A stretch of 63,974 nucleotides of DNA, counting the filler, from Malassezia furfur (Eukaryota), in the NCBI GenBank assembly GCA_052055015.1. It is 5 parts of 5 records of this genome, joined end to end, with 100 filler letters (N's around TTAATTAATTAA, not from the genome) between each part and the next. Parts side by side here need not be neighbours in the genome. Positions count along the whole stretch, not along the records: positions 41,897 to 55,741 come from JBQJIT010000299.1; 4 more parts are not named here. The stretch is one strand, 5' to 3'. The first letter of the stretch is position 1, and every line of letters starts with the position of its first letter. The position numbers and the translations under genes are program-made. This document shows, piece by piece, positions 1 through 63,974 of this stretch. The notes beneath the pieces are model-generated. The model made no database searches and was not told the DNA's origin. It was given only the letters and a program-made list of their open reading frames with translations.

Positions 1-17
1 GGAGGTTGCTCGGGGCG

Positions 18-716
18 ATGAACGTATTTGAGGTGTGTGGGGTAGGCGCCTGACCACAGGAGCAGCGGCTCTACCACACGAGCCAGGAGCGCGAGAACTA
101 CGAGAGCATGGCGACGCTGTTCAGCCTAATCTCGTGCCTGGACTATCTCGAGCGCGCGTACGTGCGCGGCGCCGTGCAGGAGGAGGCGTATACGCCCGCC
201 TGCACGCGCCTCCTCGCGCAGTACAAGACGGTGATCAAGCTGATCACCGACGCCGACAAGCCCGCGCCGTTCCGCTTTGCGGACGTGGGTGCCTTTATGC
301 GGCACTACGATGTACGTGGGCGCACGCGGCTGACACAGATGGACTACCCCGCGGCGGCACACCGCCTATCGCTCGGCGTCCCGGCGACGGTCGAGCATGC
401 GAGTGGCGACGCGCCGAACGCGACACAGGCACAAGTCGTCGCCGAGACGACGCAGTACTTTATCACGCTCATGGACGCCCTCAAGCTCAAGATGCGCGCC
501 AAGGACCAGCTGCACCCGCTGTTGAGCGACCTGCTCACCGCCTATACCAAAGCCGGCACCGACACGAGCGAGACGCGCGCCAAGCTCGTCCACTGGCTCA
601 TCACGCTCAACCAGCTCACAGCGAGCGAGGAGATGAGCGAGACGGACGCGCGCGAGATGCTGTTCGACATTGAGCATGCCTACTCAATGTGGTTCCAGAG
701 TCTACAGGGCACATAG
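18..716 (+). CDS. VPS28: ESCRT-I subunit Vps28
   Basis: Motifs LDYLERAYVR, YTPACTRLLAQYK, FITLMDALKL, RAKDQLHPLL. ATG at 18. 27-nt introns at 33-59 (in-frame stop) and 312-338. Confidence 0.93.
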
Positions 717-722
717 AACTCT

Positions 723-3175
723 CTACGACATGGGCAGCAGCGAGCCGAGCAGCAGGCCCGACACGGGCAGCACGAGGTTGTCGTTCTGCTCAGAGATCCC
801 CTCGATGGCCGACAGCAGCACGGCGACCAGCAGCACATTGGGCATGTAGAGTGGCTCGATCATGCGCACCAGGCGCAGCAGCAGCACAGCTGCCACGACG
901 CTCACAAAGAAGGCAAGCGAGCCCTCGACGGTCTTGGCCGAGCGCGGCCAGTGCAGGCGGCCGTAGCGGCGGCCCACGAGCGACGCACACGAGTCGCCCA
1001 CGCCGAGCAGCACGACGCCAAACTGCAGCAGGAGCGCCGAGCGCGTCTCGAGCCACGTGGCGGCGGCGCACCCAGAGAGGAGGTACAGGTGGCTCAAGAT
1101 GACGAGCCCCGAGTCCTTCGAGTCGAGGAACTGGCTGAGGAAAAAGTGCAGGCTCGCGCCCACGGGGTACACGGCGCAGTAGCGCAGATACTCACCAAAG
1201 ACAAACAGCGCGAACGCCGCGGCAAAGGCCAGGTGCATAAACGCCGGCTGGGGGTCAGTGTCGGCATACGTACATCCCACGCAAGTCCGGGCACAAACAG
1301 GAGCACGGCGAGCATATGGAAGAATTTGCGGCGCACGTTTACGTTCACCGCGAGTGCGGGGCCGAGCGCGGTCGCCTCGTTGTCGGCGCGCGGCGCGGCA
1401 AGGCGCGAGACAGCGGACGTCGCCGCGCGCTGGCTTGCGGAGCGGTTCGGCGGCGTTTGTGACACCGAGTCGCTGCGTGCGCCGCGGCGCTTGATCGCCT
1501 GCGCCTGCACCTGGTCGCCGACCGTGGCGTACTGCCAGACACGGTTCACCATGAGCTGCAGCGAGAGTAGCGCAATGTTGCACAGCACACCCCAGTAGCC
1601 AAGCAGCGCCAGACGCAGCCACCAGTACGGGCCTTGCAGCGTGAAGCGCGCAAAATACAGCCACGGATTGCGCTTCCCTAGCATCCACCACACCCACGGT
1701 CCGAGCGTGCCAAAGACGATCAGCGCCAAAAACACAAAGAAGCCGAGCGCCAGCAGTCGTCGGTGCAGGTTGCGCTTGTCTGGCCAGCGCAGGCGATGCG
1801 TCGGGCGCTGTGCAAGCACGCGCGACAGCGCCAGCAGGGGGCTCAGCACGAGGCCCACGAGCATCATGCCGACGATCAGCGCCAGCTGGTACGCATACAC
1901 GACGCTCGGCGTGCGGTACGCCACGACGAGCTCGGGCGAGGGCGACAGCTTGTACACGGTCAGCAGAATCGCCTCGAGAATGAGCGTCGTGTTGAACGTG
2001 CATGCCATCGACAGCTCGCCCAGCGTAAAGTTTTGCCGCGCGACACGTGTCCAGGCGTACAGACCGAGCTGGAAGAGGACCGCGTCCACAGCGACCTGGG
2101 TGATGGTCAGGTCGCTCAGCAGCACCGACTTCCACCCGAAAAAGCTCAGTACGCCCTTGAGCAGCGCGATGAGCGCCGTGACGCCCATCGCAAACGCAAT
2201 ATAGTAGGCAAACACCGTGCCGCCCGGCATGTTTTCGATCTGAAGGTGCAGGCCTTGGCGCTTGCTCTGCTTGCGGTGCCACGTCGTGCCGAGGATGTGC
2301 ACACCCACCACCAGACCAAACAGCGTATAGACGTCGAGCATCGCACGCCGTCCACGGACCACGTCTTCGGTGCTCTGCGGCACACCAGGCATGGGCAAGA
2401 AACCTGCACGCCACGGGGCGCCGGGCTCGGTACCAAACACAGGAGGCGCGAGCGGGCGCGGCGCATCGCGCGGCACACTGTCTACCAGATACATGCACGC
2501 CAGCAGCGGCATGAGCAGCATCGAGTACAAGGCGTCCGACATGTCTGTCTTTCGCAGATAGCGCACACGTGTCGCCCACACGGTGCACGTCGCGTTCAGG
2601 TGCGTTGTGAAGCATAAAAAGCTCAGCGTCACCAGCAGGCCGATCTCGGGCAGCTTGGCGCGCACGTCGTCGCGGCCCAGCGCGCTCATACGGCGCATCA
2701 CTGCAACCGCCGCAATGAGGAACAGCAGCGCCTCGCTGTACGCGCGCAGGCGCGACTTGACCTCGATACGTACGGGCACGCGCGCCCGCCGTGCGCGCGG
2801 CGTGGACGCGTCCATCAGTTCCTGATCGTCGACCGCCTGCTCGTCGACGTCCGCGCGCATCTGCGCGAGGCCCGCGGGCGCCCCTTGTCGGCGCCCCGAC
2901 GACCGCCGCCGCTCGCCCTTGCGCACATCACTCGAGCTGCTGCTCAGGTCGCGCCGGCTGCTGCGTGGGCGCACGGCGCGTGCGTGGTCGGTGAGCGCGT
3001 CGCAGCTCGCCTCGGCGTCGTTGCCGCTCTCGCCGTACTGCGCCGCGTGCGTTCGCTGCCGCGCAGACGTGGCCGGCGTCCCCGCCTTCTTATAGGCACC
3101 ACCTGTAGCTACGCCTGGGAGCACCGTCGGCACACCCTCGGACGCAGCGTACTCTACGCGGCCCGGTTGCCCCAT
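723..3175 (-). CDS. SEC59: Dolichol kinase (multi-pass membrane protein)
   Basis: Motifs RRKFFH, FLDSKDSGLVILSHLYLLSGC, GVGDSCASLVGRRYG, KTVEGS, QNDNLVLP. A 26-nt intron at 1248-1273 joins ORFs 1094..3175 and 723..2615. Confidence 0.9.
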
Positions 3176-3264
3176 GGAAGGTGTTCCTCGTCCCTGCCAG
3201 CCGTGGGCGTAACCCCCAACGCACGCACCGCGCGATTAATTCCTATAGAGCCACGTGGCGCCTG

Positions 3265-4460
3265 TCAAAACCGCGCCCGCTTGGGGCTACGGTCGCCGTA
3301 GTCCGCCGCCGGCCGGCCATAACCGCTCGTAGCCACGGCCCCGTCGCGGTCTTGGTACACAGGGCGGCCACCACCGCCGCCAAAACCGCCGCCGAAACCG
3401 CCGCCACGCTGGCCCTCGCGCACGAACCGCGGCCGCGCCGAGTCGCGCCCAGCATACCCACGGTCGCGGTCGCGCTCAAAGCCGCGGTCACGATCGCGGT
3501 CGCGGTCGCGGTCACGATCGCGGTCACGCCCAGCATAGCCACTGTCGCGCGCGCCATAGCCGCTGTCTCGTCCCCCGTAGCCGCTGTCGCGCATACCGCC
3601 GCGTCCGCGCCCACGGAACGACGGGCCGCCTCGCCCACGTCCGCTTCCACGCATGCCGCCGCGCGCGTCTGGGTGAGTAGGCGCCACATACATGCATCGG
3701 CCACTGCCTTGATCTTGGGCCGCCGCGACTGGCCACCGAGCCCGCCGCCCAGGCGCTTGGGCTTCCAGTCCTTGACCGTGCGCCCACGCTCGACGTCGAC
3801 CATAATGCGCCGCCCGTCGATGCGAATGCCCTCGGCGCGCGAGTACGCCGCTGGTCGTCAGTGCAGGTCCACGTACTCCGCATATCGCGCTCGCGCTCAA
3901 ACAGGATGAACGCGTAGCCCCGGCTCTTGCCCTCGCGGTCGCGCACGATTTCGATGCGCTCGATCGGGCCGTATCGGTCGAACTCGCGACGCAGCTCACG
4001 CTCGGTCGTCGCATAGGACTGGGGGTCAGAGAGCACATCACGTACCAGCCGCGCAAGGAAGAGTGTCTTGAACGGGTCGCCAACGGCATGGGTATCCTTT
4101 CTGGGGTCGTCTGCGTCGTCAGTGTGCGCTGGGCGTACATTCTGCGCGCATGCGCTTTTGGGTCTCGGCGCGCTGCTTTGCGCGCTCCTCGCGGCGCATC
4201 TCGGTCTGCGTAACGAGCGCGTGCGTGTAGGTTGTGTCGTCCTCGGTCGTCTCGCCGCGGTCGGCTGCCTCCTGCCGCGCGCGCTCGAGGAACGCCGCGA
4301 CACCCTCGAGCGGGCGCACGCGACCGCTCGCGATCTTGTTCGCGGTACGCCGCTGCGGCGGCGCGCTCCAGTCGCGATCCGCGCGCAGCGGCGTCGCGTG
4401 CTCGAGCGGCGCGCGCGCGACAAACAGCCGCAGCATCTGCGGCGGCAGCAGATGGGTCAT
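3265..4460 (-). CDS. SNP1: U1 snRNP 70 kDa protein
   Basis: N-terminus [13 protein letters not shown], then [53 protein letters not shown]-rich tail. Four introns of 23-28 nt (e.g. 4111-4138). Confidence 0.93.
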
Positions 4461-4519
4461 GGTGGTTTCGGCCGAAAGTGATCGGCGGAGGCCACGACGC
4501 GCCTTGCGCACGATCCACG

Positions 4520-5297
4520 ATGGCGTCGCAAGGCACCGGGTACGACCTGTCCGCGAGTACCTACTCGCCGGACGGGCGCATCTTCCAGATCGAGTACGCG
4601 ACCAAGGCGGTCGAGAATGCGGGGACCGCAATCGGGATCCGCACCAAGGACGGCGTCGTGTTTGGCGTCGAGAACCTCGTGCACTCCAAGCTGCTGGTGC
4701 CCGGGTCGAACCGGCGCATCTTTACAGTGGCCGACCACATTGGCATGGTACGCTGCACCACACTTACGCCAGACCTCTGCCGGACTCACCGCGGATGGAA
4801 AGCACCTCGCGGGCCGCGCGCACGACGAGGCCGACAACTTCTTCGACAACTACAAGCAGGCAGTGCCGGTCAAGACGCTCACGGAGCGCGTCGCGCTGTA
4901 CGTCCAGGCGTTCACGCTGTACTCTTCCGTGCGCCCGTTCGGCATTTCGTCCATTCTTGGCGGCGTGGACCGCGAGCGCGGGCCCCAGCTGTTCGTCATC
5001 GAGCCGAGCGGCATGTTCTGGGGCTACCATGGGTGTGCCATCGGCAAGGGCAAGCAGTTTGCCAAGACCGAGATCGAAAAACTCTCGCTGGATACCCTCT
5101 CGATGCGCGAGGCGGTCGAAGAGGTGGCACGCATCATTTACAAGGCGCACGACGACGCCAAGGACAAGGAGTTTGAGCTCCAGCTCTCCTGGATCGGGCC
5201 CGAGTCCAACTTCGAGCACCAGCCAGTGCCGCGCGACCTGCACGACGAGGCGGTGCGCAAGGCACAGCTCGCGCTGGAGGAAGAAATGGAAGATTAG
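4520..5297 (+). CDS. PRE10: 20S proteasome subunit alpha-7 (PSMA3 type)
   Basis: [48 protein letters not shown]. 25-nt intron at 4748-4772. Confidence 0.95.
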
Positions 5298-5317
5298 GTC
5301 TATAGTACGTGGTGCGC

Positions 5318-6589
5318 CTACCGGCTCTCCTCGTCCCGCACCACCAGGGACAACAGCGTGCACAGAAACAGTTCCGATGCCACCAACACCAGCTCGAGCA
5401 TCAGGACAATCACCTGGCTCGTGCGATACAACAAAAACGTAGGGATGGTCAGATGCATCAACCGCAGCTTGAGCTCCATCCGTAGGTGCGTGCGTAGCAG
5501 CAGGCGCAGCCACAGGGGATACGGCTCCCCCGCATTCCGCGGCGGTTGCAGCGTCGAAAACATCCACACCAGCAACGGACGTGGCAGGCTGACCAGCACC
5601 CAGTTCGCGCGCGGCAGATCCTCGCCCGGCGAGGCCCTGGCGTCTTTGCGGCTGATCGCGTGGCCGACCAGCTCACGCGCAACGCCCACGACACGCTCGC
5701 GCATCTCGGTCGAGCGCGGCGCTGAGCGCGATAGGAAGGGTGCGTGCAGCTCAAACGCCAGCTGCAGCGAAAGTCGCATGGGGCGCACCGTCCGCGGCCG
5801 CTCCTCCCACACGAGCACCGGCGGGCGCGGCCGGATCGTGCGCCGAACCTCGTACCCGAGCTCCTCGGCGTACGGTTCGTTCGACGCATGGCCCAAAAAG
5901 AGCCATTCGTTCGACGGCACGCGCCGCAACCGGTCGCTGGCATCCTCGATCTGGCTCTGCAGGCGGTGCAACAGACTCTCCATCGCCTGACGCTTGTCCA
6001 TTGACGGCGTATTTATGTGGAAGGCTGCTCGCCGCGCATTGCGCGACTCGTGGTGCCAGAACTGACGCGAACTCTGCCGCGTAAGCATCCGCTCGTCAAA
6101 GTAGACGTGGCGGTCGCTGGTCGACGGCTCGTCATGCAGCGTCTCGTCGAGTCCGCCCTCGACGTGGTCGTCGCATTCTGGCAGTTCATCGTCGATGGTA
6201 AATGTCTTGCGGGTGGGCTGCTGCAGTAGCCGATGCGACTCGCGATCCAGCGACGAGAGGAGCATGCGCTCCAACTGCGCACGGGCGTCGTTCACCGCTG
6301 AGGATGGCGCAGAGCGTTGCACAGCCACCTCATGGTCGTCGCCGTCTTGCGCGCCATTGGCTACCTTGGTACTGTTCGACGGCACGCTCGAATCCGACGC
6401 GTTCTCGTCCGAGATGGACAGGCTGCTGGTGCCGCGCGCAATCACACCACTTGTGCTCGGCGACGCGGCCGTCGCCGTGACAAGCGCCGGGCTCGTCTGC
6501 TTCGTCGAGGTCAAGAGACCCGGCATGCGCTGGCCACGCTTGCCGCGCGCACCACCACCGGACCCCTTGTTCTTGGACTTCTTCGCCAT
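5318..6589 (-). CDS. Hypothetical protein with low-complexity N-terminus and hydrophobic C-terminal segment
   Basis: Long ORF filling the space between PRE10 and SRC1. ATG of MAKKSK at 6589. No family recognised. Confidence 0.6.
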   Translation of the reverse strand: MAKKSKNKGSGGGARGKRGQRMPGLLTSTKQTSPALVTATAASPSTSGVIARGTSSLSISDENASDSSVPSNSTKVANGAQDGDDHEVAVQRSAPSSAVNDARAQLERMLLSSLDRESHRLLQQPTRKTFTIDDELPECDDHVEGGLDETLHDEPSTSDRHVYFDERMLTRQSSRQFWHHESRNARRAAFHINTPSMDKRQAMESLLHRLQSQIEDASDRLRRVPSNEWLFLGHASNEPYAEELGYEVRRTIRPRPPVLVWEERPRTVRPMRLSLQLAFELHAPFLSRSAPRSTEMRERVVGVARELVGHAISRKDARASPGEDLPRANWVLVSLPRPLLVWMFSTLQPPRNAGEPYPLWLRLLLRTHLRMELKLRLMHLTIPTFLLYRTSQVIVLMLELVLVASELFLCTLLSLVVRDEESR

Positions 6590-6677
6590 GGCACCGACCG
6601 AAACGGTGGACGCGTCCGGCACGTCGGGCTCCTTGCGCAAGGATCGGGCCCGATCGTGAGCCTACGCCCAATCTCTA

Positions 6678-8522
6678 TCAATCTGCGGGGAAAGGTGGAG
6701 GCGCCGCTGCTTCTGGCACGCCGCTCGCGCCGGGAGCGGGCGACGTAGATTCCGAGCGCGCAGCAGACGGCGAGGCACGCGCTTCGACGGGCTTGCGCGG
6801 TGTCGGCGTCGCAAGGGAGGGTGTGCGCCCGACCCATTCCCACACCCGCTGCCACTCGCCATGCCATTCCACCTGCCGCGTGCGCACATTCGCATTTTGC
6901 TCCACGACGCGCGCAACGCGCGCCCACTGCTGCCGCCGCGCGCGCGCATCGGGGTCCGCGTGAAGTAGCTCATCCCGTAGATGCGTCGCAGGTACCTCGC
7001 GTGGACCCTCGCCCACAGCATGTCGCGCCGCCTGCAGCTGCAGATGCTCATAGACTTGCTGCACCTGCTGTGCGACGTGCCGATGCCGCAGTCGCGCCAT
7101 GCGCATACGGCGCACCAGCAAATACATCAGGCTGCACATGCTTACAACCAACGCCACGCGGAATCGGCTCCGCCACACGAGGTTCACCACATACAAACGG
7201 ACCCGGCAACTGATCGGTGCCGCAGCGCGTTCCGACGCAAACCACATCCCGTCCGATTGCGACAGCGACACAAATTCGTCGCGCGCATGCTCTTCTAACC
7301 CAGAGATAGCCATAGCCCATACCGACAAGAATGTCGCCGAATCCACCACATCGTCCGTCCGGTCCAGCAGCGCTGCTTGCACTTCGCGCGCCGGCACCGC
7401 ATAACGGCCCAGACGGTGCACTGGCGCATGCTCATACGATGTAGCACGCCCACACAGCACCTGGCCATGCCAATGCGCAAGGTACTCGACAATCGCATCT
7501 GACAACTCGCTCGCGAGGATAAGCTTGTATGTGTCAGGAACACACTGCGGCGCATGCCATGCAAATGGCGCCACATAGGACACCAGGGGAAGTTGCGCTA
7601 TCCCAGGCACCTCTGCAACGTATTCGCTGTCACATGCCTGCAGTGCGCCGCGCGCACACGCACCATGCTCTGGGCATGGCGTGCAGGCAGGCGAGGAGAG
7701 CGTGCCGCTTCCTGCTGTTGTGCCGTCGCAAAAACCTACAGCCGATGTGCGATGGCAGTAGTAGATCCAAACGGCCGCCGCGGACCACAGAACCCACCGC
7801 AGCAACGAAGCGCGCCAGTTGGCCAGCGCCTCGTGCAGCGAGACGGCAGGCCGGACGTTGTACGGCTGCTCGCGAGGCGCCGGCGCCTTTTCTTTTCGCA
7901 CCGTACGTGCACGAAGCATGTGCACCTGCTCTGGCGTGCGCGAGGGGGTATGTGCAAGCGCAGGTGCCTGGGATGGCGCCGAGCTGGATTTCCGATGCGG
8001 GGTAGCAACGGCCTCCGCCGGGTCCGGCTGGGCTGCGGGGCTTGGGGGCACATCCTCGTCCGATGGCGGGCTTGATTCATGTAGTATGGGATGCTCCGTC
8101 TTAATTTTTGGCGAGCTGGGCGTCCGGGCAGAGGCCGGGGGGGACAAGGATGCCGAAGCCCTGCGCTGGTCGAGCTGGAACGGATTCTCGTCGGCAAATT
8201 TGATCTCTGGTGTCGCAAACACAGGCTGGTCTGCGCCAGTGTGCCTGCGTGGTGTTGCAGTGGGTGTGGCAGATGTTTTCGTCTGCACTGGCTGCGACTT
8301 CCGCGGGGTGCCTACGCGCCGCGCAGGTGTGCGCTTCGGCGGCGCCTCTGCATCATCTTCCTGCGCACCCAGCGTAGGACGCACGTAGGTGTTAAAGGCC
8401 TCGACAAGCTCTGCCTTGCGTGCCCCACTCGGTACCGCGACTTCGTGTGCATGCAGGATGCGGCGCAAGTCGGCAACGCGCAGACTCGCGGCGTCCACCG
8501 CGGCGTCCAAACGCGGGGCCAT
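6678..8522 (-). CDS. SRC1: HEH/LEM-domain inner nuclear membrane protein (Src1/Man1 family)
   Basis: N-terminal HEH domain (LRVADLRRILHAHEV..ARKAELVEAF), two TM segments, luminal CTPCPEHGAC, C-terminal VEQNANVR..WEWVG. Confidence 0.88.
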   Translation of the reverse strand: MAPRLDAAVDAASLRVADLRRILHAHEVAVPSGARKAELVEAFNTYVRPTLGAQEDDAEAPPKRTPARRVGTPRKSQPVQTKTSATPTATPRRHTGADQPVFATPEIKFADENPFQLDQRRASASLSPPASARTPSSPKIKTEHPILHESSPPSDEDVPPSPAAQPDPAEAVATPHRKSSSAPSQAPALAHTPSRTPEQVHMLRARTVRKEKAPAPREQPYNVRPAVSLHEALANWRASLLRWVLWSAAAVWIYYCHRTSAVGFCDGTTAGSGTLSSPACTPCPEHGACARGALQACDSEYVAEVPGIAQLPLVSYVAPFAWHAPQCVPDTYKLILASELSDAIVEYLAHWHGQVLCGRATSYEHAPVHRLGRYAVPAREVQAALLDRTDDVVDSATFLSVWAMAISGLEEHARDEFVSLSQSDGMWFASERAAAPISCRVRLYVVNLVWRSRFRVALVVSMCSLMYLLVRRMRMARLRHRHVAQQVQQVYEHLQLQAARHAVGEGPREVPATHLRDELLHADPDARARRQQWARVARVVEQNANVRTRQVEWHGEWQRVWEWVGRTPSLATPTPRKPVEARASPSAARSESTSPAPGASGVPEAAAPPPFPAD

Positions 8523-8541
8523 TGTGAGGTGGAGGTAGGTG

Positions 8542-9700
8542 CTATGAAGCGGCGCGCTGGGACCAACGAAGGTACGGCGCCGGCGTGGGGCGGCCCAGCA
8601 CTACGAATACATTCCGCAAAGGGTTGGCAAACTGGAACGGAGTTCTCCGCCGCTGTGCTTCGCGTTCTTTTTTGGCAGCGGCGGGCTGCGTCATAAAGTC
8701 GGCCGGAACAAACCAGGACCGTACGGCTGCACTGCACCGCGTCAGATGGCGCAGGCACACATTCGTTTCGAAACAGTCGGTCGCACTTCGCGGCATATCG
8801 TACAGATGGTCCATTGCCTCCAGGCGGATCTGCTCGACCGTGCTGCGGTTCTGGAACAGGAGCCAAGTGTGGTACGTCCATAGGCAGGACACGGGTATCA
8901 ACCAAATCAGCACGATCCAGAAAAACGCCACGCTCGCGGGAGACGTCTTTAGTGCATGCACAAAGCCACGCTTGGCGCGGGGATCACGCGGCACGGCAAG
9001 GTAGTACAGATGCAAGATGCATCCGCTGAGTCCGACAAAACACAGGCCCAGCATGTGGCAGAGCATGCCGTAAAAGGTGGTATAGTTGCGTCGCCCAATG
9101 CATGCATTCAGAAAGACGCAATGGTGATCCAGGCCATCCACACAGTTGTCGCACGAACGACAGTGACTGCACCGGGGCGGTCGGTACACTTGACACGACG
9201 TGCACCAGCGGCTCAGAATTTCCACGTCGGTGCCCTTCTCAGGCACGCCACCGTCGTCCACGCGCTGCAGATGAACTGTGCGGTCCTTGGCGGGCGGGTA
9301 TGGCTCCTCTGTCCCAAACGGCGTGGTCGCCTGCGACTCGCGCTCCGGATGGGGGTCCAAATGGCGCGGGAGGATACCGGGATCACGAAAGGACGTCACA
9401 CTGTATCAGTGAAAACACATACATCATTGCCGCCAATGCGCTCATCCAGAAATATGCGCCCAGCACAATCAGGGCGGGGCTCACGTTCAGCCACAAGTAT
9501 TTGGCCTGCCACGCAAGCCACAACGCCGGCCCCGCGATGAGGAGCGCCAAGGACACTGCAATGATCCACGGGCTCTCTCTGGAGGTCTGCATGTGTCCCC
9601 GCAGCAGGAACCACGTCTGTCCCTCGTGCGTGCGGTACACGCGCTGCGACGCGCTAGGAGTCGGCGGTGCCATCCTCCATACCGGAGAGAACCTCCACAT
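8542..9700 (-). CDS. ERF2: DHHC palmitoyltransferase (Erf2-like)
   Basis: CQVYRPPRCSHCRSCDNCVDGLDHHCVFLNACIGRRNY and DPGILPR. A 22-nt intron at 9401-9422 gives AAMIVTSFRDPG. Start could instead be 9673. Confidence 0.88.
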
Positions 9701-9710
9701 GACTACGGCA

Positions 9711-11294
9711 CTAAAAGGTGGCATTCTCGGCGACCACGCGGCGCTGGTTGTACTTGCCCTTGCCGCCGCCGTGGCGCCGACCCGGCTTGGTCGCCTGCGA
9801 CTTCCTCCCATGGTGCTTTTTCGTCTGGCGTGCCGACTGTGCCTGAGCCGCGGCGACGCGCGAAGCCACCGTCGATGCGTCTAGCACTGGGCGCGTCGAC
9901 ACTCCGTGCGCCTTGCCCCGCTGATGCGGGTCATCACTGTCCTCGCGCTCGTCATCCGATTCGCCTCCAGAGCTCTCTGTCCCCGAATCCGTGGTCTCGT
10001 CACTTGCATTTTCGTCGTCGTCGTCGTCGCACTCGTCCTTCTCCTCCCCTGAGGACAACCGGGTGCTTTCGAGATGCTGGGTGAGTCGTGCACATACCGA
10101 AGCCAGCTCATCAAGACCTTTTTGGTAGCCGCTCGCTTTGGTAATGGCGTCGAGTCGCGGGTCTTCGCGCCCTGCCTCTTTGATTACATCTTCAAACATG
10201 GGGTATTCGTCCGACTCAAAACGGAACCGTTTCTTGAAAAAGCGGCGCACGCAGTCCACGTCACGGTTAAAGTAGTATTCGGCATTCGGGTGCTCAATGC
10301 TCACCATTTGGGGAAAGTCGATCAAAACCGGCTCAACTTGGACGCCGTCTTCGAATGTGATCATTTCGTCGTCTTCGTCGTCGCCGCCGCCCTCTTCATC
10401 CTCCGACTCGCTTGCCTCCTCTGGCCCATCGTGGCCCTCGGGCAGGACAACGCGCTCGAACCCCTTGCCGTGCTCCACAGTTGCACCAGGCACATCCGTA
10501 GCATCGTCCTGTGTCTCTTCCTCCGGCTGCGGCTGTGCAACGGGCTCTTGATTCTCGTATTCGCTCTCTTCCTGCACCTCGCGAATGAGCAAATTGAACT
10601 CGTTAAAGTCGCCGTGAATCAGGCCCGCTTTGGCCAGGCGGACAATCAGCGCCATCAGTGCAGCGTACAGCTTTGCAACTTGGTCCACGGGCATGCCAGA
10701 GATCTGACGAAGGGGGTATGCATCAATGAAGCTCATCACAACCGTATGCCGCGCCTGATCGATTGGCAAGGGCACAGGGAATTGGTGTTCGTACAGCACC
10801 TTCATGAACTCGTACTCCTTCTCCGCCGCGAGGCGGCTCATGTACATCCAGCTCGCGCTTTTGCGGTTGCCCATGTAGTCACGCTTCTCCTTGATCTTGC
10901 GGAAGCTGATGCGGCCTAGGCGGTGCAGCTTGAGGACTCGCGCCTCGCCTTCCTCGTTGGCGACGAGCTGGATATCGCTCTCCTTCCCCACACCAATCCG
11001 CTGTCCGACACTGTAGATCGACTTGCGCTTGCTCAGCGCACGTACAGCCAGGTAGTCGTACCCCCCGTAAGTCAGGCGGAACCCATCGTATGCGTTGTTC
11101 TGCACGCGGGCTACCAGTTTCCGCTTCGCAAGGCTGGCGAGCAGCTTGCTGATACCTGCGTGTCGCAGCGCAGAAATCTGCGCAATGAGGGTCGAAGGTA
11201 CAATCTCGTGGTTTTTTGAGCCCATCTCAACCGCGGTCAGCACCCGGAACTCGTCCGGGGTGATGTAGCGCACATCGGTTGCGTCGAGACGCAT
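9711..11294 (-). CDS. RIO2: RIO2 atypical Ser/Thr kinase
   Basis: FRVLTAVEMGSKNHEIVP, GVGKESDI, LIHGDFNEFN, IDFPQMVS. Probable in-frame 21-nt intron at 10077-10097. Confidence 0.95.
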   Translation of the reverse strand: MRLDATDVRYITPDEFRVLTAVEMGSKNHEIVPSTLIAQISALRHAGISKLLASLAKRKLVARVQNNAYDGFRLTYGGYDYLAVRALSKRKSIYSVGQRIGVGKESDIQLVANEEGEARVLKLHRLGRISFRKIKEKRDYMGNRKSASWMYMSRLAAEKEYEFMKVLYEHQFPVPLPIDQARHTVVMSFIDAYPLRQISGMPVDQVAKLYAALMALIVRLAKAGLIHGDFNEFNLLIREVQEESEYENQEPVAQPQPEEETQDDATDVPGATVEHGKGFERVVLPEGHDGPEEASESEDEEGGGDDEDDEMITFEDGVQVEPVLIDFPQMVSIEHPNAEYYFNRDVDCVRRFFKKRFRFESDEYPMFEDVIKEAGREDPRLDAITKASGYQKGLDELASVCARLTQHLESTRLSSGEEKDECDDDDDENASDETTDSGTESSGGESDDEREDSDDPHQRGKAHGVSTRPVLDASTVASRVAAAQAQSARQTKKHHGRKSQATKPGRRHGGGKGKYNQRRVVAENATF

Positions 11295-11349
11295 GGCGTG
11301 AAGACAGGCACTTTTTTTGGCGCACGCTTCCTCCACACGAGCACTCCCG

Positions 11350-12011
11350 ATGCAGTGGATCCGTGTGGTTGCTGGGGCGCTGTGCGCGGCCGCCGCCGTT
11401 TCGTGCGCGTCGCCGCAGGCTATCTTTCAAGTACAGGGCGAGCCTGGGTCTGATCTGGTGGACCTGATGGTCGACGAGGCCCGCACGCACGGCATTCCGC
11501 TGGACAGTGAGCTGCGCCCCACATCCGCCGAGGCGCAGGGCGGCTCGTTCTCCTGGACGCAGTGTGGCGGCGACAACTTTGCCGTGCGCGTCGAGTCGAT
11601 TGAGCTGACGCCCGAGGCACCCGAACGTGGACGCAACCTGACAGTGCACGGCAAAGGCACGCTTTCCCGCCGGGCCGATGTACGTCGACGCGCTGACCCA
11701 GTTTGGCTCGTTCATTGATGTGAGCGTGCGCGTGGGATTCCTGCGCATCTTCTCGCAGCGCGTGGACATTTGCCGGGCTTTGCGCGAGAATGACGTCGAG
11801 GTGCAGTGCCCCGCCGAGCCGGGCCACTACGATGTCGTCCACACGGTCGAGCTTCCGTCGCAGATTCCGCCAGGTATGTTGCGGCACTGACGCAGCCAAG
11901 TACAGCGTGCACATCGATGGCAAGAACCACGAAGGCTGGCCGCTTGCGTGCATGGACATGACCGTGTCCTTCTCCATGTTCCAGCGCGCGCGCTCGTGGC
12001 TCGGCTGGTAA
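11350..12011 (+). CDS. NPC2: ML-domain PG/PI transfer protein (Npc2-like), secreted
   Basis: Signal peptide, SWTQCG, PEAPERGRNLTV, DIC..VQCP, VELPSQIPPAKY. Two 22-nt introns at 11680-11701 and 11874-11895. Confidence 0.85.
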
Positions 12012-12036
12012 TTTCGTATCTCCACATAGTAACACG

Positions 12037-13887
12037 ATGGCGTCCGATGCGGAGGACGACGCGGACGTCGTGCGGTTCTTGCTTGCATCAGATACCCACC
12101 TTGGGTACCTGGAACGCGACCCGGTACGCGGCTCGGACTCGTTTGATGCGTTTGAAGAAATCCTCCAGCTGGCCCAGGCACACGACGTCGATTTCGTCCT
12201 GCTGGGCGGCGACCTCTTCCACGAGAACAAACCGTCGCGCGCGACCATGTACAAAACCATGTCGCTGCTGCGCGAGTATACCCTGGGTGACCGGCCCGTC
12301 TCTGTGGAGCTGCTGAGCGATCCGATGGACGCGCGCGCACAGAAGTGGTCGTTCCCCGCCGTGAACTACGAGGACGCCAACCTGAATGTGAGCATCCCCG
12401 TCTTTTCCATCCACGGGAACCACGACGATCCACAAGGCGCGGATACGGATGGGCCGCTGTCGGCCCTCGACGTGCTCTCTGCAGCGGGTCTGCTGAACTA
12501 CTTTGGGCGTGTCGAGCTAGCGGCCGACTCGCGGTCGAAGCGCAAGGCAACCGACGACGAGATGATCAAGCTGCGGCCGATCCTGCTACGCAAGGGAGAC
12601 ACGCGTGTGGCCCTCTATGGCATCGGGAATGTCAAAGACGAGCGACTTGTGTACGAGCTCGAGTCGAACCACGTATGCATGTACCGGCCCGCCGAAGAGC
12701 CCGACGCATGGTTCAATGTGCTCGTCGTACACCAGAACCGCGCGGCGCACTCGACGCGTGGGTTTATTCCCGAAAGCGCATTTGACGACTCCGTTGACCT
12801 CGTGGTGTGGGGCCACGAGCACGAGCAGCGTATCACCCCCGAACCTATTTCGGAGAAGCACTACTACATCACACAGCCGGGCAGCAGCGTCGCAACCAGC
12901 CTGGCGCCGGGCGAGGCGGTCGAGAAATGCGTCGCGATCGTCAGCATTCGGGGCAAAGACTTTAAAGTCGACCCGATTCCGCTGCGTGCGCCACGGCCCT
13001 TGGTGATGAAGGACGTGTCGCTTCCCCACGAGGCGGCAGCAGCGCACCTCGACGTGTCGAGTCGCACGGACGTCGCCAAGCTGCTGCGCACACACATCGA
13101 GTCGCTCATTGCGCAGGCCACGCGCGAGTGGGACGCACGTGTGGCTGCGCTGCCCGCCGACCAGCGCCCAGAACAGCCGCTGCCGCTGATCCGACTGCGC
13201 GTCGCGTACGAGACGCAGCTGGCGCTCGGCAACGTCGCGCGCTTTGGGCACGAGTTTGCCGGGCGCATTGCCAACCCAAAAGATGTGCTGCAGCTGCAGC
13301 TCAAGCGCGGGCGTACGGCGCGGGCGCCGCATACGAGCCATGCCGTGCGCCTCGACAAGGACATGCTCCCTGCCGAAAAGCTGGAGCGTGTCGAACTTGC
13401 GGACCTGGTCCAGGAAAATATGCGCACACAGCACTTTGACTTGCTCGAGGGCGCTCAGCTGCAGCAAAGCGTGATGCGTTTCGTGGAGAAGGACGAGTAC
13501 GTGGCCCACTGACCCAGACGCGACGCCGTTGAACAGTGCGTGGAAGGCTCATGCAGGTTGTTGCAGCGCACGCTGCCCGAGATCGAGGCGAGACTCGCCG
13601 CGCGCCATCTCGACGAGGCGCAGCTGCAGCACGAGGTGCGTCGGCCACTGACCCAGCTCGACCGCCTCACGGCGCACCCCGTGGCCACCGAGCAGGCGTC
13701 CGCTAGCACTGCACGGCGCACGGCGCCCAGTCAGCCGCCGCCCCGCGCGTCGCCGTCGCCGCCAGCGTCGGAGGAGGCGCATGCACGTGCGCCGACGCCT
13801 GACTCGATGGACGAAGAGTATGTGCCTGCGACCGCGCCCACGCGCGCGGCCCGGCGACGGACCGTGGCTCCGGCGTCGCCGCCGGCG
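12037..13887 (+). CDS. MRE11: Double-strand break repair nuclease Mre11 (3' end lost at gap)
   Basis: SDTHLGY, GGDLFHENKPSR, SIHGNHDDP, WGHEHE, QPGSSVATSL. 21-nt introns at 13497-13517 (in-frame TGA) and 13636-13656. Confidence 0.95.
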
Positions 13888-13987
13888 NNNNNNNNNNNNN
13901 NNNNNNNNNNNNNNNNNNNNNNNNNNNNNNNTTAATTAATTAANNNNNNNNNNNNNNNNNNNNNNNNNNNNNNNNNNNNNNNNNNNN
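13888..13987. other. Artificial contig spacer
   Basis: N44-TTAATTAATTAA-N44; the linker puts stops in all six frames. Confidence 0.98.
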
Positions 13988-14028
13988 CTCCACTCCAGAC
14001 CACACACGCGTGGCCGAGGCCGGTCACG

Positions 14029-15823
14029 ATGCGCTGCACCAACTGTGGCTCGTTGGCCATTGATTTTGCAGACTCACAAGCAGTATGCAGTGCATGCGGT
14101 GTTGTGCTTGAAGAGTCACAGATCGTTAGTGACATTACGTTTGCCGAGAACACAGCGGGCGGTGCCGTTGTCCAAGGCAGCTATTTGGGGGCCGACCAAG
14201 GTAAGTGACGCGTACTGACCCAGTGCGTGCCCGCACGTCCGGGCCTGGCTTCCGCGGTAGCTCTGCGGGCGAGTCTCGTGAATGCACAATTGCGAATGGT
14301 ACGTTTCTCTACTCATCCAGCGCGATGGAACATCAATCGCATGGCTACCGCTCGCGGCGTCCCTGCTCATGTGGCCGAGCGCGCTCTCCGCTTTTTCCAG
14401 CTTGCGCTGGATGGCGGTACGGCGACAGCGTCGGGGTCTCAGCCAAAGAACTTTGTGCTGGGCCGCAAGTCGGATTACACGGTTGCCTCGTGCTTATATG
14501 TTGCCTGCCGCATGGCCAAAACAACGCACATGCTGATCGATTTTGCGGACGTGATCCAAGTCAACGTGTTCGTGTTGGGTCGCAGTTATCTGCGGTTGTT
14601 GCGCGTGTTGAATCTGCAAATGCCGCTGATTGACCCTTCGTTCTATATCAGCCGCTTTGCAGCGCTGCTCGAGTTTGGCGACGAGACGCAGCGCGTGGTG
14701 ACCGACGCAACTCGCCTCGTGACGCGGTTCAAGACGGATTGGATGGTTGAGGGTCGCCGCCCTGCTGGCATCTGTGGGGCCTGCCTGCTGCTAGCCGCGC
14801 GCATGAACCATTTCCGGCGTTCGGTCACCGAAATTGTGCAGGTCGTCAAGATTGCGGATGTGACGCTGCGCAAGCGGTTGGAAGAGTTCAAGTCGACACC
14901 CAGTGGACAACTCACCATTGAAGACTTCCGCAGCGTCTGGCTTGAAGAGGAAAACAACCCGCCCGCATTTGCGCGCGCACGAGCGCCGAAAGGGCCCAAA
15001 CAAGCTGAGATCGACGCCGTGGCACCCCAAATGTCGCCAGAGCCCGAGATGCCCGAGCTTGATCAGCTTGCTGAGCAGGCAACCGAACAGGAAATCAATT
15101 CCTATCTGCAACAGGATGACATCCGCGCCCTCGAGTCAGACCTCTCCGTCCAGGAACGCAACCGAGTCGAGCGGGCGCGGGCAGGACATGCGGCACCTGA
15201 GCCACGGGCTGAGGCGGATGCTGCACCGAGTACAGAAGCATCCCGTGCACAGGACGATGACCTCGGCGACTTGGATGAGGCAGAATTGGACAATTTCATC
15301 CTGTCCGAGGACGAAGTCAAAGTCAAGGAACGCGTATGGATGGAATTTAACAAGGACTATCTGGAGGCTGCGCTGGCGCGTCAGCTTAAACTGGAAGCGG
15401 ATCAGAAGGCAGGAATCGCGACTGCCCCACGAAGTGTATGTTGTTCAACTCACGCAGCGGAAACGCCAGAAACCTCGGGACGGGACGACGGCGCCTACGA
15501 AATCAGCGGCCGAATCAGCGAAGCAGATGATGCTACAGAAACGCTGGTCCCGCCGGATCAACTACGACGTTCTCAACTCTTTGTTCCCTGGTGGGAATGG
15601 ACCGCAGTCCAACACGTCCAAGAGTGGTCCGTCGGCCAATATGCCAGCCGAAGAGGAGCTCAGCGACGACGAAGAAGACAGTGATGACGATCTGGGCGAT
15701 GCAGAGCCACAGGCCAAGCGGACACGTACGGACACGAGCGACTGGCGCAGTCTGGGAGGCTTGCCTCCTGCCCCCACGGAAGCAGACTACGACGAAGAAG
15801 ATGTGGGAGACTATTGGGAATAG
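14029..15823 (+). CDS. BRF1: TFIIIB subunit Brf1
   Basis: Zn ribbon CTNCG..CSACGVVLEES, cyclin repeats (GRRPAGICGACLLLAARMN), WSRRINYDVL. Introns at 14201-14223, 14299-14320, 15436-15457. Confidence 0.93.
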
Positions 15824-16056
15824 GACTTGTAGACTAGATATACCCCGTTGCGATCGGCCTCCACATGCGGGGGATCATGCGCGGTGTTCCAAGGCCGCGG
15901 ACCGTGCGTGGGGTCTGGGCTGCGCTGCGATCGTTTGTAGCGCCGCCGAGATCGATGGAGAAATGGTACGGGGCATATTTTATGTCGGGTCACTTGGGGT
16001 GTCGGCGGGCACCTTGCCCAACGTTGTCTCTTACGACCATCCGTACCTTTGCAACC

Positions 16057-16572
16057 ATGTCCGCACAATCCAACAACACGTCCAGTCCGATCCGGTTTGC
16101 CTCCTTTGATGTGACAAACCAGGTCTTCTACGAAAATGACAGCGCAGTGGCGATTGTTAACCTTAAGCCTGTCGTGCCAGGGCATGTGCTGGTCATTCCC
16201 AAAACGCATTATGAGCGCTTCGCCGACATCCCGCCGGCCGATCTTGCCAAGTTGTTCGATGCGGTGCAAGCCGTGGGAAAGGTGGTTGAGCACGCCTTCT
16301 CGGGCGACTCCTTGTCGATTGCGATTCAGGATGGCCCAAACGCGGGGCAGACAGTTGCGCATGTCCACGTCCACGTTCTCCCGCGTCGTGCGGGCGATAT
16401 TGAGCCCAACGACCTCGTCTACGAACATTTGGAGCGATTTGGTCTAGAGCTCCGCTCCATTCACGAGAAACAAATGGACAGCGAGCGGAAGCCCCGTTCG
16501 CCGGAGCAGATGCATGCCGAGGCGGAGTGGCTCCGGACGCAGTGCGCGCAAGTCCTGCAATCGGGTCCGTAG
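16057..16572 (+). CDS. HNT2: HIT-family dinucleoside triphosphate hydrolase (Fhit/Hnt2)
   Basis: VNLKPVVPGHVLV and QDGPNAGQTVAHVHVHVLPR. An upstream in-frame ATG at 15982 is possible. Confidence 0.9.
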   Translation: MSAQSNNTSSPIRFASFDVTNQVFYENDSAVAIVNLKPVVPGHVLVIPKTHYERFADIPPADLAKLFDAVQAVGKVVEHAFSGDSLSIAIQDGPNAGQTVAHVHVHVLPRRAGDIEPNDLVYEHLERFGLELRSIHEKQMDSERKPRSPEQMHAEAEWLRTQCAQVLQSGP

Positions 16573-16617
16573 AAGCGGTCGGCACACTTTGTATTAGCCA
16601 TGGTTATATGTACATCT

Positions 16618-17135
16618 CTATAGGGCCCCAGCTGCCACCGAGATCAGGATTCCAAACATTGCGAACAAGAGAAAGCCAGTAATGCATGCGAGCAAAAAGA
16701 CTGCGTTACACGATACACGTACTCTCGACACGACTGGGAATGAAAACGTTTCGTATCAATGCTTGTTGGATGTGGAAGAAGCGTTGCGCGCCAATCAGCA
16801 GGACAACGACACCAATGCCCACGAACGAGACGCCGATGGGTGCACCACTGCATGAGTACAGATACATACACTTTCTTCAGGGAGCTGATTTTCACGTTCT
16901 TGAACACATGCATGTTCCCACGGAGCATGACCGCCAAGCCAGAGGCCTCGTTCTGATCCACAATGATCTCCGGCAGCCGGAATAATTGGGTAATGGCGCT
17001 TTATGAGGAGTTCACATACATTCCGATCGCTACTAGGCTTAAAGATGTACGCATCCATGCTAGAAATGTCCGCTCGAGGGCGAGGTGGTCGCGCGCAACC
17101 GACCCCTTGTTCTCTAGCTCGTACATTAACTGCAT
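16618..17135 (-). CDS. DUF202 small membrane protein
   Basis: LENKGSVARDHLALERTFLAWMRTSL plus three TM segments after removing introns at 16999-17019 (21 nt), 16848-16869 and 16701-16722 (22 nt each). Confidence 0.85.
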
Positions 17136-17208
17136 GGTTGCGGAGTTGGAGGTGGATCGGGCAATCGGGGCCCGTGCGGATCTACAACGGGTCGCTCCGG
17201 ACGACGAC

Positions 17209-20200
17209 ATGACGCTACCCCAGTACGTGCAGTCGATTGTCAAGTACAAGAGTCCGCATCCGCAAGACCTCTCCTTCCAAAAGGGAGCATACATTCGTGT
17301 GCTAGGCTTGGCCGAACGAACTGGCGACGATGAGGACGACGAGGACGAAGAAGACCATTGGTACCTGGGCGAGCTCCTCGACGGGACGAAGCGGGGGCAA
17401 TTCCCCGCCAGTCTTGTGAAGCCGGTGGATGCGCAGGACATTGCTGGTCTTGAACCAAGTGCATCAAGTGCTGAAGCAAGTGTGCCTAGCGCGGCACCTG
17501 CGGCAGCCGTAGCTGTGCCCGCGAAGGCGGAGACAGAGGAGGTGCCGAAAGAGACAACGGCTCCGGTTCCGACTGCGCCAGAGATGAAGCCAGAACAGGT
17601 TCAACACGCAGGCGCGGCAAAGGAGGAGGCGAAGGTGCCTCTCGAGGCCGCACCAATCGCATCGGAGTTCGACGCGGCTCGTATGGAACCTGTGCCCATG
17701 GCTACTGAAACAGCGCCGTCGGGGGTTCTCATGGTTAGAACTGAAACTTTGGAGCTGGACGCTGAACCTTTTACGTCTGAATCACATCCTGCTCCTCCCG
17801 AGCCCACTGTGCCTGTTGCTGCAGCCCCGAAACCTACTACGCCTGTGCAAGAGCAGAAGCCTCCTACGCCTACCTTGTCTGAGCCTCGTGCGCCTACCTC
17901 GTCTGAGCCTCGTGCGCCTACCTCGTCTGAGCCTCGTGCGCCTACCTCGTCTGAGCCTCATGCGCCTACCTCGTCTGAGCCTCGTGCGCCTGCCTCGTCC
18001 GAAGCCGAAGTCCCTGATCCCAGCCGCCTCTCTCTTCGTGAGCGCATCGCTGCCTTCAACAAGCCCATTGACAAGGCACCGCCGCCACCCATCCCGCGCG
18101 GAAAGCCCGGTGGCTGGAAACGGCCGCCGCCGCCGGAAAATGGGCAGAAACCGCCGATGCCCGCTCCCACCGAGGCACGCGCGGCCAGCGGCCAGGCACC
18201 CGCACCCGCACCGGTTGGCGAGCCGGTGCGAAACGATGCGCCTGGCTCGTTCAGTGCATCGGATGCGAAGAGCAGCATCAAGATGAGCCTCAAGGAGCGT
18301 ATGGCCGCACTGCAGCGGAACGAGGCCGAGGTGAAGCCCCCTGTTGCGCCGCCGCCCCGTAAGCTCAGCCGCGATGTTGAGTCAGAAGCTGCGCCGGAAG
18401 AGGAGGCGGACGAGGACGAGAAGGCGCGCCGCGCTGCCATCACGCAGCGTATGGCGCGCATTGGCGGCCAGAAAATGGGTCCCTTTGGCGGCGTCGCTCC
18501 ACCGACGCAGCCGCCCGCCAAGGCAGTTGCTCCTGAAGCTGCTGCGGCGCCCACACAGGCCGATGGCACGGCGCCCGATGCGGAGCCGACCGGCACGACC
18601 GAGACGGCGGCGCAGGTCCCTATGCCGAACGCCGAAACGGACGGCGCAGATGCTCCCGAAACGCTCGTCATCCCTCGGCGCGCGGCTGCCCCCCGTACAC
18701 GGCGTCCGAAACCGGCTGCGTCTGCGCCCGCCCCGGTCGACGCGGAGGCTCCGGCGCCGGACACGGCAGCCACTACGGATGCCACGTCGCCGGATATCTC
18801 TCCGGCGGTGCCTGTGATCAGGGGCTCGGACGAAGCGACAAAGCCAGTGGGCGCAGACGGGGAGCCAGAGAAGGCATCTAGTGATGCTGTGCCGGCTACA
18901 GGGGAGGCGATTTCCACGGAGCCCCAAGCGCCCATGCCTTCTGTACAGAGCCCGCCTGTCCCCAGCGTGCCGCACGCCGTACCGGAGCAAGGCGCGCCGC
19001 GCGAGTCGACCTCAGCAGCCACAGAGCCGCCCGTTGCGCCTTCGCCGACCGCCACCCAACTCGCTGACGAGTTTGCGCTGCCCTCGGCCCAGTCGGAGAC
19101 AACGCGGCCGGAACTGCTGACCGATATGCGAGCGCACCGCGAGCCGTACGCGCATACGGCGCCGGTTGAAGAACAGCCGCAATCGGTGCCGTCGAGTCCC
19201 GTCAATGTAAAGACCCCGGTGCTCGAAACGGTGCCGACACGCCCGGCGCCTGTGCCCAACGCGCTGGAGAGTAATCGATCGGTGGCTCCGGAAACGCAGC
19301 CTGCTGCGCAGGTGGTACCACCAGTGTCGGAGCAGAGCGACGCGGCACCTTCTATTCAAGCAGAGCGCGCCACAGCGGCGATGCCATCGCACCCGGCCCC
19401 CATGGCACCCGTCCAAGAAGGTTCGGCCATCGTCCCTGACGCAGTGCCCATCAAGAGCGCTGTTCCTCCGCCCCGGAGCGCGCCGCCGCCGCCGATTGTC
19501 CCTGCCGCACCGGTCGCGGAAGCCACTCAGAAAGCACCCGGGCAAGATGCACCACCGGCTGCAATGCCTCGGCAGGCATCGGCCGAGTCGGACGACTTTA
19601 TCGAGCAGCGTCAACAGCTCGAACAACTGCTTGGCGAGGAGCAGAATGCGTCGGGACAGGAAAGCTCGGCACTTCCGTACATGCGCGGTGAGAAACCGGG
19701 GGCTACCCTGCAGGATACCTCCACACTTCCTCTCATCCCCGGCGAGGCACCTGCCAGCGAGCCGCAAGAGGCTGCGCAGCCGACAGTTACGCGCATCACC
19801 AGGGTGCCAGCGACGCCCACCGAAGAGGTAGCGTCGCCGCCGACCGCCCATCCCGAGCGTGTCGCGCCCGTCCCACCTCTCGTGCTGGATTCGAAGACGG
19901 AGACGCTCAGCCCTCCGCAGGGTGCCAGCTTGGGCCGGACGAACTCGACGGCATCGGAAAAGGACATGCGCTCTGCGCCGCTCTTTGCGCCGTCGCCTTC
20001 GGACGTCAGCTTCCCCACATTTGCGTCGCCGCCGCAGCACGAGTCCGAGGAGCCACAGCCCACCGAAGAAGATGCCGAGCAAGTGCGCCGTGCGCAGCTC
20101 GCGCAGCGCATGGCACGCATTGGCGGCCAACGCATCGCCGGGATCCCTGGCATGCCCATTGCCGCGCGTCCAGCGGCCCCGATGTCGCAGACTCCCTCCG

Positions 20201-20505
20201 AGCCCGTGCCTGCCCCGCAGACGCCCTCTGTGCAACCCGATGCGCCTGTTGTGCCGCAGCAACCGACGCTCCCCAATGTGCCCGTGGTTGGCACGCCGGA
20301 CACGGAGACTGCACCGGCTGCGCACCCGCAGCGGCCTGTGCGCCGTGCCCCGACGCTTCCTCCGGATGCGCAAATGCCACATGACGGTGTTCAGGAGCAT
20401 GTCGAAGCCCATGCACTCCCGACTCGTGCGCCACCATCTCGTCCGCCTCCGTCGCGCGCGCCGCCCTCCGCGGGAGAGGCTCCGGTGCGGCACGAAACCC
20501 TTTAG
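17209..20505 (+). CDS. N-terminal SH3, proline-rich cytoskeletal protein (Bbc1/Mti1-like)
   Basis: SH3 domain YKSPHPQDLSF..WYLGE..GQFPASLV, SLKERMAAL, RRAAITQRMARIGG repeated, Pro/Ala/Glu-rich body. Confidence 0.8.
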   Translation: MTLPQYVQSIVKYKSPHPQDLSFQKGAYIRVLGLAERTGDDEDDEDEEDHWYLGELLDGTKRGQFPASLVKPVDAQDIAGLEPSASSAEASVPSAAPAAAVAVPAKAETEEVPKETTAPVPTAPEMKPEQVQHAGAAKEEAKVPLEAAPIASEFDAARMEPVPMATETAPSGVLMVRTETLELDAEPFTSESHPAPPEPTVPVAAAPKPTTPVQEQKPPTPTLSEPRAPTSSEPRAPTSSEPRAPTSSEPHAPTSSEPRAPASSEAEVPDPSRLSLRERIAAFNKPIDKAPPPPIPRGKPGGWKRPPPPENGQKPPMPAPTEARAASGQAPAPAPVGEPVRNDAPGSFSASDAKSSIKMSLKERMAALQRNEAEVKPPVAPPPRKLSRDVESEAAPEEEADEDEKARRAAITQRMARIGGQKMGPFGGVAPPTQPPAKAVAPEAAAAPTQADGTAPDAEPTGTTETAAQVPMPNAETDGADAPETLVIPRRAAAPRTRRPKPAASAPAPVDAEAPAPDTAATTDATSPDISPAVPVIRGSDEATKPVGADGEPEKASSDAVPATGEAISTEPQAPMPSVQSPPVPSVPHAVPEQGAPRESTSAATEPPVAPSPTATQLADEFALPSAQSETTRPELLTDMRAHREPYAHTAPVEEQPQSVPSSPVNVKTPVLETVPTRPAPVPNALESNRSVAPETQPAAQVVPPVSEQSDAAPSIQAERATAAMPSHPAPMAPVQEGSAIVPDAVPIKSAVPPPRSAPPPPIVPAAPVAEATQKAPGQDAPPAAMPRQASAESDDFIEQRQQLEQLLGEEQNASGQESSALPYMRGEKPGATLQDTSTLPLIPGEAPASEPQEAAQPTVTRITRVPATPTEEVASPPTAHPERVAPVPPLVLDSKTETLSPPQGASLGRTNSTASEKDMRSAPLFAPSPSDVSFPTFASPPQHESEEPQPTEEDAEQVRRAQLAQRMARIGGQRIAGIPGMPIAARPAAPMSQTPSEPVPAPQTPSVQPDAPVVPQQPTLPNVPVVGTPDTETAPAAHPQRPVRRAPTLPPDAQMPHDGVQEHVEAHALPTRAPPSRPPPSRAPPSAGEAPVRHETL
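17878..17997 (+). repeat. Coding tandem repeat, 24-nt unit x5 (SEPRAPTS)
   Basis: TCTGAGCCTCGTGCGCCTACCTCG repeated five times with single substitutions. Confidence 0.95.
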
Positions 20506-20561
20506 TGTGATAGTCGCTTGTGCATAAATTCAGAATCCGTCCATTTCCTCCACATTGCTCC

Positions 20562-21283
20562 ATGGTCCGATTCAAGGTAGGCGCGTGTGCTCACAGCAGA
20601 ATCGGTGGTTGCTCTTATCTTTGGCGGGCGAACCAGACCATGTGAGCGAGGATCTTGGCGAACTCGTGTCGCAGATCGAGGCTCGGAAGTACTTGCCCAA
20701 GGCACCAAGTGTGAATGCATATGCAATTGCCAAGGCGCTGCGTGCGTCTTTGCAGCAGAACTTTGGCGATGCAGCTGCAGGCGCATACGGTGGGCCACTG
20801 ACATGCAAGTACTATTCGCCCAAGTCGGGCATTGCGATTGTACGGTGCGCGCGCGAGGGAATGCGCTACGTATGGGCGTCGGCGACGCTGCTGAACGAAA
20901 TCGAGGGGCAGCGTGTCCGCATCTGTACTTATGCATGCAGTGGTATGTGCACGGCTTACACAGGCACCATTCGCAAACTCCAGCGCAAGGCAATCGCAAT
21001 TGACCGGTACTATATCTTGCAACTGGAGCAGGCCCAGCACGACATGGCCAAGATACCCCCTCCACCTGCTGTGACAGTGCCAGACGTGTATGGTGATCTT
21101 GATGACGATGATCTTGGCATGGCAGTGGATGCTGAGCCAAACGATGAGGACCCCCTTGACGAGCGTGGTACACAAACGCACGATGCAGACGACGCTGGCG
21201 ACGCTGGTGCACCGCCTGGGATATCCAGTGCGACCGCTCAGCTGCTGGAGCAGAGCAGAGCAGATATCCTCAATATCTCTTAA
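20562..21283 (+). CDS. POP5: RNase P/MRP subunit Pop5
   Basis: MVRFK|NRWLL (intron 20577-20599), KYYSPKSGIAIVRC, CSG|TIRK (21-nt intron 20943-20963). Confidence 0.9.
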
Positions 21284-21421
21284 TGTATGGTATAAGTGCC
21301 TAGTGCATGTACAAGAGGGCGCATCACGGCTGCGTAGTCCGCAAGTGTGCTCGGTGCAGCCACACACGATGCTAGGTGCAAGAACAAATACATTCTGCGC
21401 GCAGGTCAGCTCAACAGCAAT

Positions 21422-21521
21422 GTCTCGTTGGTGTAGTTGGTTATCACGTCGGTCTCATAACATGATCGCGCTTGGCGCGAATGATATCTGGAGGTCGCCA
21501 GTTCGATCCTGGCACGGGACA
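21422..21521 (+). tRNA. tRNA-Met(CAT), elongator type, 26-nt intron at 21460-21485
   Basis: Acceptor stem GTCTCGT/ACGGGAC, D-arm GTGTAGTTGGTTATCAC, anticodon CAT at 21456-21458, T31-T39 pair typical of elongator Met, T-loop GTTCGATCC, downstream T-run. Confidence 0.92.
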
Positions 21522-21667
21522 TTCCTTTTTGCAAATTTTTTTTTGTGGATATTTTTGGACACCGTCAAGTGCCACGTGAAGGGCTTCGAGCAGCTTGGCG
21601 GCGCATAGGAAAGTCGATATGGTACATGGTACGTGCTACAAACGCAACCTGCAAGGGCGTGCCTTGC

Positions 21668-24600
21668 TTAACTAAATATGGGAAGCGGGGAGGCCGATGG
21701 GAACGGGTGTGATGCGCCATCTGGGGATGCGACCCCTGGCTTGTTCAACGCACTCGCGTCGAGCCCGAGCGTTGGGAATGGCGAGGGCGGCAGTTGGCCC
21801 AGCACCGACTGCGACGGTGCATTGAAGTTGGCCATGGAAATGGCATTCCCATTGTCTGCCTGCATGCCTTGCGACAGCATCCAGTCCCAAAAGCCATCCA
21901 TAACCGGCGGGCTGTTGTCTGACGGGCTGTGCGTCGTCGTATGCGAAGAGCCCGAGCCCGAGCCCGAATAGGAGCTGGGGCTGTGGCTGTCCACAAAGCT
22001 CGGTGGCACACTTGAGTAGGAGCTCGATGGTCCTGAGGAACTTGCGTCCGACATGGGCACGTCCAAGTTCTGCTGCCCGTTGTCCTGCACGACATTCGAG
22101 GTTCCTTGGTTCGCCAATGACCCATTCGTTGCGGCGTTGGCGTTGGGCAGCTCAAAGTTGTCGAGGAACGATTGCAGATCAAAGTCCATGTTGGCAGGTG
22201 CGGGTGTATCTTGCGCCATGGGCATTTCAATACCACTTGGACCGATCTGGTAGGGGTCGAGCGATGAAAAGGACGGTTGGAAAGGAGGCAGCGCATTGAG
22301 TGGGTAGGGAACAGCACCGGTGGTGGCCGGCGCCGCAGCGGTGGGGGGCGGCGCCGAGACCGACTCAGGCAGCGCCTGTGACTGCCGCTCGCGCTCGCGC
22401 CTCTGCTTGGTAATCGTCGGCTCCGGCTCCTGGAAGATGGGCTTGTTCTCGTCCTCTTCCAGCAGCGGTTCGGCGCCGCGCGAGATGCGCGCGACACGCA
22501 GCGCCATGTTGAGCAGGTGGGTGCGCGACTGAGGCTCCTGCCCGCTCTTGCCGCGCTTCTGCATCGCGTCCCACTGCTTCTGCTCCTCGTCGAGTAGGAC
22601 ACGAATGATGCGGATGCCACGCGGCGTCAGCCCAGCGTCGTGCGCCGCACGGCACATGCCGTCGAGGCCCTCGGCAATCTCGGAGCGGATCGTCTCGCGC
22701 TGGATCGCCGTAGGCGGCGTATAGAGCAGGTCGAGGCACAGGAGCGTTGTGGCATTGAAGCTCTGGAGCACATTCTGCACCAGCTTGTCGCCGAGGTCGC
22801 TGCGTTTGCGGATGTCGCGCTGCATCGACAACACGCGCCGTGCGAGTTCGACACAGCAGTTGCGTGCCTGCTTCTTGCTGAGCGCCTGGCGGTGCAGCTG
22901 GAGCAGACGGTCAAACACGTTCTGCTGGAATGCCCAGCGCTGCACCTCGATCAGCTCTTCGCTCTGGCGCCCCGCCATCTTGTCGGAGAAGACAGACGCG
23001 CGGCGCAGCACGCCGTGGTACTTGCCATCGAGCGTGATATTGAAGTCGCACGCGATGCGCCGCGGCTTGCCGACGGTGGCCTCTTCCATCTCGAGGCGTG
23101 TCACCATGTCGACGTGCTCGCGCGTGATCTTGGCGAGCTCCATCATGGACAGTGCGTAGGAGATCTCGGTAAAGACGTCGTCCGGGTGCGGCTGCGTGCC
23201 GGAGCGGAGCAGGTCGTCGTTGTTAAAGTTGCCTGGCATCGGCGTGTTGAACTGGTGGGGCTGGATCATGTATGGCGTGGTGCTGAGCAGCGCACAGTTC
23301 CAGTCGCTCACCACGAGCGACCACCAGAGACGCTTGGCGATCTCCTGGCGGATGCGGTAGTCGAGACCGTCGCCGGGCTTCGGCTGATTCGCCAAGTCGC
23401 CAAGGCGGTGCAAGCCCATGCCCTGTGCGTTCGAAATGGCGATGCGCATCATCGCCGGCGAGTGGTTCGCCGAGCGCGGGCACTGGCACATGAGCAGCAC
23501 GATGGTCGTCAGCACGTTGAGCGACGTCGACCCAATAAAGCCCGACAGCACGAGACACGTCTTGGTCGCGCTGCACCACAGCGGCGCATAGCCCTGGTCA
23601 ACAAAGCGCCCGAGCTGCGCATTGACATGCTCGTCGTCGGCCTCGCGGAAGCGCAGGCCGATGTTGAGCACCATGAGCAGCACACCGAGCCAGCACGTGT
23701 CCGACGTGTCGATCGCCTTGGCACAGCACAGCGGCGTGGTGAGCGAGTACATCATCCGCACCTCTTTGCGGAGCGTGGGGATGTGCACGACGTTCATCGT
23801 GAACGGCTGGGCCCGCCGCTCGAAAATGTCGAGCAGCAGCTCGGTCTGCTCGAGCGTCGGCAAGGTGCGCACGATCGCCGTGAGCACCGCGAGGCGCTCG
23901 GGCGTCACATGCGAAGCGGTCGACGACGAAGACACCTTGGTGCAGTCGACCGTGTCGCGGATCACGTCAAACTGGCCCATCTCTTGTGCCGCGGCGAGCG
24001 CCCAGCCGAGGCCCCAGCCCAGGGACGACTCCGTGCTGCTCTCGAGGCGCAGCAGGCTCTTGCTCCGGCACGCCGACATCATCGGGCAGTCCAGCGGGTC
24101 GCCCATGTCCAGCTCGGGCTTGAGCGGCTTGTCGCCCTGCGCCGCGTGGCACTGCGCGAGTTCGGCGGCGTGCTTGGCGGTGAGCGAGTAGTCGATCGGG
24201 TCGATCACGCCCTCGTTCGCGAGCTCGCGCCGCGCCTCGGGGCTGTCCGAGGAGCGCGCCTTGTCAAACGCGCGGCGCATCGCCTGCCGCCCGCGGTGCT
24301 GGTTGAAGGCGAGGGTGCCCTCCATAGTAAGCCCCTCTAGCACGAGCGCTGCGTCCTCGGCCTCGGGGTCGATCTCGGCAACCTGCTCGCCCGTACGGTT
24401 GTGTACACGGATGGGGTTGTCGGGCAGGTTGCCGAGCGAGTCGCGCGGCAGCGCGTTGGTCGGGGTGACGCCCGAGGTCGGCTTGCGCGACTGCTGATCG
24501 AGGAGCGTCTCGAGGTACTCGAGCCGGCGCCTGATGTCGTTCACATCGTCCTTGGGCTCCGGCGGACCAGACAGCGCCGACTGGCACACGATTTCGCCAG

Positions 24601-24778
24601 AACGTCCGCGCTTCTCGAAGCAGCACGAGTCGGCCATACCATGGCGTTTGCAGGGCCCGCACGGAATCGTGCGGTCGCACCGGACCTTGCGCTTGCGACA
24701 CGTTGCGCAGCTCAGTGGCTGGCGATTGCGTCGGCGCACCGGCCGACCGTCGCGCGCGTCCGACTCGGTTCCCGACAT
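21668..24778 (-). CDS. Zn(II)2Cys6 fungal transcription factor
   Basis: CATCRKRKVRCDRTIPCGPCKRHGMADSC and a fungal TF middle domain (AQGMGLHRLG, KRLWWSLVVSDW). Confidence 0.93.
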   Translation of the reverse strand: MSGTESDARDGRPVRRRNRQPLSCATCRKRKVRCDRTIPCGPCKRHGMADSCCFEKRGRSGEIVCQSALSGPPEPKDDVNDIRRRLEYLETLLDQQSRKPTSGVTPTNALPRDSLGNLPDNPIRVHNRTGEQVAEIDPEAEDAALVLEGLTMEGTLAFNQHRGRQAMRRAFDKARSSDSPEARRELANEGVIDPIDYSLTAKHAAELAQCHAAQGDKPLKPELDMGDPLDCPMMSACRSKSLLRLESSTESSLGWGLGWALAAAQEMGQFDVIRDTVDCTKVSSSSTASHVTPERLAVLTAIVRTLPTLEQTELLLDIFERRAQPFTMNVVHIPTLRKEVRMMYSLTTPLCCAKAIDTSDTCWLGVLLMVLNIGLRFREADDEHVNAQLGRFVDQGYAPLWCSATKTCLVLSGFIGSTSLNVLTTIVLLMCQCPRSANHSPAMMRIAISNAQGMGLHRLGDLANQPKPGDGLDYRIRQEIAKRLWWSLVVSDWNCALLSTTPYMIQPHQFNTPMPGNFNNDDLLRSGTQPHPDDVFTEISYALSMMELAKITREHVDMVTRLEMEEATVGKPRRIACDFNITLDGKYHGVLRRASVFSDKMAGRQSEELIEVQRWAFQQNVFDRLLQLHRQALSKKQARNCCVELARRVLSMQRDIRKRSDLGDKLVQNVLQSFNATTLLCLDLLYTPPTAIQRETIRSEIAEGLDGMCRAAHDAGLTPRGIRIIRVLLDEEQKQWDAMQKRGKSGQEPQSRTHLLNMALRVARISRGAEPLLEEDENKPIFQEPEPTITKQRRERERQSQALPESVSAPPPTAAAPATTGAVPYPLNALPPFQPSFSSLDPYQIGPSGIEMPMAQDTPAPANMDFDLQSFLDNFELPNANAATNGSLANQGTSNVVQDNGQQNLDVPMSDASSSGPSSSYSSVPPSFVDSHSPSSYSGSGSGSSHTTTHSPSDNSPPVMDGFWDWMLSQGMQADNGNAISMANFNAPSQSVLGQLPPSPFPTLGLDASALNKPGVASPDGASHPFPSASPLPIFS

Positions 24779-24874
24779 CGTCGAGCGACGACGACGACGC
24801 TCTCCGCCGGCATTGCCACTGGCTGAGTCAGCTCGGCGATTACGTGCTTTTATCTCCGAACTACCTTCGCTGCG

Positions 24875-25582
24875 ATGGGGCAGGAGCGCACGCGCCGTGG
24901 GCAAACGCGCGAGGTACGTGCGGCGGCGCTATTTGCTCACACAGGAATTCGAGCAGCTTCGTGCAACACCCATCAACCTTGCGGAAGCACAAAAACTCCC
25001 CTTGGGGGCCCAGCAGTACCTGGCGGCGCTCGTGCGCGCCGATCCCCACAATGTCAGCGCGATTGTGCCCGTGCCTGAGTACGACGGACACCCCGCATTT
25101 GCCGAGCGGGTCTGGATCCATGTGCAGCTGATGTATGTACCCGACACACGCCCGCCGCTGACCACAGGCAACTCGTGCGCGACCTCAACGTGCCGTGGCT
25201 GCTCGCGCTGCAGGGCACGTGCACCGCCCAGCAGCCCAAGTGCGCCACGATGCACGTCGGCTCGGACGCCTACCTGTGCCCCGTGCACGGCGACGGACGC
25301 TCGTGCACTGCACTCGAGTACATCCATCACGCGCTTGACGCGATCACCAAGCAGCTCGCCTCGCCCCAGGCGTTTCCTCCGGACGCACCTATCCCGCACC
25401 GGAGCGTGCGCCTGTTTGGCGCGGCGTGCAAGCAGATTGCGCGCATATTCTTGCACATCTATCATCACCACCCCGCACTGTTTGCCCAGTGCGAGGCGTC
25501 TTCTGCGCTCTATGCACGCTTCCGGTTGCTGGCCGAGCGCTATGCACTCTTCCCCACCGATACGCTCCCCGTGGAGCCGTGA
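24875..25582 (+). CDS. Mob1/phocein family protein (Mob3/Mob4 type)
   Basis: After splicing introns 24914-24944 and 25133-25167: CATM..YLCPVH..CTALEYIHHALD, IARIFLHIYHHH..F..CE..LYARF. Confidence 0.8.
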
Positions 25583-25606
25583 TATACCCCCCGGATCGAT
25601 CGGGCG

Positions 25607-27846
25607 CTAGTGCGCCGCGGTAGGCACGGCCTGGCTCCGGCCTGCGGTCAGTCCGCCACTCTCAAAACAACACGTACATAGTGGACACGTATTCGAACTC
25701 TGCTCCAGCCACTGGTCCACGCACGCCGCGTGGAACGCGTGATGGCAGTTGAGCACACGACACTCGTCCGCCTCCTGCCACTCTTCGAGGCACACGAGGC
25801 ACTTTTCGCTCGTGTTCTCCGTCACTTTGCCTTCGCGGTACAGCGCCGGGAGCTCGCTCGCACGCACACGCAACAGCCCGCTGCGCGCAATGTCGGCTGC
25901 ACTCGCGGTCTGCGGCTTGCTGCTCATCGCCACCATCGTGCCGAGCAGCTCCATCATAAACATCAAGTCGCGCCCAGCGTCACGGGGGCGCGACGTCAGC
26001 AGCGGGTGGTGGTCATCGTACCGCCCGCCGCTCACAAACAGGATAAAGCGCGACGTGCCCGCCTGGCCATCGTCGCTGCCCATCAGCTGCTCGTCGGCAC
26101 GCAGGCTGCGCACACCCACGAGCACACACGGCGTGAGCGACTCGGCGGTCCGCTCAAAGCGGAACAGCCGGAAAAACGAGAGCTGGCCCCAGCTCAAATC
26201 GCCCTCGCGCCGCGCATGCACCGCCGGATCGGCTTCGGGCGCCGCACGCGGCGGCGCATCGCGCGTCGCTGCGTCGTGGTCGATTTGGAGCACGGCAGCA
26301 CTCAGGTCCTGGATCAGGTCGTACAAGAACCGCTCAAACGTCCCAGGGTCGCCCTGCGTCAGCGGATGGCCTTGCCGCGCGTGCTCAAGCGTAGACAGCA
26401 CGGCGGAGGCCGCCGAGCCCGGGTTGTGTGGCTCGGCCGCCGGCGGGTGCGGCGACGATGGCGAGGATGTATGCAGCGCCTCGCGCATCAGGCGCGAGAT
26501 GGTCGACATCGTCTCGGACTCGGACGGCGCATTGTCCTGCGGAGTTTCGGGGCGCGCCGGCGGCGACAGCGCCGCGAGGTGCTCAAACAGGTCGCTGCCC
26601 AGGCGCCGCGGGCGCGACGGCGACGCGGTGGATGCCGCGGGCGCCGCGGACGCTGCCGAAGCGGGCGTCGCCAAGTTGGCTGTCGAGGGACCCGCCGAGG
26701 GACCCGCGGCAGAGGATGCGGCGGGCGCTGCAGACGTCGCTGCTGCCGCCTCCGAAGGCGCCGCTGTGGACGCCGCGGGCGCTTCCGCCGCGGGCGGCGC
26801 CGTGCTCGGCTCGGAGGCAGCGCGGCGCGGAAGGTCAGGTGCAGGCGTTGTCGCTGTGCCTGCCGCTGCGCCCGCAGCCGCGGCCGCTGCACTTGCGCCG
26901 GCAGCCGCCGGAGGCACATTGCTGACCAATGAGGCGGCCGTTGCGGCCGTTGCGATACGCAGGATCCGGCCGAGCATCTCGCCCTGCTCTTCGAGCGACG
27001 CGACGTGCGGCACACCCGGCTGGGCTTCGGGCGCGGGCGGTGCTTGCCCCGCGGACGTCTGCGTGTCAGTGGCCGGCGCTGTGTCGGTGTCTGCTGTGCC
27101 GTTGGTGCGCGGCGCGCTGCTGTTGGCTGCGGCATCGTTCTGCTGCGCGGCACGCTGTGTGCTATCGCTGGGCGCGGTGCGTGCGACAAGCGCACCCTGT
27201 ACAATCACCGATGTGCCCGAAAGCGATGCAGAGGGTTGTGTGCCTTGGCGTGCGCCACGCGAGGCGCCCAGCACCTCGGAAAGGAGTGTACCAAATGCCG
27301 ACGAAGGGCGCTGCGCACGTTCCATGTTCGGTCCCAAGGTGCCCCGCAGGCTCCTGGGGTCGATCGGGGGATGCGGCGTCGGCGCCGACGTGGGTGTCGC
27401 GCCTGGGCGTGCGGCATCGGCGGCCGGCGCCGCAGACGTGGACGCGGACGTGGACGGGTCGTTGTTGCTCTCCGACTGCGGTGTATCGAGCATGCGGCCC
27501 ACGACGTGCTCGAGGATGCGCATCGTCATGCGGCGCTCGACCGCGAGGGCCGCGTCGGACTCCGTATCGGGTTCGCTTTGAGGCGTGTTGTTGCGCCCCC
27601 ACCGCCGGCGCAGATTGCGCGCCAGTGTGCGGGCAGTGCGGTCATCGTCCTCCTGGTCGTCGCGGCGGAGGCCCAAGCTCCGGCCGAGGCCGAGGCGCCG
27701 GCGGCGTGGGAACGGAGCGGGCGCTTCGCCTTCGTCCGCGCTTTCGCTCTCGTCGCGCGTGCGGCGCTGGCTAGAGCGCTCAGCCGGTGGCGGCGCACGC
27801 TCGCGCGCGTTGCGGGAGTGCGACGCACCCATCACGTCGTGGTCGT
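25607..27846 (-). CDS. C-terminal RING-H2 E3 ubiquitin ligase (5' end lost at gap)
   Basis: CLVCLEEW..CHHAFHAACVDQWLEQSSNTCPLC|R (36-nt in-frame intron near the end). Long Ala/Pro-rich N-terminal part. Confidence 0.85.
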
Positions 27847-27946
27847 NNNNNNNNNNNNNNNNNNNNNNNNNNNNNNNNNNNNNNNNNNNNTTAATTAATT
27901 AANNNNNNNNNNNNNNNNNNNNNNNNNNNNNNNNNNNNNNNNNNNN
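27847..27946. other. Artificial contig spacer
   Basis: N44-TTAATTAATTAA-N44. Confidence 0.98.
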
Positions 27947-29337
27947 TGGAGGTGACGCAGGCGACGGCCGAGGGCGAGGTGCGCCGCATCGAGGCGGCGC
28001 ACGCCACGAGCGACGCACAGCTCGCGCAGCTCGATGCGGAGCTCGCCGAGGTCGATACGCAGAGCGCCGCGGCGCAGCGCGACGTCGACGCGGCGCGCGA
28101 AGAGGTCGATGCGGCGCGCTACGACGCGGATGCCCACAGCGAGAAGCGCGCGGAGCTCGAGGCGCAGCTCGAGGAGCATGCGCGTGCGCTGCGTGCGTTC
28201 CGCAAGCTCGAGGTCGACACGCAGCAGAAGCGCGAGGACCTGCAGCGCCGCGCCGCCGAGCACGAGAAGCAGGTGCTCACGTGGCAGACGCGGCTTGCCG
28301 AGCTTGCACTCCACGACGTGCCGGATGCGCCTGCCGCGCCCGAGGCGGACAAGGAGCCGGCGAGCGAGCCGACGCGCGTCAAGGCCGAGGCGATGGACGT
28401 CGACGTGCCAGAGGGCGCGGCGGACAGCGGGGCCCAAGGCGAGGCCCAAGGCGGGGCCCAAGGCGAGGCCCAAGGCGAGGCGCAAGGCGAGGCCTCCGCC
28501 GACGCCTCCGCCGACGCCTCCGCCGACGCCTCCGCCGACGCCCCAAGCTCCCCTACAGAGCTGCCCGAGCTCGACGAGGCGGCGCTCGCGGCCGTCGACG
28601 TGCGCGCCGCCGAAGCCGCGATCGCCGAGCTCGAGTCGCGCCTCGCCGGCGACACCGTCAACCTCGAGGTGCTCGACGAGTACCGCAAGACCGAAGAGAC
28701 CTTCCTTGCGCGCGCGCGCGACCTCGAGCAGACGACGGCGGCGCGCGACGAGGCGCAGGCCAAGCTCGAGGCGCTGCGCAAGGAGCGTCTCGAGCGGTTC
28801 ATGCACGGCTTCTCGCAGATCTCGCTGAAGCTCAAGGAGATGTACCAGACCATCACGCTCGGCGGCAACGCGGAGCTCGAGCTGGTCGACAGCCTCGACC
28901 CGTTCAGCGAGGGCATCATCTTCAGCGTGATGCCGCCGAAAAAGAGCTGGAAGAACATCAGCAACCTGAGCGGCGGCGAAAAGACGCTGAGCAGCCTGGC
29001 GCTCGTCTTTGCGCTGCACGCCTACAAGCCGACGCCGCTCTACGTCATGGACGAGATCGACGCCGCGCTCGACTTCCGCAACGTGTCGATCATCGCCAAC
29101 ATCATCAAGGAGCGCACGCGTGGCGCTCAGTTCATCATCATCTCGCTACGGAACAACATGTTTGAGCTCAGCTCGCGCCTCGTCGGCGTATACAAGACGA
29201 ACAACTGCACCAAGAGCCTCGCGATCGACAACACCGACCTGCACCGCAAGGACCGCACACCGGCGCGCCACGCGTCGCCGGCGAAGCTCGCCGCGTCGCC
29301 CACCAAGGCGAGCGGGACGCATGCGCCGCTTCTGTAG
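27947..29337 (+). CDS. SMC4: Condensin subunit Smc4, C-terminal part
   Basis: KLKEMYQTITLGGNAELELVDSLDPFSEGI, NLSGGEKTLSSLAL, YVMDEIDAALDFRNVSI, IIISLRNNMFEL. Confidence 0.96.
28432..28541 (+). repeat. Coding 12-nt tandem repeats (AQGE x~5, then ASAD x4) inside Smc4
   Basis: GGCCCAAGGCGA-type units followed by GCCTCCGCCGAC units. Confidence 0.85.
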
Positions 29338-29344
29338 CGCTCCT

Positions 29345-31005
29345 TTAGACGACTTTCGGCGCATGCCGCCGCACAGGCCACACTATGCCCGCCACAACGA
29401 CCAGCGCACTGGCGCCGCCCATCACCAGCGTCGCGAGCCGGTCGCGTTCGAGCGACGCGGCGTGCCGCGCCAGCGCACGGTATGCGGGGCGCAGCGCATC
29501 GTCTGCCAGCGCCCCGAGCGCTGGCGTGAGCAGCGCCGCGGGCGCCGGCACCGCGCCGAGCGCGAGCGCCGGCATGTCGACGCGCAGCGCGCTCTGCAGC
29601 TGGCGCAGCATGCGCTCGGCGGCGAGCACCTTGTTGCCCACGACGCACATCGCAAACTGCTGCACGGGCGCCTGCAGCGGCGTCGCGCCCAGCACGTCGC
29701 GGATCGTGCCCGAGATCACGTCCAGCACGGCATTTAGCGCCGAGAGCGCGCCGGGCACCGCCTCGTTGACGCCGCGCGCCAGCACGGCATTCACCTCGTT
29801 CTGCACCTGCGCGAGCTGCGCGTTCGTCGCGCGCACCACGTCGGCGGCACCGCCGACGAGCGCGGGCGCCGACGCGGCGGGCATGCGCGGGAGCTGCGTA
29901 AGTCGGCGCCACACACCTCATCCAGCCGCCGGCGCATCGCGTGCACCACACCGAGCTCGACCTGCACGACGCCCACATGCAGCAAAAAGAGCGCACCGAC
30001 AAACACGAGCAGGGGACTCGCCAAGGCGGTCCGTGCGCGGTACCGCACCGCCGCCCTTCCGGCGTCCGGCGCCGGCGGGCCCGGGCGCACCCAGCACGCC
30101 CCGCACGCAAGGCCGAGCGCGAGCGCGGCACCGATCGCCGCGGCAAAATACGCACCGTACGCTAGCCGTGCGAGGACCTGCGCGCCGTCGTCAAACGCCG
30201 ACCACGGCACGTCGCGGCACACGCCCGGCGGCGCACGCACCGCCGGACGCGGCGGCATCTGCAGCGCGATGCTGCCGAGGCCCGCGCGAATGTCCTGCTT
30301 GACATTCTGCAGCACGCCGTCAAACGCGTCGCGCGATGCGGCACGCAGCGAGTCGACCGTCGGCAGCTGCACGGAGCGGAACGGCTGCACGAGCGCGGGC
30401 GGCAGCGTAATGTTGCGCAGTACCTGCAGCGCCGCGGGCTCATGCAGCTGCGGCGCACCGACGTGCGTCCCAAACACGCCCAGCACGCCGTTCAGCGTGT
30501 CGGTCGCAATGTCGGCGGCGCCTTGCGCGCCTTGGATGGCCGTGCGCAGCAGCGCTTCGAGTGCCTGCCCGGCGGCACGGACCGCGTCGGCAATCGCCTG
30601 CGTCGCCGCGTCGAGCAGGGCAAGCGAGCCTTGCACCACAAGCTGCACTGTACACACAAATATGGCGCGGTACGACGAGCAGATCCACGCGAGCACCAGG
30701 CCGCCCATGTCGAGGCTGCGTCAGAAACCCACGTACAGGGCCAAGAGGATGCGCGCAAGCGTATGGAGCATCGCCTCGACGACACGCAGCACCTCATTGC
30801 CGATGCTCCATGCCATGTCTTGCGGGAGGCTGCTCACGGCCGCCGCCGCGACGTCGACACGGCGGCACGCGGCCTGCCAGTCCTGCTGCGCGTCGTGCAA
30901 CAGGTCCGTGAGCTGCGTCACACGCTGCTGAGCCGCGACCACCGCATCGTACATGTACCAGGCGGTGACCACCGCGATTCCCAGCCAGTTTAGGACAGTT
31001 CGCAT
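29345..31005 (-). CDS. PRM1: Plasma-membrane fusion protein Prm1
   Basis: Introns at 30716-30736 (21 nt, in-frame stop) and 29894-29916 (23 nt) join three ORFs. Segments SYRAIFVCTVQLVVQGSL and CVVGNKV and the TM layout resemble Prm1. Confidence 0.72.
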
Positions 31006-31113
31006 CGCCGCACGCCCACAGGGGCGTGCCGCGCCCCCCCCCGGCGCGCCTTTATGATGGCCGGTGCGCACCCACACAAAGAACACCCTGACTAAGCACG
31101 TTGAAGGGGGGCC

Positions 31114-31662
31114 ATGGCGTCGAGCCCCGAGCGCGTGCCGCACCTGCCGGCAGAGCGCACGCCACCGCCCACGCGCGATGCGCACCCGAACGTCTATGTG
31201 TACGGCCTGACTGACAAGGTCGATGACCGGCACCTCGATGAGATCTTTGGGCAGTACGGCCGGATCGCGCGTCTTCGTGTGCGAAGAGGTACGTGCGCGC
31301 CTCACCCAGACACGCTGCGGCGCAGCGCAATGCTCCAGTACGACCGCATCGAAGATGCAGAGATGGCCGTCGATCACATGGACGGCGGCCAGATCGACGG
31401 CGTGTACATACGTGCGACGCTCTCCGAAGATCCGCGCCTCGAAGGGCCGCGCATGCCGCCGCGGCGCGCCGAGCGCAGCCCACCCCGGCGCGTCTGGGGC
31501 CGGCCCCAGCGCGACGTTTACGAGCGGTCGCCGGCGCATCCTACGCAGGAAGAGCGGGCTGACTACGACGCGCCGCGCGCCTACATGGACGACCGTGAGC
31601 GGGACAGAGACGAACGCGACGTGTGGGAAGAAAGCGGGCGACGTGCCTACGACGATGCCTAA
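31114..31662 (+). CDS. Single-RRM RNA-binding protein (RNPS1-like)
   Basis: VYVYGLTDKVDDRHLDEIFGQYGRI..AVDHMDGGQIDG and an Arg-rich tail. In-frame 21-nt intron at 31289-31309. Confidence 0.82.
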   Translation: MASSPERVPHLPAERTPPPTRDAHPNVYVYGLTDKVDDRHLDEIFGQYGRIARLRVRRGTCAPHPDTLRRSAMLQYDRIEDAEMAVDHMDGGQIDGVYIRATLSEDPRLEGPRMPPRRAERSPPRRVWGRPQRDVYERSPAHPTQEERADYDAPRAYMDDRERDRDERDVWEESGRRAYDDA

Positions 31663-33085
31663 TCGAAGTCGGTGCCGTGCACATCGGTCATTGTCGATGC
31701 TTCACGTACGAGCGGCATGGCGCGCGGCAGGACAAACTGTGTGAGGCACCCACGTACCTTTTCGTCGTACTCGCGCAGCACCTCGGCGGAGAGCACCTGG
31801 CGGTCACGCACGAGTGCAGCGTACTGCACACCGAGATAGTAGGTTTGCAGCGAGAATGCGCTCATGAGCACGGCGGTCAGCAGCCACGTCGTCCACGCGC
31901 CGAGGCCCAGCGACCCGGCGACGGCCCACCATAGTGCATGCGCGGGCGAGTACAGGCTGCGTCAGCGTGCGACGTACGCAAAGACATAGAGCGGCGCTTC
32001 GAGCACGTCCCAGGCCCGCAGCGTATAGATACGTTCGCGTTTCGGCGGCGCTGCGGGGATGGGCGCCGGCGGCACGAACCATTCCACGACGGGCATTTGC
32101 CGGGCCACAACCAATGCCCAGTCACTGCGTCAGCGGTGCACGTACCGCGCAAGCTCGCTCCAGCTGCGTAGTGCCGGTGGATCGGTCGGTGGCTCTTCGA
32201 GCGAGGCATGGGGGTTCGTGAGCACATCCTGTGTCAGCTGCGCGACCCACTTTTTCTTCGCGGTACCACAGCCGGTACGTGCGTCGCCGGTGGAAGAGCA
32301 GGTACGCGTTGTACACGGCCACGAGAATCAATGCAAGCGAAATCACACGCGACTGGATCAGTCGTGCGACGTACTGCATAGCGCTGTGCGGCCATGCGCT
32401 GAGCCGCAAGCAGGCGGCCCAAGTGCGCCGAGTAGCTCTTGCGGCCGTCGCTGCGCCGGTGCTGCGAAAAGAGGTGCGTCTTCCCGCGCAGCTGGCTCGA
32501 TGGCGCGTACGTCAACGAGACGAACGGGATCGCAAACGAGGAGCCAGGCAGCATGATCTGCGACAGCAGTGACAAGGCATGCAGGGCAATCGCGATCGGC
32601 ACACCGAGCTCAGGCGAGTACACGGCCTGCTCGAGCTCCATCTCGAGGCTCTGCCATCCAGACTGCAGCGAGCTTGAGAGCTGCGCGAACCTGTGTCAGC
32701 ACAGCACGTACCATTCGCGCCCATCCAAGGTCCAGGGCCATGCGGATGCCGGCGGCGCCGGTGCGTGCTCTGCCGGCCGCTCTGCCGTGCGCGCGTACGG
32801 CCGCGCGGGGCTGGCGTACGCACCTTTCCGCTGGAGTGGGGTATGCGGTGTGCGCGGCGTGGATGTCGCGGCAGGCCGCTCGGACGCCGGCCACGCCGAG
32901 GATCGCTCGGGCGACGCTGCACGCGGCGGCGTCGCGAGCACGTCGGCGTGCGCCGATCGGAATGGCGGCCGGCTGCGTGCCCAAGGGGACGCTTCGTGCG
33001 GGATCCGCCGCGCACTGCTCGCGCGCCCGGCGTCGCTCGCACGATCTGCACGTCCGACGCGCTGCTGCGCCAAGTCGCGAACCAT
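31659..33085 (-). CDS. Nur1/Mug154 (DUF2418) nuclear rim membrane protein
   Basis: Multi-intron model giving NAYLLFHRRRTYRLW, YTLRAWD, LYSPAHAL, DRQVLSAEVLREYDEK|FVLPR. Confidence 0.75.
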
Positions 33086-33099
33086 GGGGTATGTGGAGG

Positions 33100-34827
33100 C
33101 TACGGAGCGAGGCGCTGCATGCGCTGTTCGTCCAGCTGCACGGCGTGGGCCCACGCCGCGGGCGTCAGCTCGCGCTGCCCAAACGAGACGGCGACGATAC
33201 GCGCGAGGTTGAGGCACCGCTGCAAGTCCAGCTCCGTGTACGCGTACCGCGGCCCACTCTGCCGGCGCTCGACAAAGTAGTTCTGGATCGGAATCGACAT
33301 CGACTCGGGCACGGTGGCCTGCGCCTGGCGCGCCTCCAGCACGTACGCACGGAACGCGGTGAGTGCTGCAGCCGGCGCAGGGACGCACGTGTCGCCCAGG
33401 CATACATGCTCGCTCTGCAGTGGCACTTGCACGTCGACGGGCAGCAGCGACTTGCCGGTGCTGACCACCACCACGTTCAGGTCCGTGTCAAGCTCGAGCT
33501 CGGAAAAGGGGAATTGGTAGGTGAGTGTGTGGTTCTGGAGCACATTGGCGAGAGCGCGCACATTGCGGACGCCTGCATCCTGCAGCTTGCCCTCACCGAG
33601 GCACACTTCGTCCACGACGACGCAGGTGTTGCGCGGAAGCTGCAGCCGCCCCGCCGACATGCCGGCATCGGTGCTGCGTACGTAGAAGGAGCGGCTCGTA
33701 TCGTTCAGGTTGGCGAGCGTCATGCGCTCCATGACCGCGGCAGACACCAGTGACGCAATAGCGTCAAACAAGCCCAGGTGCGTCGCGGTGCTTTCCACGT
33801 GCGACAGATTCAGCGAGAGCGAACCGACTGCGAGGCCGGGGCGGCGGACTTGACTGGGTGAGCAAAGCACGTACATCTTGGCCAAGAGCGCAAGGAGAAC
33901 AAACTCGGCGGCGAGGACATCGCCCCCGAGGCTCTGCGCGAGGTAGCCGACCACCGCACTACGCGTCTCGTCGAGGCTCGCAAACGCCGGAGGCGCCGTC
34001 AGTGACGCGGTGTGGAGCATCGGCAGGAGCACTGCGTCTTCCTGGACACGGTCAAAGCACAGCGCGTGGATGCATGGCAGCTGGGGCAATGTGTCTTCGG
34101 CGGTGCCCTCGATCGGTAGCTCGGGATTCGGCAAGAAGCTCGTGTCCAACAGGCCAATGACCTCGATGAGCTCGGTGGTATGCAGCTGCTCGGCTCGGTC
34201 GACGTCGGCGAGCTTGACCAGCGCAGTGATGCTCGGCTGCTCGGCAATGGGGCTGCGCTCTGACGCTGTGCGCTTCGCGCGGTTAGGTCCGTTCAGCGCG
34301 AGGCGCGCGAGCGCCGCCGTGACGTCTTCGCTACCGGCCAGCAGCTGATGCACCCACGGCGACTCGCCAGGAATGGAGACGCCACACACCACGAGCCGCT
34401 CGGCCATGTTGTGGGGTGATGCATCCGTCTCCTGTACTGTGTCGAACCGCGTTTCCGCACCGTACAAGCCGCACACGGACGTGTCGTTCGCGCGGAGTGT
34501 GCCTAGGAACAGTTCACAGCCAAACTAGGTAAGCGGTTCACGTACGCCTGTATCTTGGATCATGCAAATCCACCGCACCAACACGCCATTTCTTCGCCCC
34601 TCAGGGCTCTGCGCGAGCTCCAAGAGATTGTCGACGTTGCCTTCGTCTAGGAGAGGGATCTGCGTCAGCGTCCGAAACGTACGCGCATGCGCCTCTCTGG
34701 GTCGCGAAAGAGCTCGCGAAAGTGTGTCTCGACACCGCGCACCGTGTCTGGCAGCGATGGGTGTTGTGCTGGGTTACTTTCGTCACGTACCATAGATCTC
34801 CTGCACGACATCGCGCGGTCGCTCCAT
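33100..34827 (-). CDS. MCM complex-binding protein (MCM-BP/Mcb1)
   Basis: LVRWICMIQDTG, LGGDVLAAEFVLLALL, AGRLQLP..VVVDE..GEGKL..GVRNV. Several 21-24 nt introns (e.g. 34525-34545). Confidence 0.88.
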
Positions 34828-35003
34828 GGCGCACGCGAAGTCGGTCTCGGTGGGCACCATCGCGAGAGTGGAGAAATAATTGCGACGCGCCTGGTGCCTG
34901 CCAGGTGTATCATTGGGAGCTTGCGCCCACTTCCGCGGCCAGACCCACGACGAAGGCCTCGTTTGTTGGTTGCACACTGGCGTCGTAGCTATGCAGCGTC
35001 TAT

Positions 35004-35496
35004 TTAACGAGGTCCCCCCATGTTTTGCTGCTGTGCGGCGGAGGCGGCCTTGATCTTGGCCGCGTCCGAGGGCTTGCCGTGGGGGCCGTACTGCGTAAGT
35101 GTGTGCGCGGCCTACCTTTTCTTGGTAGTCCTTTTCCCTGCGGAAAAGAAGGATATGCGGTTCAGGCGCTGGGCATGAGTTGCGTGCACGTACCATGCAC
35201 TTCGTAGTGCTCCCAACCGAGGCTCTGTGTGATGCCGATCCCCCGCCATTCTGCGTCGGAGAGAATACGGAGCACGCCCGGCTCCTCTGGATCGAAGTAT
35301 GACTTGGGAATCCGCTTCAGGAACGGTTTTGGAAGGATAACGTGTCTGGTATAAGCACCGTTCTTGGCGCGCCGCCACGCGCGCAACCTACCGGTATTCC
35401 CAGTTATCATCGCAGTATTTCTCCGAGTAGTGAATCCTGGATCAGATCATAGACGTACCGCTCGACGTACTCCTCGTACGAAGGCTCGTTCGACAT
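35004..35496 (-). CDS. CKS1: CDK regulatory subunit Cks1/Suc1
   Basis: Five exons give [51 protein letters not shown]. Confidence 0.95.
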
Positions 35497-35632
35497 GGTG
35501 CGCGCTCCAGCACAATTTGCGCGAAACCCTTTGGAGGCGATCCGCGCGACCCTTAACGTGTCATGCACGTGACGTGCAGGGCGGCCCGTGCGGCTGCAGC
35601 CCTGGGACCGGGCGTCGCATCTTGCCACCACA

Positions 35633-36541
35633 ATGGTTGAACAAAAGTACTTTACGCTAAACACGGGCGCGCGCATCCCTGCGGTGGGCATGGGGTGCTG
35701 GATGGGCGCCCCGGGTGCGTTCGACCTTGCCGACGGCATGGTGATGGCGCTCAAGACGGGCTACCGCCACTTTGACACCGCGTCGATGTACGGCAACGAG
35801 GATGTGGTCGGCGAGAAGATTCGCGAGAGCGGCATCCCGCGCGAGGAGATTTTTGTCACGACCAAGCTGCCGAACCAGGACCACGCGAATGTCGAGCGCT
35901 CCTTTGACAAGAGCCTTGAGCAGCTCGGCCTGGAATACATCGACCTCTACCTGATGCACTGGCCGCAGGGCTCCGCGCACTTTGTTGACACGTGGAAGAG
36001 CATGGAGAAGCTGCTCGAGACGCGCAAGGGCAAGATTCGCGCGATCGGCGTGTCCAACTTCAGTGTCAAGACGCTCAACGAGCTCCTGCCGCAGTGCAAG
36101 GTGGTGCCGGCCGTGAACCAGATCGAGACGCACCCCTTCCTGCCGGACTGGGACGTGGTGGAGCTGTGCAAGAAGCATAACATTCTAGTCACGGCGTACA
36201 CGCCGCTCGGCCAGGCGAACTCGCCGATCCTCAAGGACCCCGATGTGATGGCCGTCGCCGAGGAGACGCATGCGTCGCCCGGCCAGGTCGCGCTCAGCTG
36301 GAACGTGCAGCGCGGCGTGGGTGTACTGCCGAAGAGCACGAACCCGACGCGTGCGCTGCAGAACCTGCAGCTGATCTCGCTCACGGACAAGCAGATGGAG
36401 CGCATCAGCAACATCTCCAAGGACCCCAAGCGCTACGGCCGCCTGAACTACGTCGCCTACAACTCGGCGACCGACACGGTGATGGGTGCGTCGATTGACG
36501 AGCTCGGCTGGGAGGACACGCGCTTCTACAAGGCCGATTAG
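35633..36541 (+). CDS. Aldo/keto reductase
   Basis: GYRHFDTASMYGNE, EIFVTTKL, YIDLYLMHWP, AIGVSNFS, LPKS. Confidence 0.95.
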   Translation: MVEQKYFTLNTGARIPAVGMGCWMGAPGAFDLADGMVMALKTGYRHFDTASMYGNEDVVGEKIRESGIPREEIFVTTKLPNQDHANVERSFDKSLEQLGLEYIDLYLMHWPQGSAHFVDTWKSMEKLLETRKGKIRAIGVSNFSVKTLNELLPQCKVVPAVNQIETHPFLPDWDVVELCKKHNILVTAYTPLGQANSPILKDPDVMAVAEETHASPGQVALSWNVQRGVGVLPKSTNPTRALQNLQLISLTDKQMERISNISKDPKRYGRLNYVAYNSATDTVMGASIDELGWEDTRFYKAD

Positions 36542-36543
36542 AC

Positions 36544-38349
36544 TCATAGCACCACGCGTCCGTACACCGCCATACCATCGCCGCCGGCCACAATGTGCTG
36601 CTCAATGTGGTACTTGCGCTGGCTGCCGCTGCCGTCCGGCTCGTAGGTCTTGCCTGGCACCTTGCTGCGCTCGACAAGCAGGAGGCGGTTGAGTGTCGGC
36701 CCGTCCTTTTGCGCCGCTGCCTCGCCGCTCGGCAGGGGCAGCGTGAGCAGCACGGGCGTCGCGATGTTCGAGTGCTTGCCGTTCCCGAGCTGGTACTGGT
36801 CGTTGGCGCCCCACACCCACACGTCGCGGTGGTTTTGCTCGCCGAGCGAGTTGACGTCGACCACCAGCGCACATTGCCCGTCCGGCCCGACGGTCAGCGA
36901 CCGCACCCCGATCGGGACCACGGTGTGGTCCTGCTCCGAGTACTCGACAAGCCCCGAGACGTTCTTCGCACGCACAGGCACACTGCAGATCTGCGAGCGC
37001 AGCGCGTTGCCGAGCGATCCGCGCTCACCGCACCCCGCCGCAAGCACATCCACACGGTCCGTCAGGACCAGGGGCTTCGGCGGCGCGTCCTCGTCGTCGC
37101 TCTTGCCCGCAGGCGGAGCTCCGTTGCTGCGCATCACGAAATAGGTGTTGTGCGCGCCGGCGACCAGATCAATGCACCGCGTGTCGGCGCCGAGCACCGC
37201 GTGGGGCCAGCGCACCTCGGTCGGCACCGCAATCGTGTCGCCAAACGACGACTCGCCGAGCGCAAGCTGCCCGTACGTGTTGCGGCCCCAGCCGACCACG
37301 CGGCCCGTCGGCGTGCGTGCCGCCGAGTGCTCCAGCCCGGCGGCGATCTGCGCAATCTCGACGTCGCGCAGCGAGGGAACCGGGCGCAGCTGCGTCGCGA
37401 AGCGGATGTTGCTCGGCGAGATCCACACGCGGCCCTCGGGCAGGTCGCCCATCGGCACGTCGAGCAGCGACGCCGAGGAACCGGCGCCCTGCCGCTTGCG
37501 TGCGAGGATCTGCGGCTCGAGACGCCACGGAATGGCCTCCACCTGCGTGCGCTGCGCCTCGGGGGCAGCGTTCAGAGCGGTCTGTGAGTAGCCGAGCTGG
37601 CCATACGCGTTGGCGTGCTCATCAACCGGCACGGACCACACGGTGCCGTGCTGCGAGAGCGCAAGGAGGTGGTGCTTCCCCGCGGCGATCGAGACGAACC
37701 GCTCCTTGGTGGGCCGCCCGTCGGCGACCGTGTCGAGCTTGACGTAGTCGATCGTCGCTGAGGCACCCGGCAGCTTGTCGCGCCATGACGCCGGCGTGAG
37801 CTGCAGGATGCGCTCGGCGGCAAACACGTAAATCGATCCGCTGCGCGACAGGGCATACACCTTGGGTCCGCACAGCTGCAGCTTCACAATGTCCATACCC
37901 ACGAGCGTCTTCTGCGGGACGAGAGGCGCCTTGGGGTCGAGCTCGTCGGTGAAGCCGGCGCCCCACTGCACGACGTCGCCGTGCGCGTCGACGGCTGCGC
38001 CATACGTGTCTGCGAGCTGCAAGTCGCGCAGCGCGACGCCGTCGAATGCCGGGATGGGCGCCGGCGTCTTGATGTCGCTCTTGTTCCTGTGCGGTGCGAC
38101 GACCTTGTTGCTGGCGTCAGCGCGGTGTGCCCCCACCTACCGATTGTTGCCCCATGCGAACACGGAGCAGAGCGGGAACCGCTGCTCGGTCGGCGCGCCT
38201 TGCAGCGCGTCGCCGTCGCTCCAGACGGTGGCGAGCGAGTAAGCGAATGCGCTGCCGCCGACCACGGCCCCCGATGCCCACGCGCGTGGCCGCGAGGCGC
38301 ATGCGGCGCGCAGCGCCCCCGCTGCGCGAAAGCTTCGTGCACCGAACAT
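36544..38349 (-). CDS. Mitochondrial RCC1-repeat protein (Fmp25-like)
   Basis: Arg/Ala-rich presequence plus TM, RCC1 repeats (IAAGKHHLLAL, IAAGLEHSAA, GRNTYGQL, WGANDQYQLG). 30-nt intron after FAWGNNR. Confidence 0.8.
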
Positions 38350-38426
38350 GGTGGCTCGTTCACCCCACGTGATGTGAATCATGTGACTAGGCACCGAAGC
38401 GTCTCGATGCAGCGGTTTGGCTTTGG

Positions 38427-40505
38427 ATGCTGACGGTGGGGCGAGCCTTCCGAGTCACTTCATCTGCAGTACGAACCCAACTTCCACGAGGACTCCGTAC
38501 CTTTGCAAGTATGGCAGCACCGGCGCAGGAACCTACGCTGGTCAAGAAAGACGCACACCCCTTCGAGCGTGCCCAGCTCGAGGGGCTGATGACCAAGCGC
38601 TTCTTCTACACGCAGGCGTTTGAGATCTACGGTGGTGTGGCCGGTCTGTACGACTACGGCCCCAGTGGTGCGGCGCTGCAGTCGAACATCATCAACCACT
38701 GGCGCAACCACTTCATCATCGAGGAGGACATGCTCGAGCTCGACACGACGATCATGACGCTCTCCGATGTGCTCAAGACGTCGGGCCACGTCGACAAGTT
38801 TGCCGACTGGATGGTGAAGGATACCAAGACGGGCGAGATCTACCGCGCGGACCACATGGTCGAGAACGTGCTCGAGGCGCGCCTCAAGGGCGACGCCGAG
38901 GCGCGCGCGAAGGAGTCGGGCCAGGCGGTCGCTGATGCGGCGCCGACGGCGAACGACAAGAAGACGAAGAAGAAGGCCAAGTCGGCCGCGGTCAAGCTGT
39001 CCGACGAGGAGGTGGCGGCGTACCACAAGATCCTGGCGCAGATCGACGACTACTCGGGTGCGCAGCTGGCCGAGATCATCAAGAAGTACGACCTGCGCGC
39101 GCCGGCGAGCGGCAACGAGGTGTCGGAGCCGACCGAGTTCAACCTGATGTTTGAGAGCAACATCGGCCCGACCGGCCAGACCAAGGGCTACCTGCGCCCC
39201 GAGACCGCGCAGGGCCACTTTGTCAACTTTGAGCGCCTGCTCGACTTCAACAACGGCCGTGTGCCGTTTGCGAGTGCGCAGATCGGCAAGAGCTTCCGCA
39301 ACGAGATCAGCCCGCGTGCCGGCCTGCTGCGTGTGCGTGAGTTTGTCATGGCGGAGATCGAGCACTACGTGGACCCCGAGAACAAGAACCACGCGCGCTT
39401 CCACGAGGTGGAGCACATTGTGGTGCCGCTGCTGCACCGCGACGTGCAAAAGGCCGGCGAGACCACGGTGAAGAAGATGACGATTGGCGAGGCGGTGCGC
39501 AGCGGCATGGTCGACAACGAGACGCTCGGCTACTTTGTCGGCCGCATCTACCTCTTCCTCGAGTCGATCGGCATCGACACGAGCCGCCTGCGCTTCCGCC
39601 AGCACATGGAGAACGAGATGGCGCACTATGCGAGCGACTGCTGGGACGCGGAGCTGCTCACAAGCTACGGCTGGATCGAGTGTGTCGGCTGTGCGGACCG
39701 CAGTGCGTACGACCTGACGATGCACAGCAACCGCACGAAGCGCGAGCTGGTGGTGCAGGTGCCGCTGAAGGAGCCCAAGGTGTACCAGAAATACGTCCCG
39801 ACGCTCAACAAAAAGGTGCTGGGCCCCGCGTTCAAGAAGGACGCGAAGCTCATTGAGGACACCGTGCTCGGCCTCGACCAGGACCAGCTCAAGGCGCTGC
39901 AGGGTGACCTGGCCAACGGCAGCGCGAGCGTGCAGGCGAACGGCAACACGTTTACCCTCACGCCCGACCAGGTCTCGGTCGAGTACAAGACGATCAAGGA
40001 GAGCGTGCGCAGCTTTACGCCGAACGTGATTGAGCCGTCGTTCGGTATCGGCCGCATCTTCTATGCGCTGCTCGAGCACTCGTTCTGGGCGCGCGAGGAG
40101 GACAAGGAGCGCAGCGTGCTGTCGCTGCCGCCGCTCGTCGCGCCGTTCAAGGTGCTGATTGTGCCGATCAGCTCGAACGAGCAGCTCTCGCCGCTGGCGC
40201 AGCAGGTGTGCAAGCGCCTGCGCAAGCTCAACATCCCGTCGCGCATCGACGACAGCAGCGCGACGATCGGCCGCCGCTACGCGCGCAACGACGAGCTCGG
40301 CACGCCGTTTGCGGTGACGATCGACTTTGCGTCGGTCGCCAAGGGCACGCTGACGCTGCGTGAGCGCGACACGACCGCGCAGCGCATCGGCACCGTCGAC
40401 GAGGTGCTCGATGTGGTGCAGCAGCTGTGCACGGGCCGTCTCGACTGGACGGGCGCGTGCCAGAAGCTCCCCGCGTACACCGGCACGCAGGACGTGGACG
40501 CCTAG
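38427..40505 (+). CDS. GRS1: Glycyl-tRNA synthetase (cytosolic/mitochondrial)
   Basis: IYGGVAGLYDYGP, LRPETAQGHF, FRNEISPR, EMAHYASDCWDAE, VIEPSFGIGRI. Second in-frame ATG at 38511. Confidence 0.97.
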   Translation: MLTVGRAFRVTSSAVRTQLPRGLRTFASMAAPAQEPTLVKKDAHPFERAQLEGLMTKRFFYTQAFEIYGGVAGLYDYGPSGAALQSNIINHWRNHFIIEEDMLELDTTIMTLSDVLKTSGHVDKFADWMVKDTKTGEIYRADHMVENVLEARLKGDAEARAKESGQAVADAAPTANDKKTKKKAKSAAVKLSDEEVAAYHKILAQIDDYSGAQLAEIIKKYDLRAPASGNEVSEPTEFNLMFESNIGPTGQTKGYLRPETAQGHFVNFERLLDFNNGRVPFASAQIGKSFRNEISPRAGLLRVREFVMAEIEHYVDPENKNHARFHEVEHIVVPLLHRDVQKAGETTVKKMTIGEAVRSGMVDNETLGYFVGRIYLFLESIGIDTSRLRFRQHMENEMAHYASDCWDAELLTSYGWIECVGCADRSAYDLTMHSNRTKRELVVQVPLKEPKVYQKYVPTLNKKVLGPAFKKDAKLIEDTVLGLDQDQLKALQGDLANGSASVQANGNTFTLTPDQVSVEYKTIKESVRSFTPNVIEPSFGIGRIFYALLEHSFWAREEDKERSVLSLPPLVAPFKVLIVPISSNEQLSPLAQQVCKRLRKLNIPSRIDDSSATIGRRYARNDELGTPFAVTIDFASVAKGTLTLRERDTTAQRIGTVDEVLDVVQQLCTGRLDWTGACQKLPAYTGTQDVDA

Positions 40506-40628
40506 GCGCGTTTTCCGTAGCCCCCCGTTCGCCGTAGTTCCACTCGGCCGAACGTCCAACACCGCGCGACGCGCGTGGGCGTGCCTGGGTTGGCACCGAG
40601 CGACGCGTTCCCCGAGGCCGCTGGCGCG

Positions 40629-41796
40629 ATGTCGCACCCGGCAGCGCGGATCCGCGAAGGGATCGATGCGGTGAAGGAACAGACACATGCGGCCGGCCTC
40701 CTGGGCCAGGGCCTGCTCGAGCACCAGCGCCAGCTCGAGGCGCTGCTCGACGACGTCAACGACCCGTCGCGTGCTGCCCACGCTGACGACGAGCAGGTGC
40801 TCGCCGAGCTGCACGAGATGCAGACGCAGCGCGAAAAGCTGCTGGAGCAGCTCACGCATGCGCTTGGCCTCGAGCGCAGCGCCACGGCGCGCGTCCCGCC
40901 GTTCTTTGGCGCGGGTGCACAGACGGCACCCACCGGCGACGTCGACCGCCTGCGGCACGACAAGGAGGAGGCCGCGCGCCAGGTCGACGTGATCAAGATG
41001 CGCGTCGCGGACCTCGAGACGAAGCACGATGCATTCAAGCAGGAAAACTGGGACCTCTACGTCGCGCATCAGCAGCTCGAAGAGCAGTTGGCCGCACGCA
41101 CCGCGGCGCAAAACAAGGCCGAGAGCGAACGGCAGCGCCTCGCCGCGGAGCTCGCGCAGGTGCGCGAGACGTACGAGGCGCAGCACGCCGAGCTCGAGCG
41201 CCGCGAGGAAGAGGTGCGCAAGCTGCAGAAGCAGCACGAAACCGCCCAGGCGATGTCGCGCCGCGAGCGTGCCGGTTTCCGGCGCAACATCTCCGACCTG
41301 CAGGGCCAGCTGAAGCGCATGCAGGTCACCGAGCGCCCGCGGCAGCCGCTGCGCAGCCCCACGATGGAGCTTGTGGCGCCGCAGCTGCCGACGACGCCTA
41401 CGACCGAAGACAGTCCGCCGCTGCGGCACCGCTTTGCGCTCGACGACGACGCGGTGCACAGCACGCCGCCGCCCGTGCCGTCCACATCGGAGGCAGACGA
41501 CCTGCGTGCGAAGCTCGCCGCGGCGCTCAAGCGCATCGGGCGCGACGGGCAGCAGCAGCGCAAGCTGCGTGAGCAGTTGGCGGAGCTGCGGCGCACGCTT
41601 GCGGGCGCCGGCCTGCCGGCGCCGAGCGACGACGAAGACGAGGACGACGAGGCGTCGGTCGTGGACGACGACGATGCGTGGATCACCGAGTCGGTGCCGG
41701 TGCCGCACGTGTCGCGGCCGGTGCGTGTGCCGAAACGCCACGGGCACCGGCGCATCATGTCGCGCGACACGCACATCCCCATCGTGCCCGAGGTCC
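40629..41796 (+). CDS. Coiled-coil protein, possibly Num1/ApsA-like N-terminus (3' end lost at gap)
   Basis: Heptad-rich ORF with strong codon bias running into the gap. The family guess is weak. Confidence 0.6.
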
Positions 41797-41896
41797 NNNN
41801 NNNNNNNNNNNNNNNNNNNNNNNNNNNNNNNNNNNNNNNNTTAATTAATTAANNNNNNNNNNNNNNNNNNNNNNNNNNNNNNNNNNNNNNNNNNNN
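41797..41896. other. Artificial contig spacer
   Basis: N44-TTAATTAATTAA-N44. Confidence 0.98.
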
Positions 41897-43959
41897 TTGG
41901 CTGCACGGAAGCCCGCATAGTCCTTGGTGTTGGCCAATGCCGCAGACGTCGTCGACGCAGGCGCCGTCCTCCACGGCGGCCGCACCACCGGCACGGCCGA
42001 CGGCGCCGGCGCCGCCGCCTCGGTCGGCGTCAGCACCACCGCCCCTGGCTTGGCACCCGCCGCATCCGTAGGCGCCTCGTCCGCATCGAGCTGGGCGATC
42101 GCCCAGTCGCTCAGCGCCGACGCCGCATGCCCCGCGGTGGCCGACAGGAACGAAAAGGCCGAGCGCCCCTCGCTTGGCGCCGATGCCTGCGCACCCGCGA
42201 GCGTCGGCGCGGGGGGCAGCTCACATGACTCGGACGAGAGCTTCGCGGCGTACGCCTGGATCTTGTCCAGGTAGGTGTGCAGCGTTGTCGACGCCGTCTC
42301 GCGCACCTCGCGATTCCGGTCCACGAGGCACGGCGCCAGCGCCGGCACGACGCTGCGTGCCGACGCCTCGGCATCAAAGGACGCCTCGTTCGTACGGAAG
42401 GCGTCGACACCGGCAAGCCGCGCCTGCTCATACACGTCCTTCAGACTGCGCGCAAACGCAGGCACCAGCACACTCGCGCGCGTCGTCGGCGTCACAAACG
42501 GCGTCAGCTTGCCGAGCAGCTGCGTCGTCTGGATGCGCAAGGCCGGCTGCCGATCCGTCTGCGTCTTGGCGAGCTGGCGCAGCAAATCGTTGTTCAGCAC
42601 GCGGTCGCTCAGCTTCGGCGCCAGCAGCGGAAGGCTCTCGAGCACCGCGGCACGCACCACCTCGTGCGGATCTTCGAGCCACGCCGCGACCGCCGGCCAC
42701 ACGCGGCCCATGACCGCCCGCGTGTCGAGGTGCGCGACGTACAGGCCGAGGTGCTGCAGCAGTGCCGCGCGCATCGGCGAGTACGGCGTGCCGAACGCAT
42801 CGAGCACCGGCGTGCCGAGCGTGTGCCGCCAGCGTGCCTCGTCCAGCGCCTCGCCGAGGCGCAGCATGAGCGGCAGCAACACGCGCGTCGACAGCTCCAA
42901 GCTGTCGTTCAGGCCATTGGGTATCGGTTTGCTGCGGAACGCCTCGACGAGCACAGGCAGCACCTTGCACTGGGAAAAGGTGGGCAGCAGCCGCGGCTGG
43001 AGCTGCTCGAGCTCGCCGAGAATCGCCTCCTTGTGGTGTGCATCGGCGAGGCGGAACTCTTCGACGAGCGCACTCGCACGCACCAGCTCGTTCTTGGTGA
43101 GGAAGCCGCCCGGCTGGTTGCCCGCCGCAACAAGGTCCGCCGCCGACAGCCGCGTGTGGGGGTCGGCATGGACCATCTGCCGCACGAGGGGATACAGCAG
43201 CGGAGGGATGCGCCCCGCAGGAAAGGTGCGCAGATTCGCAGGCACCTGGTCGTTGAACGCGTCGATGGCCAACACACCGATCGCAAAGCTGTCCACCGCC
43301 GGCACCGGCACGTCGGCGACGTGGCCCCACCCCGCCTCGACCTCGGGCGCAACGCGGTCGTGCGCATGCGGCGGCTGCCCGCCGTACGTCGCGAGAAAAG
43401 CGGCATCGCTGGCGGGCGCCATCGTCTCGAAGCCACCCAGGAGCCATTCGCCGGCGCCGGACAGGAAGACGCTCGCCGCGTGAATGTTGCCGTGGATCGC
43501 GCCGACCTGCGTGTGCAGGAACGCGGCGGCACTCGCAATGTGGCTCACGCCCCAGGCAACCCACGCATCGCTGCCCGGATCGCGCGCGTCTTGGCGCCAG
43601 CCGTCGAGCACCTGCGTCAACGGCGTGACGCGCTCGACCGCAAGGTAAATCGTGCCGTTCGTCTCGGCCATGTCGAGGTACTTGAGCACATAGGGGAACC
43701 GCAGCGAGCGCAGCTTGCGCACCGCGTTGTGTGCCATCGCGATCTGCGCGGGACTCGCGCGCGCGCCGTCAAACACAAAGACGCTCACCGGCAGCTGATC
43801 TTCCTGCGGGGTAAGCACGCGACGTACCTTGCGCACGCCCTCGTACAGGCGCCATAGACTCTGGCCCGCATACGACGTGACCTCGTCGCCCACGGATATG
43901 CCGGGAAGCGGGCCCCCGCCCTTGCCCAGCGCCGACGAGATCTGGCGCAAATAGTCCAT
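41897..43959 (-). CDS. CEX1: SCY1-family pseudokinase with HEAT repeats (Cex1/SCYL1), 3' end lost
   Basis: KLRSLRFPYVLKYL, IHGNIHAASVFLSGAGEWLLGGFE, LNNDLLRQLAKTQTD, AFARSLKD. Confidence 0.88.
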
Positions 43960-44015
43960 GGCACGCTAAGGTCTTGGGAAGAACGAGTGGAGGTGCGGTG
44001 CGCCTGGCTCCGTCC

Positions 44016-47000
44016 ATGAGCGACGCGTCGCGGATGCACGGCGAGGCGCTTGCGGGCGTCTCGCAGGAGGAGCTGCTGCAGGAGCTGCCCGTCGAGCAGT
44101 CCGACCTGATCCCCCTCGCGGCCCTCGTCGAGCGCCTGTCGAACAATGCGTACCAGACGCTGCAGAGCCTGAGCGACACCACCTCCTCGCTCTCGAACGA
44201 CGCCAAAAAGGCCAAGATCTTTGCGACGGCGATGGACTTGCGCAAGCAGTTTGTCAAGCTACTCGTACTCGTGCGCTGGTCTAAGGACGTGGCGCTCCTG
44301 AACAAGGCGCGCAACGTGATTGCCCTGCTGGTCGACCAGCAGTGGGCGCACGAAGACGTCTTCTCCGGACTGACGCAGGCGCGCAAGATTTTGCCGAACG
44401 CCCACATCTGCGACGCCGACCTCGTCACGGCCATCGACGTCATCCGCACGGGGACGTACCAGCGCCTCCCGGCGTCCATCCGGAACAGCACCGTGCCCAA
44501 GGCGCCCATGTCCAACGCGCAGGTCCTCGACGTGCTCCGTGCGCTCGATCAGGTGCTCCGTGTGCGCCTCACCTGCAACACGGTCACTCCGCAGGCCTTC
44601 CACCTGCAAAAGATCGCCGACGGCAAGGCATACTTTGCGGTGGACGGGCTGTACGACGCCTGCCTCACCACCAGTGGGCCCACCGACGAAGACCGCTGGT
44701 GGCTCCTCGACTTCCACTTTGCGGATGCGGCCACGGATGGCGACGAGGACCTCTCCGCCTCGCTTACCACGCCGTACCTCGAGAACGTGTTTGCGGCCGC
44801 CGAGGCCATGCTGAGCGAGCCGGCGTCGTCGGACGAGCCGATCCTCGTGCGTCTGCACGCCTTCCTGGAGCAGCAGGCGCTCCAGCGGCAGCTGCACATC
44901 TTGCACCACCAGCTCCAGCGCGTGAATCACCTGCACCTACGCGGCAACGTGCGGTTCTCACTCGACCTGGCAACGCACACGCTCGAACTGCAGTACTGGG
45001 CAGCACATGCGTCGGCCTCGGCGCAGGACCGGAGCAAGGCGCTCCACCGCCGCCTCTTGCACGGCAAGCTGCACCTCAAACTCCATACCGAGACGCTGAC
45101 CGGGGCCAACAAGGTCCTTTCGGACTTGCTCTCGGGCAATGCGGCATCGACGGGGCGCAGCTCCATCCTGGTCGACTGGGACGTCGATGAAGCCATTCGC
45201 GAGGCGACCCAGACGCTTCCCGAGCTCCGCTTGGAGCAGCTCGACATTGAGGCACTTGTCCTGGCCGCCACGGACCGGCATTCGCTCGCGCTCATGAAGA
45301 TCTTCCAGCAGCAGATCGTCGAGCATCCAGGGCTCGGTGCCGGCAACCCCGCGCAGTGCATCCTGCGCTCTCTGTCGAAGCAGGGCTTCGGGCCGCGGCA
45401 TGCGCTCGAGCTGCAGGTCACCGACAACATCCACATTATGCTCTACGTCTCCCTTATTACGGGGCGCGTCGGTATCAAGTCGCTTGATATGATGCAGACC
45501 CAGCGGGACGACATGCTCCAACTCGGCCTGAGCGAAGCCCAGGATGCGGCGCTGCAACGCATGGCCAACCAAATCAGCGCCGACACCGAAAAGCTGGCAG
45601 ACACGCTGCTCATGTTCCGGCTCCAGAGCCTCGCCAAGGAGCTCGAGCTGCAGGCGTCCTGGCTCGGCCTGGCGTACCTGCCCACCATTGCGCTCCGCCC
45701 CGGCGAGCTCGACAAGATTGGTCTCCCGAGCGGCTATCCACTGCTCTATCTTCCGCTGGGGATCTTACCGTCGTACTACATGTCGATCTACTTTGTCCCG
45801 AGACAGCCCATCACCATGGCGCTCGTCTCGGTGATGTCCATCATGGAGGCCGGCAAGGCGATGCAGGTCATCAGCTCGGTCAAGTGGCTCGACCGCAAGC
45901 ACCTTGCGAACGTCGCCGTGTCGGGCAAGCTGCTGCTCAATGCACCCAACAAGACATGGTCCGAAGAGGGAAACGCTTCTTTGCTGCGCTACGACCTCAC
46001 CTCGGAGGAACTGCAGCTGGCCTACAACTACTGCATCGCTACTGTGGCCTACTCCCACCTGGAAGAACAGCTGCGTCTCAAACTGATACCCTTTATGCTG
46101 GTCGGCGCCACCACCGACAAAGTGGCTACCCTGGCCCAGCACGCCGACCCTCTTTTGCCCAGCCTGCGGGTGAGCGTCGCAGAACTCGTGTCGCCATTTG
46201 CCGGGCTGACCGACTCAAACGTGTCGCTGCAAATTTGCGACTGGTGGCTGCCGGCCGACCGGCGTGTGGAGATTTCGTTGCGCGTCAAGTGGGAAGCACA
46301 AAAAGATGTGGGGCCCATCACCCTGTTCAACGACACCACGCTGGACCCAGCCACAGGGCAGCTGCGGCACACGTCGCGGGATCTGGCGGCGAGCGTCGCA
46401 CAGTTCCAGCGCCGCTGGGATCAGGTGGCACGGATGCTTCTTCTGATCAACACCGTCGCACAGTACCAGTCGGCCCACCGTTTCCACATTACCCTCTCTC
46501 ACGTGGGAGACAACAGGGTAACTCTAAGCTACGGAACGTCAGACAAGGCCCAACTGTCGGTTACCATCGTTTTCAATGAACTCGACGAGAGGCTGCCCAA
46601 GGACCGGTTTGAACTCGAGTTTGGCGTGCTCGACGGTGTTTCGTCGGAAACTGGCAACCCCCACGAACACCTTGCTACACTGATGCAAAACAAGCTGAAC
46701 ACCATTGCGAGCTCAACCGCCAATTACTGGAAGGGGTTCATCAGTGTACGTTGACGAGTGCTAACTCACCTAGATGCTGGAAAGCACCTTGCCATTGCTC
46801 TCGCTACTTGGCCCTTACATACAACGGTCGGCCACCGACATCGAGTGTCCTGAAATCAACATACAGGACGTCAACTGGTACCAAGTCCGCTTCCCGAACA
46901 AGTACGTGGGACCCATGATGCTAACCACCAGTTACATCCTAGACCTACGCCTGCTGACGGATAATCGGCTCCTCATTGTTGACGCCAATCAAGGGCTTAA

Positions 47001-47178
47001 GGGTGGTGAATCTGAAGCCAACGAGGCAGGCCACCCGAACCTGTCCAACCTATGGGTGGAAGTCACGGGGCGTGCACCTGCCACAGAGGACCAGGGACAT
47101 ACGGCACGTGCTGTGGCTAAGGTTACCCACGCGGAAGCAAACCTTGAAAAATTGTTCGAAACGATCAATAAAATATAG
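44016..47178 (+). CDS. MED14: Mediator subunit Med14 (Rgr1)
   Basis: LRKQFVKLLVLVRW, DLVTAIDVIRTG, IADGKAYF. Terminal introns at 46746-46773 and 46902-46931. Confidence 0.88.
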
Positions 47179-47660
47179 ATTTTAACATTAATATTATTAC
47201 ATATTGTACTAGTATTAGTATTAAATAATCAATGTAAAAAACAGATTAGTGATGTTTTGCAAGTATAATATTATAATAAGATATGTATTTATTTAATTAT
47301 ATGTAACCAAAAATAAATCAAATATAAAATGCACTATCGTAATCAATATTAAATATCATTTTATTGACATTTCTTAAGATTTTTGAATTTATTAGAAATA
47401 AAATATTTTTAAAAAACTAATTATTTAAACCTGCTTAATTACTTTTGCAGGGTTTCCAACTGCAACTGTATTAGCAGGAATATTCTTTGTCACAACGCTT
47501 CCTGCACCCTTTTTATGTTAGTAAACTTAATAAAAGAATTTCTTACAATTGTAACATTTTCACCAATCGTTACTCCGGCCCTTTTTGTTAGTTTATATCG
47601 TACATAATTGTTGTATTTCCACCGCTAAAAGTTAGTTTAAATTTTTTAAACTCACATCCA
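47179..47660. other. AT-rich GC trough, candidate centromere core
   Basis: 47179-47424 has about 36 G+C in 246 nt (~15% GC, hand count) against roughly 60-70% elsewhere. GC declines gradually from both flanks. Confidence 0.65.
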
Positions 47661-48302
47661 GCAATTTTTGCCAACTTTGATTGGAAGTGCCCGTTCGAGC
47701 ACAGACTGGCGCTCTGCGGGGTTGGTGGAGTGGGTCCCTGCGTAGAGGTGGACACTGTTCATGGTTAGCTGATGAACTTTACTCGGTCGTCTTGACACGA
47801 CAATCACTTACTTGGGTCCGAACAGTACTCCATCGCCAATCGTGATCTCAGCGCAATCTAGAAAGGTTGCGTTGAAGTTACAATAGAAGGATCCCTCAAA
47901 CTTCACATTGTCGCCGTAGTCACTGTCGCCTGTCAGATCCCAGAAAATCGAACTCACATCCAAAGCGGAGGTTCGATTTCGATCTTCTCTTCTTGGCCAT
48001 TTTCCAGCTTGAAGATCTCGGCGATCAACTCTCTGCGATCGCTCCCGGTGATCTCGAGTTTGGGCTCTGCCATTTCAGGAAAGTTGGCCGGAGGAGACAA
48101 GTTAAAAGCGTGAACAAGCTTTCGGACGGTGATACGACGCTCCGTAAGTTCCTTGTCGGTAGGGTTGTAGGCAAGACCAAGCAACATCTGAGGTGTAAGT
48201 TTCGGAGCTCCTAGAAATTCTCACCTTTTGCCGCTCGGTCATTTGATCATACTGGTCTCCATACTTCTTGTCAGCCTCAGCATAACGTTGTTCGGCAGAC
48301 AT
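47425..48302 (-). CDS. Maltose/galactoside O-acetyltransferase (hexapeptide-repeat family), 7 exons
   Basis: Introns at 48188-48224, 47923-47957, 47755-47811, 47625-47655, 47581-47603, 47509-47546. Spliced product reads [87 protein letters not shown]. Confidence 0.92.
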
Positions 48303-48416
48303 TTTGGATACCAAAGCAACCTGGCAGGGGAGAGCGATCTACTAAGCGGGGTTCGCGTTGGGGCGCGTTTGGCGCGTAAATGGGGCTGGCGCGCATCCAC
48401 TATGCACGTGGATTTA

Positions 48417-50993
48417 CTACACTGCATACCTCCTATGAGCATTTTGGTAGTCGCGCCGGACTTCCTCGATGGCCGACGCACGATCGTCTGTAACCTTCGC
48501 CACCGTAGTAGTCATAGTCTGAAGTGCCGAAGGCGGCGTGTCGTTGGATAGAAGGGGTTTAGCGAGCGTGATTGGATTGCCAGCCCATTCGGCCAGGCGT
48601 TTGTCCATGTCCTTCAGATGAGACAGTGCTGGTGAGACGGCCTCCTTGCACTTCCGTGAGCTCATACCACATACCGACTCCTTCCGGCGCTCAGAAAGGG
48701 TCTCAACGATGCGCAAACCCTGCGCCGTCAGTCACCACACCTACCTCAATACCGATCCAGGCGGCATGCAATGCCGCGAAGCCATTCGCTGCTTTCTCCA
48801 CCAAGCAGACAATACCTGCGGTAAGGAACACCATCACGTACGCTGAAAGAAAGACTCCAACGAGGTAACGGGAATATCTGAGCCAGTTTTCTTGCCGTGC
48901 AAAGATCGTAAAAGGCAAACCAACGCTGTTTCGGCTTCCGTCAATTCATCGCCCAGCTCTTGGTGTGTGGGGGCCTCTACCTCCAGCACCGAGGCCAGGA
49001 CTTCCAGGAAGATCAAAATCCACGATGTCGCCCGTTTGGGACCGAGTGAAGTGGCACGTTGGATAGCGTCCCATTTGCTCCGATCGTAGCAAGGGATCAA
49101 CGTGTTGTCTCGCTGGTCACTGAAGCCCCCTTGGGCTGCAATATCCACCAGCCGTTGGATCGTTTTGATTGCCTGTTTCTTTTCGTGCCCTTCGAGGTCC
49201 CCCTGGATCAATTTGGCACGGATCAAGTCGAGTTCAACGAGAGCGCGGGTGCAAGACGTTTCGACCCGCTTCTCAAACTCGGAAAGATGCGCAATCTGCG
49301 AAAACTTGTTGTTCGAGAACGCTTGTCCAATGACATCTGGGACTTCAAACTGGCTCTGTGCGTAGAATTTCTTGAGATGGTCGGTGTACTGCTTGGCGTA
49401 GACTTTGTGGAGCGTCCCTCCAAAGGCCGTATTCCGATCCAAGCCGTAATGCGAAGCTGTGTCCCACTGCACTGCTTTTAAGCCCAAGGCGTCGAAATGA
49501 TCGGCGGCCAAGTCCAGGGCACCTAGTTGGAGCAGCAGGCGAATCAACAAAAGACGAATGTGATAGGCCTTGTTGCTCTCCGTCACGCCATACAATGCAA
49601 GACCAGTTGCACTGGGAATGGATTCCGTCGTATTCGAAGCCAACGTATCATAGGCAGCCAGGACGAGGAGGTCATCTCCCACTTGCATCTCGGTGGTTGG
49701 AAGCCGCACTTGGTCCAGCGACTGGGCATATTCGCGCAGCAGGTCCATGGTCTGTGTAATAGAGTCCTTGGTATCTCCCAGCAGGTAGCCAATCTTTCTC
49801 GCATTCACACACGTCCTCACTCCATTTTCCGACGCCAAGTTCAACTTGGTCCCCTTCACTTTTTCCATAAACGCGTGGCGTTCCGGCTCGGTTAAGCTGG
49901 TCAGGTAGGGATGCAGATCATCAAAGCAGGAGGCCCGCGAGCTGAACCGTGCGAAGAATTTGGTCATCAAGGGGACATAGCCCAGCCCATGTTTCGTCAA
50001 GGCCTGGTCGGGGAGTTTGGCATTACGCGAAAGCCGGAATGCCTCGAGGATGCCCAGCAACGAGCCCCTGTCCGCCCATTTGTCCTGCTCGCATGCAGAG
50101 ATCAGCACGCGGACATCGCCATCGGGCAGCGCTGGCGTCTCGACTTTCAGGGCTTCATGAACCAGCGTCTGTACGAACAAGGAAATGACGGCCCAATTGC
50201 GGTCCCCGTTCTGAATGCGAGAGCGACAATCGTTTAGGATCTGATTAAAGTCCCCGTTAGCCTCCCAAGCCTCGCGCAGCAGGAACTGGATGCTCAGGCT
50301 GTTCTCCACCAATCGCTTTGGCCCCGGTTCTTGCAGAAGTGCGAGCGCCGACTGGAATGGTTCCTTCCCCAACAGCATGTAGAAGCGCAGGTAGAGGAAC
50401 AAGGTTTCTTCTGTCAGCTGCGACACATCCACGGGGTGGTCCTGGATGAGGCGGTTGGCGACCTGCAGCGCCAGCGCCGACCCCGGCGGCTTCAGCGATT
50501 GGGACTGCGTCAGTGTCGTGCGACCTACATGAAGCACGGCCAGCTGGATGTACCGCCAGTAGCTCTGCTTGTCCTTTTTTGCCTTGAACTGCTTGAGCAC
50601 CTGCTGCTGTGCTCGCTGGTACATGCGCGCTTTCAGCAACGCGGTCAAAGCGTCCTCGGCCATGTCCTTGTCCTTGGGTTTGGCTTCGCTGGCAAGCACG
50701 TAGAGCTCGGCCAGTTTCTGGCCCATCCCCAGGCGTGGCATGACGATCGACAAGGGGGGCAGCACACTCGTGCTCACGTTGCCCTGAAGAACCTGCTCGA
50801 CCTGATTTTTGGCCTCGTCTTCTTGGCCCAGCTGGAGCAGCGCAATGGAGCGCAGCGCGCCGGCGAGCGGAAGCCAGCCTTTGCGCTGCACCTGGTCAGC
50901 CTTGGTCAGAGCCAAGGGATAGTTTCCCGTATCGAGCGCATTGTAAATATCGGAGCACCGGTACTGGTCCAACACGCTCCCACGAGTCGACAT
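48417..50993 (-). CDS. NAA25: NatB auxiliary subunit Naa25/Mdm20
   Basis: IYNALDTGNYPLAL, RNGDRNW, FSSRASCFDDL, LGLKAVQWDT, AFSNNKFSQI..F. Two short introns near 48.72-48.84 kb join the C-terminal exons. Confidence 0.85.
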
Positions 50994-51026
50994 GAGCAGA
51001 GACAAACTGAGGGTTCCTCCACCTGC

Positions 51027-52346
51027 ATGGATGACCAGCCGAGTGACACCTCGCTGTCCCTTCCGAGTCCGCGGCACCTCGCGGGGGCCGGCGCGGGTCC
51101 GGCATCGGTAGTAGACTCGCCCACCCTATCGATTCGCCAGCAGCAGGGGCGCACGCACCTCCCGGAGTGCAGCTCGCCCTTGTTTCTCGCGGACCGCACG
51201 TCGCCTTCCCCCGCACCGTCGCCGAAGCGACCGCGTCGCGCGCGCCTCACTGCCGAAGAACGCGAGAAGAGGCAAGCGGAGCGCGTGCGCGAGCTCGCAG
51301 AGCGGCAGCGATGGCGAGAAGCTAACCGGATCCGACAGCGGCGGTCGGACACTATGCGGGACTTGATTGTACGACTCGACGCCGAGGCCGCCCAGGGCCC
51401 TCTTGCGCCGGTCCTGCCCCAGCTCCGGGAAAAGTGGGAGGCAGACGGGGCTACGGTGTACATATCTACCCCCTCGCTCGTGCAGGCGCCGAAGCAGACG
51501 GGCGTCATTGTGTTTGAGCGTCGCGTACGGTCCGAGTATGATCCGGTTCAGAAGCTATGGACCCCACTGGACGAGGAGCAGATCCAGCGCGAATCCACCC
51601 GGCTGCACATTGTCGCGCCCGAGGCCCTGCAGGACCTGGTGCGCCGCGGAGGCCTCGCTGAGGCGCTTCTGCATGCGACACCACCGGCGCTGGGACCCAA
51701 CGTGCATGTAGAGACGCCGGTGCGGCACGTCTTGATGGTCCTGGGCCTCGATGCCTACCTCAAGCAGCTGCGCACCGCCCAGCACCGGGCCTATACAGAG
51801 CATGTGCGGCAACGGGTCCAGCAAGGCCAAAGCAGTACACGGCTGCAGCTCCCCAGCGAAGAAGATGCACGGACCGACATCGACCAGGCACTGCTTCGGC
51901 TGCAGATGCTGCACGCGTGCTACGTGGTCCAGATTCCTCAGGTACACGACGCGGTGGACCATCTGTATTCTATTGCCTGCGACGTGTCCATACGTCCGTA
52001 CAAGCTGCTCGAGGGCCGGCGCGAGGCCCCTGCGCGTGCGTCGCGCACCATCACGGGGCCATCCCACCTGGCCACGTTCCAAGCGATGCTCGAGCAGATT
52101 CCGCGGTGCACGCCGGCGGCCATTTATGCCATCACGGAACGATACCCCACCTTCCATTCGCTGATGGAGGCCTTTGCTTCGAAAACGCCGGAGGAAGGCG
52201 CGGCGTTGTTGAGCGCCCTCGAGGTACGTCGCCCACTCACCCAGTGCCGAAGCGGACGAAGCACACGGCGACTCGGCCCGCAACTCGCGCGGCGTATCTA
52301 TGAGGTGTTTACGAGCGAGCACGGCGAGGCAGCCATCGACGCATGA
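51027..52346 (+). CDS. EME1: Crossover junction endonuclease subunit Eme1/Mms4
   Basis: ERCC4-like domain (IDQALLRLQMLHAC, IRPYK) and HhH2 (MLEQIPRCTPAAIYAITERYPT..RRLGPQLARRIY). 21-nt in-frame intron at 52224-52244. Confidence 0.82.
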   Translation: MDDQPSDTSLSLPSPRHLAGAGAGPASVVDSPTLSIRQQQGRTHLPECSSPLFLADRTSPSPAPSPKRPRRARLTAEEREKRQAERVRELAERQRWREANRIRQRRSDTMRDLIVRLDAEAAQGPLAPVLPQLREKWEADGATVYISTPSLVQAPKQTGVIVFERRVRSEYDPVQKLWTPLDEEQIQRESTRLHIVAPEALQDLVRRGGLAEALLHATPPALGPNVHVETPVRHVLMVLGLDAYLKQLRTAQHRAYTEHVRQRVQQGQSSTRLQLPSEEDARTDIDQALLRLQMLHACYVVQIPQVHDAVDHLYSIACDVSIRPYKLLEGRREAPARASRTITGPSHLATFQAMLEQIPRCTPAAIYAITERYPTFHSLMEAFASKTPEEGAALLSALEVRRPLTQCRSGRSTRRLGPQLARRIYEVFTSEHGEAAIDA

Positions 52347-52347
52347 G

Positions 52348-53709
52348 CTACACGCTGGGCACTGGCGCCTCGCCCAGATGGAGGAACGAGGCGGGGTACC
52401 GCATACGAAACTGGACGGACGCCAGCGCGTCCTGTGCATCGCGCGCCATGCGCACGTCGGAAAAGAACGCCTGCGCACTGTCGAGCACCTGCCGGTCCTT
52501 GGCCGAGAAGCCGCTCTCGATCCGGTCGACGTAGGCGCCCTCGGTAAATAGGACGTGGGCGGGCGCCAGAGACGGCGCCTCCCAGCCGTACAAGTTCGAG
52601 ATCGACTCGTACAGTTCGTAGCGGAACGACTCGTACGACGTCTTGTGCGTCTGCCCGCGGTCGGTCCACGCACCACGCAGCTCGCGCGGCCACCCGCCGG
52701 AGAACATGGACGAGTTGAGCTTGACACGCTGCGACTCCTCTGATTCGTTCAGCACCGGGCCACTTCCGATCCAGCGGATGTCCAGCTGGAGGAGCCGCGA
52801 CGCGCCCATCTTTTCAAGCAACACGTCCTCGCCCTCGACACTGAGCTGCTGGAAGAAGGGCCGAAGGCGCGAGGCCATAATGTCGGTCGGGCGGTAGGAA
52901 AACTTGCGTGTGTCGTACCGGAGGTAGGTGACCCCCGGCGTCCAGTCCAGGTCCACGGCGTCCTGCGACAGGTCAATCTGCGTGTTGCCGTTCTGCACAA
53001 GGTAGGCATGCAGGAAGCTGCCCGGGCTCGTGCTGCCGACACACAACGGCTCCAGCACATCAATGGGCATAGGCAGCCCAGTGAGCTCGCTTTGGGGGTC
53101 GACGCCGGTGATGTGCAAGTACCGTAGCCGGCGCCGTAGCATCGGTACACGCTCCTTCCACGTCTGTGGCACGGCGTACGCACCGCGCGCCGCGTTCGCG
53201 TTGGGGTACGGCGGGAAGATGGTGCGCAGCAGACTCTCGTTCCCATTGTACATGAGCCGCAGGCTGATGGGCGATACCTTGTCGAGGCACGCGGAGAAGG
53301 CCTGCAGCTCGGCACTACCAAGTGACAGCGCGTCCAGATTCGGAAAGCAGGCGAGGAACTCGTGCTCGCTGACCATGCGCTGCCGGACGTCGGCGGGCAG
53401 TTCAGCGAGGGTGGTGAGTAGATCGGTGGACGGCGTTTCTGTGTTGACCTGCAGGATTCGGGTATACTGGGCCGGGTTTCCGCTCGGCACCGACACCATG
53501 CTCTGGGCCTCGTCCGCGGCCTGCACGGCGTACAAGAATTGCAAGAGGCACACGAGCGCCTCGATTGAGGTCAGGGAGATGGACCGCCAGCGCGCTTCCT
53601 TGGTGCAGTTGCATGCCAGCTTCGACACGTACGCCAGCGACCGTGCCGTGCGATGGTCTGCGTTGGCTGCACGCACGAAAATGCTACGAAGCAGTTCGGA
53701 CGGGAGCAT
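52348..53709 (-). CDS. Hypothetical protein with F-box-like N-terminus
   Basis: 453-aa ORF starting LPSELLRSIF. Otherwise unrecognised. Confidence 0.65.
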   Translation of the reverse strand: MLPSELLRSIFVRAANADHRTARSLAYVSKLACNCTKEARWRSISLTSIEALVCLLQFLYAVQAADEAQSMVSVPSGNPAQYTRILQVNTETPSTDLLTTLAELPADVRQRMVSEHEFLACFPNLDALSLGSAELQAFSACLDKVSPISLRLMYNGNESLLRTIFPPYPNANAARGAYAVPQTWKERVPMLRRRLRYLHITGVDPQSELTGLPMPIDVLEPLCVGSTSPGSFLHAYLVQNGNTQIDLSQDAVDLDWTPGVTYLRYDTRKFSYRPTDIMASRLRPFFQQLSVEGEDVLLEKMGASRLLQLDIRWIGSGPVLNESEESQRVKLNSSMFSGGWPRELRGAWTDRGQTHKTSYESFRYELYESISNLYGWEAPSLAPAHVLFTEGAYVDRIESGFSAKDRQVLDSAQAFFSDVRMARDAQDALASVQFRMRYPASFLHLGEAPVPSV

Positions 53710-53806
53710 GGTGCATGGTGGGTGTGGGGCGCCTCCGATAAGCGCACGGACGTGACCATCCCATGGAATTACATACGCACATGACCCAATGTACGGTGAT
53801 CGAAAT

Positions 53807-53905
53807 GGCAGGGTAGCAAAGTGGTCTAATGCAGCGGCCTTAAGCAGCCGAGTGTTTTACACTCGCGAGATCCGCCATTCGCGGGTTCGAACCCCGCCCT
53901 TGCCA
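53807..53905 (+). tRNA. tRNA-Leu(TAA) with probable 25-nt intron at 53845-53869 and atypically short variable loop
   Basis: Acceptor stem GGCAGGG/CCTTGCC-A, Leu-type D-loop AGTGGTCTAA, CT-TAA-G loop, T-arm GCGGG-TTCGAAC-CCCGC, downstream T-run. Confidence 0.8.
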
Positions 53906-53906
53906 T

Positions 53907-55613
53907 TTATTTTTCGCGGAGGTGCACGCCAATCGGGCCGTAGGCGTGTGCCTGGTGCAGGCGCAGTGCGCCGGCCGTGGCGAGGACGAGCAGGTGCCAC
54001 ACTGGTGAGCGACACACGTACGAGCGTTGGCCGCGTGGCGCGCAGGGTCCGTTGGCGCCACGAGCTGGTCCAAGGTGAGTCGCCGTGTCGCCGACGTCTG
54101 GCACAGCAGCCGCACGTACACGAGAAAGTCGTGCGTTTCCGGCTCGACCTGCGCTTCAGGCTCCTCTGAGACTGCATCAGCGTGCCACGCACCGTCAAAC
54201 CGCGCATCCTCGGAGCCTTGGCCCATCCACGACGGCACGAGCGACGACCGCGCACTGACCACCGGCGACGCCAAACGCGCACTGAGACTCGATTCGCGGG
54301 GTCTGGTGAGTCGACGGCGTACCTGCGGAGCTCGAACAGCTCGCGCGACAGGTCTGGTGAGGGCAGCGAGTAGGCGCCGTGCAGCACACTCGCGAAGCTC
54401 TCGTTCCCGTGCGTATCGCTGCGACTCGCGGGGCTCCGACCCATCACGGGCGCTGCGCCCAAATGGCTCCAGGGGTACACGGCCGGCGGCAGGTCGCCCT
54501 CGCTCCCATCCAGGGCACGGCCGACTTCGGGCGAGGGCGGCGGCGGCTCACTCGGCTCGAGCGGTGCCAGGTCCATCGGCTCGGCGTCGTGCGTCGCGCG
54601 CTGCTGCGCGGCCCATTCGTGCTTGCGCACCTGCGCACAGTGCCGAAAGTGGGACGCCAGCGACGCGAGGCGCTGCCCAACGGTGCGCTGCCACAGCGAC
54701 TCGCGGTGCGGACTCGTGAGGGCGCCTGAATCAGCCACGCACGTACACAACCACGCTATGGGTCCGTGCGGCGCCGCATCGGCGATCGTATAAAACGCCG
54801 GCTCGCGGCGCGGGGGGATGCACCGCCGTGCCCACTCCTCGGGCGTGTATCCAATGCGCCGGTCGTGACGACACGCCGCCCTCCGCTGGGCGGCTGCGTG
54901 CACGCACACGGCGCGGTAGTCGGCGTCCGGCGCGGCGGCCGGCACGGGCAGGCGGCTGAGGTCTGCGCGCGTCTGCGGCGTGCGGTCCGCAACAAAGTCG
55001 GCGGGGATGGGCACGTCGCGCGGCCCCTCGACCAGCAGGTCCAAGTCCATGGGCTCGCCGGGGTCCAGCGGGGCGTCCAGCTCCGTCGACGCCCACGACG
55101 TCTCGGCATGGTCCGTGCGAGGGGGCGTGGGCGACGGCGGGGTGCGGTGCGGCGCCAGGAGCGTGGCGCGTGCCGAGGTGCGGTGCACGGGGTCGTACAG
55201 GAGGGTGGCTATGTCGTCGAGCGTGTACGTATACGACGACACCGGGGGGGCTTTGCGCAAGAGGTGCCGCAGCTGCGCCTCGGTGGTGTGCACGTCTGGA
55301 GCCGCGCGGGGGCGCTGGAGGCGCTTCCACTCGCATGCAGTGCGGCGCACGTCGCGTGCCCATGCCTCGAGCTGCGCGTGAAAGATGCGTGCGGCGCCGA
55401 GCAGCACGAAACTCGTCTGGACGAGCATGCGGGGCGTGGTGGAGAGCTGGGCGGCGAGGCTGATGAGCCGGAGGCGTACCAGACCTGTGCGACATCCACG
55501 CTGAGGATGTGGCGCATCTTGAGGCGCACATGGCACGACGCCGTGCCGAGCGTTGCGGCGATCCTGTGTGAGCGGCCGCGCACGCACCACACACAGTCGG
55601 CACTCGAGGCCAT
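53907..55613 (-). CDS. REC8: Rad21/Rec8-family kleisin, probably meiotic Rec8
   Basis: Spliced N-terminus VWIAATLG..RLKMRHILSVDVAQVC..VLLGAARIF and C-terminus AANALWHLLVLATAGALRLHQAHAYGPI. Introns at 55564-55587 (24 nt) and 55460-55479, 54303-54322, 54002-54021 (20 nt each). Confidence 0.78.
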
Positions 55614-55741
55614 AGAGAGCAGCGTGGCGGCGTGGCATGATATACGTATCTATGGATGTGTCTAGGGCTCGTTGGTGCGGCTCGGCCCGGTGCCGTTGCG
55701 GCGTCGCCGGCCGCGGCGGCGGTGCGGCTCGGCCCGGTGCC

Positions 55742-55841
55742 NNNNNNNNNNNNNNNNNNNNNNNNNNNNNNNNNNNNNNNNNNNNTTAATTAATTAANNN
55801 NNNNNNNNNNNNNNNNNNNNNNNNNNNNNNNNNNNNNNNNN
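55742..55841. other. Artificial contig spacer
   Basis: N44-TTAATTAATTAA-N44. Confidence 0.98.
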
Positions 55842-55947
55842 GGGTGCGCGCGAGGCAGCGGACGGCGCGCCGGAACCGTCGGCGGCGGCAGGCAATGCCG
55901 GCGGGCGGCCGGCGGTGCGACGGTCGAAGCGGAGTCGTGCATAGCGT

Positions 55948-58119
55948 CTATGGCACATGGGGAACCTCGTCGTCGCTCCAGTCGAGGTCCAGGTCGAGCG
56001 CGTCCGTCTCGCGCTTGAGGTCGTCGAGGCGCGTGATGTGCTCGAGGTACGTCGAGTCGTTGCACACATCAAGGATCATATCGTGTCCGCCCTGCTCGTA
56101 CGCATTGAGCACCGCGGGCGAGCATGCCGTACAGTGCTCAAACGCATAGTTGAACATGGTGAGCGTCGTAAAGTCGGACAAGTAGCCGCGCACCTGCTGC
56201 GGCACGGTGCCAAACTCGGTGGTGCCCGGCTCAGGCGCGCCGGGCGCCGCGCCGCGCTGTGGCTGCTGCCGCGGCGGCGGCGTCGCAGCGCCGAGCGGGT
56301 GCTGCAGCACCGACACCATGAGCTCGACGGCGGTGCCTGCCGCGATCCCAGCGAGTCCTGGGCGCGTGACGGTGCAGAGCTGGTCGAGCGTGCGGTTGCT
56401 CAGCGAGTCGGCGGGCGCTACGACGTCGTTGCAGAAGTAGCAGCCGAGGCGCGGCTGCTGGTGCGGCGAGCGCACGCCGTGCCGCATCACGACGTACGAG
56501 TCGTACCCGAGCGCCGCATTGATCACGAGCTTATTGTGTGCGGCGCCGAGCAGCGTCGGCAGCCACCGCGCCTCGCGCGAGTCGGTCAGCAAGAAGACCA
56601 CGTCGTGCCGCGCGACGAGGCGCTCGAGCTCGGCGATCGCCTCGAGCGTCGCCTCGACCGACGCAGGCGGCACGACGTGGCCGGGCATCGGCACCGCAAG
56701 CACATGCCCGGCAGCGTTCGCGCCTGGGAAGATGCGGTGCAGTGCGTCGGCCGCGGCATGCGCCTTCCACCGCCCACCGTCCATGCAGTCCTCGAGCTCG
56801 TACAGCGACTGCCGCACGGGGTTGGAGTACGACACACGCCCACTGTCGACAAAAGTGATGGTGCGGATGCCCCAGCCCATCAGCGTGCGTGCCACGCCGC
56901 ATCCGAGCGTCCCGGCACCGATGAGCAGGGCATCGACGTTCTGGATCATCTCGAGCGCGAGGTTCGGCATCGCACGCCACCGCATCAGCTTCAGGTTGAG
57001 GTCCACGGCGCGGTCCGCAAGGTAGTGGGGGTCGAGCATCGCGCTGAGTGATACGAGCTTGGGCGCCAGCTTCCCCTGTGTGTTGCGCTCCCAGCCGACC
57101 GCATCGGGCAGCGCCTCGTTTACTCGCGCGTTCAGAAAGGTGTTGCGTCCGCGCCATACGAGCGCATCGCTCGGCGCATCGCCGAGCTCGAGCGTGCCAA
57201 GCGTGCTCTTCCACACGAGCGTGCCCGGTTCCTGCGCGCCTGCCACGCGGCCAGCCTCGAACAAGTCGCGCCAGCACAGCACACGCACCGCCGTCAGGCC
57301 AAGGCGCACGTGTACACACGTCAGGATATTGCGCAGCGGCCACCCGGGATATTGCTCGTGCGGTGACGGGTCGACAAAAAGCAAGAGGCGCTCGTCGGGC
57401 GCAACGTGGTCAAGGTATGCTGCCCCGTCACTGAGCGTCCAGAGGCGGACGTCGTTGTCGTCGTCGAACGACACGAAGCAGGCCACCGTGCTGGCCGCCT
57501 CCTGCAGCGCAACCATGAGCACGATCATCTGGGCCTCGGACAGGGTGTCCTGCGCAAGGCCCCATTCGGGCGTGGCGGGCGACAGGCTCCAGCCAGGCGC
57601 ATGCGTCAGCAACGCGGGGAAGGCGAACCAATAATAGTACTTGTACGATTTGAGGTCCGCGTACGTGAGCAGCAGGAAGCAGTTGGGGTTGTTGACAGAC
57701 GCCAGTGTGTTTTGCGACGTTCCTGTGATCGCAGCCCAGATGTCGTCTACTACCTGGTAGAAGTAGCGCTGCTTGTCGGCCGCCTTGAACTCTTGCAGAG
57801 TATTGAAGTTTTTCACCAGGCCGGGCATGCTCAGCGTATGTGGTCTGCGTAAGCACAGGGGAGCGTACACAGTATGTGCGGGCGCGTCGCTTGCCGCGCT
57901 GTCTGCGCGCATGCCGTCGCCCTGGAGCCAGATCCGGCACCGCGATCCGAGCTCGGACCCCGTCACGCGGTCGCGCGTCGTTTTCGACGGGCTGTACTCG
58001 GCATGCGCATGGATTACGTCGTCACTTAGCTGCAGCTCATTCAGCTTGAGCGCCGAGAGCGTATTCCAGAACGACGGGCTGACCTGCGACACGAACGGCG
58101 TGAACTGCGCACGCGACAT
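55948..58119 (-). CDS. ATG7: Autophagy E1-like enzyme Atg7
   Basis: YYYWFAFPAL, VDLNLKLMRWR, GAGTLGC, SYSNPVRQSL, LGCYFCNDVVAP, RTLDQLCTVTRPG. Confidence 0.97.
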   Translation of the reverse strand: MSRAQFTPFVSQVSPSFWNTLSALKLNELQLSDDVIHAHAEYSPSKTTRDRVTGSELGSRCRIWLQGDGMRADSAASDAPAHTVYAPLCLRRPHTLSMPGLVKNFNTLQEFKAADKQRYFYQVVDDIWAAITGTSQNTLASVNNPNCFLLLTYADLKSYKYYYWFAFPALLTHAPGWSLSPATPEWGLAQDTLSEAQMIVLMVALQEAASTVACFVSFDDDNDVRLWTLSDGAAYLDHVAPDERLLLFVDPSPHEQYPGWPLRNILTCVHVRLGLTAVRVLCWRDLFEAGRVAGAQEPGTLVWKSTLGTLELGDAPSDALVWRGRNTFLNARVNEALPDAVGWERNTQGKLAPKLVSLSAMLDPHYLADRAVDLNLKLMRWRAMPNLALEMIQNVDALLIGAGTLGCGVARTLMGWGIRTITFVDSGRVSYSNPVRQSLYELEDCMDGGRWKAHAAADALHRIFPGANAAGHVLAVPMPGHVVPPASVEATLEAIAELERLVARHDVVFLLTDSREARWLPTLLGAAHNKLVINAALGYDSYVVMRHGVRSPHQQPRLGCYFCNDVVAPADSLSNRTLDQLCTVTRPGLAGIAAGTAVELMVSVLQHPLGAATPPPRQQPQRGAAPGAPEPGTTEFGTVPQQVRGYLSDFTTLTMFNYAFEHCTACSPAVLNAYEQGGHDMILDVCNDSTYLEHITRLDDLKRETDALDLDLDWSDDEVPHVP

Positions 58120-58208
58120 GTCACCCGGTCGACCCCACGTCGCGGAGAACAGACCTCCACACGGACAACGGTTGGCGAGAAGGGATCTACATCTATTGGG
58201 CGAGCCAC

Positions 58209-59185
58209 TTAGCCGGGGGGCAGCATCGTCGCGTCAAACACCTGCACGTCGTCTTCCTCGCGGTCGCTCGGCGCCGACCACGTCGACTTGATCGGCGAGC
58301 GCGGCAGCACCATGGTACCCGTGCGCGAGCACTCCAGGATACCAAACGGCCGCACCAGCTTGAAGAAGGCGTCCAGGCGCGACGTCTTGGCCGACACCTC
58401 GACCATCACGCTCGAGTCGCTGATGTCGACAATGCGGCCACCAAACTGCTGCGCGAGCGCGCTAATCGAGCGCATGTTGTCGTTCTTGATCGCCAGTGCC
58501 TCGGACGGGCTCAGCGCAGGCACCTGCTGCGCCTCGGCGCCCTCGGCCTCCTTCACGGCCTGCTCCACCTCGAGCTCGGCCTGCTGGAAGCCGATGTGGT
58601 CCTGGTCAAAGTAGTCCGGACCCAGCGTCGAGATCTTGACCAGCATCAGCTCGCGTTCCACCACCTTGGTGTTGGTATAGTCGACCACGGCCCAAACCGG
58701 CACGAGGTCTTCGAGCTGGCGGCGCACCTGCTCGATCGTCCCGTCCTGGCCACGCAGCACGATGCACATGCGCGAAAGGTCCTCCACGTCCGTCGCACAC
58801 ACGACCAGCGAGTCGATGTTGACGCCACGCGCGGCCAGGCAGCCCGACACACGCGCAAGCACACCCGGCTCGTCCTGGACGAACATGTTGAGCGTGTGGC
58901 TGGGTCAGTTTGCGCAACGTACCGCTTGATCGGCTCGGTGCTCGGCGGCGGCGTGTTGTACAGAATGTTGCTCACCGCGTGCACGGGGTCAATCGAGGGG
59001 CGGTCCAGGCCAGGCAGCGGGGGAAGCGTCCGGTGCCGATGCGAAAGTTTGTGGTCCAGCGCTGACGTGCTCGTCAGGCGGTTGCGTGCAGCTTTTGTGG
59101 CGTACATACGCACACCATGCTCGACCGTCGCAGACGTAGCTGCGAGCGGGCGCATCAGCGCGGGTAAGGACGCGCGCATCACCAT
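58209..59185 (-). CDS. ILV6: Acetolactate synthase regulatory subunit, mitochondrial
   Basis: AVSNILYNTP, DEPGVLARVSG, NIDSLVVC, QLEDLVPVWAV, DATMLPPG. 23-nt intron at 58900-58922. Confidence 0.95.
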
Positions 59186-59259
59186 GGTACTGGAATGAGT
59201 CACGCCGAGCACACCCCGCCGTTCGCGAAGGTTTATCACGTGATCTACAGTGCGGAGGC

Positions 59260-60939
59260 CTATAGCTCGTCAGGCGGCCCGGCATCGCCGAGGTCGAGGA
59301 AGACGGTGAGGGTATGAACGACGTCGGCGGCCACCGTGCACAGCTGGGCATACAGGGACCGTAGGTAGGCATGTACACGGGGCCAGATAGTGGTGCGGGT
59401 GGAGGAGGGAGGGGGCGGCGTCGTGCGCTGCGCCGCGCCGTCGTCCCCGTGGAGCGTCTGTTGGTAGAGCGCGCGGAACTTTTCCACAGCCTGGATGCTC
59501 TCCGAGATGCGGTACGCCGTGTTGATCAGTGCCACCAGCTCACTGCGCCGCAGCGACACGTGCTGCTCGGGGTCGTCCTCCTCAAAGGCGAACAGCAGCT
59601 TGAGCGCCGTGCCGATGCCGGCGACCTGCAGCTTGCCCCACAGGCGGCACTTGTCGCACCCGACACAGTCCATGATCCGCGAAATGTTCATGAACTGTGC
59701 ACGGAAATCCTCCTTGAGCTCGGCAATCTGCAGGTTCTGCACGGGGTCACTGCCCGTCGCAAACAGCCGGTGCTCGTCAAACGACGGCATGTGTGCGCCC
59801 GCGAACTCGAGCAGCTCGCGCAGCTGCTTGTCGGTGTCAGGGTCGCGGATTTTGTCGCCGGCGCGCAGCTCAAACTTGTCCAAATACTCGCCGGCTTTGG
59901 ACAGCGCACGCATCATCAGCACATAGTCAAAGTAGACGTTTTGCAGGCGCTCCGGGTGTTGCGAAATGCGCGTCATGAAGCACTCGAGGTTGGGACCCCA
60001 TGTCTTGGTCTCGGGGTCGAGGTACTCGTTGCAGATGTGGATGGAAATGGACGCATGCAGCCCCGAGATCACACGGTAGAACACGCGCTTCTCGAGGCAC
60101 TGCTCGATGTTGCCCGAGTCCATGGGCGCCTGCATCGAGTCGATCAACGTGCCGAGGCCGCCGGCGCGGAACGGCGTCACGTCGTTGCCTGGCTGCATCG
60201 TCAGCGGGATGGCCTGGCCGGTCCTCAGCTGCTTCTTGGACACAAAGCCCGTGCCTCCGACCGACGTCGCGCGCGGCGGCTCAATAAACTTGATGCCGCC
60301 AAAGCAGTTCTCCTCGTAAATGCTGCGCCAGACGCGGTTCGCACTGACGCCGGCGTAGCCGGTGAACCGCTCTGGGTTCTTGAGCAGGTCGACGTACACG
60401 GCATCAGGCGACGCGTCCTCATCGTCCAGGTGGCAAAAGTTGATGTCACCCGCCGACTGCGCATGCCCTTCTTGCGTGTCGTTCTGCGACCGCTCCACTT
60501 CGCTCAGGCGAATCGTCCGGAACTCTTCGGGGACGTCGGTCTCGTTCATACGCTCCACGGCGCACGCGCGGTTCATACACAGACCGTCGTCCACCCAAAA
60601 TGGACAGTCCCGGTACAAGTCGACCAAGAAGTAGCGGAAGTATTTCGTCTTGCGCAAAGCGTCTAGCTTCGCAAACATGAACGCATCGTTCACTTGTTCG
60701 ACACTTTCGTAGTCGGTACACGCATCGTGGATTTGGCCCGTGGGGCGGCACAGCTGCTCGCCCTGCGACCCACCCTCGCCATCGCCATGCGTGGGGTCCA
60801 TGACCTCTTGCAGGAACTCGGCACGGTTGTCGTTGGGGAATTCCGGCGAAGAAGCGAAGGAGGAAGCAGTGCTGTAGCTAGCGCATACGAGTAGCAGCGC
60901 AGCTAGCGCCCACAGAGACAAACTTCTTATGTGCGCCAT
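59260..60939 (-). CDS. ERO1: ER oxidoreductin Ero1
   Basis: Signal peptide, CPFW..CMNRAC, NPERFTGY, ISGLHASISIH, RIMDCVGCDKCRLWGK. Confidence 0.96.
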   Translation of the reverse strand: MAHIRSLSLWALAALLLVCASYSTASSFASSPEFPNDNRAEFLQEVMDPTHGDGEGGSQGEQLCRPTGQIHDACTDYESVEQVNDAFMFAKLDALRKTKYFRYFLVDLYRDCPFWVDDGLCMNRACAVERMNETDVPEEFRTIRLSEVERSQNDTQEGHAQSAGDINFCHLDDEDASPDAVYVDLLKNPERFTGYAGVSANRVWRSIYEENCFGGIKFIEPPRATSVGGTGFVSKKQLRTGQAIPLTMQPGNDVTPFRAGGLGTLIDSMQAPMDSGNIEQCLEKRVFYRVISGLHASISIHICNEYLDPETKTWGPNLECFMTRISQHPERLQNVYFDYVLMMRALSKAGEYLDKFELRAGDKIRDPDTDKQLRELLEFAGAHMPSFDEHRLFATGSDPVQNLQIAELKEDFRAQFMNISRIMDCVGCDKCRLWGKLQVAGIGTALKLLFAFEEDDPEQHVSLRRSELVALINTAYRISESIQAVEKFRALYQQTLHGDDGAAQRTTPPPPSSTRTTIWPRVHAYLRSLYAQLCTVAADVVHTLTVFLDLGDAGPPDEL

Positions 60940-61143
60940 ACTCAAAGCTGCATACCGTCCGGGAAGAAAGACAGAAACGGCTGGTTGCGCCACGGATGCA
61001 AGGACGTGCGCGTCTGACGTGGAGGATGCCACAACCGCGTGCTTCCACGCCGATCGACCTCCACTCTACGGACATAAGCAACGGCCAACACGGACCCACG
61101 TCCATGTCAGCGGAAATATTTCCCCATTTCTGCGAAGAAAAAA

Positions 61144-61151
61144 TATATAAA
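61144..61151 (+). promoter_or_regulatory. TATA box upstream of U5 snRNA
   Basis: TATATAAA about 30 nt before the predicted U5 start. Confidence 0.6.
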
Positions 61152-61179
61152 CCCGCAAGTGGACCTACACCGTCTCCTT

Positions 61180-61303
61180 ATTTCTGCTGCTGTGGGGCCT
61201 ACTCCTGAACCTTGAACCTCGCCTTTTACTAGATTCAACCGGGCCGGTCCCACGCAATGGCAGCATGATGTATTTTTCGACTTGTTTCCTTGTATCAAGG
61301 AGT
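61180..61303 (+). ncRNA. U5 spliceosomal snRNA
   Basis: Invariant loop I GCCTTTTAC (61221-61229) closed by TTGAA/TTCAA, followed by CCG. Outer stem TGCTGC..GGGGCC / GGTCCC..GCAGCA. Sm-like ATTTTTCG and 3' hairpin TCCTTG/CAAGGA. Ends approximate. Confidence 0.85.
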
Positions 61304-61571
61304 TTTATTTATGATTGTGACGATGCTGCTGGGTAGGCTTCGGCAGACCCAGGTGGCATCGCTTTTTTTTATGGTCCCGTAGCGAAGTCACGTGATGTAT
61401 TTGAACGCCAGTGAGTGCCTCGTACGAAGTCGTGCACATGCGAGCGCAACAGATGCTTGGCAGGCTCGTACCGCCTGCCTACGCAGAGCTCATTAACCAG
61501 TGTCACACAAACCCAAAATCGTTTTAAATCCATTTATACTACAGCGTGTCTCAAATGCATGTCACATATCA

Positions 61572-61908
61572 AGTCTATCAGAGTTGAGCGGCCAATCCCC
61601 CCAACGGCTGTCGAGCAATCCGAACAATCCGAACGTCCCAGACAAAATCCAAGAGCCCAAAAGGCCTCGAAGCAACCGAAGGGCAACAGATCATCGACGG
61701 GCGGCAAGGCCCATTGTCCCTCACTGGCTTATAGGGATTTGGCAGACGCATCGCGCCATAACGCCCGGGATTCATCCACTAGACTGAAATATTGTGACAT
61801 GCGTTTGAGCACGAAAGATCCGGTTATCGACTTTATTAAGTGATTCCGTAAAGCTGGCGAGTGTTAGTCCTTGTCCTTGTCGCCGAGGGTGGCACGTACT
61901 ATGATCTT
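61572..61908 (-). ncRNA. U3 snoRNA with a 46-nt spliceosomal intron (61854-61899)
   Basis: Spliced 5' end AAGATCATA|CTTTACGGAATCACTT (boxes A'/A), box C' GGATGA, box B-like CAGTGAG, box C CGATGATC, box D CTGA with terminal stem GTCTA/TAGAC. Intron GTACGT..GACTAAC..CAG. Confidence 0.8.
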
Positions 61909-61937
61909 AAGGGAAACCTGTAAGCGGGAGTGCCCTG

Positions 61938-61945
61938 TATATATA
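61938..61945 (-). promoter_or_regulatory. TATA box upstream of U3
   Basis: TATATATA about 30 nt upstream of the U3 start, preceded by a long poly(A) tract on the minus strand. Confidence 0.6.
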
Positions 61946-62165
61946 CTTTCGTCACCTCCACATTTTTTTTTTTTTTTTTGACGGCAGGCGCCATGTGGCG
62001 CAGGGTCGAGTGGCCCCAGAATTTCTGGCCGTACCGAGCCGGCGCGTGCCGCCGCTGCGGCATTGCTTGCCACTTACTTCCCCGACGCACTTGGCCTGTG
62101 CACGTCGTGCCCCTTGTCGATTCTACGTGGTACCACGCGCCTTTGCTATTTGCTAGGTGTACAGA

Positions 62166-62662
62166 ATGAGCGAGCAGCGCATGCGCCCCACGACGCGGCC
62201 GGATGCGCATGGGTCGCGCACCATGACGGTAGAGCGCGCCGGTACGTCGCATGACGACGGTGGCGCGCGCGAGGTTGGACGCCTGCATCTTCGTGCGGTA
62301 GGTCGTGAGAGGGAACGCGAGTCGCTTTCGGACTCGACGCACTCGGAGCGGCGTGTTGTGTGGACGGAGGATACCATCGACAACGAAGGGATGGGGAAAA
62401 AGAAGAGCAAGAGTACGTTGTGCACCGTACTGACCCAGTCTGCTGTATCTATCACAAGCCGCGTGCGTTTGACGAGTCGTCGGACGAGAGCTCAAGTTCG
62501 GACTCGGATGGAAGTTCGTCCAGCGCGCCCGAGTCGTCGTCCGACGACGACGGTGCGGCGCGGCCATCACGCGGCATGCGGCATCGGCACACGCACCGAT
62601 GCAAGCATGGGCATACACCGGACACCTCGCCCCCCAAAGTAAATGCCTATGAACGCCCGTAG
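62166..62662 (+). CDS. YPI1: PP1 regulatory subunit Ypi1 (PPP1R11/inhibitor-3)
   Basis: RRVVWTEDTIDNEGMGKKKSK|ICCIYHKP (26-nt intron 62413-62438) and NAYER. Confidence 0.93.
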
Positions 62663-63024
62663 GAAGGAAGCTCTGTACGATAGTTCCGACCCCCTTTCCT
62701 TTGCTGTACTGCTGCCTCGTGACGCTGCGCATGCTGGCCGCGCGGACGGCCTGCCAGCCCGCCCATGCCTGCCCATGCCGAGCCACCCCACTTTTGACCC
62801 CTGGCGTGCCTCACGACAAGGATGCGCGTATGCGCCTTGCATGCGGGCCGATTTCGTGGGCGCAATGCCATTCGTCCGTTCAGGCTGGGCTGCCGGCCCC
62901 ACCAATTAGATCCACGTGACTTGCACTTTAGTGGCGCGTTTTCCCGGAACGTCGTGGGGCCCCGCCGACCGCGACGTAGCTTGGTTTTCCTGTGCTTTGG
63001 TCTCTGGCTGATCCTGTGTGCAGC

Positions 63025-63974
63025 ATGACGAGACCTGCGCCGACACCGATGCCGAAGCGTATCCGCCGGGCCCGCGGCCCCGCGCACGGAAGGCGCCAGC
63101 TGGATCCGCTCGAGGACGGCATTCCCACGATTACGACGGACTACGACGGCGACCCAGTGACGGTCTACGTGACGGCGATGTCGACCCGCACGGACGAGGA
63201 CGGCGATCCCACGTCGACGCGGTACCGCACGCTGTCGACGCTGCGCTCGTCGCGCACGCGCTCGAGCTCGAGCCTGACTGATACGGACTCGGACACGATT
63301 GGGGGCGGTGCATTCCCGACCAGTACGTTTCGCGCGCCCCGCTGACCCAGGCACGAGTACTTCGTCGAGCGCAGATGACGACGACGACGACGACGACGAA
63401 ACGTCGACCTCGTCGTCGACCAGATCGTCCTCGTCGTCGACCGACACCGACGCCCTGCTGACCTCGTCGTCGAGCTCGACGTCGTCGACCTCTTCCTCTT
63501 CCTCTTCCTCTTCCTCGTCGTCTCGCACGCGCTCCTCGTCGAGTAATACGCGCTCGCTGACGAGCTCCACGTCGGCCTTCCTGTCAGACACGTCGCTGCC
63601 GTCGACGGCGCTGCCGTCGGATACCTCTACGCCCGCGCCCACGGGCGACAGCGGCTCGTCGAGCCACACCGGCGCGATTGCCGGCGGTGTGGTCGGCGGT
63701 GTGGTGGGCCTGATTGTCGTCGCGACGATCGTTGCCCTGCTGTTCATGGGCGCACGCAAGAAGCGGCGGAACCAGATGGCGCCGGAGATGGCGCAGCAGA
63801 CGCACTACGACTACCCCCCGTCTTCCATGTATGCCTCCCCCTCGAACCCCTCCCCCTCTCCTTTCGGTGCTGCGGCCGCCAACTACCACGAGCCGCCTGC
63901 GATGCACTCGGTGGTGCCCGACGTGGCGCCGCCCGTGGCCGCCGCCGGGCTCGCAGGCACGGGCGCGGGTGCGG
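63025..63974 (+). CDS. Ser/Thr-rich single-pass membrane protein (Mid2-like architecture), runs off the window
   Basis: 28-nt intron at 63323-63350, long Ser/Thr tract, TM segment GAIAGGVVGGVVGLIVVATIVALLFM followed by RKKRR. Confidence 0.75.

Follow-up and report, generated by a model that had tools for sequence, protein, structure and literature searches.

A short AT-rich core in a Malassezia furfur hybrid genome is the probable P1-type copy of centromere MfCEN2

Does the deep AT-rich trough between two convergent genes of Malassezia furfur mark a centromere, and if so, which one, and is it still in use? The window, by which we mean the whole stretch of 63,974 nt that was analysed, has an overall GC content of ~64%, and the 246 nt of intergenic DNA at 47179–47424 have 14.6%, in agreement with a preliminary description that had put this interval, between the stops of MED14 and an acetyltransferase gene, at ~15% GC and had proposed it as a centromere. 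The two genes are convergent, as their stop codons lie at 47176–47178 (TAG, plus strand) and 47425–47427 (minus strand). AT-richness continues to about 47660, as had been described, with 47179–47660 at 23.2% GC. Scanned at a 10-nt step, the lowest 250-nt segment in the window is found at 47171 (14.8% GC), and the second-lowest separate segment has 45.2%. The remark that nothing else in the window is comparable therefore holds as a number, but it is a comparison across unrelated contigs. The window had been taken as one stretch of a chromosome, a view that has to be abandoned: it consists of five size-sorted contigs (13887, 13859, 13850 and 13845, with the last one cut at 8133) and a stop-codon linker flanked by runs of N at each junction, and contigs elsewhere in the assembly are likewise ordered by size. 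Any synteny or ORF that crosses an N44-TTAATTAATTAA-N44 linker is artificial, and since the five contigs are unrelated, the GC minimum of a chromosome is not readable from the window. The features of the contig that carries the trough, with its linker, are as follows.

41797–41896, no strand: artificial linker N44-TTAATTAATTAA-N44, with identical linkers at 13888–13987, 27847–27946 and 55742–55841
41897–55741, no strand: contig C299, colinear with contig C291 over 13.9 kb at 84.0% identity
41902–43959, minus strand: HEAT-repeat protein, truncated by the contig end (Pfam HEAT)
44016–47178, plus strand: MED14 (Mediator subunit), 1044 aa, with a 28-nt intron at 46746–46773 (Pfam Med14, E=7.8e-47; splice check)
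47149–47617, no strand: AT-rich core, 469 nt, 22.6% GC, overlapping the 3' end of MED14 and the last acetyltransferase exons and introns (<40% GC in 250-nt windows)
47425–48302, minus strand: maltose/galactoside O-acetyltransferase (Mac plus hexapeptide type), 218 aa, seven exons (Pfam Mac, E=4.2e-9; gene model)
47430–47447, minus strand: the only match in the window to the MfCEN2 forward ChIP primer, with three mismatches (primer search)
48834–50993, minus strand: NAA25/MDM20 (NatB auxiliary subunit), main ORF without its 3' exons (Pfam NatB_MDM20, E=7e-57)
51018–52346, plus strand: EME1-like gene, start approximate (Pfam EME1-MUS81_C, E=1.6e-12)
52348–53709, minus strand: 453-aa protein without a Pfam family, used as lineage marker (KAI3613328.1 99.8%, M. 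brasiliensis MBRA1_002300 94%, homeolog 92%)

The Pfam matches bear out the earlier assignments of MED14, the acetyltransferase, NAA25 and EME1. To the left of MED14, where CEX1 had been named, Pfam finds HEAT repeats but does not itself confirm the CEX1 identity. The relatives of the 453-aa protein are Malassezia proteins and Ustilago proteins labelled as F-box domain-containing. A tRNA at 53807–53905 (plus strand) was matched by Rfam and missed by ARAGORN; it probably contains an intron and by eye is of Leu type with anticodon TAA. The acetyltransferase introns measure 37, 35, 57, 31, 23 and 38 nt, and the 23-nt one, a GT-AG intron at 47581–47603 (minus strand) that frame conservation alone points to, is unusually short for a spliceosomal intron and has the same length in the homeolog.

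The genome of the window, with 13.68 Mb in 1856 contigs, falls in the size class of hybrids, and searching it returned a second copy of the locus on C291. Both MfCEN2 ChIP primers (sequences from PMC7025860, supplementary file 1) match this copy exactly and span 218 bp, and the reverse primer has no match in the window within three mismatches. In the part of that paper available to us, CENP-A ChIP-qPCR gives 1.13–1.40% of input at MfCEN2 against 0.035–0.087% at the control (nine values each), and the validated MfCEN2 is the P2 homeolog, assayed in a haploid strain. At the MfCEN2 homeolog and in M. sympodialis, CENP-A is reported to sit on a repeat-free AT-rich core with H3 depleted, and the kinetochore to cover 3–5 kb, including adjoining transcribed genes. 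The lineage of the window copy can be read from the 453-aa protein, which shares 99.8% identity with a protein named as coming from the P1 reference, M. furfur CBS9595; for the C291 copy the value is 91.6%. P1×P2 hybrids of M. furfur have been described, with ~89% similarity between the parents and ~20% loss of heterozygosity (PMC9040865, as far as its text was available), and the 84% identity of C299 and C291 is in line with that genome-wide value. The colinearity with the primer-bearing contig, the P1 protein match and the published hybrids together identify the window copy as the P1-type homeolog of MfCEN2; the host genome is a P1×P2 hybrid.

Chromosomal position agrees with this identification. 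The M. brasiliensis ortholog of the 453-aa protein is on a record of 1,798,441 bp, matching the length of that species' Chr2, for which the consulted portion of PMC10410736 predicts CEN2 at ~64 kb from one end; MfCEN2 is placed 68.8 kb (~69 kb) from its chromosome end in that of PMC7025860. This agreement is at chromosome level only. The M. sympodialis ortholog lies on a 518-kb record, which fits the published partial synteny at CEN2. The trough may already be displayed in the SI Appendix of PMC10410736; the centromere table, in the part of that source we had, omits both M. furfur strains, and the string 'centromer' has no occurrence in the available text of the M. furfur hybrid paper PMC9040865. 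Synteny with mapped Malassezia centromeres, which the preliminary description had named as a check, is thus found in the colinear C291 with its exact primer matches, and the centromere call itself is upheld by a homeolog that has the CENP-A-validated primers and the same trough, length and GC. On these sequence comparisons, we consider it highly probable that the trough is chromosome 2's short regional centromere as inherited from the P1 parent, homeologous to MfCEN2 and probably active.

To calibrate the core against other centromeres, we used the rule of PMC10410736, Dataset S1C (<40% GC in 250-nt windows). Primers for six of the seven MfCENs were found in the genome, with both primers of a pair at 0–1 mismatch and each pair on an AT trough, and four of the six (CEN1, CEN2, CEN3 and CEN4) have a homeolog with its own trough. 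The search of the same genome recovered no homeolog of CEN6 or CEN7, only the P2-type copies on C446 and C248, respectively, and the one P2 primer searched for MfCEN5 had no match within two mismatches, which suggests that one parental copy of small chromosomes has been lost in the hybrid. The ten recovered cores measure 456–603 nt with minima of 12.8–16.0% GC per 250 nt, and the window core, at 469 nt and a minimum of 14.4%, is therefore typical, neither small nor eroded. An unusually small core, as had been proposed, is not what the uniform rule gives, and published M. furfur cores, in the portion of PMC7025860 consulted, range from 168 to 721 bp, with CEN2 itself at 168 bp (M. sympodialis, 81–1152 bp). 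The sub-1-kb AT-rich core that characterizes Malassezia short regional centromeres is present, at 469 nt and 22.6% GC. Among the 44 non-centromeric contigs used as controls (the four other window contigs plus 40 fetched; 418,539 bases), none has a 250-nt window below 41.2% GC, and every other trough found in the 54 contigs examined, out of 1856, is another known CEN. The other window contigs have shallow dips of 45–52% GC per 250 nt at ~10.1–11, 16.5, 21.4 and 61.5–62 kb, which are far weaker than the centromere core. The idea that the core hides an RNA gene or an array of repeats was rejected: repeat searches found no long direct or inverted repeats, only short, degenerate matches, Rfam found nothing in the core, its sole match being the tRNA 6 kb away, and the fold of the core DNA has z=-1.94.

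The AT shift extends beyond the intergenic DNA. Both flanking genes are intact, and the acetyltransferase is so in both homeologs, with six introns each and 201 of 218 residues identical; a broken or imported acetyltransferase was accordingly discarded as a candidate. Within it, introns 4–6 have 18–26% GC against 44–46% in introns 1 and 3, and third-position GC drops from 0.59 in exons 1–4 to 0.22 in exons 5–7. As the shift carries through introns and third positions of a conserved gene, it is a regional change in composition. Across four homeolog pairs, GC at four-fold sites declines from 0.90/0.86 at 3–4.5 kb to 0.59/0.63 within 600 nt, and the difference between homeologs at these sites is 0.36 within 600 nt versus 0.24–0.31 beyond 1.2 kb. 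We did not retain a raised mutation rate near the core as an explanation, since the rise is modest and confounded by composition.

Comparison of the parental copies shows that length has been kept and sequence has not. The CEN2 intergenic region is 246 nt with 14.6% GC in the window and 245 nt with 13.1% GC in the homeolog, and the other homeolog core pairs measure 470/467, 501/494 and 512/507 nt. The two CEN2 intergenic regions are 66.4% identical, a level that shuffled sequence also reaches (66.4%); over the core pairs, aligned identity is 63–66% against 64–66% for shuffles and a mean of 67% for unrelated cores, and alignment scores stand only ~2–3 SD above shuffles. From this combination of kept length and shuffle-level identity, we infer that the site is set by chromatin and AT content, and perhaps by length, and not by exact sequence. 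The published 12-bp AT-rich motif is given as a figure logo in the part of PMC7025860 available to us, and a shared k-mer test was substituted for it. With CEN2 left out of training, the window core is not enriched for shared k-mers (p=0.24–0.44); on k-mers, a shared motif was therefore rejected for the window core, the enrichment seen with the CEN2 homeolog in training having vanished. The trough would be maintained by a regional pressure toward AT, which would also lower the GC of flanking introns and silent sites. The hybrid thus holds pairs of P1 and P2 centromeres in one genome with near-complete sequence turnover at fixed length, from lineages ~11% apart.

Two other accounts of the trough have to be weighed. 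One is that the P1 CEN2 was recently silenced in the hybrid, for example after a rearrangement that made a dicentric chromosome, too recently for its AT content to erode. Centromere inactivation is known in the M. furfur lineage (PMC7025860, in part), hybrids show loss of heterozygosity and aneuploidy (PMC9040865, in part), two centromeres, CEN6 and CEN7, appear single-copy here, and the strictly non-coding part of the window core is the least skewed, as described below. Against this, the window core is on a par in GC and length with the copies that carry validated primers, its flanks run colinear with those of the P2 copy along the entire contig, and no rearrangement is visible. Two inactivated M. 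furfur centromeres, on MfChr3, are reported to have lost AT richness (PMC7025860, same portion), and this mark of inactivated Malassezia centromeres is absent at the window core, whose AT richness equals that of the six copies to which validated primers map; the proposal of a recently inactivated centromere is left without support, and we regard such silencing as improbable.

The other account gives the trough no centromere role at all and makes it an AT-rich terminator, an insert of foreign or organelle origin or an assembly chimera. A position between convergent stops would suit a terminator, and a window built by artificial concatenation of contigs invites suspicion of a chimera, but the trough lies mid-contig on C299, and an independent homeolog has the same one. 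These observations, with an AT shift that grades across the introns and silent positions of a conserved gene that is intact, sustain the earlier judgement that the trough does not look like a chimeric join. The absence of any comparable trough (below 41% GC) from all 44 control contigs and the primers of a CENP-A-bound locus on the homeolog count further against this account, which we consider very unlikely. A P1-type copy of MfCEN2, probably active, remains the preferred reading.

The set of cores also has a strand asymmetry. In all ten, A exceeds T in the left half, and the balance moves toward T in the right half (pooled A/T of 1151/844 and 836/1080, respectively), by 0.14–0.43 over the ten and 0.22–0.43 in the six independent P2 copies; the control shift averages 0.01. 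Two controls were used. Against 58 gaps of 250–1000 nt between predicted coding segments, the cores differ with p ~5e-5, and the window shift of 0.198 is reached by 7 of the 58. Against the lowest-GC 470-nt window of each control contig, of which 22 of 44 have positive shifts, they differ with p ~3e-5. CEN1 and CEN2 lie between convergent genes, CEN3 and CEN4 between divergent ones and CEN6 and CEN7 between tandem ones; the right-hand ORF of CEN7 has no Pfam match, and the right-hand match of CEN3 is below cut-off. As the A-to-T switch holds in all three settings, gene ends do not explain it. Among these neighbours, an indoleamine 2,3-dioxygenase gene (Pfam IDO; L017 2–1375, minus strand) directly adjoins CEN3, and the others are RNB, DDI1-like protease, otubain, PAP2, Sedlin, amino-acid transporter and ArfGAP genes.

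The flanks are polarized as well. With a correction by codon box, G is favoured over C at four-fold sites more in coding segments that point away from the core than in those that point toward it, where segments are stretches of at least 80 codons with a heuristic amino-acid score >25, the exons of one gene are counted separately and centre-spanning segments are dropped. The polarity is +0.132 in the P2 set (18 versus 14 segments, p=0.002) and +0.134 in the homeologs (9 versus 12, non-independent). A control of four contigs gave +0.076, nearly as strong as the centromeres, and the control set was therefore enlarged to 44. About their own midpoints, these contigs have a polarity of +0.036 (p=0.0007), so that the centromere flanks are at ~4x the control value, and in 2000 resamplings of six control contigs the P2-set polarity was never reached (mean 0.036, sd 0.03). 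The ends of C299 and C291 nearly coincide at GC-rich places (70–76% GC), which indicates that assembly breaks follow GC content, and such GC-driven breaks may underlie the small control polarity. The signal is weakest in the window copy, where the core gives p=0.07, the 246-nt non-coding part shows no switch and the polarity is drawn from 1 versus 5 segments.

A constitutive replication origin at or adjoining Malassezia centromeres would imprint both the A/T switch and the G/C polarity of the flanks, and we see this as possible, at somewhat under an even chance. Causes other than an origin, namely fork stalling or termination with the opposite mutational sign, directional nucleosome positioning by poly(dA:dT) or position-in-gene codon effects, have an even chance of accounting for the skew. 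They would fit the non-zero polarity of the controls, a T/A polarity at four-fold sites (0.063) no larger than theirs (0.072), a GC skew that shifts positively inside only six of the ten cores, and the lack of a switch in the intergenic DNA of the window; moreover, the leading strand may have either sign in Malassezia. They fit less well with a core switch that is indifferent to gene orientation, with a flank polarity that no resampled control set reached and with a sign equal to that of Candida centromere-origins (PMC2924309, in part). Returning to the origin, a more tentative extension is that Malassezia cores are constitutive early origins defined by a length of ~470–500 nt and an oriented A-rich-to-T-rich composition and not by a motif, with two unalignable cores both working under a mixed kinetochore in the same hybrid nucleus. 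In that event, the two alleles of the hybrid could be compared directly to test whether centromere specification is independent of sequence and whether chromosome loss favours one parent. A centromere–origin link, if real, would provide a mechanism for the inheritance of motif-poor centromeres and would be relevant to the proposal that breaks at centromeres drive changes of karyotype and mating type in Malassezia. A literature search on Malassezia centromeres with skew or origin, in which coverage of subscription papers was thin, found no paper on centromere skew, and 'skew' and 'asymmetr' have no occurrence in the available text of PMC7025860. For a skew test in another species, the M. globosa CEN6 primer was searched in metagenome contigs and had no match. 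Taken alone, the CEN2 locus of the window is ordinary, since the centromere has already been mapped in the allele of the other parent, and its value is comparative; the kept core length and the origin-like skew seen over the set of centromeres are modest, testable additions made here.

The closest parallels outside the genus are the centromere-origins of C. albicans (Koren et al. 2010, PMC2924309, in the portion consulted), where skew reverses at a small regional centromere with the sign seen in Malassezia cores, and those of Y. lipolytica described there, which combine AT skew without GC skew with a local drop in GC, as Malassezia cores do. A reversal of this type, independent of gene orientation, is found in the ten cores as a set, at p=0.07 in the window copy alone and with smaller, non-zero values in controls. 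Malassezia differs in belonging to another phylum and in being known here from sequence, with a signal that the controls share in part and that the window copy shows weakly. In comparison with MfCEN2 (Sankaranarayanan et al. 2020, PMC7025860), the window copy has the same syntenic position, core length, GC and flanking genes, and differs as the P1 allele, with a non-coding core unalignable above shuffle and one primer without a match. The match with short regional centromeres in M. sympodialis, M. globosa and M. slooffiae, and those predicted in M. brasiliensis and other species (PMC10410736, in part), extends to the sub-kb, repeat-free AT core, the sharp GC minimum and the intact genes directly beside the core, and nothing structural sets the window copy apart from them.
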